Shown here: piece after piece, positions 1 through 64,000 of the stretch
Position numbering within the stretch: position 1 is the stretch's first letter
Layout of the letters: every line of letters starts with the position of its first letter
Assembly (NCBI GenBank): GCA_000004695.1
Contig: CM000152.2
Coordinates: 5,472,001-5,536,000 of the forward strand
Reading direction: 5' to 3'
DNA: 64,000 nt
Source of the DNA: Dictyostelium discoideum
Lineage: Eukaryota
Notes under the pieces: generated by a model
The model's input: only the letters and a program-made list of their open reading frames with translations
The model's database searches: none
What the model was told of the DNA's origin: nothing
Translations under genes and position numbers: made by a program

Positions 1-28
1 ATATTATATTATTTATATACTAATTTAA

Positions 29-593
29 TTTTATTTAAAATATCAAAAACAAAAAGATGTAATTGATATTTCAGATGAAGATGAGGATGATTACATTGAA
101 GAAACATTTGAAAAGTTTGATTTAAAGAAAAAGAGAAAACCCACATTACCAAATTTTCAATCATTAAAAAAATCAAAATCAGATACTAAAACATTCAATG
201 AAAAGTCTGATAGTGGTGCACCTTTAGATAGTAATGATAGTAATATAAATTCACAAACATCTTCATCATCAATTAATTTGGATGATGGTAATGATGATGA
301 TGATGAGGTTTCCTATATTTCAGAAAATAAAAATAAAAATAATAATAAAAATAATAATAATAGTAATACTAATAATACTAATAATAATAATAGTAATAGT
401 AGTAGTAGAAGTAGTGGAAGTAATGGGAGTAATTACCCAGTTTATTCAATTGATGACGATGATGAACTCCCTTTACCAATTTATACAAAAACACCAGTTT
501 CAAATTTTTTAAAAACAAGTCAAACTAATACGTCAAGTAATAGTAGTTTAAATAGTAATAATAATATAAATAATAATAGTAATAATAATAATA

Positions 594-638
<45 letters not shown>

Positions 639-1402
639 TTGATAATAATAATAATTTTTATAAAACACCATCAAAAAATAGTAATGATATGTATTATAGT
701 GGAAGCCCAATGGGTGGTGTAAATAGTTCATATACAGGATCACCAGTACAAACAGAGAAAAGGATTAATGATCCTGTACCAATTTTTATTAAATGCACAG
801 GTGAGGAAACTCAAAAGTTTATATTTTATTATGATACACCAATTCAAAAATTAGTAGATTTATATTGTTCACAAAAGAATTTGGATGTCAACACAGCACA
901 ATTTAAATTGTATGGTTTAATGTTAGATTCTTCAAAAACACCAAGAGAATTACAACTATTGGATGATGATACTCTGGAAGTTGGTATTAAAATCACTAAA
1001 CCTGTTAATTTACCTCCAGAATTAACTTCAACAACTACCACAACAACAACAACAACAACAACAGCTGCCCCAATTGATGATGGCACACCAAAAGTATTTT
1101 TACAAGTTCGTTATGAAAATAATGTTCATAAATTTAGAATTGGGATGGTATGTAAAAGGATATATATATTTTTTAAAAAAAAAATATATATATATTAAAT
1201 CATTTTTTCTAAAATATAAATATATATATAGGCGGATCCTTTCTCAAAATTAGTTACAGCACTCACAAAAAAGATTAATACACCAATTCCAGATGGAAAA
1301 AAAATTGTATTAAAATTTGATGGTGTAATTTTAAATCCAAATACAACCCCAGAGGATGAAGATATGGAAGATGAATTCCTCATTGATGCTTTTTTAAAAT
1401 AA
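29..1402 (+). CDS. Rad60/Esc2/NIP45-type protein with two SUMO-like ubiquitin-fold domains; 5' end runs off the window
   Basis: The frame is open from 29 with no in-frame ATG, so the start lies upstream. N/S-rich low complexity is followed by a beta-grasp domain (PIFIKCTGEETQKFIFYY...LEVGIKI). Exon 1 ends at 1147 before a GTATGT donor; an 84-nt AT-rich intron follows; acceptor AG is at 1230-1231. Exon 2 is 1232..1402, encoding a second SUMO-like domain (KIVLKFDGVILNPNTTPEDEDMEDEFLIDAFLK-stop) with no GG tail, as in SLD2 of Rad60/Esc2. Confidence 0.6.
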
Positions 1403-1811
1403 TAGAAATAAAAAAAAAAAAACAAAAAAAAAAAAAAAAAACAAAAAAAAAAACAAATTTTATACCACAATTTTATACTTTAATTTATTAACATTTTTTT
1501 TTTATTTTTTATTTTTTTTATTTTTTGTAGTTTGGTTTTGTGGTTGTTATCATTATTATATTTTTTTTTGTTTTTATTTTTAATTTTTTTTTTTTCCAAC
1601 ATACTAATAATTATTTTCAAATAGAATTAGGTTTTTATAAAATATGAAATGTAAAATAATAATAATTCTTTTGATTAAATATTAGTTGTAATACTAACAA
1701 TACTTTTATTTTTATTTTTTTTTTTATTAAAATTGTAGTTTTTTAGATAAAAATAAAAAATAAAAAAAAAAAATAAAAAAAAAAAAGAAATAAATTTTAA
1801 AAAAAAAAGAA

Positions 1812-2718
1812 ATGTCTTTTAAAACAGTGAAACAAACAGAAGTTAATGTTGGAACCATTAATGTAAATTTAATTGAATTAGGTATTGGAAAAGTGGTTAT
1901 TGATGGAATTGTAACCAATTTTTATAAATCAACAGAAAGATTTGATTTATCATTCTCTGGTATTCCAAAAGTTGTTGCATGTATTAGAAATATTGAACCA
2001 TTTAATCAATTAAATGGTGCTAATAAAATTTGTGGTATAAATAGTAGTAATAATAATAATAATAATAATAATTATCAAATTTCAATAAAATCTAATATTA
2101 GTAATATTACATGTGATGGATTTGATTATGAATGTGAAATTCAGGGAAATAGTACCCATTTTACAGTTGATTATACAGCGGTTTATCATGTAAATTCAAA
2201 TCCAATTTCAAAATATTATAATAGAAAGGTATGTATTAAATCAGTACCATATGGAACTTACTTATCAAATAATAATGGTGTGATTGAAATGAGTGAAAAG
2301 CTACGTAAATATGAGGAATGGTTCATTGAAAGAGCTGCAACTGGTCCAAATTCATTGGATACTGATATCTATATTTTCAGTAAAACATTCAACAAATATT
2401 TAACCTTTAATCCATCAACGAATCAATTATCTCATGGTTCAATTTGTGAAAATAGTATATGGCGTTTAGAAGGTAACACTCAATTAAATCATGAAAAATT
2501 CACTCTATTCTCTGATACTTTTAATCAATATAATTTAAGAGCATTTGCAAATGGTGATACTGAAAATGGACTTTTTTTTAATGGTAATTATTTAAAATTT
2601 TATTTTATTAATTTTAAAATTAATTGTATAAAAAATATAAAATCTAATCTAAATAAAAAAAAAAAAAAAACTAGGTGATCAAGAATCTTTATTTGAAGTT
2701 ATTTTATTGAAACAATAG
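1812..2718 (+). CDS. Secreted/cytosolic lectin-like protein: N-terminal H-type-lectin-like motif plus a beta-trefoil-like C-terminal part
   Basis: ATG at 1812. The motif FSGIPKVVACIRNIE resembles the FxxPxxPPVVxLSIxxLD core of H-type lectins (discoidin C-terminal / Helix agglutinin type). Proposed model is join(1812..2583, 2675..2718) with a GTAATT donor at 2584 and a 91-nt intron ending CTAG, giving the C-terminus ...GLFFNGGDQESLFEVILLKQ-stop. The unspliced reading ends in intron-like junk. Confidence 0.5.
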
Positions 2719-2813
2719 GATTTAGGTATTTTTTTTAAATAAAAAAAAAATAATAATAATAATAAAAGTTAAAGACTAGTTAGTTTTTAATATTTTGATA
2801 AGATTTGACCAAC

Positions 2814-2865
<52 letters not shown>

Positions 2866-2914
2866 CTTTATTTTTTTTTTTAACCTTTTTTTTTTTTTTT
2901 TTTTATTAATAGCA

Positions 2915-4996
<2,082 letters not shown>

Positions 4997-5141
4997 ATCT
5001 TTTTTTTTTTTATTTATTTTTATTTTTTTTTTTTTTTTTTTTGATTTTTTAACTGATCAAAAAATTTTTTGATTTCTTTTTTTTTTTTTTTTTTTGATTT
5101 TCTAAAAAAAAAAAAAACAAATAAAAAATAAATAAAAAAAA

Positions 5142-5912
5142 ATGGATATTTATATAGTAGATATTTTGTTTTTTAAAATTTGGAGAAATTTATATATTAG
5201 AAATCAAATAATAAATCATTTAGAAATTTTTAGAGAAAATAAAGAAGTTACAATTGATTCAAAAAATGATTTACTAACAAATAAATATAGAGATTATTTT
5301 TTAAAGATAATTTATCAAGGTTCAGAAATTTTATATGATAATGATTTACCAGAATGTGTTGAATTTTTAGAGATTGTAAATGATTTTGAAATTGATAATG
5401 AAAATAAGTTACCATTAATTTCATTAAAAAATCCACCAAGTTCATTGAAAACTCTTCAAATTACAAGTGGTTCAAGAATGAATATGAAATCATACCCACT
5501 GAATTTTTTCCCTGATTCAATTACAACTTTAAAATTTAGTGGAACTGATAATAGACAATTTCTACCACACACTTTTAAATCATCATCCAACATTACAAGT
5601 ATGTCATTTTCATTTTGGTATAATTTTCCATTTGAAATCAATAGTCTACCAAGTGGTATTAAAGAATTAAATTTTTTTAAATTTAGTAAATTCGATCAAG
5701 AATTCAAATTAAATCAAATACCAGAATCTTTAACAACTTTAAAATTACCAATATATTACTCTCATCCAATATCAAAAGAATTCATACAATCATTACCATT
5801 ATTAGAAACTTTGTTATTACCAGAATCATATGATTCTTTAGAATATGAATTTTTAAAATCAATAAAAAATATAAAATATTTTAAACCAATATATCATTTT
5901 ATAAATAAATAA
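5142..5912 (+). CDS. FNIP-repeat protein (Dictyostelium-specific FNIP repeat family)
   Basis: Single 256-aa ORF. It carries repeated LPxxLxxLxF..FNQ.I units, e.g. LPSGIKELNFFKFSKFDQEFKLNQIPESLTTLKL. Confidence 0.6.
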   Translation: MDIYIVDILFFKIWRNLYIRNQIINHLEIFRENKEVTIDSKNDLLTNKYRDYFLKIIYQGSEILYDNDLPECVEFLEIVNDFEIDNENKLPLISLKNPPSSLKTLQITSGSRMNMKSYPLNFFPDSITTLKFSGTDNRQFLPHTFKSSSNITSMSFSFWYNFPFEINSLPSGIKELNFFKFSKFDQEFKLNQIPESLTTLKLPIYYSHPISKEFIQSLPLLETLLLPESYDSLEYEFLKSIKNIKYFKPIYHFINK

Positions 5913-6047
5913 ATAAACAAATAAAAAAAAGTAAAAAAAAAAATAAAAAAAAAATTATATATTACATTTCTTGTATAGAAAATATTTTATTTAGTTAATT
6001 AATTAAAATTTATAAGTTTTTTTAAATATTTTATATTTTTTTTAAAT

Positions 6048-7370
6048 TTAAAATATTGAAATTAATAAAAGAGATAATAATAATAAATAATTTAAAATTA
6101 TTACAGTTGAATTTGAACTTTCATCTGGTGCACCATATGTTAAAGAGTATGCACTATTTTCAGTTGAAATTGAAAAAAGAGATGAATCAACTTGTTCATT
6201 TTTAATTTGAAATGAAAAACTTGAGAAATTACCAGTTAAACTTCCAATTGATTTAATTAATGTATATTTTTTATTATTTTTTGGTTGATAATCTAAACTT
6301 ACTGATAAACTTCCTTTTAATACAGTATTATGAGAAACAATTACTAAAGGAGATCCAACACCAACTGTTTTCATTGTTGTTTGTGGACCTAATAGTAAAG
6401 ACCCTTCGATATTGGTTTGAACATGATCTGATTGAACTAACAATGATGTTCCAGTAATATTTAAATCACCATTAATTGTATTTAATCCTGAAATTGTTAA
6501 TGAACCACCATTTCCATTTAAATTTGAATTAATTGTTGATGATGTTATTGAAAGTTGTGAAGTTGATCCAATTGATAAAGAATTAACACTATTTAATTTT
6601 GTTTTTAAAATTGAAATTTGATAATTTAAATTAATATTTTGGTCAATTGGTGATGTTGATGAGGATGAGGATGAGGATGAGGATGATGAATTTGATGGTT
6701 TTTTACCAAAATTTGAAACATCTAAACCATTTAATGTTAATTTACTTCCACTTTTAAAATTAATACCACTTTCAACTAGACGAATTGAACCAATTGTATT
6801 GTCACCTGAAAAAGTAACAGTTGGTTGATCGGCAAATTGTCCAGTTCCAATAATATTTGATTGAATTATTTGAGTAATTTTTGAATTTGAAACTTCGACA
6901 TTTATTAAACCACCAATAATATTTAAAGTTTTGAAAGTGGATGATGATATGGTTCCACTTGAAGGATTTGGATAACTTTGATATAAAAATGAAACTACTC
7001 CATTACCACTTACATTTGATAAACCAACATTTTGACTATTAATATTTAAATTACCATTAACAATTACATTTGAAATTGTTCCATTCAATAAATTTGAGTT
7101 GAGTACTTTTAGTGTTGAACCAAGTACTACTGAACCAAATGTACTATCCTTAATTACAACCAAATCCACTTCTACCACTGACCTTGATCCAATATTAATT
7201 ACTACATTATCACCAGATTGTGGTAATGCTCCACCAATCCAATTGGTAGCCTTACTCCATTGACATGGTGTTGTTATACAATCAATTTGATCATTGAATA
7301 AAACTTGAGAAGAATTTATTAATTTAAAAATAGAAATTATAATAAAAAGTAATAATAATTTAATATTCAT
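6048..7370 (-). CDS. Signal-peptide plus C-terminal hydrophobic tail (GPI-anchor-like) Ser/Asn-rich beta-helix-like surface protein
   Basis: Single 440-aa exon. The N-terminus MNIKLLLLFIIISIF is a signal peptide. The motif CITTPCQWSKATNWIGGALPQSGDNVVIN is followed by Gly/Asn/Ser-rich repeats, a poly-Ser tract, and a C-terminal GAPDESSNS + LLLLSLLLISIF tail typical of a GPI signal. Confidence 0.6.
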   Translation of the reverse strand: MNIKLLLLFIIISIFKLINSSQVLFNDQIDCITTPCQWSKATNWIGGALPQSGDNVVINIGSRSVVEVDLVVIKDSTFGSVVLGSTLKVLNSNLLNGTISNVIVNGNLNINSQNVGLSNVSGNGVVSFLYQSYPNPSSGTISSSTFKTLNIIGGLINVEVSNSKITQIIQSNIIGTGQFADQPTVTFSGDNTIGSIRLVESGINFKSGSKLTLNGLDVSNFGKKPSNSSSSSSSSSSSTSPIDQNINLNYQISILKTKLNSVNSLSIGSTSQLSITSSTINSNLNGNGGSLTISGLNTINGDLNITGTSLLVQSDHVQTNIEGSLLLGPQTTMKTVGVGSPLVIVSHNTVLKGSLSVSLDYQPKNNKKYTLIKSIGSLTGNFSSFSFQIKNEQVDSSLFSISTENSAYSLTYGAPDESSNSTVIILNYLLLLSLLLISIF

Positions 7371-7467
7371 TTTAATTTTATTTTATTATTTTAAAAAAAA
7401 AAAACTATAGATAAAAAAAAAAAAAAAAAAAAAAGAAGATGGGATAAAATAAAAATCTAAAAATATC

Positions 7468-7498
<31 letters not shown>

Positions 7499-7723
7499 AA
7501 AACATTTGGAATTATTTGAAATCAATCAAAAAACCTTGCACTAAAAATAAATTGGTTCAGTGAAAAAAAAAAAAATCAGTGTGGTTTTTTTTTTTTTTTT
7601 TTCTTGAAGTTTTAAAAAAAAAAAAAATAGTAAAATGTTTACTATTTTTATTTTTATTTTTATTTTTATTTTTATTTTTATTTTTATTTTTATTTTTATT
7701 TTTTTATATAAATGTTTATATAT

Positions 7724-8571
7724 TTAATAATTATAATGTAAATAGGGGAACCAATTAAGTGTCATATTTGAAATGATGAAAACAATGATAATATCTGCAC
7801 CACAATGAGCGAGAATAGAGGCTAATGGACCAACATACTTAGTTATATATACAAATAACCAACCACCAATAAATACTATTAATGTAGCCAAAGAACTAAT
7901 ATAAACATTATAAAATATTATTAATACCGCCTAAATTGTTTAAAAAAAAAAAAAAAAAAAAAATTGTCAATAATTTTTTAAAAAAAAATAAATAAATAAA
8001 TAAATAAATAAAAATAAAGTAAAGTATACATACAAAATGATAAAGTGCATAAAAAGTTGTTATAACAAGTCTATGTAATTTTGAAGAACCAAAAGTATTT
8101 GGCAAAAAACAACGCCACCACCATTCTTCAATGATTGGATTTACTAAGCTAAAATAAATATAAAAAATATATTCCATATTGAATGAATAATTTAATAACC
8201 CATATTGTGTTAATTTCGTAATTGTATTTGGTATAAACTATAATGATAATAATAATAATAAAAACTATTAGTTAAAATTATACCTTTTTTAAAGAGAAAA
8301 AAAAAAAAATACATACATCAGAAAATAAATAATAAAATAAACTTCCAAATGATAAACTAATTATTAGTATTATTAAACCAATAATGAATTGTGGTATTGA
8401 AAATAGAGATTTAAATATTTTAGTTGGTAATGACATTGGAGGTTCAAATTGTTGTTCTTTTGAATATATATCAATTAAATAATCTGTATCATTTATATCA
8501 TCAATGTCATTATAAATTGCTAAATTACTTTTATATTGTTTTCCACCAATTGATATATTATCATTCCTATA

Positions 8572-8610
<39 letters not shown>

Positions 8611-8623
8611 TTTTTTATTTTTC

Positions 8624-8660
<37 letters not shown>

Positions 8661-8992
8661 TATTTTTTGAAGAAGAAGAAGAAGAATTACTAATTAATGT
8701 TGTTTTGTTAAATTTATTAATTATTAAATCATAATTTTCATTCCTATAATTTTGATTATATCTACTATTGTCTAATGATGGATCAATAAATTTTGAATTT
8801 ATAAATAAGTATATTATTGGAACCAATATAATTGTAATATGAAAAGCAACGATTGCAATATAAATATCCTTCATAACATGAATAAATAATGCCATCTCTA
8901 TTGTGGGTAATATCATCATTACCAATAAAAACCAAAATCTTTTATCCTTTGTTGTTAATGGGTGATTAACTAAATTCCATTTCTATTAATGT

Positions 8993-9028
<36 letters not shown>

Positions 9029-9160
9029 TAGCAATAATAATAACCCAAAAACTTAAAATTAATAGTTGACCACCCATTAAAAAAAAAAAAAACTTACCAT
9101 ATATCTTTTATTATAATTTAATTTTGAAGAACAATAATCTATAATATTATCAATAAACAT
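7724..9160 (-). CDS. CPBP-family intramembrane metalloprotease, type II CAAX prenyl protease (Rce1)-like
   Basis: Four-exon model join(9160..9098, 8982..8317, 8237..8034, 7930..7724). Donors are GTAAGT, GTATGT, GTATGT and acceptors ..aatag, ..ttatag, ..tttag, all phase 0. The protein has an EExxxR motif (IIEEWWWRCFLP), an FxxxH motif (FYALYHF) and a third His motif (LAHCGAD) in predicted TM helices. A long N/K/S-rich insertion sits in exon 2. Confidence 0.55.
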
Positions 9161-9578
9161 TTTTTTTTTTTTCTCTTTTATTTAAACATACTTTTGAATG
9201 ATGGGACTACTTTTTTTTTTAAAAAAAAATCAAAAAAAAAAATTTTATTTTTTGTTTTTTAAAAAAAAAAAAAAAAATCTTAAACCTAAAAAAAAATAAA
9301 TTAAAAAAAAAAAATCAATTAAATAATAAAAATAATCATATTAAAATATATAAAAAAAATTTAATTATGACAAATAATAATAATAAAAAAATACATTAAA
9401 AAAAATTTAATTATAACATATGATAAAAATAATTATAATAAAAAAAAATAAAAAAAAAAGAAAAAAAAAAAAACTTATTTTGGTTATAAAACTTATTTTT
9501 AAAACAAAGATGATAGATGGTTATTTAAAAGGTGAATAATATCTAGAACTACTTAAATATTTATTTTTATTTTAAAAA

Positions 9579-9627
<49 letters not shown>

Positions 9628-9730
9628 CTTCTCTAAAAATTAAATTAATATCTTCATAACACCACTATAGTGACACAAAACCTCGCACAACCTATACCCG
9701 ATAATTTTTTATTTTTTTTAATTTTTTTTT

Positions 9731-9763
<33 letters not shown>

Positions 9764-9849
9764 TATTTTCAAATTTTCCCCTATTTAAAACCCAAATTAA
9801 ATTTCAACTCTCAAATTAATAATCAAATTGAATTAATAATATAAATACA

Positions 9850-10307
9850 ATGGGTAACAGGTAATTATTTATTTGATTTGATTTGATTTTATTTTAATAA
9901 TGTATTAACATTATTTATTATTTAAAAAATTAAAATTACTTTTTAATTATTTATTATGTAGAGCATTCAAATCACATCACGGTCACTTTTTAAGCGCTGA
10001 AGGCGAAGCTGTAAAGACTCACCACGGTCATCATGATCATCACACCCATTTCCACGTTGAAAACCATGGTGGTAAAGTTGCATTAAAGACCCATTGCGGT
10101 AAATACCTTTCAATTGGTGATCATAAACAAGTTTACCTCTCACACCACTTACACGGTGACCACTCACTCTTCCACTTAGAACATCATGGCGGTAAAGTCT
10201 CAATCAAAGGTCATCACCACCACTACATTTCCGCTGATCATCATGGTCATGTTTCAACCAAAGAACACCACGATCACGACACCACCTTTGAAGAAATTAT
10301 TATTTAA
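9850..10307 (+). CDS. hatA: Hisactophilin I (His-rich, N-myristoylated actin-binding beta-trefoil protein)
   Basis: Model is join(9850..9860, 9962..10307). Exon 1 is ATGGGTAACAG, followed by a GTAATT donor and a 101-nt intron ending ...tgtag. The 118-aa product is MGNRAFKSHHGHFLSAEGEAVKTHHGHHDHH...TTFEEIII, matching the hisactophilin I sequence as I recall it. Confidence 0.9.
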
Positions 10308-10369
10308 ACTAATTTTTTAATACCAATAAATTTAAAATGATGTTGTAAATAATATAATTATTTTTTTTA

Positions 10370-10480
10370 TTTATTTATTCATTATTCATTTATTTATTTA
10401 TCATTATTCATTCATCCATTCAGTCATTCATTCATTCATTCATTCATTTGTTCATTTATTCATTTATTCGTTTATTCATT
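10370..10480. repeat. (TTCA/TTTA)n simple repeat downstream of hatA
   Basis: cattcattcattcattcatt... interleaved with ttattta units. Confidence 0.7.
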
Positions 10481-10924
10481 TTTTATCAATTTGTTTTTTT
10501 TTTTTTTTTGGTCAATAAAACAAAATTAAACACCCAATCTTTTAGTTGTTTTATTATTATTTTTTTTTTTTTTTTAGAAGGTTCTGACTTTTCAAATTGA
10601 TTATTTTTTTTAATATTTCCCACCCTATAATATAATTTTGGATAACACTTGAGAAATAAAGATGTGTTTTTAGAATTTTGTGCCATTTTTTCAAGTAAAA
10701 TGATGACGTGCGTTTCAGTTGATATTTTTGAATAATAAAATGAAATTTTCAGACAATTTTTATTTTTTTTTTATTTTTATTTTTTTTTTTATTATTTTTC
10801 AGAAACAGTTGGAAAACTGGTCAAGATTTTTTTTTTTTTCAGGCCAAAAAAAAAAACAATAAATTGAAAATTTTTTTTTAATCATTCAATATAAAAAACT
10901 TTTTATAAATAATATATACATACA

Positions 10925-11386
10925 ATGGGTAACAGGTAAATTATTAATTATAACTTTTAAATTATTATTTAATAATAATGTAATTTAAAATTCAAAATTT
11001 TAATTAATTAATTTTAAATTTATTTATAATAATATTATAGAGCATTCAAAGCACACAACGGTCACTACTTAAGCGCTGAACACGATCACGTCAAGACCCA
11101 CCACGGTCATCACGATCATCACACTCACTTCCATATCGAAAACCACGGAAGCAAAGTTGCCTTAAGAACCCATTGCGGTAAATACGTTTCAATTGGTGAC
11201 CATAAACAAGTTTACCTCTCACACCACTTACACGGTGACCACTCACTCTTCCACTTAGAACACCACCACGGTAAAGTCTCAATCAAAGGTCATCACCACC
11301 ACTACATCTCTGTTGACGGTCACGGTCATGTCTCTACCTCCCATCACCACGATCATCATGCTACTTTCGAAGAACACATCTTATAA
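10925..11386 (+). CDS. hatB: Hisactophilin II (tandem paralog)
   Basis: Model is join(10925..10935, 11041..11386). Exon 1 is the same 11-nt ATGGGTAACAG, with the intron at the identical position. The 118-aa product is MGNRAFKAHNGHYLSAEHDHVKTHHGHHDHHTHFHIENHGSKVALRTHCGKYVSIGDHKQVYLSHH...ATFEEHIL. Confidence 0.9.
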
Positions 11387-12823
11387 ACAAATAAATAAAA
11401 CAATAAAAATGTTGTAAAATATTAAAAAATAAAAAAAAAAAAAAAAAAAAAAAATTCATTGTATTTTCATTTGATTCTTAAGATATTTTTTTAAAAAAAT
11501 ATCTAAAAATAAACAAAAATAAAAAGTTTTTTTTTATCTTAATAATATATTAATATTTAATAATAAAGATGTTTTATATAAATGATAATAAGTATTTAAA
11601 AGATAATATGATTTTGTGAGAAGATTTTTTATTTTTTTTTTTCCCTTTAACTTCATAAAAAATATATATATTGAAATATGTTTGAGAAATAAAACTACAA
11701 ACGAAATTCAAAAAATAAGATTTTATAATCTTTTTTTTTAAAAAAAAAAAATAAAAAAAAAAAAAAAAAAAAGATTATTATATAATCATCGTGTCAACTC
11801 TATTTAATGGTAAAACTTAAATAGAATTGGGAATTCATCAAATCATTCATTTTTAAAAATTATCGTACGCTGAACCTCAACCCAAAGAAATGTATATTCA
11901 CTTTTAAAGGTATTATATCAATGAAATAATACATAGAATTTTGTTATTAGGGTAGGTAATATGAAAATTTAGCCAAATTATGAAAGAAAAAATAATTATA
12001 AACCTTGCCAACCTGGTTTTATCTGTGCTGTGGCGATTGAATTCCAAAGTGGTTTTACTAATAATCCAAAAGGTCAATTTGAATTCCGTACAGGCTCAAC
12101 TCAATGGTCTAAACAAAAAGTCGATTAATTAACAAAGAAAAAAAAAAAAAAAAAAAAAAAAATTACGATTTGAATATTATTATGTGTTTTGATTTTTGAT
12201 AACTTATTTAAATTTGGATTTGTCAACTATTCATTTTAATTGCTTGGATTGATTCATTAAATTTCGTTTCATTTCTCCAATACTCTAAACTCGGTGATGA
12301 ATCCTTTTTAATAATATTTTTAGGTTTCCTTTTTTTTCATTTGAATCTAATTTTTTGATTTGTTCTATAATAATTTGAATATTTAATCCAATTGTATTAT
12401 TATGTAATTGTTGAAATATAATTGCATTTGATTTAATATTTTTATCTATATTCTTTAATTTTTAATTGAACTCAAGTTAATTAATCTGCTCAATAATCAC
12501 TATTATTATTACTATTATTATTACTATTATTATTATTATTATTTTTATCAGTACCACCACAATAACTTTATTATTTTTATCACCACTACCCTACTTTCAT
12601 TCAATTGAATGTGAAATTGTTGTAATAGTTTTTTAAACGAAATACTTAATAGATACAAATTGTATTGAATTGAATTATTAATTTCATTTTTACATAGTTG
12701 ATACAATTGCATCTAAAAGCTATTCAATCCAAATAAATTCAATGAGTAATAAATTTTAAAAATATTCCCTCCATCTATTTAAAATATTATAATTTAATTT
12801 TATATGTTATTACAATTATTTTG

Positions 12824-12865
<42 letters not shown>

Positions 12866-13015
12866 TGACTTTAATTTTTTTTTTTATTTTTTTTTTCCTA
12901 AAAAGGTTTTCCTCAGAAAGAATTAATTTTTAAATGAATCAGAAAAGGATGTAAAAAGGAATTATAGAAATTTATTCAATAATATTTTGTTAAAAAAAGG
13001 GAAAAGATAAAAATT

Positions 13016-13054
<39 letters not shown>

Positions 13055-13188
13055 AAAAAAAATATATATATATATATATATTAACTTAATTTTAATATTA
13101 ATTAAATATTTATTTTTTTTAAATAATAAATTATTTAATTATAGATTTATTGGAAATGATCTTCTTGTGTAATTTGGAGTGAAATCAT

Positions 13189-14044
13189 TTAGAAACCAAA
13201 GTATCTTGATTTTCTTGGGCAATCTCTATTCCAACCTTCTTGACAAAGTGGAGTGACACCCCATTTGGAACCAGTGCTACATAATGATGGGAAGAAGACG
13301 TCGGTTTCTTCTTGGAGTACACCACCAATGACAACAGTGTTCTTGTTAATACCATAACCTAATTTGAAGATTTCAACAGCATCCATTGGTAATTGGTTGA
13401 AACAACGTTCACAATACATGTTAGAGACATAGGAAGCAAAGATAACTTTATCGAATTTAGCCCACATGATTGCAGCAGAGCACATTGGGCATGGTTCACC
13501 GGTGGTGTACAAGTAATAACCTTCCCAGGTGGTCTTACCATAAAGTTCTGAACAATTTAAAATAGCACGGATCTCACCATGTAAAATTGCAGATGTTTGG
13601 CCAGTATTTACACCAGTACACATTAAAGTACCATTGGAGTGGAAGATGGCAGCACCGAATTTTTGGTTAATTGCTTTGGTTACATCGATTGCAACTCTCA
13701 TATTGGTTTCATGGAAGACTTTATCGGCTGGTGATAAATCTTCAGCTTTAATTAAATCAGCCTAAAATAAATAAATTTTTAAAAAATTAAAAATGTTAAT
13801 AAAAATAAAAAAATAATTTATTTCCAATAGGAAAAAAAAAAAAGTAAACTGTTTTAAAGTAAACTGTATAAAAAAAAAAGTAAACTGTTTAAAAAAAAAA
13901 AAAAGTAAACTGTTTAAAAAAAAAAAAACTTACTGGTGCAACTGGGAAGTATGGAGATTTTGGACAGTTATTGTCACGGTGAGCTAAAGCGGAAGTTGCA
14001 AGAGCAAAGATAACTAAAATGATTGATAATAAGTTTAATCTCAT
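13189..14044 (-). CDS. Secreted CDA-fold zinc deaminase (guanine/cytidine/tRNA-adenosine deaminase superfamily) with a Cys-rich C-terminal tail
   Basis: Model is join(14044..13934, 13761..13189). Exon 1 is a cleavable signal peptide MRLNLLSIILVIFALATSALA followed by HRDNNCPKSPYFPVAP, then a GTAAGT donor. A 172-nt intron contains four copies of aaaagtaaactgttt; the acceptor is ttattttag. Exon 2 carries HGEIRAI...YTTGEPCPMCSAAIMWAKFDKVIFAS (HxE and PCxxC zinc motifs) and the tail ...LCSTGSKWGVTPLCQEGWNRDCPRKSRYFGF. Confidence 0.7.
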
Positions 14045-14221
14045 TTTTTGGATGATTGGAAATTATTGATAATTATTTGAAATAGGATACAAGTACAGTT
14101 TATGAAAAAAAAAAAAAGGTAATAATACAATATTGTAATGATAAAAAATGTAATGATATAATGATTTGATTTGTACAAAATTTATTTTCTTTTATACTTT
14201 TTTTTTTTAATGTTTTTTTCA

Positions 14222-14261
<40 letters not shown>

Positions 14262-15001
14262 TGTAAATTTCGAGTAATGTGCACAATCATAATATTTTTT
14301 AGTGATTGACACAAAACACTGACAATGAAAAATATCTTTAAAATTAGTTGAAAAAGAGTATTGTGATATTCGTTTTAGTATTCTTTTTCTTTGCAAAATT
14401 TTTTTTTTTTTAATATCTCTCACTCGCTGATTGCTCCAATCGATACGAATCTTTTGATGTATATCTATATTTTTTGAAAAAAAATAAATAAACTGTCCAA
14501 TCAAAAGATTTTAAGAACGAGCGTTCGTTTTTGTTATTAGAATGATTTATTAGACGACACTTTGCAAAGAATCTGGAAAATTGGAGAAAAAAAAAAAAAA
14601 AAAATTAAAAATAAAATAAAATGATTTTAAAAATATTTTCAAAATAAAAAGGACTATTAATCTCTAATTGGTCCAATATTTAATAAAAAAAAAAAAAAAA
14701 AAAATATCTGAAAGTGTTTGAAAAAAAAAAAAAAAAGACGATAAATTTTTTAAAAATGCAACCAATCAAATTTATCCAATTATTTTCATTTTTTTCGTAT
14801 TTTATTTATATTTTTTTATTTATTTTTTCCTTACAAAGCACCCCAATGGCATCATCTTTATCTTTTTGTCTTGCACAGAAATTTTTTTTTTTTTTATTTT
14901 TTTTTTTAAACCATTGAAAAGAAGGAATGTATATTAGTAAAAAAAATTAAAAAAAAACTTTGTGCAATATGTTAATTTGAAGACATGTCTATTATGAACT
15001 G

Positions 15002-15038
<37 letters not shown>

Positions 15039-15366
15039 CTGATTTCCATAGGCCTAGAACTATAATAAAAAAAAAAAAAAAAAATCTTAAACCGTCTAAA
15101 ACTTTTTGATAAGAAAAAAAAAAATAAAAAAATAATAAATAAATAAAAAAAATATTGAAAAGTTTTTTTTTTTTTGTTATCATCTTATTTTAAAAAGACC
15201 TTTTTTTTCCTTTTTTTTTTTTTTTTTTTATAGAAAAATAGAAAACTTAAGATTTTTAAAAACTATATAACTAGATATATATAAAAAAAAAAAAAAATTT
15301 TTTTTTTTTTTTTTCTTTCCAAAAATAAAATATAACAAAAAAAAATCGGGTGATAGTTTTTTTAAA

Positions 15367-17804
15367 ATGAAAATTAAAAATTTTATTTATTTTTTAATAT
15401 ATTTTATATTTTTATTTAAAGTTATAAATGGACAAAATAAAACATGTAAAATTTCAGTACTTTTATCTGGTGATAAATCAGATCTTGGTTATAATTATAT
15501 GATGAATGAAGCAAGAGTTTTAGCCGAAAGTCAATTACATATGTATCCATTTTCAATTTATTATGAACATTTGGAAGAATCAACTTTAGAAGCTGAACAT
15601 GCTATTCAAGATTCAGTTGATAAAGGTGCAAATTTAATAGTTGTTTCATCAGTAATTCATTTTTCATTGGGTGTAAAATATGCAACAAAGTATAAGGATG
15701 AACCAATTTATTGGATTATTAGAGGTAGTAAATTAGTACCAACTTTACCAAAAGTTGTAATTTTAAATTTTAATTCATTCGAACTTCATTATCTTTTGGG
15801 TTATTATGCTGGTCTTGCAACAAAAACTGGTGTAGTTGGTTTCGTTTCACCAGGTATTGGAATTAATACATTATCATGTGATAATAGTTTTTATATTGGT
15901 GCTAAATATGCTAGATCAAATATTACATTCCTTGACATTCATACTGGTTCATGGTATAATCCAGAAGTTTCTTATAAAGCAGCTCAAAAATTAATTGAAA
16001 ATGGTGCAGATGTAATTGGTATGTCTCAAGACGATATGTCCGTTCAAAAAGCTATTATGGATTCCGGTGGTCTTGGTCTTGGTGTTACTGGTTATCCTGG
16101 TCATTATCAATTTGGTTCAGATGTTGCTTATAGTTATTTAACCAATTGGACAAATCTTTTCATCACTTATGCAAACCACGTTATCAATGATGATTGGCCA
16201 GCATTTGATTCATTTTTTACAAATTTATCAAGAAAAGATGCAATCTTTATGGATGATTTTAGTTTTAGAGTACCAATTGATATTCAAACAAAAACTAAAA
16301 TTGAATTAGAAAATTTAATGAATACTTCATATGCACCATATAAATCTGATCCAATTCTTGAATCAATTGGTTTACAATTTTCTGGTAATTGGATTAATGA
16401 TACTCAATTTAGAGCAAATACTAAAATTTTACCATCATATGGTGATTCAACTGTAATTTATTTTGGTTTATATACAATTCCAATTGAATTTGTAAAGTAT
16501 AATTAATTTTTTATAAAAAAAAAAATAAAAAATAATAATAATAATTTATTAATATATAATTTTTTTTTTTTTTTTAGGTTGATTATCCAGAATCATTAAA
16601 AATTGGTGTTACAGTTGTTTCAGGATTTTGTATATTTTTATGTTTAATTTCAATGATAATTGTTATTAAATTTAAAGAAGCAAAAGTTATTAAATCATCA
16701 AGTCCAATATTTTGTTTATTAATTTTATTTGGTTGTATTGTAATTTTTGTTGGGTGTATAATGTTTGCAAGATCACCAACCGATGGTAGTTGTCGTAGTA
16801 GAGTTTGGTTATTAAGTTTGGGGTATACAATTTTCTTGGGTAATTTAATGGTAAAGAATTGGAGAATTTGGTTATTATTTGATAATCCAAAATTAAAGAA
16901 ACGTGCAATTACAAATTGGAAATTATATCCATGGGTAAGTGGTATTGTTATAATTGATATTGTAATTCTCTCAATTTGGCAAGCATTGGGTGATATTGTA
17001 GCTGAATCTAGAACTGGTATTGACTCATTAACAAAATATGAATATAGAAATGTTTGTGCATCAAGTGATCAAGGTTCAATTGCACTTTATTTGCTATTGG
17101 TATTCCATGGTTTAATTCTATTGGTTGCATGTTTTATTTCATTTAAAATTAAAGTTGTCGATATTGAAGAATTTAATGAATCAAAACCAATTACTACCAG
17201 TGTTTATATTATCACATTTTGTTTATTCATTGTAATTCCAATTATGGTTTCGTCACCAACCGTTACAACTCAAACTACAATCATTTGTATTTGTGCTTTA
17301 ATTACAACAATGTTAAGTATCATTCTATTGTTTGGTACTAAATTCTTTAAAATGATAACAGTTGGTTTAGAACTTGGTCAAACTTTTGTAACAAGTACAA
17401 AATCTTCATCACATTCTCAAAGAACAAAATCTTCCAAATCTTCAAATGGTTCTGGTCCAAAAATTAATGGTTTCGGTGGTAATGTTTTAAATCTTGATGA
17501 TGATTCCGATGAAATATCTTCTGAAAAAGAAAAAAAGAAACCAATTGAATCAAATCCAAAAGATCATATGGCTGTTTTTACAAGTGATGAAGAAACAAGT
17601 AAAGCAAGTAAATTTAGTTCTGAACAATTTAGTAGAGAACAAATAAATGATAATATTATTCTTGAAAATAATAATGATAATGAAGAAAAACAAAAAGATG
17701 AAGAAGAAATAAAAGAAGAAAAACTTTTAGTATCAGAAATTCAAGCAAAGAGATTATCACTTGAACAAAATGGTCAAACTGAAATTGATTCGAATGATGT
17801 TTAA
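15367..17804 (+). CDS. Family C (GABA-B/metabotropic glutamate-like, Grl-type) GPCR with N-terminal Bmp/PnrA-like periplasmic-binding-protein domain
   Basis: Model is join(15367..16491, 16578..17804); the donor is GTAAAG at 16492 (or GTATAA at 16498), the acceptor is poly-T + AG, phase 0. A signal peptide and a Bmp-like PBP1 domain are followed by seven predicted TM helices (KIGVTVVSGFCIFLCLISMII ... ) and an acidic/Ser-rich tail. Confidence 0.7.
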
Positions 17805-17816
17805 ATTAATGATATC

Positions 17817-17854
<38 letters not shown>

Positions 17855-17896
17855 AAAAAAATATATATATATACATGATTTAATTTTATAGAACCT

Positions 17897-17932
<36 letters not shown>

Positions 17933-18055
17933 ATAATAATGTGTTTTTAATGTAATAATAGTAGTTCAAAATTTTATAACAATAAAAATAGTTTATAATT
18001 TATATATATAATATATTTTAATTAACAATTTATATATTAAATCCTACACTAGTGT

Positions 18056-18108
<53 letters not shown>

Positions 18109-18515
18109 TATCATTTATTTAAACATCATTCACTTATATTTTGAAAAAAATTAAAGGGGGTTTTTTGTTTGGAAAAAAAAATTTGAGAATGAAAATTCTT
18201 TATAATTTTCCAGTGAAACCATTTCTATATTTTAATCTCTGTTTTTTTTTTATTTATTTATTTTTATATTTTTTTTTTTTTTTTTTTGTGTCACCACAAG
18301 AGCCATATCCATTTGCTTGAGAGATATTTTGAATAAAAAGTAATTATTTTTAAAATTTTTATTTTTTTTTTAAATTTTTTTTTTTTTTATTTTTTTTTTT
18401 TTTTTTCAAAATTCTTTTTTTCTTTTTTTTTTTTTTTTTTTTTATTTTTTTTTTTTTTTATTTTCATTTTAATAATTCGCACAAAAAAAAAAAAAAAAAA
18501 AAAAGTAATAAAAAA

Positions 18516-19077
18516 ATGTCAATTAAATCAATCACAGCCTTAATTTTTGTTGTTTTATGTATTGCAATTTCAAGTGCCGATATTTGGAGCTATTGTCCAG
18601 GAAATATTGATGCAACTTTTACAATTGATACACTCACAGTTTCACCAGATCCACCATTAATTGGTAAAGCAGCTTTCGTCAAATTAGCAGGTTCTTTAAG
18701 TGATGAAGTTACTGAAGGTGAATCAGTCTTTAGTCTCCAATATTACATTGATGGTGCTTGGAGAAATCTTCCAACTTTCAAAAACGATGTTTGCAAATTA
18801 CTCTCTTGTCCAGTTCAACCAGGTCCACTCGTTTTTAACACTACTATTAATGTCCCATTCATTACTCCACCAGTAAGTTTTTAAAATCTAAACACTTTTT
18901 TTGTTTTTCTTTTCTTCTTTTCTTTTACTACAAATAATATTCAAATTACTAATAAAAAAAAAAAAAATTAAATTAAATTAACAGGGTCAATATCAAGGTA
19001 CTCTTCAATTAACTGACCAAAATAACAAAAACATCTCATGTTTAACTTTTGCAACCACCTTAGCTTATTCAATCTAA
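18516..19077 (+). CDS. ML-domain (MD-2-related lipid-recognition, NPC2/Der p 2-like) secreted protein
   Basis: Model is join(18516..18872, 18985..19077) with a GTAAGT donor and ...aattaacag acceptor. A signal peptide and a Cys pattern (SYCPGN...CKLLSCP...SCLTF) are shared with the paralog at 19825. Confidence 0.7.
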
Positions 19078-19509
19078 AGGAATTCCAAAATAAATATTTA
19101 TTTACTGAAAAAAAAAAAAAAAAAAAATCAAAACAAACAAAACCTCAACATTGTTGAGTCGACTCCAAAGTTTCTTAAGTATTTATAGTTTTTTATAATA
19201 AATTAGTTTTTGGGGTTCTCATTAAAAAAAAAAAAAAAAAAAAAAAACAGATTTAAAATTATTTTATTTTTCTTTTGTGGTGAAAAAAAAAAAAAAAAAA
19301 AAAAAAAGATAAATCTTACAAGATGGGTGTTTTTTTAATTATTTTAATTTTGATTATTTGTTTTAAATATTTTTTAAATTAAAAAAAAAAAAAAAAAAAA
19401 AACAAAAAAAAAAAAAACCCTTTAAAAATTGAAATTGGATATTAGAGATTTACTATTTAAAGTTAATCAACAATTTATAAAAATGCATTTATAATTATTC
19501 TAACCCTCT

Positions 19510-19690
19510 CTGGTTTTTTTTTTTTTATTTTTAATATGATTCAATTTTTTTTATTATTTTTATTATTTATTTTTATTATTTTATAATATTTATTATTTTT
19601 TTTTTTTTATTTTTAATATGATTCAATTTTTTTTATTATTTTTATTATTTATTTTTATTATTTTATAATATTTATTATTTTTTTTTTTTT
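19510..19690. repeat. Direct tandem duplication (2 x ~82 bp) in intergenic DNA
   Basis: The unit tttttttttatttttaatatgattcaattttttttattatttttattatttatttttattattttataatatttattatt occurs twice in tandem. Confidence 0.7.
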
Positions 19691-19824
19691 TTTAATTTTG
19701 AATAATAATTTTTTTTTTTTTTCTTTTTCTTTTTTTTTTTTTATTATATTTATTTTCTATACATATAAAAAAAAAAATTTAATAATTATTAAAAATAAAT
19801 AATCAAAATAAAAAAAATAAAAAA

Positions 19825-20262
19825 ATGATAAAAACTATATTATTATTATTAATAAATTTTATGTTAATTTTGATTGTAAATGGTGATATATGGAATTATT
19901 GTGACGGTAATATTAATCCAACATTTAAAATTAATAAACTTACATTATTACCAGATCCACCATTAGTTGGAAAAGAAGTTACAATAAGTTTAGAAGGATC
20001 ATTAAATGAACAAATAACATCAGGTTCATCAATATTTAATGTTGCATTCTTTATTAATGGTGGTTGGCGTCAACTTCCAACATTCCATAATGATATTTGT
20101 AAAGTTTTAAGTTGTCCAGTTTCTGCAGGTCCATTCACTTATTCAACTTCTATTAAAGTTCCAATCTTCACTCCACATGGTCAATATAAAGGTCAATTAA
20201 CATTAACTGATCAATCAAATAGAAATGTTACTTGTCTTACTTTTCAAACTTATTTAAAATAA
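19825..20262 (+). CDS. ML-domain (MD-2-related lipid-recognition) secreted protein, intronless paralog
   Basis: Single 145-aa ORF MIKTILLLLINFMLILIVNGDIWNYCDGN...CKVLSCP...TCLTFQTYLK, roughly 55% identical to the 18516 gene. Confidence 0.7.
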   Translation: MIKTILLLLINFMLILIVNGDIWNYCDGNINPTFKINKLTLLPDPPLVGKEVTISLEGSLNEQITSGSSIFNVAFFINGGWRQLPTFHNDICKVLSCPVSAGPFTYSTSIKVPIFTPHGQYKGQLTLTDQSNRNVTCLTFQTYLK

Positions 20263-20419
20263 TTTAAAAAATAATAAAATAATAAAATAATAAAATTAAA
20301 TATACATATAAATAAAAAAACATACTAAAAAAAAATTTAACAATTAAATAGAAATAAATAAAAAAAATATAAAATCAAAATATATAAATAAAAATTATTA
20401 TAATTAATATTATTTTAGT

Positions 20420-20462
<43 letters not shown>

Positions 20463-20545
20463 ATTTTGTTTTATGACTTTATATATATATTTTTTTTTTT
20501 TTTTTATACTTTTATTTATTTATCATTATTATTTTTTTTATTTAT

Positions 20546-20846
20546 TTAAGAAACAATACGCTTTTTATTTTGAAAATCACTATCAATTACAATATCAGGA
20601 CTAAAAGGTGTTTGAAATGATAATTGTGAAGAATGGTGAGATGAACTGAATGGGGCTTCAATTGTATTAAAATCTGAAAAGAAATCATTATTTTGTTGAA
20701 CTACCATTGATGAATTATTAATTTGATTGATTGGTTGATCAACATCATCTCTTTTTCTTTTCATTGATGAGGTACTACTTGGTGAATTCATTATATCCAT
20801 CATCATACCAAATTCAAATCCTTGAGTTAATGTATTATGTTGATGG

Positions 20847-20882
<36 letters not shown>

Positions 20883-21010
20883 ATTTGTGTTGGTGAATTT
20901 CCACTTTTTTTACTATCTACAATTGGTTTCACTTGAATCTCTTCTTTATCTTGTTGAATTTGTGTTTGTGTTTCTAAATCTGATGTTTGGACTTGAATCA
21001 TAAAATCTTC

Positions 21011-21095
<85 letters not shown>

Positions 21096-23258
21096 GGTGG
21101 TTGTTGTTTTGAATGTACATTTTCTTCTTTTACCTCTTTATTTTGTTGTTGTTGATGATTTTCATCTAAAAGTTCCAAAGAAATAACTGGATCAATTACA
21201 ATATCTAACATAGGTGTTGTATTAGAATTGATAGTTGAGGATGTAGAAGTTGTTGGAGTGATACTATTTATTGTTGTGGTTGTTGTTGTTATAGTTGGAG
21301 GTGATGTTGTTGTTGTTATAGTTGGAGGTGATGTTGTTGTTGTTATAGTTGGAGGTGATGTTGTTTTTGTTGTTGTAGTTGTAGTTGTAATTGTTGGTGG
21401 TGATATAATAGTTGGTGTTGTGGTTGGAATTGTATTTGTTATTGTTTGTGGAGTTGAGGTAGTTGATGTTGTTGGTGGCATAACTGTAGTTATTGGTAAA
21501 TTTTTATCATCACTACTAATAGTAGCTGTATCATCATAAGAACTATTATCAAAAGTAAAAGAATCATCAATATATGAACCTAAACTATCCATATTAATTT
21601 CAATTGGAAAATTCATAGAATTATCAGGTTCTAATTTAAGTTCCATATCAATTACATCTTGTTGTTCAGGTGATGAATTATTTGAATTATTTGTTGAATT
21701 TGGGACACTTGATGTGTTGTTGTTATTATTATTATTAATAATATTATTAGTACTATTGGTAGTAGTACTACTATTATTATTATTAGTAGTACTATTGTTG
21801 CTGCTGTTGTTGCTATTTAAACTATTTGATTGATCATTACTATTTATAATTTGTGAGTCACTACTTGATAAATATTTATTTTTATTTTTTTCAGGTGTAT
21901 CTGGAAATGGAATTGTATTTGATAAAAAACTTAAAAGATAATTAAGTTGTGCTTCATTTACTAAACCATTCTTCCAATCTAATTTATCCTGATTTGATCT
22001 ACTATCCATATCTTTATACATATTATCTAATTTTAATCTTTCTGTTATCTAATAAAATAAATAAATACATATATATATATATTAATAAAAATATATTTTT
22101 TTTTTTTTTTTTTTTTTTTTATATATATATATATTTTACTCTTGTTGTTTTTTTATTTGCAACTAATCTTCTTAAAGCATCTAATATTAAACGACCCCAA
22201 GTTGGATTATTTTTAGAGGAAGGTTCATCATGAATAATTGGGATATCGAGAATGTATTCTAAACTACTCGGTATTTCTGCGCCCCTATTATTCGACATTA
22301 CTGATGGATTGGTTGGTATTTTATGATAGGTACGAGTTGCAGATTTTATATATTTATCTTCTGGACCTAAAAACATTTGATTAGGATTAAATGGTAATAC
22401 TTGATCCATTGTATAGGCTGTTGGTAATAATTTACTAGAATTTGATAATGATGATTTCTCATTATCAGTTCCACTATCATCACCTTTATTTGGTGTTGTA
22501 TTTTCTTTATTTTTTGTAGAATTGGTTGTTGGTGTTGATGGTGTTGATGATGATGATGTTGTTGATGATGATGTTTGTGAATTGCTATTTGATTTTGATC
22601 TAGGTTTTGATTTTGGTTTTGTAGTTGGAGTAGTGGAAGTTGTTGGTAATGATGATGTTGATGAGGATAATGAATTTGAAGTTGTTATATTATTATTTGA
22701 TGATGCTAGAGTATTTGATGATTGTGTTAAAGTTGAAGGAGATGATTTATTTAATGGATTTGTTGTTGTTGTTGTTGTTGTGGTTATTGGAATACCACCA
22801 TTGTTAAGTGGTGATGGTTTTGGTTTTATTTGAATTTGTGGTTGAATTGGCATACTATTTACCATTGCTCTACTCATAGTTTGTTGTTGTGGTGATGGTC
22901 CAATGATTGCACCAGTTGGAGAAGTTCTAACAAAGCCACCACTTATTGGTCCACGTGGACCCATTGTACTATATGGTGGTGGTTTAGCTGTTATAGAATT
23001 AATTGGAACCAATGGTTTTACTGCTAATCCTGCACAACATTTACCTTGACAAGGAACTCTCTGTATATTTTGTTGTGATTGTGATTGTTGTTGTGATGAA
23101 CTCATAGGTTGTTTTGATACCATTCCAACCATTGGTGATCTATTGATTGTTAATGGTGTGCCAACTCTATACTGTGTTTGTTGTTGTTGTTGATAAATTA
23201 CACCTGGTTGTGGTTTATAATTTGATTGTTGAGGTAAAGGAGCTGTACGATTTATATT

Positions 23259-23310
<52 letters not shown>

Positions 23311-23583
23311 GGATTTATGGTACGATTTACATTTACTTGTTGTGATTGATTTGGTTGTTGCTGTGGTACTGATTGCTGAATTGTTTGTTGTGGTATTGAT
23401 TGTTGTGGTACTGATTGTTGTGGTATTGTTTGTTGTGATTGTGGCTTTTGTTTTAAACTTGGATTACTATTCGTTATAACTAATTTAAGAGGTGGTGCAG
23501 CTCTTGGTTTTGCTGTATTATTGTTTATATTTGATTGTTGAGTTTGAGTTGGTTGTTGTATTGTTGATGATTTTGCTTGATTT
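20546..23583 (-). CDS. Large Ser/Thr/Pro/Gln-rich low-complexity protein, possible winged-helix-like segment; 5' end interrupted by an assembly gap
   Basis: Two minus-strand ORFs are joined by a 91-nt intron: the upstream exon ends at 22140 (AGA then GTAAAA donor), the acceptor is ttttattag, the downstream exon is 22048..20546, both phase 0. Long (TTG)n poly-Q and SPPTITTTT repeats are present. A segment ...PTWGRLILDALRRLVANKKTTR|ITERLKLD... may be a winged helix. The start codon is not identifiable because of the N run at 23584-23683. Confidence 0.5.
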
Positions 23584-23683
23584 NNNNNNNNNNNNNNNNN
23601 NNNNNNNNNNNNNNNNNNNNNNNNNNNNNNNNNNNNNNNNNNNNNNNNNNNNNNNNNNNNNNNNNNNNNNNNNNNNNNNNNNN
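23584..23683. other. Assembly gap (100 N)
   Basis: Run of n characters; the ORF-track X residues derive from it. Confidence 0.99.
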
Positions 23684-24379
23684 TTTTTTTTTTTTTTTTT
23701 TTCAATAATTAATAAAATAAATAAATATTAAAAAAAAAAAAAAATTTTAAGATTCAAAATCATCAAATTTAAAAAAAAAAAAAACTTATTTTAATCTTGT
23801 TATTATATAACCAACCAACCATTATTTTTATATAATTTTATTAAATTTTTTTTTTTTTATCCCATTTATTTGTTTAAAAAAAAAAAAAAAAAAAAAGATA
23901 GTAAGTATTAACTTCTTAATAATTGAAATAAATTATTTTTTTTAAAAAGAAAAACAAAAAAAAAATTAAACAAAAAATGTTATCAAATATTATTATTCTT
24001 TACATTTACTTTTATTATTATTATTAGTAGTAATTTTTTTTTTTTTTTTTTTTTTTTAATTATTTCTTTTTTTCATGTTTTAATTTGATTTATTTTTTTT
24101 TTTTTTTTTTTTTTAATATTTAAATAATAATAAAATCTTCCCTCCAATTGTTATTTTATTAAAAAATCTACCTCAAAATATATATATTTGCAAAAATAAA
24201 AAAAAACCCCTTTGCGTACATATTTATAAATAAATTTATTATTTGTATAAATTTAGTATAATACACAACAAGCATTACCACTAATATAATAGTGGAAATA
24301 ATATTTATATAATATTCGACCATCTCAAATCCTTTAATTGTATAACAGCAATTAATTTTTTAAAATTTTAAGATTTTAT

Positions 24380-24422
<43 letters not shown>

Positions 24423-24511
24423 TATATTATTTATTATTTTATAATTTTTTTTTAAAACATGTAGAATTAATATTTAACCCCTCATCCTTTCGATTTTTTT
24501 CATTGTTTAAA

Positions 24512-24556
<45 letters not shown>

Positions 24557-25176
24557 GAAATTAATAATTTGTTTTTTTTTTTTTAATTTTTAAAGAAAAC
24601 ATCATAATGGGGCCCAAAAATGAGTACAAACACACCAATTTTTTTATAGTTAATTAATTTGATCTCACAATATATTGTTAGTTAAAAAAAAAAATAATAA
24701 TTTAAACTCTTTATATTTGAGTGTGTGTGTTTTTTGGTTTATTTTTTAATTTTTTAAATTTAAATTTTTTGTGGTTTTTTTTTTAAATTTAAATTTTGTG
24801 TGAATGTGTGTTTGCCATCCATTCAATTAATTTCTCATTTTCATTCATCAAAAATTAGTTTATTTTTGTCAAATTTATTACACAACAACTACAACAACAC
24901 CCCACCTCAAATTTTAACCACTCAAAAAAATAAAAAAAAAAAAAAAAAATACACCTTGTTTTTATTTTTTTCTCTCTACCACAATTACTCCTAACAAACA
25001 CTAAATTTAAAAAAAATAGCATCATACAGTACTGTAGAAGCAGGCATATAGTATTGTTAAATTTAATTAATTGTAATTTGAGATTGTTTGTTGTTTTGTT
25101 ATTGTTATCATTTGATTTGGAGTTTTGTTTTTTATATTCATTTTATTTTATATTTTATTAATTTTATTTTATTAAT

Positions 25177-25271
<95 letters not shown>

Positions 25272-25429
25272 TTTACTATTTATAAGTTTTAAAAAAAAAA
25301 AATATAAATATACATTTATCATTTCAACTAATAATAAATAATAATTATAACCAATTATAAGTCCTTGCACGTGGTTTCCAAATAAAAAAAAAATATATTA
25401 TATTTAGTATTATTAAAAATTTAATTTTA

Positions 25430-25475
<46 letters not shown>

Positions 25476-25710
25476 ATTCTCAATAATTAATTTTCTTCTT
25501 ATTATTATTTTTCTTATTTTTATTATTTTTTTTTATAAAATTCAAATAATTTCAAATAATTTTCATTTTTTATAAAATCATTTATTTTATTTTATTTTAT
25601 ATATTTATTTATTTATTTATTGTATTTATTTATTGTATTTATTTAATTATTAAATTCAATATTAACATTTTTGTACATAATTTTCTTTAAATTGAATTAT
25701 TAGAATACCA

Positions 25711-27541
25711 ATGGCCACATTATTATTAGTTATCATTTTTATGATAACTTTTATAATTTACAAAAATGTAATGTTATATTTTATATAAATAAATAAACAC
25801 AATATGAACCAATCAAATAATTAAAAGTCAAAAAAAAAAAAAAAAAAAAAAAACCCCATTAAAATCCATCCGTTCATACACAAATTTCTTTGAAAGATCC
25901 AGATTTTTTTTTTTTTTTCCCAAAATTTCACAACATATTAACATTTCTTTTTTTTTTTATCTTTTTAAATTTAATTTTTTTTTTTTTTATTTTTTTTTTT
26001 AATAGTTTGATAGTAAAAGAAAAAATAAATATCCACCGGGACCAATTAATTTACCATTTATTGGTGGATTGTATAAATTAAAACCTGGTAAACAACATTT
26101 ATCTTTAAATGAGCTTTATCAAAAATATGGAAAAGTATTTTCAATGAAATTCGGTTCCTATGACACTGTTATCTTAAATGAGCCTGATGTTATTGTTGAA
26201 GCTTTCCATTTAAATTCAACATCTTTTATGGATAGAATTTTATTACCATCATTTGAAGTTGTTGGAAAGAATCAAAACATTGGTTTCACTCAAACTGAAT
26301 ATTGGAAAAAAATTAGAGGTATCTTAAATATTTCTTTAACAAAATCAAAAACTCGTTTATTAGAAGGTTTATTTAATCAAGAATATTTCAGATTTGATCA
26401 ATTTATTAAAAAACAATTAAAATCAAAAAGTGATACTGTAAGTTTTTTTTTTTTTTTTAAAATTTTTTTTTTTTTATTTTTTTAAAAAAATTAATTCCTA
26501 AATTATTAATTTATTTATTTATTTATTTTTTTAAACATAAAAAAAAAGATGTTTATAAGACCATATTTAAAAAGATTATCATTTAATATTATTTATTCAT
26601 ATTTATTTAGTGAAACTATACCATATGAAGATGAATTGATTCCAAGTGATATTTTAGATTTTATTCATGCCTCTGAGGAATTATTAGTTGTTTTAAGTAG
26701 AATGCCATCTGATTATATTAAAGTTTTAAGACCATTTGAATCACATAAAAAATTAAAAGAAATTTGTGATAGAATGTCAAAATTCATTAAACCAAGAGTT
26801 GATAAGAAAGTTGAATTATTGGATCAAGATAATCCAAAATGTTTCATTGATTATTTAATTTTACAAATTAGATCTGACCCATCACAAACAATTAAAATTG
26901 ATGCAATTCAATATATTGTTTTAGATTTATTAGTTGGTGGTACTGATTCAACAAGTTCTGCATTAGAATGGATGATTTTATTCCTATCAAATCATGAATC
27001 AATTCAAGAGAAATTATATAATGAAATTTGTAAAAATACTAATACCAATACTACTGCTACCACTACCGAAAATGATAATGAATCTTACTTTCCAAAATTA
27101 ATTGAAAAGAATAATTATCCATTATTTAATGCATGTGTAAAAGAAACATTAAGAAGATCTCCACCTGTACCATTAGGTTTACCACATCTTTGTAGTGAAG
27201 ATACTGAAATCGGTGGTTATTTAATTCCAAAAGGTACTCAAATCATTAGTAATATTTATTCAGCTTCAAATTGTGATAAAGTTTTCACTGATCCATTGGA
27301 ATTTAATCCATTACGTTTCATTGAAAATTCACCACCTCAAACAGTCACTTTTTCAACTGGTCCAAGAGTTTGCCCTGGAAAAAATTTAAGTGAAGATGAA
27401 TTATTCTCTTTTGGTACAAAATTATTTAAAACTTTTAAATTTTCAAGACCAAATAAAAATCAATTATATGATGAAGTAGCAATTTTAGGTATTACTTTAG
27501 AACCAAAACCATTTATTACTAAAGTATCTTTAAGATCTTAA
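25711..27541 (+). CDS. Cytochrome P450 monooxygenase
   Basis: Model is join(25711..25767, 26006..26437, 26549..27541). Exon 1 is the membrane anchor [19 protein letters not shown] with a GTAATG donor. Exon 2 starts [21 protein letters not shown] (Pro-rich hinge) and ends at a GTAAGT donor. Exon 3 carries GGTDST (I-helix), ETLRR (K-helix) and the haem-binding [13 protein letters not shown]. The product is 493 aa. Confidence 0.8.
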
Positions 27542-28017
27542 AAAAAAAAAAAAAAAAAAAAAACTTTTATTTTATAAAGAAATTTTAAATAAAGAAATCG
27601 ATTTTGAACAATTATTAATTTAAATTTACTCTTTTACTTTTTCTAAAGTATTTTTTTTTTTTTTTATAAAATATTTGATTGAATTGGTTAATTTTATTTA
27701 ATTTCTTTTTTAAGTTTTTGTTTTATTTAATTTTTTTTTTTTTATTTTTGGTTTGGCGCTAAAATATTTTAAAAAAAAAAAAGATTTTTTTTTGGCGGTT
27801 TTTTTCTTTTTTTTTTTTTTAAAATTTTTATATTTTTTTTTTTATTTTTTTAAATTATTTACATTCAATAGTATACTATAACATTTTTTTCTTATTTGTT
27901 TTTATTTACACATAATTAATTTTATAAGTGTAAAAAAAAAAAAAAATAAAAAGAAAAAAAAACAAAATAATTTTATTTTAAATAAAATAAAATAAAAAAA
28001 AATAAAAAAATAAAAAA

Positions 28018-28630
28018 ATGAATAGACCAAAAAGAGAAAAGAAATCAATTACAGATGTTTCAACATTAAAATCATTAGAACAAATAAAGAGAGCAAGAGA
28101 TGGTGAGAAAAGAACAGATCAATTACAAGAAGAGGATGATGAAAGAAAGAGATTAGAACAATTGAAAGAACAAGAAACTGAATTCGATAAAGAAGAGAGA
28201 AAAAGAAAGAATAGAGATTTCATTGAAGGTGATAGTGGTTATCGTGAAACAAGTGATAACGAAGATGAAGATGAGGACGAAGATGATGATGGCGATAATA
28301 GTGATGATGATTATAGTTTAGATGAGGATGATGAAGATGGTGGTGGTGATGGTGAAAACAATGATAGTGATCAAGAAGAAGCAATTGAAGTTGGCCGTAA
28401 AAAAAAAAGACAAGTTAAAAAGAAATCAAAGAAAGATGAAAATGGTGAACCAAAAGTTAAAACACCAAGAGTTAAAAAAACAAAAGAAAAAAAGAATGAA
28501 ATCGTTCCTGAAAAAAATCGTATAATTCAATTTATTAATAATCCAACTGAATCAAAATCAACTTCAAATAATGAATCTGTAAGTATTTAATTATTAAATA
28601 ATAATAATAATCATCTTTAATAATCTATAA

Positions 28631-28665
<35 letters not shown>

Positions 28666-31600
28666 CTTTTTCCTAAAGTTCTTTTTTGATAAATTAAAAA
28701 AATCAAATTCGAATACATTAAATTCAACCAATTCAACATTAAATAGTAATGAATTAAGTAGTGGTGGAACAATGTCATCATTGGATATTGAATCAATGCT
28801 TAATGATTTACAAAGTGCACCAGATTCAGAATTAGATTTAGAAAAATTAAAAGAAAAACAATTAGAATTAGAAAAGAAATTAGAGAAAGAAGCATTATTA
28901 AATAAACCAACCATTTCAACTGAAACTATTATAACTGAGGGTGTTGAATTAGATGATAATTATGAATTTGATTTCGATTTTAATAATCCAATTACAACTA
29001 ATAATAATAATAATAATAATACAAAAACAACAACCACAACAACAACTACAACAATAACAAATAAAAATTTAAATAAAGTTAATAGTATGAGTTTACCAAC
29101 TAGACCACAAGCACAACAATTTATATCACCAAAACAAACGAATCAAGAAGATTGGTGGAGTAAAACTGGTGTTGATAGTGTTGTTTTGGTAAAGAAATTA
29201 GAAGAGATTATGCCAAAGAATAGTGATCTTTTAAAGATGAATATGGATGGATCGTTGGATTTCTTTTTATTGACAACTGAAGAGGATAAGCAAGGTAGAA
29301 TCATTCTATTTGGTAAAGTTAAATTACAAGCTTCTAAATCAAATAAACCAGGTGGTGGTGGTGGCGCAACTAAACAAACTTCAATCACTGATGAACCAGT
29401 TACAAAAGTACCACTTAAATATGCCTCATGTTGTATTATCATTGAAAAGATGGAGAGAAATGTATTCTTTTTACCAAGAGATTATAAATTGGATCAGGAT
29501 GGTGAATCCACTACAATTCAAGTCACCGATACAATGATTGAGGCAGAATTGAAACAATTGGTTGACAGATCAAAAATTAAAGATTACAAATTGAAAAAGG
29601 TAAAGAGAACAAGTGCATTCGATTATTCTGTACCCCACAAGAACGGTCCGGTAGGTGAACAACATTATGTTTGGAAATTAAGTTACCCATCCAATCAGAT
29701 GGTTTTCCCAAATGATATCAAAGGTTCAACTTTTAGATGCGCCTATGGCATAACATCATCACCTGTCGAGCTTTTCTTGATAAAGAGAAAGATTATGGGT
29801 CCAACTTGGTTAACAGTGTCAGGTATCACATTGAATTTCGATCAAAAGAAATCATTCGCTCGTTATGAAGCCACTGTTAAATCCTTTAAATCCATTAAAC
29901 CAAGTATGTACAAAAATGAACCATCACCACCATTGACCGTAATGAGTATCAGTACCAAATCAGTTATGAAAGGCTCCTCACATGAGGTTGTAATGATTAG
30001 TTCAGTGATTCATGAATCAATATCAGCCGATGGTCCAACAGAGAATCAAGATTCTATCAAGTATATCACTGCCATTCGTCCATTGACAGGTCAAGTTTTC
30101 CCACCAGATTTTCAAAAACCAGGTGCTTCAACTACTAAACAAAATGTTACCATTTGTACCTCTGAAAGAAATCTATTATCATTCTTTTGTGAAACCGTTT
30201 TAAATGCTGATCCAGATGTTTTCGCAGGTCATAATATCATTGGCTATGATATTGAGGTCATTTTAGATAGATTAGAGAAATTAAAAGTTATGGAATGGGC
30301 ATTCATTGGTCGTCTTAAAAGATCAAGTTTCGATAGATTCAATCATATCTCTGGTCGTTTAATTTGTGATTCCTATTTGGTTTGTAAAGAATTTTTACCA
30401 AAAGAAAAGAATTATTCATTAGTTGAATTATCAAAAAATCAATTATCAATTAATAAACCTGAAATTAATTATTTATCAATTGAACCATATTTTGAAACAA
30501 CTAAAAAGTAAATATAAAATTTATAAATTAATAATTAATATATATAGAATATAGAATATTTATTAATAATTTATTATTTTTTTTTTAGATTAAATATTTT
30601 TATTGAAATTAATGAAAATGATTGTTATATTATATTTTTATTAATTTTCAAATTATTAGTATTCCCGTTAACAAAACAATTAACAAATTTAGCAGGTAAT
30701 CAATGGGATAAATCATTAAAATCAAATAGAGCAGAAAGAATTGAATATTTATTATTACATAATTTCCATGAAAAGAAATATTTATTACCAGATAAAATTT
30801 ATCAAAAATCAAGTAGTAGTGGTGGTGGTGGTGGTGCTAAAGATAAAGATAATCATGCAGCATATAGTGGTGGTTTAGTACTTGATCCAAAAATTGATTT
30901 CTATGATCGTTATGTTGTATTATTAGATTTCAATTCATTGTATCCATCAATTATTCAAGAGTATAATGTTTGTTTTACAACTATTAATCGTGTTAAAAGA
31001 GATGATGGTAAATGGGAAGAAGCAATGCCACCACCATCTTCCATTGAAAAAGGTATACTTCCAAAGGTATTACATGGTTTGGTTTCAAAGAGAAGAGAAA
31101 TTAAAAAGAGAATGGAGCAAGAAAAGAATAAAATAATAAAAGCACAATATGATATTCAACAACAAGCCGTTAAGTTAATTGCAAATTCAATGTATGGTTG
31201 CTTAGGTTTCTCTCATAGTAGATTCTATGCATTACCATTGGCAGAGTTGGTCACTAGAAAGGGTAGAGAAAATCTTCAAAAGGGTGCTTCCATCGTTAAT
31301 AAAATGTGCTATGATGTAATCTATGGTGATACTGATTCCCTTATGATCTACACTGGTGTCGGTACTTTCAATGAAGCTGAAACCATTGGTAAAGAAATTC
31401 AAAAGAAAATCAATGACCAATATCGTGGTAGTGTAATGGAAATTGGTTTAGATGGTATTTTCAAACGTTTATTATTATTTAAAAAGAAGAAATATGCTTG
31501 TTTGAAGGAATTCCGTATCGATTCAACCACTACCAAATGTGAGAGAGAAAATAAAGGTATCGATATTGTTCGTAGAGATTATTGTGACCTCACTAAGGAT

Positions 31601-32728
31601 ATAGGTCAATGGGTTTTAAATTTGATTTTAGGTGGTGAAGAAAAGATTGCACTCTTCTCTTTAATTAAGGAATATTTAGAGAGTGTTCAACAACAAATTA
31701 AAGATAACACACTTGCTGTGGAAAAATTCATTATCACTAAGACCCTCTCAAAACAGCCAGAGGAGTATAATGATGCCGATATTCAACCACATGTTCAAGT
31801 TGCACTTCAAATGAGGGCTAAAGGTTTACATGTCCAACCAGGTGAGCAAGTACCTTACATTATCACACATGGCAATTCATCATCAGATATTAAAGAGGAA
31901 TGGCATCATAGAGCAAGAGCTCCTTCAGATGTTGAATCAATTCAAGATGTTGATATCGATTGGTACCTTTCTCAACAGATTTTACCATCCATTCAACGTA
32001 ATACCGGTCCAATCGGTATGGAACCACATGAATTGGCTCAATGGTTAGGTATGACTGGTACAAAATATCAAAAACAATTTGACCATTTACAACAACAATC
32101 TAATCAAGATTTTAAACCACGTTATACTTTATCCACTGAAGATCTTCGTTATAAACAATGTAAATCCTTTAATTTCGAATGCCCATATTGTGGTCAAAAT
32201 AATGAATTCACTGGAATTGTAAAGATTGATTCAGAGGGTAAAAGTGAATCTGGCTTCGATTGCAACCAATGTCATGCTAAAATCCCATTAAAGAAATTAG
32301 CTAATCAATTACAATTAAACATTAGAACTTATTTGAAGCAATATAATGATTGGGATTTACGATGCACCGAATGTGAAAAAGTCTCTAAAAACTATAAAGA
32401 AACCTCTTATCGTTGCGCTAGACCTCAATGTCGTGGTAAAATGATTCAAATTATGACAAGTTCAAAATTGTTTAATCAAATTAGTTTCTTTTCAAAACTA
32501 TTTAGAAATGATCTTTCAAACTCTGATAATACCACTACAATCATTCCAAATGAAGATCAAAATACTCTTAAACAAGCAAAACAAATAATTGATTCTTTTC
32601 TCTCTAAATTTGATCAATATAATGTAAATTTAAATTCACTCTTAACTCCTTCACAAACTTTAGATAGTTTTAATAATTATTTAGCTTCTTCTCGAGCTAG
32701 TATTCAATATCCAATACTTAATAAATAA
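28018..32728 (+). CDS. polA1: DNA polymerase alpha catalytic subunit (family B polymerase)
   Basis: Model is join(28018..28578, 28679..30507, 30589..32728), with introns of 100 and 81 nt (GTAAGT and GTAAAT donors). The N-terminus RPKREKKS...KRARDGEK resembles the Pol alpha N-terminus. Motifs DFNSLYPSII (motif A) and YGDTDS (motif C) are present. The C-terminal zinc module is CPYCGQ...CNQCH and CTECEK...CARPQCRGK. The product is ~1509 aa. Confidence 0.85.
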
Positions 32729-33180
32729 AATTTTAAAAAAAATAAATAAAATAAAATAAAAATAAAGAATTCTAATTTTAAAATCAAATTAAAAATAAAT
32801 TATTTTAAAATCTCGGAAAATTTATTCCTTTTGAAAAAAATCCAAGAAAAAAAAAATAAAATAAATAATAAAAATAAAAAAAAATAGTTTGTTTTTTTAA
32901 AAAAAAAGAAAAAAAAAAAAATTAAAAAAAATTAAAATAAAAAATTTCCATTTTTGGAAAAAATTTATAAAAACAACGATTTTTAATTAAAAATAATAGA
33001 TTAAAAAATATCTAAACAATATTTATCTTTAACTTATTTACTTTTTTTTTTTAATTTAATTTAAAATAATTGTTTTGATAATTTTAAATTTATTATTATT
33101 TGTTGTTTTTTTATTTTTAAATAGTAGTTATATATATTTAAAAAAAGTAATAATAAAAAAAAGAAAAATTTAAAAATAAA

Positions 33181-33493
33181 ATGAAAGTTTTATTAGCAGT
33201 AGATGGATCTCTATCCTCAAATCAAGCTTTATTGGAAGCATTTAAGACAATTGATAGTTCAAGAGATATTTTAGATATCATAACAGTGGATAATTTTAGA
33301 ACTTCACCACCTCAAGATGTTGATGCAGGTGAAAGAATTTTATTAGAATATGTTGAACGTTGTAAAGATCAAGGTGTAAGTTTAAAATATTTGAAATAAA
33401 ATTTTTTAAAAAAAAAAAAAAAGAAAAAACAAAACTTATATTTATTACTCAAACCAATTATTAATATTATTATTTATATTCAATTATTCAATA

Positions 33494-33586
<93 letters not shown>

Positions 33587-33851
33587 CCACCTAAAAATTT
33601 TATTACAATAGTTTATTTTAGATAATAATTTAAATGCCCAAGTATTACATGGTGATGTTAGACATGAAATAATAAGATATATAAAAGAGTGTGGACCATT
33701 CGATAGGATTATGGTTGGATCTCGTGGATTGAATCCATTTAAAAAGTTATTATTAGGTTCTGTTAGTGAATATTTAGTTCACCATTCTCCAATTCCTGTT
33801 TATGTTGTAAAATCTGATGGTAGTTGTAAAGTATCTGATCCTGCTCTCTAG
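33181..33851 (+). CDS. Universal stress protein (UspA family)
   Basis: Model is join(33181..33375, ~33612..33851). Exon 1 is MKVLLAVDGSLSSNQALLEAF... and ends at a GTAAGT donor. The intron carries a long (ATT)n. Exon 2 encodes ...IMVGSRGLNPFKKLLLGSVSEYLVHHSPIPVYVVK. The exact acceptor (33610-11 vs 33620-21) is uncertain. Confidence 0.65.
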
Positions 33852-34036
33852 GGTGAAAAATAATTATCACACCACCCCCTCCCCCCTCTCCAATTATTAA
33901 ATTGATTACCACTATTTCAAATAAAATAAAATAAAATAAAAAAAAAAAAAATGCTAAAAACCTAAATGCTTATTTTTTTTTTTTTTTTTTTTTTGTATTT
34001 ATATTATTACTGTTACTATTTTATTTATTATATTTA

Positions 34037-34499
34037 TTATATTTTTTTTCCTTCTTTTAGTGCACTATGTAGACAATGTTTTGCACCTGAAATTTTAATT
34101 TGTAAATATTCTGAACCACCATCTTTTGGATCATTAATTGTTAACAATTCATTATATTTTTTATCGATATCTTCTTTTGAGACTGTTTCTACATTTTCTA
34201 AACCTAAAATCTTTCTTGCTTCAATTGGTGACATTTTACTTTTAACATCCATACTACCTGCTGCTGCTCCCATACCTGATTCTGCCTCTATTTTTTTTAA
34301 AAAAATAATTAATAAAATTCTATGAAAATTATTTTTATGTATATAATATGTATATAGGTATCTTTTTTCTTTTGAATAAAATGGGTGTGATAGTGATATT
34401 AAACATACGTAAAAGTGCTTGTTTATATGCCATTTGAATTGAACGAACCAATACAGTTCCTGATGTAAATACAATTTTTGCAATTAATCTTGCTGCCAT
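34037..34499 (-). CDS. Mitochondrial import inner membrane translocase subunit TIM16 / Pam16 (Magmas-like)
   Basis: Model is join(34499..34409, 34287..34037) with a GTATGT donor (phase 1) and a 121-nt intron. The 113-aa product is MAARLIAKIVFTSGTVLVRSIQMAYKQALLQAESGMGAAAGSMDVKSKMSPIEARKILGLENV...DPKDGGSEYLQIKISGAKHCL, carrying a degenerate J-like domain. Confidence 0.75.
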
Positions 34500-35129
34500 T
34501 TTATTCTATTAATTATTTAAATATTTAATTTGTTAATTTAAAAAATGACAATAATTTTATATAAACAGCAACACAAATAAAACGTTCGAACTGAAAAAAA
34601 AAAAAAAAAAAAAAAAAAATTTAAAAATTAATTTTTTTTTTTTTTTTAATTTTTTTTTTTTGTTTTTTTATTTTTTTTTTTTTAAATTTCCAAAAATGTT
34701 AAGAAATAATATTTGATTTGTTTTGAAAATAAAAAAGGAGTTTTTTTATTAAATCTTATTTTAATTATTTAAAAACTTTCCTATTTTTTTTTGATGAACT
34801 TTTTTTTTTACTTTAATAAATAAAATAAAATAAAAAAATAAAATAATAAAAAAAGATTTTAAAATAATTTAAAATTTAAGTGAATAAGTAAGCAATGACG
34901 AAGTTATTGCATTATTTAAAGATATTCAAGGTAAAAAAATAAAAAAAAAAAAAAAATAAAAAAATTGAAAAAAAAAAAAATTAATTTTTTTTTTTTAATT
35001 TAATTTCCAATCATTGGGTTTCATATGTTGTTAAAATTATGATAATGATGTGTTCTCTCTTTTGACTATCGCAATTCTTATAATGATAGCAATTTTGATT
35101 GGTGTGTGTTAATTAAAAAAAAAAAAAAA

Positions 35130-35167
<38 letters not shown>

Positions 35168-35532
35168 ATATAAAAAAAAAAAAAAAATGAAAATTTAATT
35201 TAATTTAACATGTACATAAAAAATAATTATAGTGGGTGTATTAATTAATATTTGAATATTTATTAAAAAGTTATCATTAAAAATTTTGTATATAGGAAAA
35301 AAAAAAAAAATAAATAATAAAAAAAAAATAATAATAAAAACAATAACAACAATTAAGTAAAATCGCAATTGTATATAGTAATAATAATATCATTATAGTT
35401 ATATTTAAATTTATTTTTTAAACAAAGTAAGTAAATAATATTAAAAAAAATAATAATAATAGATTGAAACTTGTACTAATTTGATAATAAAAAAAAAAAA
35501 AAAAAAAAGAAAATAAAAAAAAAAAAAATTAT

Positions 35533-37512
<1,980 letters not shown>

Positions 37513-37669
37513 AAAAAGTTTGGAATAATAGTCAATAAATATTATTTTTAATAATAATAATAATAATAAATATTAAAATAAAATAAAAATAAAATAAAAA
37601 GCAATTGTTTAAATATATATATATACATAAAATTTATTTTTATATTTGAATTTTAAAAAAAAAAATTTC

Positions 37670-38768
37670 TTAAGAATTTGGTGGTGGTTGTTGTTGTTGT
37701 TGTTGTTGATTAATTGGTGAAGATCTTTTTAAATTTAAAGGATTAAAAGAATAATCAATTACAGATTCTTCAATGATTTGTTTAACTTGAAAAGAAATTG
37801 GTTGATCAGAGATTGTTGAGAATAAAGATACTGGTAAATATTTGCCATAAGAGTCATAAAATTTTAAACGATTTTGAATCTCTTGATTATAGTTATGTTT
37901 TAATTCTTCATTGAATTGTTCAGCAATTGTTTTTTGACGTAAATATTCTTTTTGTCTTCTTTTAACCTCTTCTAATAGATTATCATAGGATTCATCGAAT
38001 AGATCATACCATTTACCAAGACTATATAATTCACCAATGAAATAATTTGCACCAGCCAATCGTTGTTCGAATATACAATTAAATCTTTCAAATGTTTCCC
38101 AATTCTCTGAGAAATCATTACCAAAACTTAACTTTTCATTCAATAAATAAACTAATGTATAAATACTACAACTCTCTTTAAATTGATTTTCAATATCTTT
38201 TACATTCTTTGACATTAATTGTATATTCTCTAATGAACTTGTTAAAAGTAATTGAATTTGTTCTTTTTTATTATTAATATTAAAATCATGTTGTTGTTGT
38301 GGTGATGATGGTGATGGTGAAGAAGATGAAGAAGATGACGATGGTGATGGTGATGGTGATAATGGTGATGGAGACGGTTTATAAAAAGTTATAAAATCAC
38401 ATTGTGAAGCTACATTAATTAATTGATTTTGAATTGTTTTATATAAATTATTTTGTTGTGTTAATAAATCAGAGAGTGAATTACTTTCTTCAATTTGTTT
38501 ATTATATTGTTTTTGAATCTCTAAGAATCTATTCTCCATCTCTAAATTTGATTCATTGGTTGATTTATATATTTGTTTTGATTTATCACAAATTTCATTT
38601 AATCCTGATAATTCTGATAAAAATTGATTCTTTATTAATTCTAAACTTTCAATATCAATAAAATCATATAATGTATTTAAATTATTATTGTTATTATTAT
38701 TATTATTTTTATTTACATCATTATTATTATTATTTTCATTATTATCATCTTCAGTACTTTTATTACTA

Positions 38769-38824
<56 letters not shown>

Positions 38825-39227
38825 TTTAAAAACTAAACCTTTATCTAAATATTTCTTTTTTAAAATTTCTAATTTATTTTCTATTGACGTAAATAATGAT
38901 TGTTTTTGATTCGATAACGATGTAAAATCATTTATAAATGTATTATATCTATCATTAAATTGTGTTGATGTTTCTTTTAATATCTAAAATTTTTTAAAAA
39001 AAAAAGTAAATAAATATAAGAATTTGATAATACCACAAATACAAACTAATAATTTATAATTAAATAATAGTTACAATTAATTGTTTATTTAATTCTCTAA
39101 TGATTAAATGTAATTTTGATAAAGAATTATCATATTTTTCATAGGTTTGTTTTGATATCTTTAATAATTGATCAGTTTGGTTAGAATGGCTTTTACACAA
39201 TTCTAATGATTTACTTGAAAAATCCAT
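37670..39227 (-). CDS. Coiled-coil / low-complexity protein of unknown function
   Basis: Model is join(39227..39075, 38983..37670) with a GTAACT donor and tttag acceptor, phase 0, 91-nt intron. The 488-aa product has poly-N, SPSPSPS and poly-Q tracts and a heptad-like region EELKHNYNQEIQNRLKFY. Confidence 0.5.
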
Positions 39228-39593
39228 ATATATATCTATATATATATATAGATATATATATTTAATAAGTTGAAATTAAAATTTAAATTATTTATATATA
39301 TATATATATAATTTTATTTTTTTATTTTTTATTTTTTATTTTTTATTTCTTCACACAATTGTTAAATTAATTAAAAAAAAATAAAAAAAATTTTTTTAAA
39401 AAAAAAAAACACCTTTTTCATTTTTTTTTTTTTTTATTTATTTTTTTTTTTTTATTTGTATATTTTTATTTTTATTTTTGTCTCGATACCATATTTGGAA
39501 TTTTTATTTTTGATAATTTAAAAATAGTTTTGATGAGAAATCTTTATTTTATTATTATTTTTATTTTTAATATTTTTTAATATTTTTAATATT

Positions 39594-41272
39594 TTAACTT
39601 TGAATTGTTGTTAAAAAAAAAGTTGGAACTGTTGCACGGAATGAATAATCTCTATTATTTAATTTAACCATTGTAAAATAACCTCCCATATGACCCTGAG
39701 AACGTTCAATCTCACACCTACTACAATATTCACTAAATTTATTTATTTATTAATTAATTAGTATATTTTTTAATAATAAAAGAGAGAGAGAAAATATTAT
39801 TATTATTATTTTATTATTTATTTAATTTTATACATACAAAGTTACACCAGGTTTTATAATTGGAAATTTACCAATTACACCAGGACCATTTACATTTGAA
39901 GAACCATCAATTGTTGATATTATCCAAAAACGATGAGTTAATTGACAAGCATTTTTTGGATCTTCATCTTTATCCATTGAGATAGTTACTCTATAAAAGA
40001 AGGTATAAGAATTTTCATCCTCTGGTATATAAACTGCACTACATTTTATTTTAACACCTTGAGTTACAACCTCATCACCATTGTAAGGTGAAAACTCTGG
40101 ATATCTATAGAGTATTTTCCTTCTAGTTGTGAATACACCTTTCTCTAATGCAAAAGCATGTAAATATAAAAATTCCCAAAAACTATTTGCAACAATCATT
40201 GGACTACCCGGAGCAATTAATAAGATTTGGTCCTTTTTAAAACTCTTTTCTTCAATTTTAAAATCCCGCAATGCCATTATATAATATCTTCTAGAGGCAG
40301 AACATGCTACAAATAAAACATGTTGAAATGATTGCATATTTCTAGTCTTTTTATATAACGATATCGTCTTTTCAAGTGATAATAAAAATATATTTGTTTT
40401 TGATTCATATGCTTCAACTGTACCTAATAAACCATATCTTGTAAATTCTTTTTGTCCATTATGAATTAACATTGAACATAAATAATCAGCTGGTAATTTT
40501 ATATTATTATCATTATTAACAACATTATTTGAACTATTATTTGAACTATTATTTACAAATTTAATAGTTGAAATTAATTTATATAATTTAGTATGAGAAA
40601 TCGAATGAAAAGATTTTTTCATTGAATCCATTGAATTTAAATCCATCCAATTTTCAAATCTATCCCAAATGTATCTCATTGTTTTATAATGATGAATTAT
40701 ATTTGAATTAAATCTTTGATGTAATAATTTATTTACAATAATTGGTGTTAATTTTTCTTTTTCTATTATTTCATTTTGTTCTCTTTCTAAATCTAAATGT
40801 TCATTTTTATTTTTATTTTGACTTTTATATGATTTTCTTAATTCTTTTAAATAATTTGCTTCTTCATTAATATCATCGTCATCGTCATCATTATCTTCAT
40901 CTTCATCATCTTCATCATACTCTTCATCATACTCTTCATCATACTCTTCTTTTTCATCTTCATTTTCTTCATCTTTATTATCCTCCTCCTCCTCATTATT
41001 AGTATTAACATTATTTTCTACTTCTTCATTATTAATATTTAATTTATATTTGATAATTGCATTATCAGTTGATAATAAGAAATCTTTTTGAATAATATCA
41101 TTCCAAATCATATTTGAAATTGAAGAATTTGAAATGATTTGGTTAAAATATAAATTAACTTGAGATAATTCTAAAAGTGATTTTGTATGTAAATTTTGTA
41201 ATATAATTAATAAATTTTCAAATGGTATATTTAAAATGTAACATGGTTGTTGTTGTTGATTATCTTCATCTT

Positions 41273-41276
<4 letters not shown>
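39594..41276 (-). CDS. F-box only protein 3 (FBXO3)-like: N-terminal F-box, acidic repeat, C-terminal ApaG domain
   Basis: Model is join(41276..39838, 39732..39594). The donor is GTATGT after ...KPGVT(TT); a 105-nt intron follows; the acceptor is aaatttag. The junction ...PIIKPGVTFEYCSRCEIERSQGHMGGYF matches the FBXO3 ApaG segment PKIQPGETYEYVSC...GYMEGYY. F-box segment: CYILNIPFENLLIILQNL. A (EEYD)3 acidic repeat is present. Confidence 0.65.
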
Positions 41277-41314
<38 letters not shown>

Positions 41315-41833
41315 TTTTATTATTAAATTATATTATTAAAATAAATATTTGTATGATTTTTAATTGAATATTTTATGATTGTAGTAAATGTGTGCAAATA
41401 ATTGTGTTTTTTTTTTTTTTTTTTTAATTATAAACCCATAATTAGTAAAGAAAAAAAAAAAAAAAATTAAAAAAAAAATAAAAAAAAAAAAAAAAAATTT
41501 AAAAAAATAATAAATGTTTAGAAATAAAAAAAAAAAAATTAAAAAAAAAATTAAAAAAAAAATAAAAAATTCATTGCATTTTTTTTTTTTTTTTTTCTTA
41601 AAATAGTAATTTTTGTTTTTTTTTTTTTTTTTTTATTTTTTTTATTTAATTATAAACTCGTAATCAAAAATTTGTTTATACCATTTTTTGATTAGATATT
41701 TTTTACTTTCATTGCAAAAGAAGAAAAAAATTTTAAAATTAAATTTAATTTAAAATTTTTTTTTTTTTTTTTTTTAGCCCAAACCAATCAAAAAAAAGTT
41801 TTTTTTTTTTTTTTTTTTTTTAATAATTAAATA

Positions 41834-43875
41834 ATGAACAGTGAAAATATAATTAAAGTTATTAAAGGAAAAAAAGTTGTAATAAATGGTGAAATAAAAC
41901 CAGCATCAATTTTAATTAAGTAAGTTTTTAATTAATAAAATAATAAATAATAAATAATAAATAATAAATAATTTTAAAATTAAAAATTAATTTATATTTT
42001 TTTTTATAAAGAAATGGTATTATTATTGATATTAAAGATTATTCAAGTGAAATTAAAGAAGAACATGAGGTTTTAATTGAAGAAGAGAAATTAGTTATTA
42101 TGGGTGGATTAGTTGATAGTCATGTTCATATTAATGAACCAGGTAGAACAGAATGGGAAGGATTTTTAAGTGCAACAAGTGCAGCAGCATCAGGTGGTGT
42201 AACAACCATTATTGATATGCCATTGAATAGTTCACCAGTTACAACAACATTTGAAAATTTACAAACTAAAATTGAATCGATGCCAGGTAAATTAAGAGTT
42301 GATGTTGGTTTATTGGGTGGTATTATACCGGGTAATTCATCAGAGATCTCTAGAATGGTATTAGAAGGTGGTGTAGTTGGTTTTAAATCATTTTTAGTTC
42401 ATTCTGGTATTGATGAATTCCCACATGTGAAAGAGGATGATATTCAAGAAGCAATGAATGTAATGAAAAAATTAAAAGATGAGCAAGGTGGAAGGGATGT
42501 AGTTATGATGTTTCATGCAGAGATTGAGGAACCAATTAAAGAGGCCACTGAGAGATTACAACGTGAGAATGCAGATCCAAAATTATACGACACCTTCCTC
42601 AAAAGTAGACCAAGAGTTAGTGAGAATATAGCAATTGATAAGGTTATTGAGTTAACTAAAAAGAATATGATAAAAACTCATATCGTTCATTTATCATCCA
42701 GTGATGCAATTGAAGCCATTCACGAGGCGGTTCATAATGATGGTGTGCCAATTACTGCAGAGACAACCTACCATTATCTATACTTTGAATCTGAGCAAGT
42801 CCCATACGGTAACACACTCTATAAATGCTGTCCACCAGTACGTGAAAGTGAAAATAAAGATTTACTTTGGAAAGCTGTGACCAATGGTACCATAAACATC
42901 ATCGTTAGCGACCACTCACCATGTACATTAGATTTGAAATTAATTGAACAAGGTGATTTCATGAAAGCATGGGGTGGCATTAGTTCGCTACAATTAGGCT
43001 TACCAATCATTTGGACAGAGGCTAGCAAAAGGGGTGTGCCATTAGCCAAACTCTCAGAATACATGTCTGACGCACCATCACGTCTAGTTGGCTTAAACGA
43101 TCGTAAAGGGTCAATTAAAATTGGCAGAGATGCAGATTTCGTTATATGGGATCCTGAAGAATCGTTTACAGTCGACCAAGGTCTATTAATGGTAAAAAAT
43201 AAAAATTCACCATACCACGGTGAAAAACTTTTAGGTGTAGTTCACCACACGATTTTACGTGGTAATAAAATATTTTCAAAAGGTGATCAAACAATTTCAA
43301 AAATTATTGGTAAACGTTTAATTCAAACTAAAATTCACACAAATCCAATTTACCCATCACCAACATTACCAACCATAGAGTTATTAAATAGTTTAACTGA
43401 GCAAAAAACATTCTTTGATTGTATTCATTTACTATTTGAAGCTGCACCACCTTTAGCAAATGCATTATTTTCAAAACGTCCATTCTCATCATATCAACAA
43501 TTAATCGATCAAGCTTATTCAATCATTCAATCATTAAATGAATCTGATAAAATTCAAGTTATCAATGCTCATCCAAGAATTGGTGTATCTGCATCACAAG
43601 TTAAAAATTCATCATCAATTAGTTACCGTGAACAATCTTGTGATAAAGATTCCTCGATTGATCAATCAATTCTTGAAAATTTAACACAATTAAATCAACA
43701 ATATGAATCAAAATTTGGTTTTAAATTTGTTGTATTTGTAAATGGTCGTCCAAAGAATGAAATCATTCCAATTTTACAAAATCGTTTAAATAATAATGAT
43801 AAACAAAAAGAATTAAATTTAGGTTTATCTGAAATGATTGAAATTTCAAAATCAAGATTATTAAAATTATTATAA
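41834..43875 (+). CDS. Allantoinase (cyclic amidohydrolase) fused to a C-terminal OHCU decarboxylase (UraD-like) domain
   Basis: Model is join(41834..41919, 42015..43875) with a GTAAGT donor and ...tataaag acceptor. The allantoinase/dihydropyrimidinase-like core includes [21 protein letters not shown]. From about residue 480 an OHCU-decarboxylase-like region runs ...[11 protein letters not shown]...[25 protein letters not shown]. The product is ~648 aa. Confidence 0.65.
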
Positions 43876-43940
43876 TAACATTATATATATATAAATATTA
43901 TAAATAAATTATTATTATTTTTTTTTTTTTAAAAAATTAT

Positions 43941-45522
43941 TTATTTAATTTTATTTTTTCTATTTTTAATTTTATTTTCAATAATTTCTTCATTATTGTT
44001 ATTATTATTATTATTATAATTATTATTATTATAATTAATATTATTATTATTATTATTATCATCATTATTAATTAAAAAGTTTTTAAAATTATTTTGTCTT
44101 TTTTGAGAAATTTTTAAAAATAAAATGAAAATAATTGTAATGAATATTAAGAATAATAAAATTAAGATTAATTCAAAATGTTCTAATAAGAAAGCTGATA
44201 AAGATTTACCAGAACAATTTGGATTCATTAAGATTTCATTTACCATTGTTTCATTTGTACCTTTGAAATTACAAGTTGAACCACCTTGATCTAAATCGAC
44301 TAAACAATCGAAGCCATGATAAATTTGTCTTTTGAAATTGAATTTTCTAAATGAACTACTTGCCAATTCAAATTCATTCTTTGCAGTGATAATATTATTT
44401 TCAAATTTATTATTTGAATCTTGGAAATCAACATTTGAATAACTACAATAAATTGAAGACCCAAATAATGTTGCAACATTATTAACTATTCTATTCGATT
44501 GTAACTCCAATGAACATCTATCATTACAATTACTAACATAAATTGAACCACCATTATATGCATAATTCTCATAAAATATTGAATCAATAATTGTAATACG
44601 TTGTTTAATATTATTTAAAAACAATGCACCACCTAAACCTCTACCATAATTTTTATAAAAACTACTTGAATCAATTAAAATTTTACCTGAATTTATAATT
44701 GAAATTGCACCACCACCATTATTATTATTATAATTAATATTTTGATGATGATTGTTATTATTTTGATTATTATTTTGATTATTAATTGTTGTTGTTATAC
44801 CATATTTTTCATTACTATCAAATAATGAATTAAAAATTTCAACAATTTGAAAACCTGAAACTAATAATGAACCACTGCCAATATTATCTTTAAATAATGT
44901 TTGTTTAATTAAAAGTTTATTAAATATACCATTTGCATTCATTGGTATATCACCATTATTTGATTTACTCTCTAAATTCAATGATATCCATGGTGAATTA
45001 TTACTACCTCTTATATTTTTAATAATTGAATTTTCAATTTCAATATGAGTTGATGATTGTTTTGATTCAATTTTAATTGATGATTCATCCAATGGTATTG
45101 AGTTTTGATGAGTACCAATGAATCTTGAATTCTTTATTATAATTTGTACCCTTTGATTTGATATTTCTTTAACATTTAAAAATTGATTAAAATCATTTTC
45201 AAAATTACAATTTATAATATTTAAATTTAATCCACCAATACTACCACCACCACCACCACTATTACCACTATTACCACTGCCACTATTATCAAAATTTAAA
45301 ATATAATTCATTGAATTACTATCTTTAAATGAAATTCCTTTAAATGTAATTTCATTTTTTGATTTATTTGATAAATAAAACATTGGTTTTTCTGATCCAT
45401 CATTTTTAAAAATAACTTGTTCATTTGGATTTTGTTGTTTTGCTAATTGTTCAACTTCTTCTTCTAATATTTCATATTCAATATAACTTTCATCAAATGG
45501 ATTAATATTATCTTTATCATTT

Positions 45523-45557
<35 letters not shown>

Positions 45558-45965
45558 TTCGTCATTATCATCATCATTATCATCATCAATATCAATTTCT
45601 TCATTATCTTCTTCATTTGGATCAATTAATTTTAAAATTGGTAATTCTTGAAATAATGTATTTTCAAATGAAATATTTAAATCACTTAAATCTTGTTGAA
45701 TATTTTTATATTCACCTGGTGTAATATGAACTTTTATCTTTGAATAACTATTAATTGATTTATATTTATCTTTGATTTGATTGATTGCATAATCAATGCT
45801 TTTACATTGATGTTCATTTCCTAATAAACCACAACCATTTTCATCTTTTCCTTTACTATTTGAAATATATAAATCAATTTGATTATTACTTTGACAATAA
45901 TTAAATGATATAGTAATAAATAAAATTAAAAAAATAAGTGAAAATGAAATAATATTCACTTTCAT
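43941..45965 (-). CDS. Type I membrane protein with signal peptide, acidic poly-N region and parallel beta-helix (PbH1-like) repeats
   Basis: Single 674-aa exon. It carries repeats GGAISIINSGKILIDSSSFYKNYGRGLGGALFLNN... and a TM segment ILILLFLIFITIIFILFL near the C-terminus. Confidence 0.6.
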
Positions 45966-46228
45966 TTTTGTTTGGTTAATTTGAAAATAATTGAAAAAAA
46001 AAAAATTTTGAAAAATAAAAAAATAAAAATAAAAAAAAAATTAAATAATGTCATATTTTTTAATTTTACCTTTTAAATGTAATTTCAAATTGTTACTTTT
46101 GATAGCAACAAAACTACCTCGTCAATGAATAAAATTGCCATAGGATTTTAAGATTTTTAATTATTTCATTAATTTGAAAAATGAACTCGGAACGATTTCA
46201 GGCATAAAATTTAAAAAAACATCAAAAT

Positions 46229-46299
46229 GGGAGATTAGTTAAGTGGTATAATGCTACCTTTGGGTGGTAGCGTCCTGAGTTCGATTCTCGGATCTCCCC
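46229..46299 (+). tRNA. tRNA-Pro (anticodon UGG)
   Basis: GGGAGATTAGTTAAGTGGTATAATGCTACCTTTGGGTGGTAGCGTCCTGAGTTCGATTCTCGGATCTCCCC folds as a cloverleaf. The acceptor pairs GGGAGAT/ATCTCCC. The anticodon stem is CTACC/GGTAG, the loop is TTTGGGT with anticodon TGG, and the T-loop is TTCGATT. Confidence 0.9.
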
Positions 46300-46318
46300 A
46301 AATTTTTTTAGAAAAATG

Positions 46319-46343
46319 TGGGGATCACATGTTCGATTCTTGT
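46319..46343 (+). promoter_or_regulatory. Extra B-box (ex-B) downstream of the tRNA gene
   Basis: GGGGATCACATGTTCGATTCTTG lies about 31 nt after the tRNA 3' end. B-box-like core GTTCGATTC; a known feature of Dictyostelium tRNA loci. Confidence 0.6.
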
Positions 46344-46570
46344 AAAAAATGTGAAACCATCATCAAAAATTCAACAAGATAAATCATCAAACCAATATTT
46401 AATATTCTTTCTTATTAATAATTGGAGATGATATTGATATCCAATTTAATATCAATAATTTAATCAATTTACAAATTATTTATATCAATAGTCAAAAACT
46501 CTGGCTCATTTGGTTTTATTAATAATGGTAAATAACTTTATCTCTGATTTAAAGATAATTAATTAAATCT

Positions 46571-46640
46571 AATTTAAATTAATTTTACCACAATTAAATC
46601 TGATTTAAATTAATTTTACCACAATTAAATTCAATCTCTT
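46571..46640. repeat. Tandem ~32-bp repeat between the two tRNA genes
   Basis: aattaaatctgatttaaattaattttaccaca is repeated about 2.2 times. Confidence 0.6.
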
Positions 46641-47007
46641 AAGTAGTTTCAATTGATTGAAATATTATTAAAACTATACCTTTGAATTGGGTTTTTATTT
46701 ATTCATTTATTTATTTATCTATTAATTTATTTATTGATAATAAATAGAAAAAAATAAAAGGATAATAATAATAACTGCTTGAATCAAGTTTGATCTTTGG
46801 CTAACGTTTAATGAAGATGAAAACAAAATGATTTATTTTCTACTGAAATGATGTTTTGGGTGGATTAAAAAAAAAAGAAAATAATATTAAAAAAAAAAAA
46901 AAAAAGAAAAATATTTAAAATTTTTGCTAATAAAAAATAATTTTTTTTATTTATTTGCATTATGGTTTCTCGTAATATAAAAAAACAAAAAAAATTGAAT
47001 AATCCAT

Positions 47008-47031
47008 TCAAGAATCGAACATATGATCTCC
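47008..47031 (-). promoter_or_regulatory. Extra B-box (ex-B) downstream of the minus-strand tRNA-Pro
   Basis: On the minus strand, GGAGATCATATGTTCGATTCTTG lies about 34 nt after the tRNA 3' end. Confidence 0.6.
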
Positions 47032-47053
47032 ATATTGTTTTAAATAAATAAGT

Positions 47054-47124
47054 GGGGAGATCCGAGAATCGAACTCAGGACGCTACCACCCAAAGGTAGC
47101 ATTATACCACTTAACTAATCTCCC
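47054..47124 (-). tRNA. tRNA-Pro (anticodon UGG), second copy, inverted
   Basis: Exact reverse complement of the 46229 tRNA sequence. Confidence 0.9.
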
Positions 47125-47408
47125 ATTTTGATGTTTTTTTAAATTTTATGCCCCAAATCCTCTCGAATATTTTTTCAGCTTAACTACCTCGTCAATCAAT
47201 AAAAATTCCATAGGTGGATATTGATCAATAATGTGCCCAATAATTCACCAATCAACAAGTTTAATTACATTCAATAAAAAATAAAATAATAATGGAACTT
47301 AAATACACATTTTTAGCCTCCAAAGCTTAAGAATATCTATTTTACATAAATAACCTGTTTATTTAGATTGATCAAAAAGTTTATTTTTTAATTTATTAAT
47401 ATTCACCG

Positions 47409-48119
<711 letters not shown>

Positions 48120-48575
48120 TAATAATATTAATTTTTTTTTTTTTTTTTTTTTGTGAGATGGAGTTGAAATTAAAGAATTAAAAAAAAAAAAAATTAAAAA
48201 AAATAAAAAAAAAAAAAACAATTATTGGAAAGGTATTTCAATTTTATTTTGCTATTATTTTGAGACGGTAAAAAGGGATTTTTAAGAAATTTTTTTTTTG
48301 AATATTTAATTACAGTTGATAACTTTGTGGATCCTAATATAATAGATCCTGATTCTTTGGTGACATTCCATTCATTAATGTCGATTTGAGGGTTAATTTC
48401 ATTTAATAATTTTGATTTTATGTCAACAATCATTGCTAATGATAAAGTGTTTGAATCAATTTGTTTTGATTTTGTAGAAGAAGGAGAAGAAGAAGAAAAT
48501 TGACTTTAAATTAATAAATTATTATTATTAATTAATAAATTTGAGAAATCTTTTGATTTACTAATTAAATCTATT

Positions 48576-49215
48576 TCATTTTTTACTTAATTGAAAAGCT
48601 CTTGTTAATAATCTAAGATATTGAATTTCTTTTGAGATATCTTTAAAAATTTCGTTTTCTTTATAGTTTTTAATGATGAAAGTGTCACGTTCATTGAATG
48701 ATAAATGATTTCCACTATTTCTAATTATTTCTTTAACTTTTCTATTTGAAAAAGCATCAGTAAAAGTTATACATAATAATGGTGTAATACCTAATGAAAG
48801 TACTTCTTTTATTTTATTATCAATAAATTGAATTCTTGGAAAAGCTAAGAAATCACGAATTGATACAATGAAAATGAAACAATTGATACTATAACGTTGA
48901 TCTGGTGGTAAGATAATACAATCATTGAATTTGGTACCATGGTGTATCTTGCCATCAGCCTTCATTTTTAATATAACATCAGTAACACCCAAACCCCAAA
49001 AAATCAGAACAAGAAACATTAATATTATTAAATGATTTTTGAATTGGGGAAAGGTTATCTTTTGATGATAATAAATCTTTAAGTGAAATATTATTTATGC
49101 TCGTTGTTATTTTAGTACTCCTAGACCTATTTACCATAAAATAATCCTCTAATTGGTTGTCTGGATTGAAAAGATTAACAAGACCATTCAACAAAGAACT
49201 TATACGATTCACCAA
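48576..49215 (-). pseudogene. Frame-shifted downstream continuation of the vWA gene (two overlapping ORFs in the other two frames); possible degenerate C-terminal region
   Basis: ORFs 48979..49215 and 48576..49019 follow the vWA stop directly, with about 70% A+T coding-like composition and no AT-rich intergenic spacer. The frame switches sit at homopolymer tracts (TTTTTTGGGG). No clean GT..AG model joins them. Confidence 0.3.
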
Positions 49216-50013
49216 AATCTAAATCTCTTTTCAATTGAATAGTGAAACTTGAGTAATATTTATTTGATAAGAATTTAACTATTGTACCTGATGGTATTGA
49301 AAATTGACCATCTGGTTTTATTATAACATCTAATAATAAATCATCATAAATTAATTTAGTTTCATTTGAATTTGGATAAACCTCAATATTGAATGGAAAA
49401 TTCAAATATGGATCTTTACTACCACCATTAATCAATAATTTTATATCTTGATTAAAATTCTTTTCCAATTGAATTATTTTTTGATCTGGTAAAATTGATT
49501 GTAAATTATTAATAACAACAATATTTAGATTTGTGATTAAACTACAATTACATGCCAATCCATAGATTTCAACATTATCCAAGCTTAAATTGTCTAAAAA
49601 ACCATTAACTGAATCATCTGTCGATTTACCTGAACTAAAAATTAAAATCTTTGAATTAAAATCACTTGGTTCCCAACTTGATTCTAATATACCTTCAAAA
49701 CACAATTCCATTGCTTCACCCAATTTCGCTTCATTATTTGTTTTTGAAAATTTTATATCTTTTAAACCTTCTTTAATTTTTTCTTGTTCTGATTCAAACT
49801 CTAAAATTGTTTCAACACTCTCACCATATGTTATAATTTACAATCAATATTGAATTTTTCAAGTTGAGTAATGAAATACTTGATAATTACATTAAAAATT
49901 GACATCTGTGATGATGTTTCAATTAAAATTGAAAAATAATTAATTTTATTATTATTAATTTTAATCTCTGTTTTGAGGGTATTTCTATTTTTTTTTTCAT
50001 TTCCACCTTTCAT
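49175..50013 (-). CDS. vWA-domain protein, truncated paralog of the adjacent Sec23/24-like trunk-domain gene
   Basis: Model is join(50013..49891, 49819..49175) with a GTAATT donor and 71-nt intron. A MIDAS-like motif ILIETSSQM is present. The segment ...EKIKEGLKDIKFSKTNNEAKLGEAMELCFEGI...SKILIFSSGKSTDD aligns in pattern with ...LEKVKTLRGSGSTALGSAVAACVGI...SQIIICTDGQSNMG of the neighbouring gene. Confidence 0.5.
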
Positions 50014-50316
50014 TATTTTGTTTTTTTTATGATTTTATAAAAATAAATAAAAAAAAAAAAACAATTTATATTCATTAAAAAAAAAAAAAAAAAAAAATAT
50101 GAAAGGAAAAGTGTTTTTTCCAAATATGGTAATATTAATATTAAAATGGGTAAAAGATTTTATTCATTTTAATGTATTTTATTTAATATTCCTTTTTTAT
50201 TAAAAAATAAAAAAATAAAATAAAATAAGTCTAATTTTATATTTTTAAATTTATTAATTTTGAAGCTATTAATTTTTATTATACAATTTAATTTTGGTTT
50301 TTTTTTTTTTTTTAGT

Positions 50317-52217
50317 TTAAATGAATTTTTTCTTTGATTTTGTACTATTCATATTTGACATATTATAAAGCATATTAGCAGTTGCATCATCACGATTTTG
50401 TTGACGTGATTTTAATCTATCACCACTTGAATTATAACTCTTTTCATTTGAAACAGTATTTGATAGTTGAGTTTCAATATCTTGAGCTTGTTGCATATAA
50501 TTTGACATTGAATCGATTTCATCTGAATCGACTTTAGTAGCCTTTTGTTTCTTCATCATTACCTTTTGCATAAGTCCAGCATGTGAATAATTTTTAGCAC
50601 GAGATTTTTCATAATCACCTGATGAAGCAATCTTTGTAGAGGTTTGAACCATATTAATACCCAATGCCTCGATGTTTGCATGTTCTTCAGCCAAATCAGA
50701 GCTTGTTGTAATCTCTTGAGTTTGAGTGATCATTCTTACACATTTCTTACCAGTGAGTGTTGTATAAAAGATTTGTAATTGGAATGGTATTGATTTCAAA
50801 GATTTATCAATTAATTTAGAGGATCTAACACCATATTCAAATGAAATTGTTGTGTCTTGATTTACATTACCAATCACTCTTTCAACAAAACTCTTTTCAG
50901 TATTATTATTATTATCAAAGTCACTAACGTAAAGACCTTTATGGAGGAATATCTTAACGGATACATTTGTTGCTAAAGTAGGTAAACTAAGAATTTCTTT
51001 GAAACCATCATTTAAATTGATTGGATCCATAATGTTAACTTCACCACCGGTATTATTTGCCAATTTACCAATCACTTCAAGTTTAGTATCGGTACCTTTA
51101 ATGGTGAGTACACTAATGGAAGTACCACTTCTTTGAGCCATATTTGCAATTTGTTCAAATACCATTTGTTGTTTTTCTGGTGCTTCAGTTGCACCTAAAC
51201 CCATATTTGATTGACCATCGGTACAAATGATAATTTGTGAACCTCTTGAACCACCGGTAATACCAACACAAGCTGCAACTGCAGAACCTAAGGCAGTGCT
51301 ACCACTACCTCTTAATGTTTTAACCTTTTCCAATAATGAATTCTTTGTTTTTGAAACTGGATTATTCATTTGTAATAAACCACCTTCTTCAACCAATTGA
51401 GAGAGGTCTAATAATTTAGCTTTATCACTGATTGTAACTGGTTCAGTTGAGCCATCACCAAACATTGTAACCTTATCACTAAATGTTACGATACCAACAC
51501 GTTTATTTGGATACTTTTCAGCGATACTTTCAATTTGATGTAATAAACCAATTTGAACACATTGTAAACGTGAAACATAACTAACCTTTGTAAGAGCAGC
51601 TAGTTTTTCAGGAATTTCATTATCGTAAATACCTGAATTTGATACTAATGAACTTGGAATTGATAAACCATTTACAGATTGTGTAACTTCCATACTACCA
51701 CTAATATCAATACAAAAGATTACAAATGAATCATCTTTTTCATTCTTTTCTTTTTCATCTTTTTCTTTTTCTTCTTTAGTTTTATTGTTGTTGTTGTTAT
51801 TGTTGTTATCACCAACTGGTTCAGATTCTAAAATATAATCAATTATATTTGTTTGTGGTATTTCTTCTTTATCAATGACAATTTCATTCTCTTCATAACA
51901 AAATTCACATTTCCAAGTTTTATTTCCATCGAAACCACCATCAGTTGGAATATTTGGATGCTTTTTACCATCATTTAATGTTATCTCTTTTAATGCATTG
52001 ATATTGCTGAAACCACAATTACATTTTTTACAAAAGTAACCATCACCAGTTTGAATAGATGATTCCTTTGCAACTGTACCTAAATTGACTACTAATACAT
52101 TGGTTGTTGCTTTCTTTATTTTAGCTTTAAGTTGATTTGGTGCACGATTATTCATTGGTGCTGGTGGTGGTGCTTGTGGTGCTGCTGATCTACCAAAAAT
52201 ACTAAAGAATCCTCTTG

Positions 52218-52283
<66 letters not shown>

Positions 52284-52513
52284 GAGGTTGTTGAGGTTGT
52301 TGAGGTTGTTGAGGTTGTTGAGGTTGAGCACCTTGAAAGAAAATATTGCTATCTATTTTTTTAAAAAAAAAAAAAAAAAAAAACAAATGATAAAAATTTA
52401 ATTAATATTTTGAAATAAAAAATAATAATAATAATAATAGTAATAAACTTACCAACAACAAATTCTTCCTCTTCATCATCTTGAACAAAAGTATATTTTG
52501 AACCACAATTCAT
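50317..52513 (-). CDS. Sec23/Sec24-like protein: zinc finger plus vWA-fold trunk plus beta-sandwich, no gelsolin domain
   Basis: Model is join(52513..52453, 52352..50317) with a GTAAGT donor, 100-nt intron, phase 1. The zinc finger is CKKCNCGFSNINAL...WKCEFCYEEN (compare Sec23 C..C..LNP...W.CNFC). The vWA MIDAS is FVIFCIDISGSMEV. The beta-sandwich FQLQIFYTTLTGKKCVRMITQTQEITTS resembles the Sec23/24 QFALLYT..GERRIRV.T motif. N-terminal poly-Q/PQQ repeats are present. Confidence 0.6.
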
Positions 52514-53042
52514 TTTTTGTATTTATTTTTATTTGTTTTTATTTATTTGTTTAATTTTTTTGATTTATTAAAATGATTTTATGAAAAAAAAAAAAAAATA
52601 AAAAATAAAAATCAGTGGCTTTTTATAATTTTTAAATTATTCTGAAAATTTTCTCACCACTTTTATTTTTTTTTTTTTTTTTCTTTGAAAAAAAATATTT
52701 GAAATTAAAAGCATTGCTCAAAAATGTGAGTGTACAAAAAGATACTTTTTTTAAACACTTCCAAATTGGAATTAAAAATATAATATTTTTTAATTTAAAA
52801 AATCTTGATATTTTATTTATTTATTTTTTTTGTTTTTATATTTGTTATTTGTTATTTTCATTTTCATTTTTTTTTTTTTTTTTAATTTTATTTTTGGAAT
52901 TTTTTTCATTTATCATTTTTTATTTTTATTTTTTATTTTTATTTTTATTTTTATTTTTTTTTTTTATTTTTTTTTTTTTTTTTTTCAATTATTTTTGTTA
53001 TTTCAATAATTTTTGGGAAATTGGTTTTTTTTTTATTTTTAA

Positions 53043-54594
53043 ATGGTAGCTCAAAGACATTATTATCCAAATTTAAATGATTTACCAAAAGAAATATTAG
53101 TAATTATATTCACACATGTTTTCAATTTATTAAAAAAAGATAAATGTAGAAATCTTAATTCAAAATTTTTTCAAAATGTTTTCATCAGTAAATCAATTGG
53201 TAATTCACTTTTAAATAGTACAGAGTTTTGGATAATATTGATATCTTCTTATATATTTAAAGATATTCTTATTTTTACATCAAATAAATTGGATAGAAAT
53301 GTTTATAATTTAGTTTATTATTGTGCGAGTCAATGTAAAATTAGAGATTATTTTAATAGAAATATTAAAGGTCAAAGACTTCAAACTGTATGTATATGAA
53401 TATAAATAATGAAAAAAAAATAAAATAAAATAAAATAAAATAAAATTTTAATTATATAATAATTATATATAGAAAATTCAAAGTAGTAAATATATGAATT
53501 TAAAAACAGCAGTTTGTTCAATACCATTTGAGAGTAGTTTTATAGTTGGTGGATTGGGTACTAATAAATATCCATTTTTAAGAGCATTCAATTATAAAGG
53601 TGAAGAACAAATCAATTATTTACAAATGAATAGAGTTGGTGCTTATGAAAATAAACCAATTGAATCAATTTCATGTAGGAATAAAGTATTGGCATTTAGT
53701 GTGTTGGGTAGTGATATTATATCAATTTGTAAGACCAATGACTTGAATGAAGATAAATGTGGTTATTTACAATATGAGACTATTAGAACCTCATGCACAG
53801 GTGAAAGAAGTAGGGTAAAGTTAAGTCCGGCCGACGAGAATAAATTAGCTATTGGTGGTAGTGATGGGTCGGTGCATATCTATGATTTGAATCGTATACT
53901 TTCAAACACTGATGACGATGACCAATACGAAGGCAATGAATACATTACAGTCATATCGGAGTGGGGTTTCATGAATAACAAGCTACCAGTTTGGGACTCT
54001 TGTTTCACAAATGATGGTAGAGGTTTATTCGTAGTGGGCGAGTCAGTTCTCAATTGTAGCGATTACTATAAGAATACCGGTTTCGTTAGATACTGGGACA
54101 CCAGACAAGATCCGAATAAAATGGTATGGCAATTAAGGGAAGGTATTGAAGTTGGTGGTATCTCACAATCCCAAGATTCAAATTGTATAGCCTACGTAAT
54201 GAGAGGTGGTTTGGTTAGAGTATTCGATCTACGTTCTCCAAATAATCCACTGGCATTATTCACACCAGAGTCTTCATTAAACTATAACTTTACTTTAAAA
54301 TCTCCATTCAATAGAGACGCTATAGCTTGGATACCCGGTGGATGTGATAATATAGTCTCCTCTTTTTACAATGAAATCAATGTATGGTCAATGGCTGAAG
54401 GTGAAGATACTTGTACCATCATGGTTGATAAATATAGAACCCAAGATAATAATCATAATCAATTAGATATAACTGATGATGGTTTATTACTTTGTTCCAA
54501 TGATACAATTTATTCTCTAAATGATATCAGTGATAAATCAATCATTGATTATTTAGATAATCAAAAAAAAGAAAAAGAAATTGAAAGTGATTAA
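53043..54594 (+). CDS. F-box protein with C-terminal WD40/beta-propeller-like region
   Basis: Model is join(53043..53387, 53473..54594) with a GTATGT donor and ...tatatag acceptor, phase 0. The F-box is LNDLPKEILVIIFTHVFNLL. Repeated ...GGSDGSVHIYDL / ...GGLVRVFDLRS WD-like strands are present. Confidence 0.6.
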
Positions 54595-54719
54595 ATAATA
54601 ATAAAAATTAATAAATAATAAATAATAATAATAATAATAATTTTTTTTTTTTTTTTTCTTAAAAACAAAAACTATATCTAATCTTTATTTGATTTTCTTT
54701 TATTTTTATTTTTTTTTTT

Positions 54720-56464
54720 TCAAAATAAATCAGATTTAAAATCAATTTCCCAAGTGTTTGGACCTAATTCCATTTCTTTATCAGTTAATAAACATTGATC
54801 TAATTTTTTAATGATTGTATCTTTATCAAAACCATTTGATTGTAAACCAACGATTGACAATTCAATCTTTCTATCTTGATATTTAAATAATTTAATTTCT
54901 CTTTCAATATTTTCTTTAATTGCTGGATTCCATTCACTTTCTTTCATTGTTGACCAAAATGGACGTTTATTACCAATCATTTCTTTACCTTCAAGCTTTT
55001 TTTAAAAAAAATTATTAATAATTTATTTATTATTATTTATTTATTATTATTTATTTAAATTATTATTTTTAAAATATTTAAATATTTACAATTTCAAAAT
55101 TATATTTATTTTTCATATCATTTGCTAACCAAATTAAACCAGTTGTTAATAAAACACCTTTAAAATTTGTTGTTAAATTTAATTGATTATTTTCATTCTT
55201 TTCAATTGTATCATATAATAATTTATGTAAACGAATTGGATGAAATGGTTTTCTTTGATAATAATTTACAATTGAAATACCAGTTTCAGTATCAGTTTCA
55301 CTCTCTAATTTGTAATCTCTAATGGTTACAACATAGTTAAAGAGTAATTGAAAATTTGGTATCTTACAATAACTAGTTTCAATAACTAATGATGATGATA
55401 TTAAATTTAATAATTTTCCAATAAATTCTAATTTTGATTTTTCAATTTTATCAATTTTATTTAAAATTATAATATTTGAAATTGATATCTATTAAAATAT
55501 ATATATATATATTAGTTTTATATACATGTATATTACTATTTAATAATAGTGATAATAATAAATAATAATAATAATACAAACTTGTTCTAAAATTAAAGTT
55601 GAAACTAATTTATCTGATGATTTAACTAACTCATCAATATCAGCATCTAAATCTTTAAGATCATCAATTTCATCATTTTGATCATCACAACATTCTTTTT
55701 GACAACCTTTACCACATTCTAATTTTGTATCTTTTTGTTTTGTACTACTACTACAAACACCTTTTTCATCACAACATGATGAATGATCATGTTTTTCTAA
55801 TTGTTGTTTTTCAAATTTCTCACTTAATTCTTTTTCATAATTTTTATCATCAATATCTTGATTATCAATTTCTTCACCTTCTTCTTCTTCACCATCTTCT
55901 TCATTTGACATAATTTTCATGATATCTCCAACTTTTTTATCAGATTTTAAATCATCTAATAATGATTCAGCATCTAATATACAAACTACATTTATTAATT
56001 TTACACTCTAAAAATAAAATAAAATTGTTGTGTGTTAATTATAATAATTGTTGTTGTTGTTATTGTTGTTTATTAATTTTATTTTATAAATTGATACATA
56101 CTGAAATGAAATCACCTAAAGAACCTTCCATTTCATCAGCACATGATAAAACTTCTAATAAAAATGTACTTTCAAATGGATGAGAAAAGAAGATAACTTT
56201 ATCAAATTTACCTTTTTTTAATATAAAATCACCAATAAATTCTTCTTCCATAACTGTAACTATTGACCCATTTTGTAATTCGATACATGTATCTTCAACC
56301 AATGTTTTATAACCATTAGATTCATCCAATACTGATTGAGGTAATGTTCCAACTCCATCAAATAAATATGCAACCTTTAATCCTAAATTATCTTTTCTAA
56401 TACTATGATAAAGTGATGCTTTACCAGTATTAATAAATCCAATCACTACAATTGCATCTGTCAT
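54720..56464 (-). CDS. CobW/COBW-domain (ZNG1/CBWD-like) G3E-family GTPase homolog with degenerate motifs
   Basis: Four-exon model join(56464..56102, 56007..55582, 55488..55090, 54995..54720). Donors are GTATGT, GTTTGT (weak), GTAAAT, all phase 0. The N-terminus is AIVVIGFINTGKASL. The G4 motif is ILNKIDKIE. A His/Cys/Asp-rich insert reads EKHDHSSCCDEKGVC...CGKGCQKECCDD. A CobW_C-like end reads RKIELSIVGLQSNGFDKDTIIKKLDQCLL. The GCxCC position reads ELQNGSIVTV. Confidence 0.6.
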
Positions 56465-56629
56465 TTTTTTTTTTAATTTTATATTGTTTAAAAAAAATTA
56501 AAACAAAAAAAAAAAATTAAAAAAAAAAAAACAATTCTAAGTGATCACATTGAAAAAAAAAAAAAAAAACCGAAAAAAAGGTGTTTTGTTTTTTTTTGAT
56601 TAATTTATTTTTAGTTTTTTTTTTTTTTT

Positions 56630-57766
56630 TTATTTTGTAGATGAAGATTTTGTAAATTTTAAAGCATCTAAAAAATTTGACATTGAAATATTATTTATAT
56701 TAATATCATTTCTTAATGCTAATAAAGCAGTTTCTTTACAAAGATTATTAATATCTGCACCATTGAAACCTTGAGTTAATTCTGATAATTGAATGAAATC
56801 TACACTTTCATCCAATGGCATTGATTTAGTTATTTTTTTGAAAATATCTAAACGTGCTTCTTTATTTGGATTTGGTATTTCAATATGATAATCAAATCTA
56901 CCAGGTCTAAGTATTGATGGATCTAATAAATCAATACGAGTTGTTGCTGCTAATACAATTGATTGATTGCTATTATTATTATTGTTGTTGTTACCACTAC
57001 CACCACCACCATAAATACCATCAATTTCAGTTAAAAGACATGATAATAAACGATCAGATGATTGTTCAGAAGAATCATCAAAACCTCTTAATTTTGCTAA
57101 AACTTCCACTTGATCCAAGAATAAAATACAAGGTGAACTTTCACGTAAAGTTTTGAATAATTTTGAAAGGTTTTTTTCACTTGCTCCAACCACTGGATCA
57201 ATGATATCAGTTGATGAGATTGATATGAAATTTATATTTGGCGATGATGATGCAATTGCACGAGCAATTAAACTTTTACCATTTCCAGGTGGTCCATATA
57301 ATAATACTCCACTTGGCGATTTAATACCTAACCTATCCAATACACTCTTATTCAACATTGGTGTTAATATTGATGATTTGATTTTTTCAATTATTTCATC
57401 TAATCCACCAATTTCATTGAACCCATTACCATTACCATTACCACCACCATCTCCATAACCAATGGTTGGTAATTTATATTGATTTAATATCGAGGGTTTT
57501 ACAAGCTCAAATGCTTTATTAAAATCGAATTTTTCAATTAAATTATAATCATGACAATCATTTCTTTTAATATTCACTAAAATAGCTTCTTTACATAAAC
57601 TATTTAAATCTGAACCTACATAACCATGTGTACATTCTCCCAAATATTCTGATAACTCTTTATAATGTATTTCATTATTTTTAAAATTTGGAAATTCTAA
57701 ATTAAAAAAAAAAATTAGTAAATTTGGTTTTAAAAAAAAAAATATAAAATTTAAAAAAAAAAATAA

Positions 57767-57799
<33 letters not shown>

Positions 57800-58592
57800 T
57801 ACTTTTAAATAATAAATATAAAATTTCTTTTCTATCATTTGGTGAAGGTATTGGTAAATTTAAAACTGAATCAAATTTTCCAATTGAAAAGAACGCTGTA
57901 TCTATAGATTCAATTCTTGATGTTACACCAATTACAAATACTGATCTTTTCTTACTATTATTTTCTAATAATGTTAAAAAATTTGAAACTACTCTTTGTT
58001 CAATATCTATAATTTTAATTTAAAACAATTAGAATTTTATTTATTTATTTATTATTTATTATTTATTATTTACATACACCCTAATGAATCATTTCTAATT
58101 TGTGAAATTGAATCAATCTCTTCAAAAACTAAAACAAATGGTGATTGACTACTTGCTGTATTGAATATACTTTCAATTAATTTTTCAGTATCTCCATCAT
58201 CTTTATTTTTTAAAAAAAAAGAGAGAGAGGGGTTAGTTTGAGGGAAAAATAAAAAAAAAATTAAAAAAAAAGAGTTTTAAAATTAATTTATTTTTACCTT
58301 TTTGAAATAGGTTTGATGAATTTATAATTTTATAATTTATTGATAATTTTGTTAAAATTGATTTTATTAATAATGATTTACCAATTCCTGATCTTCCATT
58401 TATTAGTATATTACATGGGTAGAATTGATCATCATTACCATCATCATTAATAATAATATTTCCAATTATATCCAATCCATCTAAATTAAATAAATCATTA
58501 ATTTTATCAACTATAAATGAAATTGTATTACCCAATCCTCCTACATTTTCATTGATCGATTTCTTTATATCTTCTAATTTTATGTTTTTCAT
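56630..58592 (-). CDS. AAA+ ATPase with two tandem AAA domains (CDC48/NVL/PEX-like)
   Basis: Four-exon model join(58592..58298, 58200..58078, 58006..57803, 57696..56630), with phase-1 GT donors and an intron carrying (TACA)n. D1 has INGRSGIGKS and VLVFEEIDSI. D2 has GPPGNGKSLIARAIA (Walker A), ILFLDQVEVL (Walker B with Q where the catalytic E is expected) and ...LLDPSILRPGRFDYHIEIPNP (arginine finger). Confidence 0.65.
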
Positions 58593-58619
58593 TTCATTGT
58601 TGCTATTTTAAATAAACGT

Positions 58620-58693
<74 letters not shown>

Positions 58694-58764
58694 AAACAAA
58701 AAAGTGAAAAATAAAAAATAAAAATAAAAACACTTTTTTTTTTTGGTTTTGAAATTTTACAGTT

Positions 58765-60147
58765 TTAGGACCTATTATCTCTATCCCTATAGTTATAGTC
58801 TCTATTATTATTACTACTATTACTATTACTATTATTATTATTATTATTATATTTTTTTTTATTATTATAATTTGTATTCCATAATGAATCTTTTTCAGTT
58901 GTATCTTGATCTTTTAAATGAGTATATTTAGTTCTACCTGCTTTACCAAAGTTTTTAACTTGCATTACTTTTGGTAATAGTTCACGATTGAATTTATCTT
59001 CACCAGTTGGTGCAGAGAAATCTTTATTTTTAATATACTCGTCATCTTGAAAGAAAGCACCACGATGGTAATCTCTTTGAAGGAATTTCAATTGTTTCTT
59101 TTGTGAGTTATCAATGTTTGTTCGCGAACGAGATGGATCCTCTTTAAGGATTTGGTCATCGGTCATTGCTCTTCTTCTTGCAAATTCTTTCTTTTCAAAT
59201 TCTGCCAATAGACGAGTATGAATCTCCAATCTAACACGCTCCAATTCTCTTTGAATCCATAATAGTTTTTTACTACCATCTTGATCTTCATCATCGTCAT
59301 ACTCTTCCTCTTCTTTTTGTTCCAATTCTTTAGCTTCTTGCTCTTTTCTATCCCTATCTAATTCATCTTTTAATTTTCTATGAGCTTCGATTTTTCTTTG
59401 TTCTTTCTCTCTCTCCAATTGAGCTTGCTGTTCTTGTTCTTCTTTCTCCCATTGTTCATCAGTTTTAATTGTACCTCTATCATCTTTTTTTATAAATGTT
59501 GGTCTAAATATTGGTGGTTGATCCCAATATTCATCCTCATCATCCTCTTCTGAATCTGTTTCATATTCACTACTACCCTCTTCTTCACTTTCACCTTCAA
59601 TATCTTTAAATGGTTGTTGTTTCTCTTCTAATTCTTTTTGTTTTTGTTCTTCTTCTTCTTTTTTCTTTAAATATCTTTCTTTTGCTCTTCTTCTTCTATC
59701 ATCATCTTCATCATCATCATTATGATCCTTTTTTGTATCATTATTATTATTATTATTATTATCATCATCTTCTTTTATAATCTCTGTTTTTTGTATTCTT
59801 CTTGATGTAGTGGTTGTAGTTGTGGTGGTGGTATCATTATCATTATCATCATCATGATGTCTTCTTCTACTTGCTTTTCTTTCTTCAACAGATTGTGGTT
59901 CATCTTGATTTGAAGACCTATTTTTAAATCTAGCTAATCTCGGATCATTTGTTTCTGCTTCTTTAATTGATTTTTGATTTTGAATATTTGAAAAATGACT
60001 ATCTTGATCATCTTCCGCTTCTGCATAATCTGGTCTTTGACCTGCTCTATATCTAATTACTTTTGTACCACTTGTAACTACTGAATGTCCACCACTACTC
60101 TCTAAATTATTCTTTAATTTATCTCTTATCCTTGATGCAACTGACAT
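58765..60147 (-). CDS. mfap1: Microfibrillar-associated protein 1 (MFAP1)-like spliceosomal protein
   Basis: Single 460-aa exon. [13 protein letters not shown] compares with human KRYVSGKRPDYAP. The C-terminal [64 protein letters not shown] matches the MFAP1 signature closely. Confidence 0.8.
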
Positions 60148-60287
60148 TTATTATAATTATATATATAAATAAAAAGGTAAAAATTAAAAAAAGGAAAAAA
60201 AAAGAAAAAAATTGAAAATTTAATTTTTTATTTTTTTTTATTTTTTTTTTTTATTTTTTTTACATAAAGGGGCGAAAAAATTAAAGT

Positions 60288-60332
<45 letters not shown>

Positions 60333-60382
60333 AAATAAATTAAATATGATCTTACCTCTCTCCTGAGATAGACACAATAAAA

Positions 60383-64000
<3,618 letters not shown>

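Follow-up and report, generated by a model that had tools for sequence, protein, structure and literature searches.

A predicted secreted CDA-fold deaminase of Dictyostelium discoideum and its conserved head-to-head linkage with a GrlF-type receptor gene

What might a deaminase-fold protein act upon when it carries a predicted secretory signal peptide and is encoded head-to-head with a G-protein-coupled receptor? This question is raised by DDB_G0282171 of Dictyostelium discoideum, a two-exon gene on the minus strand of a 64,000-nucleotide stretch of contig CM000152.2 (hereafter the window; Table 1). Its spliced 227-residue product is an exact match to XP_640344.1/EAL66365.1 (UniProt Q54SW5) of D. 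discoideum AX4, listed there as a hypothetical protein, and we found no main-text mention of the gene or its paralogs by identifier in the literature. The exact match, together with the conserved intron position (at four homologous loci the alignments to exon 2 begin at its first residue), confirms the two-exon model with a 172-nt intron that the initial annotation had proposed from the DNA. The intron contains three exact copies of AAACAGTTTAC (13844-13854, 13880-13890 and 13905-13915) and, as read by eye, a further copy with one mismatch (13861-13871). Across the whole window there are four exact matches, of which these are three, against 0.14 expected by chance.

Table 1. Positions within the window of the deaminase gene, its encoded features and the divergent receptor gene
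Feature	Position	Strand	Description
Exon 1	13934..14044	-	111 nt, 37 aa, phase 0; start codon, signal peptide, first conserved cysteine C27
Intron	13762..13933	-	172 nt, GTAAGT...TTTTAG, 11.6% GC
Exon 2	13189..13761	-	190 codons and stop; encodes the deaminase core and the Cys-rich tail
Signal peptide coding region	13982..14044	-	residues 1-21, MRLNLLSIILVIFALATSALA; predicted cleavage between ALA and HR; hydrophobicity profile, -3/-1 rule
CDA-fold zinc deaminase domain	13435..13713	-	residues 54-146
H98-G99-E100	13573..13581	-	zinc ligand His and catalytic Glu; reverse complement CAT GGT GAG
P127-C128-P129-M130-C131	13480..13494	-	two zinc-ligand cysteines; reverse complement CCA TGC CCA ATG TGC
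Cys-rich C-terminal tail	13192..13287	-	residues 196-227; C198, C210, C218; conserved terminal R-Y-F-G
Intergenic region, candidate bidirectional promoter	14045..15366		1,322 bp, AT-rich, between divergent deaminase and grlF start codons
grlF	15367..17804	+	783 aa here; exon 1 15367-16491, intron 16492-16577, exon 2 16578-17804

The product matches the Pfam profile PF00383 (clan CL0109) over residues 54-146 (E=1.2e-17) and combines the alpha-beta-alpha fold with an HGE motif at residues 98-100 and PCPMC at 127-131, thereby bearing out the CDA-type catalytic core recognized at the outset. Across 120 sequences H98 and E100 do not vary, and they align with H53 and E55 of the Bacillus subtilis guanine deaminase; the zinc-ligand cysteines C128 and C131 are equally invariant in the same family alignments. 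The AF2 model has a mean pLDDT of 88.4, with confidence dropping from 89 to 62 in the Cys-rich tail. Its best structural matches are TadA proteins, the best sequence-profile match is guanine deaminase (E=1.9e-25), and the closest characterized relatives are guanine, guanosine and cytosine deaminases. Judging from its sequence and predicted fold, DDB_G0282171 is a zinc-dependent hydrolytic deaminase of the TadA/guanine-deaminase/cytosine-deaminase branch of the CDA fold.

The N-terminus of the protein begins with M-R, continues with a hydrophobic core of about 17 residues (9-residue Kyte-Doolittle maximum 3.5) and ends in A-L-A ahead of H, which fits the -3/-1 rule. Of 30 family members, 28 show a comparable core, and the remaining two are fragments. 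Eight extra cysteines (C27, C85, C107, C154, C157, C198, C210 and C218) and an N106-C-S/T sequon occur in 15/15 dictyostelid homologs, and an N80-x-T sequon in 14/15; sequence comparison found neither these cysteines nor the two sequons in the bacterial relatives. The product ends in ...RYFGF and displays no ER-retention signal; the terminal R-Y-F-G motif is kept in group-4 and related species. The predicted signal peptide, the sequons and the even number of non-catalytic cysteines are all as expected of the eukaryotic secretory pathway, and we infer that the product is secreted, with the dictyostelid deaminases probably bearing four disulfides and two N-glycans. Moreover, some family members carry a cellulose-binding module, CBM49, and 8/30 have hydrophobic GPI/TM-like C-termini, features of relatives that lend good support to extracellular catalysis. 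The initial annotation had likewise noted a secretory signal peptide on a separate first exon and a Cys-rich tail: the former is now seen to be conserved in independently annotated orthologs, and the tail cysteines are among those restricted to the dictyostelid proteins.

Given that TadA proteins are the best structural matches, the protein could alternatively be an ordinary intracellular enzyme, TadA/ADAT2-like or a cytosolic base deaminase, with an N-terminus that stems from an exon annotated in error or serves as an organellar presequence. We regard this as scarcely credible: the gene model agrees with RefSeq, the intron position and signal peptide recur in the independently annotated orthologs, conservation extends to the sequons and the eight extra cysteines, and an N-terminus with a single Arg and a 17-residue hydrophobic core is unlike an amphipathic presequence. 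TadA and ADAT2 are cytosolic and use an extended C-terminal helix to bind the tRNA anticodon arm (PMC9081823), whereas in the model of DDB_G0282171 the core strand appears to be followed by only a short helix (187-191) and then a Cys-rich coil, without the long RNA-binding helix. An extracellular tRNA substrate is implausible, and nucleic acid would not be a substrate of this deaminase.

A secreted deaminase also recalls the polymorphic-toxin deaminases, and the initial annotation had drawn this parallel. The Pfam MafB19-deam profile does match at 36.9 bits, above its cut-off of 27, although the Bd3614-like deaminase profile (PF14439) stays below its gathering score (29.7 versus 38.5 bits). 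A signal peptide and disulfide-rich extensions, moreover, are also features of the SNADs and the dictyosteliid AADs (PMC5889660), and might point to a protein that is delivered to other cells as a toxin or as a mutator of nucleic acid. Nevertheless, DDB_G0282171 lies at a great structural distance from toxin deaminases and AID/APOBEC-like enzymes and lacks toxin-clade fold features, and its architecture differs: it is neither the C-terminal domain of a large toxin nor accompanied by an adjacent immunity gene, as MafB19-like, SsdA and DddA/DddB proteins are. On these grounds we reject a toxin or mutator, a reading that we hold to be very improbable. Thus, of the earlier interpretation, the secreted-type deaminase features stand and the kinship with toxin domains does not.

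The CDA-superfamily guanine deaminases B. subtilis GuaD (PDB 1WKQ/1TIY) and Nitrosomonas europaea NE0047 share with DDB_G0282171 the fold, the HxE/PCxxC zinc site and a core of about 150 residues that is presumably dimeric. The GuaD pocket residues F26, N42 and W92 correspond to F72, N89 and W137, of which N89 (the O6-binding Asn) and F72 (the pocket-padding Phe) are invariant in the 120 sequences. A second acidic proton shuttle is a hallmark of guanine deaminases (PMC9081823); by HMM alignment, whose confidence falls in that segment, this residue (D114 in GuaD, E143 in NE0047) is replaced by Gln160. At position 160, Gln is found in 13/15 dictyostelid homologs and in most bacterial relatives, and Asn in the two CBM49 forms. 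Because of this replacement, the true substrate may be something other than guanine. Neither the domain-swapped C-terminus of GuaD and NE0047 nor the NE0047-type N-terminal sandwich is recognizable in DDB_G0282171, and the R-Y-F-G-containing tail of its family is not homologous to the guanine deaminase lid or swapped tail. It further departs from these enzymes in its predicted secretion, eight extra cysteines, two sequons and Cys-rich tail. Similarly, yeast Fcy1, which like the plant guanosine deaminase GSDA is cytosolic, seals its small pocket with a C-terminal lid helix (helix 6; W152, D155, I156) that has no counterpart recognizable in the predicted structure here: the yCD profile alignment covers only positions 42-180, and no equivalent C-terminal helix is predicted.

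With guanine, guanosine and cytosine deaminases as its closest characterized relatives, the protein might simply serve catabolism or salvage: a guanine/guanosine-type deaminase, extracellular or vacuolar, would recycle purines and liberate ammonia at terminal differentiation without any role in signaling. Its late expression, described below, would coincide with massive RNA and protein turnover. Ammonia acts as a morphogen in Dictyostelium, and its sources include the breakdown of protein and RNA as well as a secreted adenosine deaminase with a different fold (PMC12711200). Yet the hallmark second acidic shuttle is missing, and CBM49 fusions, GPI/TM-like anchoring and a conserved linkage to a receptor gene are hard to explain by bulk catabolism; we deem this reading unlikely. 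A still less probable proposal is that of a detoxifying or defensive enzyme directed, in the spore mass, against toxic analogs of bases or nucleosides that soil microbes produce (8-azaguanine, 5-azacytosine, aminotriazines, nucleoside antibiotics). Related CDA enzymes do handle such compounds, NE0047 binding 8-azaguanine and Msd deaminating 5-azacytosine, isoguanine and ammeline (PMC9081823), and the protein would be secreted, stable and accumulate in the long-lived fruiting body. This proposal, however, leaves the receptor linkage and the membrane-anchored forms unexplained.

The linkage itself is the observation that is new here. The deaminase gene is arranged head-to-head with grlF, which codes for a class-C GPCR with a Bmp/PnrA-like ectodomain (Pfam PF02608 and PF00003) that falls in the same cluster as Q54SW3, the 'Metabotropic glutamate receptor-like protein F'. 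Besides D. discoideum, we observed the same divergent pairing, with DDB_G0282171 or a close homolog as the deaminase, in D. purpureum, D. firmibasis and Cavenderia fasciculata; the two genes lie 2.2 kb apart in the last of these and about 1.3 kb apart in the first two. No other gene was common to these paired loci in the neighborhood comparison. No Grl gene adjoins 5 of the 9 homologous loci from other genomes or paralogs, for which the D. firmibasis ortholog of DDB_G0272442 was examined in place of the D. discoideum locus. Such adjacency may reflect shared regulation only. Alternatively, the conserved pairing with GrlF-type GPCRs suggests a module in which a receptor would be coupled to an enzyme that destroys its signal.

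The ectodomain of GrlF offers a clue to what that signal might be. Its best match is AtzT (E=1.4e-16), a guanine-binding protein with a Kd of 110 nM (PMC6834077), and the AtzT ring-sandwich residues Tyr45 and Trp194, along with Ser97, are conserved in 13 proteins of the GrlF/GrlB subfamily. GrlL, of the same receptor family, is the folate receptor (PMC5476428). Our literature search found no biochemically defined ligand for GrlF or its subfamily. Against a ligand shared with the enzyme, GrlB, the closest D. discoideum paralog of GrlF, carries a GABA receptor label in a source annotation, and to our knowledge GABA is not a substrate for the CDA-type deaminase fold. The conserved enzyme partner and the guanine-binding-protein-like ectodomain would together narrow the search for the GrlF ligand to aminated planar heterocycles.

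In D. discoideum the deaminase family has four members (DDB_G0282171, DDB_G0272030, DDB_G0272442 and XP_645425). A folate/pterin deaminase activity of Dictyostelium was reportedly characterized biochemically around 1978-81, and its gene is said never to have been cloned. The family could be the source of this activity, its members inactivating the folate and/or pterin chemoattractants of dictyostelids and DDB_G0282171, as a late paralog, acting on the pterin signal of multicellular development. Folate deaminase was still 'yet to be cloned' according to a 2021 review (PMC8616412), and we found no later cloning in the literature. Several lines of evidence accord with this identification. The guanine and pterin rings share a 2-amino-4-oxo-pyrimidine, the folate/pterin deaminases hydrolytically remove the 2-amino group from such a guanine-like ring, and the best profile match of DDB_G0282171 is guanine deaminase. 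Folate deaminase is known in secreted and cell-surface forms (PMC4794234), and secreted, GPI/TM-like and matrix-bound forms are found across the family, though not in DDB_G0282171 alone. A mature monomer of 23.0 kDa would give a dimer of 46 kDa, to be compared with the roughly 40 kDa reported for folate deaminase (PMC4794234). Finally, the gene is linked to a paralog of the folate receptor GrlL/fAR1, and multicellular development is known to depend on a pterin-receptor pathway (Hadwiger et al. 1994, as cited in PMC2291184).

Expression weighs against the simplest form of this identification. Classical folate deaminase activity comes from growing and early-starving cells (PMC5476428), whereas published proteomics, a survey of whole structures that does not give the location of the protein within them, finds the DDB_G0282171 protein in fruiting bodies alone (two replicates, 4.5e7 and 5.6e7; PMC12821622 suppl. 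S1). In the same vein, DDB_G0272030 was detected by proteomics only in culmination and the fruiting body, and DDB_G0272442 is enriched in the cups and reaches 0.4 TPM in vegetative cells. The DDB_G0282171 protein is thus expressed late, though its lack of vegetative detection is not decisive, since washed vegetative cells would lose a secreted protein. In addition, the bacterial pterin deaminases treated in PMC13197243 belong to the amidohydrolase superfamily and not to the CDA fold. On the proteomic evidence, the vegetative folate deaminase is downgraded as the identity of DDB_G0282171 itself, and a folate/pterin role for the family is entertained as a minority view. It would be of some consequence, as folate deaminase underlies the self-generated folate gradients that are a leading model for long-range chemotaxis, and a small dictyostelid-restricted family with secreted, membrane-anchored and matrix-bound guanine-deaminase-like members presents four concrete targets in D. 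discoideum.

The nearest relatives outside the dictyostelids are proteobacterial and Streptomyces proteins, many of which have twin-arginine export signals: among 79 classified bacterial relatives, an RR-plus-hydrophobic presequence is present in 30/64 of the HGE type and 0/15 of the HAE type. Neighbor-joining recovers dictyostelid monophyly in 48/50 bootstrap replicates, but supports no sister group (6/50 and 14/50). Most probably, the dictyostelid deaminases derived from these bacterial relatives, and would subsequently have been adapted by a Sec signal peptide in place of the Tat type and by the addition of disulfides and N-glycans. Bacterial gene neighborhoods yielded no clue to the substrate, the three contexts compared sharing only DUF2165, a small membrane protein encoded upstream of one relative and fused to the deaminase in another; we found no literature on this association. 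The initial annotation had cited base composition as a possible sign of bacterial origin. The gene is indeed less AT-rich than its surroundings, coding ORFs included, with 39.6% GC and 33.9% GC3 where the ORFs of the window average 26.3+/-4.7% and 13.1+/-5.7%, the highest GC among 31 ORFs. However, the family is old within Dictyostelia and we therefore reject GC content as evidence of recent transfer, even as a bacterial ancestry remains the most probable one.

Taken together, we propose, with slightly better than even confidence, that DDB_G0282171 is a secreted late deaminase acting on a small extracellular heterocycle. The enzyme would accumulate in the fruiting body and remove the exocyclic amino group from a planar N-heterocycle, such as a base or nucleoside of purine, pterin or related type, thereby inactivating (or producing) the ligand sensed by the neighboring GrlF-type receptor. 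Both the substrate class and the ligand role we infer from domain homology and gene linkage. A bolder version, which we advance only tentatively, is that the deaminase and its divergent GPCR constitute an ancient co-inherited module older than the divergence between groups 1 and 4 of the dictyostelids, wherein the receptor senses a purine- or pterin-like signal of terminal differentiation that the deaminase shapes or terminates, and that the wider family includes the folate/pterin deaminases behind self-generated gradients. If, on the other hand, the protein proves to be a plain purine-catabolic hydrolase, the result would be just a modest improvement in annotation.

As far as we know, the genes pdsA and carA do not lie next to each other. 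Their products, cAR1 and PdsA, nonetheless offer, along with GrlL and folate deaminase, a precedent for the proposed arrangement: in both, a GPCR for a small extracellular molecule is matched by a secreted or surface enzyme that destroys that molecule. The correspondence of GrlF and the deaminase to these pairs is drawn solely from the divergent linkage and domain homologies. As a protein, DDB_G0282171 has parallels in the vertebrate SNADs and dictyosteliid AADs, which are likewise eukaryotic, signal-peptide-bearing, disulfide-stabilized proteins with the deaminase fold (PMC5889660). Some secreted AID/APOBEC-like deaminases occur in dictyostelids and are probably bacterial in origin (Krishnan et al. 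2018, PMC5889660); the fold and sequence synapomorphies of the AID/APOBEC clade are absent from DDB_G0282171, and its identity with the AADs is ruled out by fold clade and species distribution. Beside the AID/APOBEC-like SNADs, this family is, on the features predicted here, a second and independent case of a secreted eukaryotic deaminase fold, and a clear example of a partly exported bacterial enzyme lineage that appears to have been refitted for the eukaryotic secretory pathway.

Re-deriving the gene model of DDB_G0282171 (XP_640344.1, UniProt Q54SW5; 227 residues) returned the same coordinates, intron length and motifs that the initial annotation had read from the sequence (see table). In tblastn comparisons with two homologous loci of D. 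purpureum, one of P. violaceum and that of a D. discoideum paralogue, all four alignments begin at the first residue of exon 2, so the intron position is conserved; detection of the protein in a published life-cycle proteome indicates that the gene is expressed. In this extremely AT-rich window (22% GC), its coding region has the highest GC (39.6%) and GC3 (33.9%) of the 31 long ORFs. Its lower AT content was thus rightly noted; given the age of the family, we ascribe the composition to biased codon usage in an abundant late protein and not to foreign origin. An 11-mer, AAACAGTTTAC, recurs in the intron, with four exact copies across the 64-kb window versus 0.14 expected by chance, and may be an intronic regulatory element. 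The orthologue annotation of one strain, D. cf. discoideum (P0126, 297 aa), exceeds the 227-aa form of all others by 70 residues, probably a gene-model difference. Elsewhere in the window, two large ORFs with DNA polymerase B exonuclease and polymerase domains and a DNA-polymerase-alpha zinc-finger domain probably represent the intron-split gene for the DNA polymerase alpha catalytic subunit.

Coordinates of the features discussed in the window and at homologous loci
Feature	Sequence	Position	Strand	Remarks
Deaminase exon 1	window	14044..13934	minus	111 nt, 37 codons, phase 0
Deaminase intron	window	13933..13762	minus	172 nt, GTAAGT...TTTTAG, 11.6% GC
Deaminase exon 2	window	13761..13189	minus	stop included
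11-mer, three exact intronic copies	window	13844-13854, 13880-13890, 13905-13915	minus	
11-mer, one-mismatch copy	window	13861-13871	minus	read by eye
Intergenic region	window	14045-15366		
grlF	window	15367-16491 plus 16578-17804	plus	two exons, 783 aa
DNA polymerase ORFs	window	28772-30511, 30938-32728	plus	
Tandem GrlF-like receptors, D. purpureum	L092	1722-4060, 5355-7658		743 and 744 aa
Sedolisin-type / DNase II neighbours	L091; L090	10068-12435; 11509-12609		
Homologue in uncultured proteobacterium MAG	L017 (CAWJON010000002.1)	5812-6399		locus GC 38.7%
DUF2165-deaminase association	L001; L002; L003	7510-7998; 7510-7998; 131-619		deaminase 3 nt past called DUF2165 end

The proposed CDA-type core (HGE...PCPMC) is firmly recovered by the Pfam model dCMP_cyt_deam_1 (E=1.2e-17, 64 bits), and the catalytic residues H98, E100, C128 and C131 are invariant. 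The best solved-structure match with the single sequence is the B. subtilis guanine deaminase (1.4e-9), followed by TadA and yeast cytosine deaminase; a 120-sequence profile gave 1.9e-25 for guanine deaminase and ~1e-23 for TadA variants, and an AlphaFold model from the same alignment has a mean pLDDT of 88.4 (core 95-99). The likeness to polymorphic-toxin deaminases raised earlier did not hold up: the overlapping matches to MafB19-deam (36.9 bits) and, short of the cut-off, to Bd3614-deam (29.7 bits) are weaker, and with scores of 5.7-7.1 for AID/APOBEC structures, 4.8 for SsdA and 4.7 for DddB, the protein is remote from both the toxin and APOBEC clades. A role as a nucleic-acid mutator is close to excluded. 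In the B. subtilis guanine deaminase, the counterparts of F72, N89 and W137 are F26, N42 and W92; however, the position of the second acidic proton shuttle, D114 in that enzyme, aligns with a nearly invariant Gln160 in the family. In NE0047 the shuttle is E143, and a review names it as a hallmark of the guanine deaminases (PMC9081823). We regard bulk purine catabolism or ammonia production as an unlikely function, and detoxification of base analogues as still less probable. Unlike TadA, with its long RNA-binding helix, the protein is predicted to have only one short helix (187-191) past the core strand, followed by a Cys-rich coil. Within the small-molecule/tRNA branch, DDB_G0282171 is an intact zinc deaminase that does not fit cleanly into the guanine-deaminase, TadA or cytosine-deaminase family. 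Three homologues (P0155, P0156 and P0157) retain an H-x-E-like motif and have lost both zinc-binding cysteines, PCPMC being replaced by PDSLSS or PDPLAA; one bears a long low-complexity Lys/Asp/Ser-rich tail, and they are probably catalytically dead paralogues.

The secretory signal peptide posited on the separate first exon fits the sequence: the N-terminus consists of MR, a ~17-residue hydrophobic core (maximum 9-residue Kyte-Doolittle mean 3.5), and a predicted cleavage site between TSALA and HR that obeys the -3/-1 rule. Comparative evidence furnishes the stronger argument. A hydrophobic N-terminal core occurs in 28 of 30 family members, the other two being fragments. Beyond the two zinc ligands, eight cysteines (C27, C85, C107, C154, C157, C198, C210 and C218) are conserved in all 15 dictyostelid homologues, as is the sequon N106-C-S/T, with N80-x-T in 14; none of these cysteines or sequons is present in the bacterial relatives compared. 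Two homologues (D. purpureum and Tieghemostelium lacteum) carry a C-terminal cellulose-binding CBM49 module, 8 of the 30 members have a hydrophobic, GPI/TM-like C-terminus, and the DDB_G0282171 protein has no ER-retention motif. From these sequence features the family is therefore predicted to act extracellularly, whether free, membrane-tethered or bound to the cellulose matrix, and an intracellular enzyme is close to excluded. The computed mature protein has 206 residues, 22,974 Da and a pI of 6.5. Secreted AID/APOBEC-like deaminases were previously described from three dictyostelids and, together with the SNADs, claimed to be unique among eukaryotic deaminases in being secreted (Krishnan et al. 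2018, PMC5889660). In contrast to those, the present family belongs to another clade of the fold and occurs in a different set of species, D. discoideum included; hence, it is an additional predicted case of secreted eukaryotic deaminases. Our literature search found no prior description of it as such, nor any main-text mention of DDB_G0282171 or its paralogues.

Among 1.84 billion representative proteins, 15 clusters match at E<=1e-30, after which scores fall to 1e-22. The named close relatives are all dictyostelid, from taxa of all four dictyostelid groups, and D. discoideum has four paralogues (DDB_G0282171, DDB_G0272030, XP_645425 and DDB_G0272442). A Basidiobolus protein and one eukaryote-like metagenome protein rank after these, ahead of bacterial proteins of ~185 aa (33-39% identity). 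When one genome per bacterial species was scanned by motif, at least 579 relatives were recovered, most of them from Alpha- and Betaproteobacteria and others from Streptomyces, cyanobacteria and Verrucomicrobia. Many of the nearest bear obvious twin-arginine signals (e.g. MWSRRRFGSMLGVV..., MNRRSALICLCGIGLA..., MILGRRRFLETAAGAAL...); among 79 classified, an RR-plus-hydrophobic presequence occurs in 30 of 64 HGE-type versus none of 15 more distant HAE-type proteins. Dictyostelid monophyly was recovered in 48 of 50 NJ bootstraps with no supported sister group. The simplest reading, albeit not proven, is acquisition before the dictyostelid radiation from a bacterial lineage with many exported members. 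The signal peptide of the proteobacterial L017 homologue is of the Sec and not the Tat type, and the protein has a C85/C107 pair otherwise confined to dictyostelid and Basidiobolus proteins; it groups with eukaryotes in only 14 of 50 bootstraps, and could be a member of the donor lineage or a eukaryote-to-bacterium transfer. In some bacteria a gene for a small DUF2165 membrane protein directly precedes that of the Tat-exported deaminase, and P0117 is a fusion of both (PF09933 plus PF00383).

A flank scan identified the next gene as the divergent grlF, its ATG 1,322 bp from that of the deaminase; its product combines Bmp/PnrA-like and 7tm_3 domains and clusters with Q54SW3, 'Metabotropic glutamate receptor-like protein F' (GrlF). 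This head-to-head pairing was found in three other genomes, all confirmed by tblastn: D. purpureum (deaminase P0009 with a GrlF-like gene and then its tandem second copy; L092), Cavenderia fasciculata (P0010 with P0313, annotated 'GPCR family 3 protein 6'; L089) and D. firmibasis, where the pair is paralogous (the DDB_G0272442 orthologue with an 810-aa GrlF-like gene; L093). One further EukProt species has consecutive gene numbers for the two homologues. No other ORF in the first 34 kb of the window has a match in the partner loci, so the microsynteny is confined to this pair. D. discoideum has ~17 Grl genes among ~12,500, giving any gene a roughly 0.3% chance of a Grl neighbour, and C. fasciculata (group 1) and D. 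discoideum (group 4) are separated by the deepest split in Dictyostelia. Retention of the pairing across this split and through duplication of the pair points to selection for the linkage, with a shared bidirectional promoter as the simplest cause. No Grl neighbour lies within 8-9 kb at five other family loci (D. purpureum P0003, P. violaceum, DDB_G0272030, the Acytostelium GPI/TM-type and the T. lacteum CBM49 form). Such unpaired paralogues adjoin genes for a sedolisin-type peptidase (Pro-kuma_activ plus Peptidase_S8) and DNase II, families of usually secreted or lysosomal hydrolases; this adjacency may be coincidental.

Among solved structures, the GrlF ectodomain is best matched by AtzT (6PI5, E=1.4e-16), with the Brucella lipoprotein 3S99 and then Borrelia BmpD next. 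Guanine co-purifies with AtzT, whose reported affinities are 110 nM for guanine, 360 nM for ammeline and 2.5 uM for adenine; adenine has been modelled in 3S99 (PMC6834077). When AtzT ligand contacts are mapped through an HMM alignment, the ring-sandwiching Tyr45 and Trp194 and also Ser97 are conserved in GrlF, and across 13 GrlF/GrlB-subfamily proteins these positions hold Tyr (Phe in one protein), Trp and Ser. The polar contacts, in contrast, change consistently (Asn218 to Ser, Asn220 to Asp, Glu165 to N/Q/L/S). This pattern fits a putative ligand that is a planar N-heterocycle other than guanine itself. The folate receptor, GrlL/fAR1, belongs to the Grl family as well (PMC5476428), and a pterin-receptor pathway via G-alpha-4 is reported as essential for multicellular development in a title cited in PMC2291184. 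As a caution, GrlB, a close paralogue of GrlF, carries a GABA receptor label in its source annotation.

In a 2026 life-cycle proteome, DDB_G0282171 protein was detected in both fruiting-body replicates (4.5e7 and 5.6e7), at a level similar to CyrA and PsiA and ~1/6 that of the cellulase CelA, and was absent from vegetative, aggregation, mound and culmination samples; its paralogue DDB_G0272030 first appears at culmination and is higher in fruiting bodies (PMC12821622 supplement S1). A further paralogue, DDB_G0272442, is classed as cup-cell-specific (18 TPM in cups versus 0.4 TPM in vegetative cells). Folate deaminase, secreted and cell-surface bound with a reported ~40 kDa (PMC4794234), was 'yet to be cloned' in 2021 (PMC8616412), and our literature search found no later cloning. 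The family offers a concrete candidate for the orphan folate/pterin deaminases. That DDB_G0282171 itself is the folate deaminase of growing cells is weakened by its detection in fruiting bodies only, but just partially, as secreted proteins are lost from washed vegetative cells; its timing argues for a late-development substrate.

The best-supported model is that DDB_G0282171 is a secreted, disulfide-braced, glycosylated zinc deaminase. It accumulates in the fruiting body and would act on a small extracellular aminated heterocycle; in the role we prefer, it would thereby inactivate the ligand sensed by the co-inherited GrlF-type receptor, or produce it. We infer this coupling from conserved linkage and homology, not from function. 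The proposed logic would be the same as that of the cAMP receptor/phosphodiesterase and folate receptor/folate deaminase pairs.

Follow-up and report, generated by a model that had tools for sequence, protein, structure and literature searches.

The plant allantoin synthase/TTL, in which OHCU decarboxylase (Urad) is joined to HIU hydrolase, and PucL of Bacillus, in which it is joined to uricase, combine two activities of urate degradation in one polypeptide. In this pathway, urate oxidase forms 5-hydroxyisourate (HIU), which is converted by HIU hydrolase to OHCU and by Urad to (S)-allantoin, the compound from which allantoinase forms allantoate (PMC8919083). The fusion of Urad with HIU hydrolase has been described in plants (PMC3646786).

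Here, a gene of Dictyostelium discoideum was analyzed in which a Urad domain follows an allantoinase domain. A sequence-only reading of the locus had interpreted it as a Rosetta-stone fusion that brings consecutive steps of the ureide pathway together in one polypeptide, and had set it apart from the HIU hydrolase-OHCU decarboxylase fusion. At the level of the sequence, both views hold. The two domains are complete, are joined within one exon and are also fused in the orthologues, and no match to PF00576 was obtained at E values up to 1, which places the protein outside the TTL-type family. Neither the gene nor its domain composition is new, in that a Swiss-Prot entry exists and public collections list precomputed matches to both Pfam domains for the protein and its orthologues. 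In the full-text literature, neither a paper describing or assaying an allantoinase-Urad fusion (a mention in Ramazzina 2006/2008 is possible) nor enzyme assay, transcript or localisation data on the Dictyostelium protein (Q54SV3) were found.

Results

Gene structure

The gene is located on the forward strand of the window, i.e. the whole stretch of 64,000 nt that was analyzed, and its spliced coding sequence of 1950 nt is composed of two exons. The following features were assigned:

41834..41919, + strand: exon 1, 86 nt, with the ATG at 41834; covers the beginning of the allantoinase domain (first 28 2/3 codons) and is followed by GTAAGT at 41920
41920..42011, no strand assigned: intron, 92 nt, GTAAGT...AAAG, 96.7% A+T, with a (AATAATAAAT)n repeat inside
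42012..43875, + strand: exon 2, 1864 nt with the TAA stop; carries the remainder of the allantoinase domain, followed by the linker and by the entire OHCU decarboxylase domain
41858..43317, + strand: allantoinase domain, residues 9-464, split by the intron (TIGR03178)
43318..43398, + strand: linker, residues 465-491 (alignment A1, AF2)
43399..43860, + strand: OHCU decarboxylase (Urad) domain, residues 492-645 (PF09349)
43570-43572, 43630-43632 and 43855-43857, + strand: candidate Urad catalytic residues H549, E569 and R644, respectively (phmmer alignment to 2o70)

Removal of the intron restored the reading frame and yielded a product of 649 aa which, in an exact-sequence look-up, was identical to DDB_G0282199 / XP_640282.1 / UniProt Q54SV3 of D. 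discoideum AX4. The gene is named allB1 and the protein is listed in Swiss-Prot as ALN1_DICDI, "Probable allantoinase 1". Residues 1-29 were placed on exon 1 by tblastn. Exon 2 had initially been read as starting at 42015; its actual start is 42012. With the exact match to Q54SV3, the gene model agrees with the accepted one. The base composition of the window is Dictyostelium-like, with 10-15% G+C in intergenic and 25-40% in coding DNA. A second copy of either Urad or allantoinase was not found in the 64,000 nt by tblastn. The neighbouring genes in the window have no relation to purine catabolism; they code for DNA polymerase alpha, an ATG17-like protein, an F-box/ApaG protein and a Rab-like GTPase.

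The N-terminal part is an allantoinase-family domain

The N-terminal ~470 aa, which had been taken for a cyclic amidohydrolase/allantoinase, matched the NCBIfam equivalog model of allantoinase AllB (TIGR03178) over residues 9-464 with 489.2 bits, well above its trusted cutoff of 357.85, which confirms this assignment. The Pfam domain Amidohydro_1 was detected at residues 58-447 (86 bits), and for each of the sister families the score was lower and did not reach the cutoff of the respective model (ErtD 278, dihydroorotase 247 and hydantoinase 206 bits). In phmmer searches against allantoinases in the PDB, 3hm7 (E 1e-76) and 3e74 (E 1e-73) were matched with all ligand positions aligned. The residues at these positions, H66, H68, K154, H197, H255 and D329, are present and match those of 3e74 and 3hm7; on the pattern of the E. 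coli structure, they are assigned as the ligands of a binuclear center (HxH, carboxylated Lys, His, His, Asp). N101 and S331 are candidate substrate-contact residues. Both the metal-ligand and the substrate-contact residues were invariant among the 17 aligned sequences (alignment A1). Foldseek retrieved allantoinase-type structures only, with TM scores (normalised to target length) of 0.92-0.96 to 8hfd, 3hm7 and 3e74, and none of its matches was a solved structure spanning both domains.

The C-terminal part is a complete Urad domain

A scan with the OHCU_decarbox profile had been named beforehand as the test on which the assignment of the C-terminal ~170 aa would stand or fall. A significant match to this profile (PF09349) was obtained at residues 492-645, with 132.9 bits (cutoff 24) and an E value of 1.8e-38, and it covered positions 4-154 of the 155 profile positions, so that the domain is full-length. 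The two motifs quoted for it were likewise located, AHPRIG at residue 548 and a second motif of 12 letters at residue 597. On the equivalog models of NCBIfam, the Urad portion stayed under the trusted cutoffs (TIGR03164, 87.5 vs 96.25; TIGR03180, 92.2 vs 139.4; NF010372, 97 vs 124). This shortfall is modest and expected of a eukaryotic protein, because the models were built on bacterial sequences. The allantoicase-Urad model NF010371 and the Urad-amidohydrolase model NF010373 were matched through their Urad portions.

By phmmer, the C-terminal part matched the solved Urads 5uou, 3o7h, 2o70 and 2q37 and also 5z5m, a chain of the diatom allantoin synthase (Urad-HIU hydrolase). H549, E569 and R644 align with positions 67, 87 and 161 of the zebrafish protein (2o70). 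In the zebrafish enzyme, a catalytic role is assigned to His67, Glu87 and Arg161. The three residues are kept in all fused orthologues compared (14/14). Close to the conserved motifs, some orthologues show variation (NSHSRIG in Acytostelium, YNFNFVVHV in P0135).

The junction between the domains

According to the sequence-only reading, neither a stop nor a splice signal separates the two parts, and this proved correct. Exon 2 is uninterrupted over its 1864 nt, as it harbors no in-frame stop before the TAA and lacks any intron-like GTA...AG segment with an A+T content of 85% or more. The junction has a G+C content of 23-35% vs 0-5% within the true intron. Look-up of the 591-aa ORF in public assemblies retrieved six Logan contigs with the gene; as these still contain the intron, they are genomic.

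The linker is conserved across the eukaryotic fusions, with the consensus RLVPTxIHTxxxYPxPxLPxI (alignment A1). An AF2 model calculated from an alignment of 126 sequences reached a mean pLDDT of 95.6 and a pTM of 0.92, and the blocks of the linker had pLDDT values of at least 90 with no low-confidence stretch. The model suggests that the domains are held in a fixed arrangement rather than as beads on a string.

Distribution of the fusion in amoebae

A check of other Amoebozoa for the same fusion had been recommended, and orthologues with both Pfam domains were indeed found. In a full-length search, the fused architecture (645-665 aa) was obtained for D. citrinum, D. dimigraforme, D. firmibasis and D. 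purpureum, for Tieghemostelium lacteum, Cavenderia fasciculata, Acytostelium subglobosum and Heterostelium album, and for four EukProt entries, among them two ORFs of TRINITY transcripts flagged as complete. It is also carried by contigs from soil metagenomes. The fusion is common to every dictyostelid genome sampled, and it probably dates back to an ancestor shared by the Dictyostelia and some of their relatives. In Balamuthia, the two enzymes are separate proteins.

For Polysphondylium violaceum, a Urad-only gene model of 139 aa was obtained which begins in the middle of the domain and looks truncated. In Tieghemostelium, a separate Urad gene is retained alongside the fusion, so that the fused domain need not be the sole or main decarboxylase. 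A standalone Urad of D. discoideum was not seen in database searches that were word-indexed and non-exhaustive.

Fusions of the same order in bacteria

When 1.84 billion cluster representatives were searched exhaustively with HMMER, about ten further clusters (at 50% identity) with the identical domain order were detected, with 35-41% identity to the query; the named ones among them were all bacterial. Examples are a protein of Agromyces sp. (WP_386937914.1, 641 aa), which is named "allantoinase AllB" and is an AllB-UraD fusion, and a fusion of the same kind from a Thermoanaerobaculia MAG (MEO7794381.1, 652 aa). In Actinobacteria, uraD directly follows allB. The two form one uninterrupted ORF in Agromyces NPDC058126 and in three Pseudarthrobacter/Arthrobacter genomes, while in close actinobacterial relatives a stop codon lies between them. 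Fused or adjacent, allB-uraD neighbours the gene of HIU hydrolase in actinobacterial operons. At one Pseudarthrobacter locus (L009), the HIU hydrolase gene overlaps the stop codon of a 610-aa fusion, and malate synthase, DUF6986 and bicupin genes lie upstream in the same operon.

The Urad domain of Dictyostelium is 28-33% identical to the bacterial fusions vs 45-54% to unfused fungal and metagenomic Urads, and its allantoinase domain is 36-44% identical to the bacterial fusions vs 49-52% to unfused acidobacterial AllB. In neighbour-joining trees of each domain, the bacterial and amoebal fusions fell into separate clades, and monophyly of all fusions was recovered in 0 of 100 bootstraps. Judged by these lower identities and separate clades, the bacterial and amoebal fusions are of independent origin and the architecture has arisen at least twice. 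Such a repeated origin is good evidence for a functional link between the two activities. Horizontal transfer of a ready-made bacterial fusion was considered and rejected, since in both domains unfused homologues are closer to the Dictyostelium protein than the bacterial fusions, which never group with the amoebal ones.

Localisation

The N-terminus extends only ~8 residues ahead of the start of the TIGR03178 profile, which is too short for a signal or transit peptide, and no N-terminal extension is present in comparison with bacterial AllB. Peroxisomal targeting was considered as well. It was rejected because the protein ends with -KLL and lacks a canonical PTS1, and the ends of the orthologues are not conserved (-LLK, -KLK, -IQQ, -LLP, -LNL and -KKL). 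As there is neither an N-terminal extension nor a conserved PTS1, the protein is most likely cytosolic. In zebrafish, allantoinase is cytosolic and Urad has only a weak PTS1 (PMC8919083).

Discussion

Taken together, the domain content suggests that allB1 very probably encodes a single bifunctional enzyme of urate catabolism, 649 aa long, with both Urad and allantoinase activity. The C-terminal Urad domain (EC 4.1.1.97) would convert 2-oxo-4-hydroxy-4-carboxy-5-ureidoimidazoline to (S)-allantoin and CO2. The N-terminal allantoinase domain (EC 3.5.2.5), with its binuclear metal center, would then hydrolyse (S)-allantoin to allantoate by opening the hydantoin ring. In this scheme the Urad domain would produce the very enantiomer on which the stereospecific allantoinase domain acts, the enzyme of the earlier step being placed at the C-terminus. 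The fusion would fix a 1:1 stoichiometry and co-locate both activities, and the next step would be fed the S enantiomer and not the racemate that results from spontaneous decay of OHCU. It counts against the proposal that a cytosolic Urad would be spatially apart from the source of its substrate if uricase and HIU hydrolase reside in peroxisomes.

Whether the two activities are also coupled kinetically is a separate matter. Both domains may be active with no kinetic coupling, the fusion being a neutral, frozen merger of co-regulated genes that provides for co-expression only. We regard this as a real, though less probable, alternative. Allantoin is a stable and diffusible intermediate, so that channelling is not chemically required, and the alternation of fused and unfused states in close actinobacterial relatives suggests that the merger is easy and of little consequence. 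On the other hand, the fusion has been kept throughout the Dictyostelia, its linker is conserved and the inter-domain arrangement is predicted with confidence (pTM 0.92), although none of the three is a demonstration of channelling.

At the other extreme, the Urad step might have been moved from the peroxisome in social amoebae and rigidly joined to the next one, so that the protein would act as a channelling machine and hand (S)-allantoin over from Urad to the metal site outside bulk solution. The conserved and structured linker would then be part of a tunnel or interface. The rigid packing of the two domains predicted by AF2 (pTM 0.92) would favour proximity or channelling, but pTM alone is insufficient to judge channelling, and we consider such a machine unlikely.

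It is less likely still that the Urad domain is no longer a decarboxylase and instead plays a role in structure, oligomerisation or allantoin-binding regulation within an ordinary allantoinase. Its scores under the NCBIfam trusted cutoffs would fit such a role, as would the tight packing of Urad on the allantoinase in the AF2 model, the presence of an ALN2 paralogue without a Urad domain, and the standalone Urad of Tieghemostelium, which occurs besides the fusion and has a PTS1-like end (-HKL). Yet the His/Glu/Arg residues as well as the AHPRIG motif and the 12-letter motif are kept in all fused orthologues, some of which vary near the motifs. Moreover, the identity of 45-54% to standalone fungal Urads shows that divergence was not accelerated, and no standalone Urad of D. 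discoideum was seen in searches of limited sensitivity.

That the fusion is an artefact of the gene model or assembly, with neighbouring allantoinase and Urad genes that are divided by a hidden intron, stop or transcript boundary, is hardly credible: the six Logan contigs are genomic, some bacteria have the two genes adjacent but separate and P. violaceum has its Urad-only model, but the latter looks truncated as it begins in mid-domain, the ORF runs through 1864 nt where non-coding DNA has 0-12% G+C, the junction (23-35% G+C) is without an A+T-rich GTA..AG segment, the linker sequence is conserved, and the identical architecture is found in two complete TRINITY ORFs as well as in at least nine dictyostelid genomes that were annotated independently.

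The fusion links OHCU decarboxylase to allantoinase as a clean Rosetta-stone case and recurs in amoebae and bacteria. Neither "Probable allantoinase 1" nor "allantoinase AllB" fully describes a protein that almost certainly has two activities, and metabolic reconstructions based on such names would wrongly list Urad as absent from Dictyostelia and some Actinobacteria. The protein could serve as a model to ask if natural fusions of the urate pathway channel their intermediates; if channelling is true, it would offer itself as a natural template when urate-lowering multi-enzymes are engineered. The fusion opens no new kind of biology, since fusion of Urad with neighbouring enzymes is a known theme: the feature is genuine and evolutionarily robust, and it is ordinary for this pathway.

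Comparison with known systems

With standalone AllB (TIGR03178; 3E74, 8HFD, 3HM7), the Dictyostelium protein shares the fold and the HxH/Lys/His/His/Asp metal site, and its allantoinase domain is 49-52% identical to acidobacterial AllB. With 445-475 aa, solved allantoinases and most homologues are shorter than the Dictyostelium protein, which has 185 extra residues at the C-terminus that comprise the linker and Urad. With standalone Urad (zebrafish 2O70, Klebsiella 3O7H and the Arabidopsis domain 2Q37), it has in common a full-length domain with His/Glu/Arg. The standalone Urads to which this domain is 45-54% identical come from fungi (chytrid, mucoromycete) and metagenomes. Several standalone eukaryotic Urads (P0001, P0004, P0120) carry a PTS1-type C-terminal extension (-SKL, -HKL), which the Dictyostelium domain, ending with -KLL, lacks.

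The bacterial AllB-UraD fusions have both domains in the same order as Dictyostelium and are likewise named only "allantoinase AllB". They differ in that their linkers are longer and unrelated to the Dictyostelium linker, and in that they arise from adjacent genes of an operon. Among the known Urad fusions of the ureide pathway, the principle of joining Urad to the enzyme of an adjacent or nearby step is common to the Dictyostelium protein, in which transthyretin/HIUase, uricase and allantoicase domains were absent in the Pfam scan. Unlike in TTL, PucL and allantoicase-Urad, its partner is allantoinase, the enzyme of the next downstream step, with Urad at the C-terminus.

The second allantoinase of Dictyostelium species looks like a Urad-less duplicate of the fusion gene

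Besides ALN1, the gene encoding an allantoinase fused to an OHCU decarboxylase (Urad) domain, three Dictyostelium species carry a second allantoinase, ALN2, which is 506-515 aa long and has no Urad domain. The following ALN2 sequences, all from outside the window, were compared with the fusions:

P0142, Dictyostelium discoideum
P0138, D. firmibasis
P0143 and P0144, D. citrinum

In neighbor-joining (NJ) bootstraps, ALN2 and the dictyostelid fusions were monophyletic in 199 of 200 replicates, while the fusions without ALN2 formed a monophyletic group in only 22 of 200. In addition, the start of the ALN1 linker (residues 465-491, between the two domains) aligns with the tail of ALN2 (IIGKRLIKSNLINKK). 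ALN2 also possesses a hydrophobic, signal-peptide-like N-terminal extension. Given this grouping and the alignment of tail and linker, ALN2 seems to have arisen by duplication of the fusion gene, followed by loss of Urad and gain of secretory targeting.

Standalone Urad and allantoinase proteins related to the fusion

Tieghemostelium lacteum has two tandem Urad copies, a fused one in the allantoinase-Urad gene and, 327 bp upstream of that gene in the same orientation, a free one:

L007:10001-12982 (Tieghemostelium lacteum LODT01000001.1), both genes on the same strand, tandem Urad locus

The free protein (P0120, 174 aa) is wrongly labelled 'allantoinase' although it is a standalone Urad, and its C-terminus, -HKL, resembles a PTS1 peroxisomal targeting signal. 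A 139 aa 'hypothetical protein' of Polysphondylium violaceum (P0097) likewise comprises Urad only. It begins mid-domain (MRPFRAYGD...), groups with fused sequences, and probably represents the orthologous fusion, cut short in the gene model.

A standalone allantoinase of 463 aa (P0145) was found in the bdelloid rotifer Didymodactylos carnosus. It shares 57-59% identity with the Dictyostelium allantoinase domain and is nested in the NJ tree within amoebozoan-type sequences, with P0140 and P0141, two fusions from transcriptomes, beside it. The rotifer may have acquired the gene horizontally, or the sequence may be an assembly contaminant.

The ALN1 intron and neighboring genes

The only intron of ALN1 (window 41920-42011) consists mostly of a tandem AATAATAAAT repeat, and all six public short-read contigs carrying ALN1 break at one shared point within this repeat. 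The following genes surround ALN1:

28772-32728, + strand, two ORFs with exonuclease, polymerase and zinc-finger domains, parts of the DNA polymerase alpha catalytic subunit
37670-38539, - strand, ATG17-like fragment
39828-41276, - strand, F-box, SMI1/KNR4 and ApaG protein with FBXO3-like architecture
43941-45965, - strand, convergent 674 aa ORF
47409-48221, - strand, Rab/Ras-family GTPase

As the polymerase alpha domains are split over two ORFs, introns lie between them. Neither polymerase alpha nor the ATG17-like, F-box/ApaG and GTPase neighbors are related to purine catabolism. No domain was found in Pfam for the 674 aa ORF. Its product has one hydrophobic segment at the N-terminus and another in the C-terminal part, the latter preceding a tail rich in Asn, as well as long runs of Asn, Asp and Gly, and it appears to be a membrane or secreted protein specific to Dictyostelium.

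Bacterial allB-uraD fusions

A bacterial AllB-Urad fusion is encoded in an operon of Pseudarthrobacter sp. DSP2-3-2b1:

L009:2240-8162, malate synthase, DUF6986, two-cupin protein, AllB-Urad and HIU hydrolase, in this order

The fusion is 610 aa long and its stop codon is overlapped by the HIU hydrolase gene. The DUF6986 protein (436 aa, 603 bits) belongs to an uncharacterised family, here located within a purine-catabolism cluster.

Throughout Microbacteriaceae and Micrococcaceae, allB adjoins uraD. When actinobacterial loci were set side by side (L008-L011 versus L015, L021, L031, L033 and L079), some genomes had the two genes as a single uninterrupted ORF and closely related genomes had them as two ORFs. 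One 90%-identity cluster holds a 168 aa standalone Urad of an Agromyces strain together with a second strain's 641 aa fusion, with whose C-terminus the Urad groups. Fusion and fission of allB and uraD appear to be frequent in these Actinobacteria; sequencing frameshifts could also underlie some of the cases.

Follow-up and report, generated by a model that had tools for sequence, protein, structure and literature searches.

COPII subunits are, to our knowledge, universal; the trunks of Sec23 and Sec24 are not known to have a complete, conserved MIDAS, and the gelsolin domain of Sec23 bears an arginine finger for Sar1. Their solved structures (PDB 1m2v, 2nut and 3egd) present a zinc finger, a VWA trunk, a beta-sandwich and a helical region in that order. 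A VWA plus beta-sandwich core is also found in the archaeal ArnA/ArnB proteins (PDB 8s05, 'an archaeal ortholog of the Sec23/24 core motif'), in which, going by the PDB descriptor alone, the zinc-binding part is carried on a separate chain. Closest to the first gene described here are the proteins that were reported from Dictyostelium by Elias and Novotny in 2008 (Biol Direct 3:21, PMC2430557), which combine a zinc finger with a VWA/Sec23-24 trunk, are without a cpRAS domain and form the sister group of the CPRas1 (cpRAS-VWA) proteins. The closest relatives of the second gene are VWFA proteins of the DDB_G0275033 type, and our literature search for DDB_G0275033, or for a paraseptin with a VWA domain in Dictyostelium, returned nothing relevant.

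The window, by which we mean the whole 64,000-nucleotide stretch analysed, is dictyostelid DNA from the D. discoideum complex with a GC content of 22%. Looking up the exact sequences of three of its proteins gave no match, and close to identical proteins appear to be lacking among the homologs retrieved. Two unrelated genes lie head-to-tail in it, both on the minus strand, an intact Sec23/24-like gene being followed by a pseudogene. We are confident in reading the pair as a cpRAS-less Sec23/24-like gene beside a unitary pseudogene from an unrelated VWA/septin-like GTPase/Ubl family. The features of the intact gene are as follows.

52513-50317, minus strand: Sec23/24-like gene, two exons, 698 aa, intact
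52453..52513, minus strand: exon 1, encoding MNCGSKYTFVQDDEEEEFVV plus the first base of codon 21 (splice model)
52353..52452, minus strand: intron of 100 nt, 7% GC, GTAAGT...TAG
50317..52352, minus strand: exon 2, stop codon included
51898..52032, minus strand: four-Cys zinc finger, C128, C131 ... W167, C169, C172
50989..51726, minus strand: VWA 'trunk', residues about 230-475, Pfam VWA_2, complete MIDAS
50713..50973, minus strand: Sec23/24-type beta-sandwich, residues about 481-567, containing PFQLQIFYTTLTGKKCVRMIT
50320..50700, minus strand: all-helical C-terminal region, residues about 572-698

The N-terminus of the spliced model agrees with that of the D. cf. discoideum ortholog P0001 (MNCGSKYTFVQDEEEEE...). 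Across 37 family sequences W167, C169 and C172 of the zinc finger are invariant and C128 and C131 are at least 90% conserved; taken alone, the sequence matches Pfam zf-Sec23_Sec24 weakly, whereas searching with the family profile finds the Sec23A zinc-finger structures 2yrc and 2yrd at E 5e-5. The MIDAS (D236-x-S238-x-S240, T373 and D399) is invariant in all 37 members. The profile aligns to the Sec24A trunk, covering Sec24A residues 197-527, and this alignment continues through FQSALLYTSSKGERRIRVHT of the beta-sandwich, for which Pfam Sec23_BS gives E 0.0019 on the single sequence and in which the PFQxQIxYT..G.kc.R motif is present. An AlphaFold2 model, for which the exon-2 translation was the query, has a pLDDT of 81 and a pTM of 0.79, with pLDDT above 90 in the VWA trunk; the strands of the beta-sandwich are present in it, and from model residue 551 onwards, up to the C-terminal end, DSSP assigns nothing but helices. 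The first 95 residues form a low-complexity stretch that the model leaves disordered, and the protein carries a poly-Q/PQQ tract. No gelsolin-like domain is found in the product by Pfam, nor such a fold in the AlphaFold model, and no cpRAS, Ras or other GTPase domain is matched by Pfam. In all of this the sequence-only reading was borne out: it had proposed a gene at 50317-52513 with a zinc finger, a VWA trunk with MIDAS, a beta-sandwich motif and poly-Q/PQQ repeats, ending before any gelsolin domain, and had therefore set it apart from canonical COPII subunits.

Similarity to Sec23/24, which that reading had put forward as the test of its proposal, lies far above chance by both family profile and structure. 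Foldseek matches at ranks 1-46 are all Sec23 or Sec24 (E 8e-23 to 6e-16), with 560-700 aligned columns at 12-15% identity, and the next-best matches, 8s05 and the bacterial VWA protein 4fx5 (E 6e-12 and 2e-14), are far shorter than the Sec23/24-like protein. The 20 best matches of the family profile in the PDB (E up to 0.02) are likewise all Sec24 or Sec23, full-chain entries scoring between 3.6e-9 and 1e-5. The 36 homologs cover a range that reaches from dictyostelids as far as ciliates and marine invertebrates; Pfam Sec23_trunk, zf-Sec23_Sec24 or Sec23_BS is present in many of them, some bear the name circularly permutated Ras protein 1 (E 1e-67 to 1e-69), and in one, P0027, a canonical Rab/Arf-like domain is fused N-terminally to the same zinc-finger/VWA module. 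With the cpRAS-less group of 2008 the protein has in common four conserved cysteines upstream of a VWA/Sec23-24 trunk, the lack of a GTPase domain and the occurrence in Dictyostelium. It belongs to that group of ZnF-VWA proteins related to CPRas1, an already described family from which nothing essential sets it apart. What goes beyond the 2008 text, by profile search and model, is that the similarity to Sec23/24 runs through the beta-sandwich into the helical region, and that the MIDAS is invariant. At a dN/dS of 0.12 (against L003 and L004, the corresponding loci of two related genomes), substitution patterns indicate that the gene is under purifying selection.

We infer a biochemical role for this product, as we do below for the parent protein of the pseudogene. 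It would be a cytosolic, MIDAS/metal-dependent protein-binding adaptor whose partner may be a small Ras-superfamily GTPase supplied in trans, since relatives carry a fused GTPase in cis, either cpRAS or a canonical Rab/Arf-like domain. The putative trans-acting partner and the putative ligand binding by the MIDAS are suggested by the logic of domain fusions and by conserved motifs. The gelsolin-less Sec23/24 architecture with its invariant MIDAS has been kept from amoebae to invertebrates and repeatedly fused to small GTPases. For annotation, 'cpRAS-related Sec23/24-like zinc-finger/VWA protein' is the fitting label for the gene at 50.3-52.5 kb, and 'COPII subunit' should be avoided.

The second locus is made up of the following remains, the lesions having been mapped at base level by MAFFT alignment with the L003 coding sequence as reference.

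50013 to about 48255, minus strand: pseudogene, the remains of an intronless gene of about 712 aa
49840..50013, minus strand: segment A, codons 1-58 of the intact ortholog, start of the VWA domain with degenerate MIDAS IETSSQM
49840/49839, minus strand: 7-nt deletion after segment A, a frameshift (MAFFT alignment to the L003 coding sequence, tblastn)
49202..49839, minus strand: segment B, codons 61-278, the remaining VWA domain and the first half of the beta-sandwich
49202/49201, minus strand: 224-nt deletion ending segment B, codons 279-353 lost together with the P-loop GDVGSGK
48998..49201, minus strand: segment C, codons 354-419, GTPase switch region
49004-48998, minus strand: T-run with an extra T (+1) ending segment C, within the DxWG (G3) motif
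48586..48997, minus strand: segment D, codons 420-557, the remaining septin-like GTPase domain with ITFTD
48586/48585, minus strand: 5-nt deletion after segment D, a frameshift
48255..48585, minus strand: segment E, linker and remnant of the ubiquitin-like domain
48508-48506, minus strand: TAA nonsense codon in segment E (MAFFT alignment to L003)
48427/48426, minus strand: 96-nt in-frame deletion in segment E (MAFFT alignment to L003)
48282/48281, minus strand: 4-nt deletion in segment E, scrambling the last codons

Further in-frame changes are found in segment B (+3, -15 and -3 nt) and segment E (deletions of 12 and 15 nt). Tblastn recovers the same five pieces, in frames 0, 1, 0, 2 and 1, with residues 280-353 missing. 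Where the family ORF has about 650-750 codons, the window copy is interrupted by four main frameshifts, the TAA and the scrambled 3' end, and translation from its own ATG yields at most 60 aa. The frameshift-corrected translation matches Pfam VWA at E 2.5e-6 across the first frameshift and retains ILIETSSQM (family motif IL[IV]E[TN]S), and it matches the intact 712-aa protein P0037 at E 1.9e-253, as well as some 16 further VWFA proteins of Dictyostelium. ORFs that follow one another in changing frames at 50013-48576, the first of them VWA, had already been noticed and read as possible decay; ortholog match, lesion map and tblastn agree that this is one decaying gene and not a set of unrelated ORFs. 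The disrupted region from 48576 stands, but the gene runs about 320 nt further than had been proposed, to about 48255, and the ORF at 48194-48433 is its C-terminal remnant. The region 48.2-50.0 kb is thus better annotated as one pseudogene than as three or four small genes. Inactivation took place in situ: the gene lost 7, 224 and 5 nt in three frameshifting deletions, gained one nucleotide and a nonsense codon, and was shortened further by several deletions that keep the frame. Some residual transcription may persist.

The parent architecture consists of a VWA domain with degenerate MIDAS, a beta-sandwich, a septin-like P-loop GTPase, a low-complexity linker and a ubiquitin-like domain. A profile of the GTPase region, which shows the motifs GxxGxGKS, HVT, DxWG and [IV]TFxD, matches septin G-domains (Septin-12/3/9) over about 185 positions at E 1e-8 to 1e-7, and Pfam Septin appears in only 6 of 21 family members, below or near threshold. 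The term 'septin-like' rests on these profile-sequence matches because the AlphaFold model of P0037, built on an alignment of only 13 sequences, is of low quality in the GTPase domain, with pLDDT under 50 over residues 322-621; only its VWA, beta-sandwich and Ubl parts were used in Foldseek, where Ubl folds are matched by the C-terminal domain with TM values of 0.76-0.78. In contrast to septins, the family is without septin-unique elements or a coiled coil and is fused to VWA and Ubl domains. We therefore call the GTPase septin-like and not a septin, and from sequence the matches may reflect the wider septin/AIG1/Toc (TRAFAC) clade. In proteins of the DDB_G0275033 type (P0046, P0037) the VWA, beta-sandwich, GTPase and Ubl parts follow one another as in the window copy; compared with them, the window copy is without the P-loop and part of the Ubl, and its reading frame is broken by four to five frameshifts as well as a nonsense codon. 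The 224-nt deletion thereby removed the Walker A/G1 motif GxxGxGKS, whose G and K are invariant in the family. The window copy is a dead member of this DDB_G0275033-like family, whose relatives we found in Dictyostelia and Pelomyxa alone, where a genome has several copies in tandem. That the parent proteins make up a fast-turnover amoebozoan GTPase family not described before, acting for instance as a module of cell-autonomous defence or of self/non-self recognition, is a speculative and rather unlikely reading.

In L003 the gene for P0037 is syntenic and intact, a single 2139-nt ORF with no intron, and the pseudogene is 92.5% identical to it at the DNA level over 1758 aligned columns. The gene order WD40, Sec24-like, VWA/GTPase gene and Rab-like is common to L003, L004 and L005, and the flanking genes match those at P0037, P0041+P0052 and P0051, which establishes orthology by position. 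In L004 the copy has four frameshifts differing from those of the window; at codon 419-421, where the window has its +1 T, L004 has a +1 A, which yields TAG. In L005 a 382-nt deletion lies in the GTPase core; these two copies appear to have been broken independently. No trace of the VWA/GTPase gene was found in L001 and L002, a sensitive blastn search of the 'empty' site of L001 finding no remnants, and both are missing the adjacent Rab-like gene as well. For the pseudogene dN/dS reaches 0.55, whereas at equal dS (0.12) the two flanking genes have values of 0.12-0.15. Comparing the intact copy of L003 with the broken one of L004 also gives a dN/dS of 0.6, from which it follows that the whole locus may have been weakly constrained for some time.

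Several other explanations have to be set against this reading. For the upstream gene, a divergent but true COPII subunit (a Sec24 isoform) would account for Sec24/Sec23 being its best structural and profile matches. Compared with Sec23/Sec24, however, it has no gelsolin domain, shares only 12-15% identity and possesses a long poly-Q/low-complexity N-terminus, its MIDAS is complete and conserved, unlike those of COPII trunks, and its orthologs are a cpRAS-related group that is scattered and absent from most eukaryotes; we consider this explanation highly improbable and conclude that the protein is not a COPII subunit. Nor do the two loci appear to be tandem paralogs of one Sec23/24-like family with the downstream one a decaying duplicate, as the sequence-only reading had proposed from aligning sequence patterns. 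Both have a VWA-fold domain followed by a beta-sandwich, the models of both match the archaeal ArnA/B entry 8s05, and hhalign gives E 6e-4 for the VWA core, yet its probability is just 28.5% over 135 VWA-core columns and BLASTP between the two products gives a best E of 4.6. The downstream family is without a zinc finger, has a degenerate MIDAS and carries the septin-like GTPase and Ubl; the top 50 PDB matches of the P0037 model are generic VWA proteins (ANTXR2, integrin beta3, vWF A1) with no eukaryotic Sec23/24 among them, and the true relatives of the downstream product are a separate set of Dictyostelium and Pelomyxa proteins. Direct paralogy was rejected, BLASTP and profile-profile comparison yielding only generic VWA-core similarity, and we regard a duplicate origin as very improbable: the pseudogene belongs to another family.

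The downstream gene might instead be intact in the organism, its frame breaks being sequencing or assembly errors such as homopolymer miscounts, a suspicion that the sequence-only reading had also raised. The genome is extremely AT-rich and homopolymer-rich, and the +1 T does lie in the T-run 49004-48998, but it is the only one of the four main frame-breaking lesions at a homopolymer, the other three being the deletions of 7, 224 and 5 nt, so that decay has proceeded mostly by multi-base deletions and not, as had been suggested, by frameshifts at homopolymers. None of the deletions of 7, 224, 5, 96, 15, 12 and 4 nt, nor the TAA substitution, is a homopolymer-length error; non-synonymous divergence is raised four- to five-fold with dS unchanged, and two other independently assembled genomes carry different disabling lesions in the same gene. 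With the P-loop deleted, a nonsense codon present, dN/dS raised and broken copies elsewhere, error is very unlikely. It is less credible still that a functional shorter VWA protein is made, either by splicing the ORFs together as exons or by programmed frameshifting between them. Short, AT-rich introns are typical of dictyostelid genes, and a 58-nt GT..AG stretch at 49134-49077 could join two frames (frame 2 to frame 0); as an intron it was rejected, because the 2139-nt ORF of the intact ortholog reads uninterrupted and in frame across it, the real cause of the frame change being the +1 insertion further down. At the first break the frame changes within about 6 nt, four frame changes and a nonsense codon would have to be bypassed, and the P-loop and part of the Ubl are physically absent. 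The single spliced gene that had been envisaged thus fails, as the intact ortholog has one exon and the frames overlap, leaving no room for introns.

Read as a unitary pseudogene, the VWA/septin-like-GTPase/Ubl locus offers a clean natural case of a gene that is polymorphic for presence, decay and absence inside a single species complex, usable for dating gene loss or for picking strains for functional tests. The Rab-like gene beside the VWA/GTPase gene is without the catalytic Gln. At this locus the two genes travel together as a cassette, which very close relatives possess whole, in decay or not at all.

Overall the locus consists of an ordinary gene lying beside an ordinary unitary pseudogene. 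The window has a GC content of 16–30%, with poly-Q and poly-N tracts and introns that are short and very AT-rich, so that bacterial-style ORF lists are misleading and introns need to be considered. In both protein and DNA it is best matched by genomes from the Dictyostelium discoideum species complex. Syntenic loci were compared in two 'D. discoideum' assemblies (L003, L004), two 'D. cf. discoideum' assemblies (L001, L005) and Dictyostelium purpureum (L002). The first four are 88–95% identical to the window in DNA, with a dS of ~0.12 for the Sec24-like gene in each case and of 0.08–0.14 for a Rab-like gene at the three loci that have it. Orthologs in L003 and L004 are ~97% identical to the window products, and protein searches with these products returned no match above ~94% identity to any of them.

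The Sec24-like gene comprises an ORF at 50317–52386 and a short ORF ahead of it starting at 52513. Splicing out a 100-nt intron (7% GC) at the junction GTTG/GTAAGT ... AAATAG/AT gives a protein of 698 aa, whose N-terminus, MNCGSKYTFVQDDEEEEFVVDSNIFFQGAQ, agrees with that of the annotated D. cf. discoideum ortholog (P0001), and this bears out the extent of 50317–52513 proposed in the sequence-only reading. With a dN/dS of 0.12 (against L003 and L004), the gene is functional. The extreme N-terminus (52513–52453; M-x-[CF]-[AG]-S-K-Y followed by an acidic run) and the basic/aromatic C-terminal end (...KSKKKFI) are kept in the family alignment across homologs as far apart as those of Dictyostelium, brachiopods and sea cucumbers, with disordered low-complexity sequence between them; these ends may be targeting or lipidation signals.

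With the single sequence, VWA_2 is the Pfam match that passes threshold, and those to Sec23_BS and zf-Sec23_Sec24 are weak. Decisive evidence comes from the family. Its 36 homologs are found in dictyostelids and other amoebae as well as in ciliates and marine invertebrates; many carry precomputed Sec23_trunk, zf-Sec23_Sec24 or Sec23_BS annotations, and the name 'circularly permutated Ras protein 1' is given to several of them. Across the alignment of 37 sequences, W167, C169 and C172 of the zinc finger never vary and C128 and C131 are nearly invariant (at least 90%); the MIDAS set D236-x-S238-G-S240, T373 and T398-D399-G400 is invariant. Searched against all PDB sequences, the family profile finds Sec24A, Sec24 and Sec23 as top matches, the Sec24A alignment (E 3.6e-9) running through trunk and beta-sandwich into the first part of the helical domain and pairing PFQvQItYtkldGmkclRv with FQSALLYTSSKGERRIRV; the isolated Sec23A zinc finger matches the profile with E 5e-5. 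The AlphaFold2 model (pLDDT 81, pTM 0.79) agrees, with Foldseek ranks 1–46 in the PDB all being Sec23/Sec24 chains (E 8e-23 to 6e-16, 560–700 aligned columns), followed by a bacterial VWA protein and then the archaeal ArnA/B complex. The recognition of Sec23/24 similarity from raw sequence was thus correct. Only helices run from the beta-sandwich to the C-terminus in the model, which therefore lacks a gelsolin-like domain.

This family is not new, having been in the literature since 2008. CPRas1-type proteins combine a cpRAS domain with a VWA domain (Pfam 'Sec23/Sec24 trunk') and a probable four-Cys zinc finger, and 'remarkably similar' cpRAS-less proteins form a separate group in Dictyostelium, Entamoeba, some metazoans and ciliates (Elias & Novotny 2008, PMC2430557); the Sec24-like gene belongs to this cpRAS-less group.

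As for function, the protein would act as a MIDAS-dependent protein-binding adaptor with a Ras-superfamily GTPase as its partner. This proposal draws on the invariant MIDAS and on fusions of the same module, to the cpRAS domain in CPRas1 and to a canonical Rab/Arf-like domain in its relative P0027 (LLIGDSGVGKS ... WDTTGQE ... NKCD ... ETSAK). A Sec23-type GAP mechanism is unlikely, as the arginine finger of Sec23 is carried by the gelsolin domain, which is absent here.

The downstream element had been read as a tandem paralog of this gene, which proved mistaken. Three-frame translation of 50013–48576 reveals a single coding-like track with four frame switches, the first of which leaves no space for introns. 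Joined, the pieces form a 480-aa conceptual protein, residues 1–163 of which, spanning the first break, give a Pfam VWA match (E 2.5e-6), and which has no detectable similarity to the Sec24-like protein (best BLASTP E 4.6). Profile–profile comparison of the two families yields a probability of 28.5% over 135 VWA-core columns, and they share a fold superfamily without recent common ancestry. Database searches instead recover a distinct Dictyostelium set of 'VWFA domain-containing' proteins (690–770 aa), including AX4 DDB_G0275033, with P0037 (712 aa) the top match (E 1.9e-253). P0037 is encoded in L003 by a single 2139-nt exon and is the positional ortholog of the pseudogene, since the order WD40, Sec24-like, P0037 gene, Rab-like is common to L003 and the window.

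Base-level alignment to the L003 coding sequence (92.5% identity over 1758 aligned columns) places the following lesions in the minus-strand pseudogene:

49840/49839, 7-nt deletion, frameshift
+3, -15 and -3 nt changes that keep the frame
49202/49201, 224-nt deletion, frameshift; codons 279–353 lost, including the P-loop GDVGSGK
49004–48998, 1-nt insertion in a T-run within the DxWG motif, frameshift
48586/48585, 5-nt deletion, frameshift
Ser-rich linker, 12-nt and 15-nt deletions, both in frame
48508–48506, nonsense codon, AAT to TAA
48427/48426, 96-nt deletion in the C-terminal domain
4-nt deletion scrambling the last codons

Independently, tblastn finds five pieces in frames 0, 1, 0, 2 and 1, with residues 280–353 missing. 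From its own ATG the pseudogene could yield a product of only 60 residues.

The decay is real and not a product of sequencing or assembly error: just one of the lesions alters the length of a homopolymer, dN/dS is raised and the copies in other genomes are broken differently. At the same dS (0.12), dN is 0.068 versus 0.014–0.020 in the neighbours, and dN/dS 0.55 versus 0.12–0.15. In L004 the copy carries four other frameshifts, its annotation being split into two genes (P0041, P0052), and in L005 it has a 382-nt deletion within the GTPase core. The sequence-only reading was therefore right about decay, but the family is a different one, homopolymer slippage is not the mechanism and the interval is longer: the remnant reaches ~48255, 320 nt past the lower coordinate given in that reading, with ORF 48194–48433 as its tail. 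Of the six genomes compared, one has the VWA-GTPase gene intact and three have it in decayed form; the other two, L001 and D. purpureum L002, lack both it and the Rab-like gene, and no remnants were found there.

The +1 insertions in the window (T, 49004–48998) and L004 (A, creating TAG, ~9260) fall in the same DxWG codon; dS is 0.048 between L003 (intact) and L004, and 0.12 between either and the window. Recurrent mutation, ancestral polymorphism or recombination could account for the shared codon.

In the parent family, the VWA domain, whose MIDAS is degenerate (IL[IV]E[TN]S..M), is followed by a beta-rich middle domain and a P-loop domain with motifs GxxGxGKS, HVT, DxWG and [IV]TFxD. This last is predicted to be septin-like (TRAFAC class) from profile matches in the PDB, best to septin G-domains (Septin-12/3/9, E 1e-8 to 1e-7, ~185 positions), and from weak Pfam matches of single members to RsgA, MMR_HSR1, Septin, Dynamin_N and AIG1. 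The P0037 model is confident in its C-terminal 90 residues, which match bacterial ubiquitin-like proteins (TM 0.76–0.78), and poor elsewhere; for its VWA and beta-sandwich part the matches are generic VWA proteins (ANTXR2, integrin beta3, ArnA/B), and the top 50 include no eukaryotic Sec23/24. Searched exhaustively with an HMM, 1.84 billion representative proteins yielded only 79 clusters; of ten looked up, all unnamed or 'hypothetical', nine belong to Dictyostelia or to the archamoeba Pelomyxa, and the tenth is a metagenome protein without attribution. Mild novelty lies only in this family, uncharacterised and with the architecture VWA/septin-like GTPase/Ubl, and in how rapidly it turns over. 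The family has several copies per genome, and two other members, P0044 and P0049 (strain ACTFIW; tags ACTFIW_009973 and _009974), are adjacent tandem genes, a pattern that fits fast expansion and contraction.

Beyond the pseudogene lie:

47409–48119, minus strand, Rab-like gene directly downstream (Pfam Ras, E 8e-43)
47054–47124, minus strand, tRNA-Pro(UGG), in arm 47038–47175
46229–46299, plus strand, tRNA-Pro(UGG), in arm 46178–46315

The Rab-like gene, under purifying selection (dN/dS 0.15), occurs only in genomes with the VWA-GTPase gene. Its G3 motif, WDSQADE, is without the Gly and the catalytic Gln, and its product has a poly-Q tail of >40 residues and the terminus CLIQ. The inverted tRNA pair, set within 138-nt arms of 89% complementarity, lies at the far edge of a 3.9-kb block (46344–50260) without an L001 counterpart, and L001, L003 and L004 all have related tRNA-containing repeats at this same place.

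Follow-up and report, generated by a model that had tools for sequence, protein, structure and literature searches.

The gene DDB_G0282213 of Dictyostelium discoideum AX4 encodes what, judged by its sequence, is a lineage-specific COG0523 pseudo-GTPase. The explanation that we favour, and which we consider fairly probable, is that this protein belongs to a dictyostelid-wide, single-copy clade of COG0523 pseudo-GTPases and would work as an adaptor or metal-binding protein that does not depend on hydrolysis. The protein has kept the two-domain fold, the GxxxxGK loop, the NKxD motif and a highly conserved C-terminal domain (CTD). Throughout the clade, switch I, the Glu and Gly of Walker B and RxKG have disappeared, and a long insert of tri-Cys units, predicted to be disordered, has been gained.

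Gene model, homology and family placement

Within the window (the whole 64-kb stretch of D. discoideum DNA that was analysed), the gene lies at 54720-56464 in four exons, exactly as a first, sequence-only reading had proposed; it is on the minus strand, and all exons are of phase 0. Its CDS of 1464 nt encodes 487 aa, and the translated product is 100% identical to XP_640289.1/Q54SU6, for which the reference annotation gives ‘hypothetical protein’. On the minus strand, exon 1 (56102..56464, residues 1-121) holds the N-terminal half of the G-domain with the degenerate Walker A, switch I, CxCC and Walker B positions; exon 2 (55582..56007, residues 122-263) the strand VVCILDA, the clade-specific insert and a helix running into LILEQ; exon 3 (55090..55488, residues 264-396) NKID (G4), the linker and the start of the CobW_C-like domain; and exon 4 (54720..54995, residues 397-487 and the stop) the remainder of this domain, with YQDRKIE and CLLTDKEMELGPNTW. 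The donor of intron 2 reads GTTTGT, and all three intron positions, this donor included, are kept in D. citrinum, D. firmibasis and D. dimigraforme. In addition, the family motif LILEQISISNIIILNKID is rebuilt across the exon 2/3 junction, and synteny as well as intron positions are conserved across four close Dictyostelium species.

No second COBW-like gene was found within the 64-kb window, and the search for canonical genes elsewhere in the genome, as advised at the outset, gave two paralogs, both from a supplementary table: Q869Q0/DDB_G0274527, which is the D. discoideum ZNG1 of Swiss-Prot and separate from DDB_G0282213, and Q54TS3. The ordinary functions of the family are covered by these two paralogs. 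Note that the homology route to canonical dictyostelid COBW proteins, with a Balamuthia query, gave mostly bacterial ZigA, and that none of the 10 most N/K/I-rich canonical representatives was dictyostelid. Our literature searches returned nothing relevant on DDB_G0282213, DDB_G0274527 or DDB_G0281589, nor on Dictyostelium COG0523/COBW proteins, and no paper pairing ‘pseudoGTPase’ with COG0523, CobW or G3E.

DDB_G0282213 is a true two-domain COG0523 homolog, with a G3E G-domain followed by a CobW_C domain, as had been claimed from the letters. Its Pfam matches are sub-threshold only, with 19.7 bits for PF02492 (cobW; gathering threshold 20.7) and 17.6 bits for PF07683 (CobW_C; gathering threshold 22), and the protein is absent among the rows listed in an InterPro-based family table, where three orthologs are present. 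Single-sequence phmmer against PDB gave no COBW match and only chance SAR1 matches (E~0.8), and an 8-sequence profile matched YjiA with an E-value of only 0.3; we therefore relied on hhalign, an exhaustive profile search and a fold search to establish homology. The hhalign comparison of the clade profile with a canonical amoebozoan COG0523 protein reached 99.9% over 405 columns (E 1.3e-35), that with bacterial ZigA an E-value of 6.5e-29, and the exhaustive profile search collected 2378 COBW relatives. The top Foldseek match was YjiA (4ixm/1nij) over both domains (E 9.5e-12 to ~1e-10), a match not fully independent of sequence homology because the alignment behind the AF2 model contains canonical homologs. 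This model was built from a 46-sequence MSA (pLDDT 75), and an earlier one from 8 sequences (pLDDT 54) was left out of the fold search.

With respect to ZNG1/CBWD and YjiA, which the sequence-only reading had named for alignment, homology was recovered for both, and ZNG1 did not come out as the closest relative. Indeed, hhalign scores were 260 for a Balamuthia ZigA-like protein, 210 for bacterial ZigA and 84 for ZNG1, and the alignment with ZNG1 (97% probability, 218 columns) covered the G-domain only, with the CTD unaligned. The best NCBIfam model was likewise ZigA (NF038288, an equivalog model; 91.8 bits, E 4e-26, below its cut-off of 600 bits), followed by MRF (NF047431; 45.2 bits, E 6e-12, below its cut-off of 375 bits). 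By these profile scores, the nearest subfamily is ZigA-like rather than ZNG1/CBWD.

Motif decay under purifying selection

Motif losses were read from a single alignment, in which 13 clade members stand beside 11 canonical proteins. Two of them had been recognized before and both stand: the Walker A remnant (56414..56440, minus strand, residues 9-17) is GFINTGKAS, which retains GxxxxGK but has Ala16 in place of the Mg-coordinating Ser/Thr, and the CxCC equivalent (56252..56281, minus strand, residues 62-71) is ELQNGSIVTV, in register with the canonical LSNGCICCTL and with 3/3 Cys thiolate ligands gone. The extent of the loss is larger than was then reported, since switch I, ExxG of Walker B and the RxKG arginine finger of the CTD are gone as well. 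On the minus strand, YLFDGVGTLPQ (56336..56368, residues 33-43) stands for the canonical switch I VIVNDMSEVNID; VIFFSHPFES (56168..56197, residues 90-99) takes the Walker B/switch II place of the canonical LLIESTGISEP, with Glu changed to Phe and Gly to Pro; and LTTG (55138..55149, residues 377-380), inside FKGVLLTTGLIWLA, corresponds to the canonical WKGVLRSKGFFWLA and is in register with RSKG, with the arginine finger and the catalytic Lys gone. Five catalytic or coupling elements (Walker A S/T, switch I, CxCC, Walker B E..G and RxKG) are missing together in D. discoideum. The NKxD motif, correctly noticed earlier, is retained as NKID (G4; 55450..55461, minus strand, residues 273-276), and the PETEEY position reads TDTETGIS against ETEEYGIS, alignable but degenerate. 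The N-terminus is MTDAIVVIGF, with 5 residues ahead of strand 1, and the protein holds no P.LVP (PELVP-like) motif.

The sequence-only reading had allowed that its alignment might be off, or that a corrected splice or frame might restore CxCC or GK[ST]. Our motif search covered the protein and, in all three frames, the complete gene locus with its introns and 150-bp flanks, and found no C.CC, GxxxxGK[ST] or in-frame R.KG; together with the in-register alignment, the identity to the RefSeq protein and the conserved introns, this excludes a misalignment or a splice error. Exon 1, a single continuous ORF, contains the positions of Walker A, switch I, CxCC and Walker B, so that these four motifs could not be regained by re-splicing.

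Orthologs were found in 13 dictyostelid lineages, with the ORF intact in all; in the gene tree they form a monophyletic clade (100/100) with one copy per species, which adjoins the canonical Balamuthia protein. In one of them (P0006), short JGI contigs carry the coding sequence without any interruption of the ORF; these are contigs which look genomic because a convergent neighbour gene is present and a poly(A) is not, and from which expression was therefore not inferred. Switch I was lost across the whole clade, and the Walker B Glu and Gly as well as RxKG are gone in 13/13 members. The decay of CxCC is mosaic (CVCC in Heterostelium, S[IV]CC in three lineages, or none), with complete loss at least 2 times within the clade; Heterostelium PPL_08514 pairs its CVCC with GKST, and Tieghemostelium DLAC_03244 has SVCC. 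The P-loop Ser/Thr is missing from the D. discoideum complex and from Cavenderia alone, the remaining orthologs keeping GKS, and in every species the substituted residue is followed by Ser or Thr (GKAS, GKVS, GKVT). Taken together, these states give an order of losses in which Walker B, switch I and RxKG went first, followed, lineage by lineage, by CxCC and then the P-loop Ser/Thr. GxxxxGK and NKxD (N273, K274) show no variation among the eight aligned orthologs, and NKxD was seen in all alignment members except the mis-modelled P0011.

DDB_G0282213 is under purifying selection, the motif-depleted part of the G-domain included. The overall dN/dS (NG86) is 0.11-0.19, which rules out a pseudogene, and that of residues 1-145, the motif-depleted part, is 0.03-0.18. 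Conservation is strongest in the CTD (omega 0.08-0.14), and the insert (omega 0.23-0.31) changes at a higher rate than the other parts.

The Cys-rich insert and the role of the protein

The clade-specific insert (55624..55905, minus strand, residues 156-249) is predicted to be disordered and consists of an acidic tract followed by a Cys-rich module, whose core (55687..55776, minus strand, residues 199-228) reads CCDEKGVC ... C-GKG-C-QKE-CC. It had been described as a His/Cys/Asp-rich metal-binding insert, of which the Cys and Asp hold and the His does not, since only 2 His are present and the composition is Cys/Asp/Glu/Lys-rich with tri-Cys repeats. Across the clade, the insert measures 107-252 aa with 6-20 Cys and 2-7 CC pairs, versus 37-70 aa and 0-1 Cys for the same region in canonical proteins. 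CC pairs occur in 13/13 members and the repeat unit CCx2-4Gx0-2C in 10/13, and K216, C219, G222 and C223 do not vary among the eight aligned orthologs. The repeat number runs from 1 to 5, differing between species, and this variation and the faster evolution of the insert speak against reading it as a metal site.

That DDB_G0282213 is a divergent, possibly non-hydrolysing paralog of the zinc-metallochaperone GTPases had been suggested before, and motif alignment and hhalign support it. From the motif states we infer that the protein cannot hydrolyse GTP, and in D. discoideum its binding of Mg-nucleotide is probably poor or absent; therefore, it would not run a GTP-driven metal hand-off cycle as in ZigA/ZNG1. 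A still-working GTPase or NTPase metallochaperone, using non-canonical residues (Ser17, acidic FES/EEE) and the insert Cys as metal site, seems improbable to us: the invariance of GxxxxGK and NKxD, the Ser/Thr directly after the substituted P-loop residue and the strong constraint on the G-domain would all suit it, but five elements are absent at once, a single Walker B or RxKG mutation suffices to kill the activity of ZigA or MigC, and successive independent losses indicate relaxed constraint on a dead active site. The retention of GxxxxGK and NKxD also means that nucleotide binding could still matter, which counts against our favoured explanation. Less credible still is the reading that the gene is decaying into a pseudogene, or that its model is an artefact with the real motifs spliced out, which would account for the sub-threshold Pfam scores, the ‘hypothetical protein’ annotation and the weak-looking donor of intron 2. 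Both forms of it were rejected on the dN/dS of 0.11-0.19, the intact single-copy ORF across Dictyostelia with synteny in the four close species, the introns and GTTTGT donor shared by those four, the identity of the model to the RefSeq protein, and the lack of a hidden motif in any frame of the genomic span.

The pseudo-GTPase adaptor or metal-binding role is what we regard as most likely on these sequence features. A partner would bind to conserved surfaces of the CTD and the G-domain, and the thiolate ligands for a metal (Zn, perhaps also Cu or Cd) would now come from the flexible tri-Cys insert and no longer from the rigid CxCC loop. With three thiolates, each repeat unit equals CxCC in number; it is the composition of the insert that suggests metal binding. 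A metal-independent structural scaffold or regulator, which might act as a decoy for the two canonical COBW paralogs or their clients or as a partner to them, with the insert as a redox-sensitive or merely tolerated low-complexity loop, is in our view less likely but a serious possibility. It fits the CTD being the most conserved region (this domain is thought to specify partners in the COG0523 family), the less constrained insert with its variable length and repeat number, and the fact that low-complexity inserts are common in D. discoideum proteins. However, the Cys pattern is non-random, as shown by the CC pairs, the tri-Cys unit and the invariant K216/C219/G222/C223, and with 0-1 Cys here in canonical relatives, the gain of a thiolate module alongside the loss of a thiolate site is unlikely to be a coincidence. 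Somewhat less plausible, in our view, is a thiolate metal buffer or donor, in which the tri-Cys insert would have replaced CxCC, the CTD would dock a client, and the protein would be part of cytosolic Zn/Cu/Cd buffering; living species would then represent intermediate stages (CVCC to SxCC to none, and GKS to GKA or GKV). Classical metallothionein activity was not detected in D. discoideum.

Altogether, the clade bears on how the family is delimited. COG0523 is currently defined by an ‘invariant’ CxCC, which lies between switch I and Walker B and is described as ‘family-defining and invariant’, and by an ‘invariant’ RxKG, described as such across the superfamily and as essential for hydrolysis; the dictyostelid clade breaks both under selection, as well as the Walker B and switch I rules. 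Sequences without CxCC/RxKG are dropped by family surveys or never retrieved. The species, being at different stages of loss, form an ordered natural series that bears on which parts of the chaperone cycle need which motif and on what the COG0523 scaffold does without GTP hydrolysis, in an organism, D. discoideum, that is genetically tractable and a model for zinc/copper handling in phagocytes. Re-annotation of DDB_G0282213 and DICPUDRAFT_99164 from ‘hypothetical protein’ to putative degenerate COG0523/ZigA-like pseudo-GTPase is due.

Comparison with known COG0523 systems

The ZigA-like proteins, including Balamuthia KAL6067990.1, share with DDB_G0282213 the two-domain architecture, a full-length profile alignment, the C-terminal signature CLLTDxE..GPxxW, PFHPxR, DR[RK]xE and the EQ[IV]xFA..[IV]LNKxD helix-strand. 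Unlike ZigA, DDB_G0282213 has lost the five elements named above and shows a degenerate sequence at the PETEEY position, and its clade bears the long tri-Cys insert that ZigA-like canonical proteins do not have. Several canonical eukaryotic relatives carry a His-rich C-tail, which DDB_G0282213 does not. PETEEY ahead of the CTD is described as the signature of SSN cluster 1.

ZNG1 has the COG0523 superfamily and the G-domain fold in common with DDB_G0282213. Its flexible N-terminal extension binds the zinc-finger region of MetAP1, and Zn transfer from its CxCC to MetAP1 was proposed from structural models; DDB_G0282213 has neither the MetAP1-binding extension nor CxCC. The ZNG1 extension is said to hold a CPELVPIE-type motif. 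To our knowledge, E. coli YjiA (PDB 1NIJ, 4IXM) is the only COG0523 protein with a solved structure; it shows 12% identity to DDB_G0282213 and, in contrast to it, is an active GTPase with CxCC and no insert.

MigC of A. baumannii, which inhibits MurD, and CBP1/ZNG3 of Chlamydomonas, which represses CCM1, show that the output of COG0523 proteins can be the binding or regulation of a partner, beyond simple cofactor loading. Unlike DDB_G0282213, both keep the GTPase motifs, and MigC keeps CxCC too. Indeed, MigC function requires CxCC and GTPase activity, its Walker B mutant E99A has background GTPase activity only, and single Walker B or RxKG mutations abolish activity in both ZigA and MigC.

The only described precedent that we found for a conserved, motif-degenerate COG0523 relative is the mycobacterial Rv0106/Mrf-type ‘COG0523-like’ protein (MRF, the ribosome hibernation factor-recruiting GTPase of NF047431), which has degenerate GTPase motifs and an incomplete CxCC (CxSC) and was predicted to be without GTPase activity (Haas 2009). 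DDB_G0282213 is not an MRF member, because it scores 45 bits against a 375-bit cut-off, and Mrf, in contrast to it, is bacterial, Zur-regulated and without a tri-Cys insert. The two degenerations arose independently, so that the relation is one of analogy and not of membership, and Mrf indicates that such proteins can be zinc-linked adaptors instead of chaperone enzymes.

Gene model, locus and motif losses

DDB_G0282213 comprises four exons on the minus strand (window 56464-56102, 56007-55582, 55488-55090 and 54995-54720) separated by GT-AG introns, all phase 0, in a window of ~22% GC. Its CDS of 1464 nt (487 codons plus stop) gives a translation identical at every residue to XP_640289.1 / UniProt Q54SU6 ('hypothetical protein DDB_G0282213', D. 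discoideum AX4), and alleles in other D. discoideum isolates show 99% identity. Orthologous CDSs rebuilt from the genomic loci of D. citrinum, D. firmibasis and D. dimigraforme have the three intron positions in common with it. The GTTTGT donor of intron 2, flagged as weak by the sequence-only reading, occurs in 4/4 Dictyostelium species, and across these four the gene keeps an AAA+ ATPase gene upstream and a convergent WD40 propeller gene downstream. The gene model is sound, because of the RefSeq identity and because intron positions, donor and synteny are kept in the sister species. Note that P0162, a 126-aa Logan sequence from public read assemblies, is exon 1 running into intron 1 (...GDFISVCINL*), i.e., an unspliced genomic ORF that says nothing either way about expression.

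The AAA+ ATPase gene (Pfam PF00004 and AAA_lid_3; window 56630-57838, extending further upstream, minus strand) lies on the same strand as the COBW-like gene, ends ~165 bp before the latter's start codon and carries a Gly/Asn run within its ORF; its orthologs have 561-577 aa and two AAA domains, and in three other Dictyostelium species the two genes are likewise adjacent. The WD40/beta-propeller gene (53494-54594, plus strand) has its stop codon ~125 bp from that of the COBW-like gene, an arrangement kept in sister species, and its Pfam matches are all under the family cut-offs (best, a THOC3 propeller, E 8e-9). Two tRNA-Pro(UGG) genes (46229-46299, plus, and 47054-47124, minus) form an inverted pair ~750 bp apart.

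Alignment and regex searches bore out the sequence-only reading for Walker A (GFINTGKAS), the CxCC-loop position (ELQNGSIVTV) and NKxD (here NKID). The protein contains no C.CC or GK[ST] by regex, and neither C.CC, GxxxxGK[ST] nor in-frame R.KG occurs in the three forward frames of the whole genomic span, introns and 150-bp flanks included. In addition, the Walker A, switch I, CxCC and Walker B positions all lie within exon 1, a single ORF, and therefore alternative splicing cannot restore them. Hidden or spliced-out motifs are thus rejected, and the claimed losses withstand the possibility of a splice model restoring CxCC and GK[ST].

As read from one alignment of 13 clade members and 11 canonical proteins, the degeneration is wider than had been reported. 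At Walker A (canonical GFLGAGKTT), the clade mostly has GKS[ST], with GKA/GKV in the D. discoideum complex and Cavenderia. Switch I (canonical VIVNDMSEVNID, D. discoideum YLFDG-VGTLPQ) is absent from all full-length members, and the CxCC loop (NGCICCTL, D. discoideum NGSIVTVM) is a mosaic. Walker B (LLIESTGISEP, D. discoideum VIFFSHPFEST) has lost its Glu and Gly in 13/13 members; in MigC, E99A alone, a Walker B substitution, brings GTPase activity to background. The R and K of RxKG, in strand beta-2 of the C-terminal domain (CTD; canonical WKGVLRSKGFFWLA, D. discoideum FKGVLLTTGLIWLA), are likewise gone in 13/13. According to a 2026 preprint, no CTD sequence other than RxKG is absolutely conserved across the superfamily; RxKG provides an arginine finger and a catalytic lysine, and ZigA and MigC need both to hydrolyse GTP. 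GxxxxGK, NKxD, PFHPxR, DRKxE and the C-terminal CLLTDxE..GPxxW are kept. The D. purpureum ortholog P0005 shows the clade's only change at the G4 Asp (NKIE), as well as 16 extra N-terminal residues (MNFEIFFRQRFYLGIM), which may come from a mis-called start.

Homology, fold and paralogs

Pfam detected both domains in the correct order but under gathering scores (cobW 19.7 vs 20.7 bits, CobW_C 17.6 vs 22), phmmer against PDB gave no COBW match, and an 8-ortholog profile reached YjiA only at E 0.3. Stronger methods left no ambiguity: with hhalign, the ortholog profile matched a canonical Balamuthia COG0523 protein end to end (99.9% probability, E 1.3e-35, 405 columns) and Myxococcus ZigA (E 6.5e-29), and a Pichia COBW protein matched the profile at E 5.4e-28. 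Exhaustive hmmsearch of 1.84 billion representatives returned 2378 relatives at E<=1e-3; the 35 non-clade matches with tabulated motifs, some of them fragments, have intact canonical motifs where the region is present. An AF2 model from a 46-sequence alignment (pLDDT 74.9, folded parts 80-95) retrieved E. coli YjiA as top structural match (E 9.5e-12 and 1e-10), followed by HypB (E 1e-3) and weaker SIMIBI NTPases. These results establish COG0523 homology and fold, but not membership by curated thresholds.

The assignment to the CobW/ZNG1 family therefore stands as far as COBW/COG0523 homology goes, but the ZNG1 label is imprecise, since ZigA-like proteins match better. Indeed, a bona fide ZNG1 (P0287) aligned to the clade profile over the G-domain only (hhalign score 84, E 6.7e-11, 218 columns), whereas ZigA-like proteins aligned over their full length (scores 260 and 210). 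The best NCBIfam model is ZigA (92 bits, cut-off 600 bits), followed by mycobacterial MRF, and the N-terminal extension with which ZNG1 binds MetAP1 is lacking. Note that the source record of a canonical ZigA-like COG0523 protein of Balamuthia mandrillaris (P0015, KAL6067990.1) gives the name 'Family inorganic phosphate transporter', which looks like a mis-annotation.

The sequence-only reading had raised a divergent paralog, and two canonical COBW genes, each with both Pfam domains, are present elsewhere in the D. discoideum genome according to a published SSN node table: Q869Q0/DDB_G0274527 (ZNG1 by Swiss-Prot) and Q54TS3/DDB_G0281589. Among the table entries listed, T. lacteum, P. violaceum and H. 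album each have a clade member plus two other COBW proteins, and D. discoideum and D. purpureum each have two others; their own clade members, Q54SU6 and DICPUDRAFT_99164, do not appear among these entries, a suggestive though unproven absence. The SSN study dropped sequences without CxCC or GTPase motifs ahead of tree building.

Order of loss, selection and the Cys-rich insert

Orthologs span all four classical dictyostelid groups: Cavenderia fasciculata; Heterostelium album with Acytostelium subglobosum; Tieghemostelium lacteum; and Polysphondylium violaceum with D. purpureum and the D. discoideum complex. They also occur in Synstelium and one more EukProt species. In the profile search, E values jump from 1e-96 within the clade to 1e-37 for the remaining COBW proteins, and a neighbour-joining tree recovers the clade at 100/100 bootstrap on a very long stem adjoining the canonical Balamuthia protein, with a single copy per species and an internal topology following the taxonomic groups. 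One clade member, the EukProt model P0011 ('gene3988-4989_t', 1687 aa), lacks the NKxD region (------TDLI in the alignment) and carries ~1150 unrelated, Ser/Thr/Asn-rich residues with a hydrophobic end segment beyond the COBW-like part; gene fusion or mis-splicing in the prediction is the most likely cause.

The CxCC position and Walker A read CVCC and GKST in H. album, SICC and GKST in A. subglobosum, and SVCC and GKSS in both T. lacteum and the additional EukProt species; CxCC is lost in P. violaceum and D. purpureum (GKSS), C. fasciculata (GKVT) and the D. discoideum complex (GKAS / GKVS). Complete CxCC loss occurred at least twice, because Cavenderia groups with the Cys-retaining Acytosteliaceae in Acytosteliales and the SVCC-bearing Tieghemostelium belongs to Raperosteliaceae, a family distinct from Dictyosteliaceae; the P-loop Ser/Thr was also lost at least twice. 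We infer that Walker B, switch I and RxKG decayed in the common ancestor, followed by CxCC and then by the P-loop hydroxyl, an order expected for residues serving solely an already dead catalytic cycle.

A pseudogene is rejected by Nei-Gojobori dN/dS among four close Dictyostelium species, which was 0.11-0.19 overall, 0.03-0.18 in the motif-depleted G-domain half (residues 1-145), 0.05-0.16 in the NKxD segment, 0.08-0.14 in the CTD and 0.23-0.31 in the insert; dS values of 0.2-0.4 give the test power.

The insert lies between the VxxDA strand and the EQI helix, where canonical proteins have mostly 37-40 residues (Balamuthia 70) with 0-1 Cys, vs 107-252 residues, 6-20 Cys and 2-7 CC pairs in the clade. 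Most of these cysteines belong to repeated CC-x2-4-G-x0-2-C units, five each in P. violaceum and Synstelium, and one in D. discoideum together with C-GKG-C-QKE-CC. Each unit offers three thiolates, the number that CxCC gives Zn in ZigA and MigC. AF2 predicts disorder for residues 156-249, and K216, C219, G222 and C223 are invariant in 8/8 aligned orthologs. The T. lacteum ortholog P0012 bears a distinct repeat, SDCC[DK][DEP]K x4, then a His-Asp run (CCDHDHDHDHD); across clade inserts, Cys-pair content is conserved while the arrangement of repeats varies. Among canonical eukaryotic relatives, several have a His-rich C-terminal tail, whereas clade members have acidic tails or none. In AX4 the acidic tract (window about 55880-55910, residues 154-166) reads SNEEDGEEEEGEE, vs SNEEEEEEVDGEE in isolate P0001, a polymorphism that fits a fast-evolving low-complexity insert; D. 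discoideum strains also differ by a one-residue indel at residue 355 (LLYDTIE vs LLYDDTIE).

Putative role and known COG0523 proteins

DDB_G0282213 retains the fold, has lost five catalytic or coupling elements, evolves under purifying selection, has gained a Cys-rich insert and coexists with canonical paralogs. Enzyme families commonly include pseudoenzymes, and one degenerate COG0523-like lineage has already been described in bacteria, so a pseudo-GTPase clade is no categorical novelty. The new aspects are that this clade is eukaryotic, dictyostelid-wide and under purifying selection, breaks both 'invariant' family signatures, displays graded intermediate states of motif loss across species, carries a compensatory-looking Cys-repeat insertion, and is unannotated and missed by published surveys.

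Judging from its residues, the protein should be unable to hydrolyse GTP, and Mg-nucleotide binding by the D. discoideum protein is probably weak or absent, because Ala occupies the Mg-coordinating Walker A position and the Walker B acid is gone. A hydrolysis-independent adaptor or metal-binding protein would therefore be the most likely role, with a partner bound by CTD and G-domain surfaces and the tri-Cys insert as the putative metal site. In Dictyostelium, classical metallothionein activity is reported to have gone undetected, which, speculatively, leaves room for a thiolate buffer. Non-chaperone outputs have precedents among COG0523 proteins: Rv0106/Mrf is COG0523-like, without GTPase motifs, bears CxSC and is predicted to lack GTPase activity, MigC is an inhibitor of MurD, and CBP1/ZNG3 is a repressor of CCM1.
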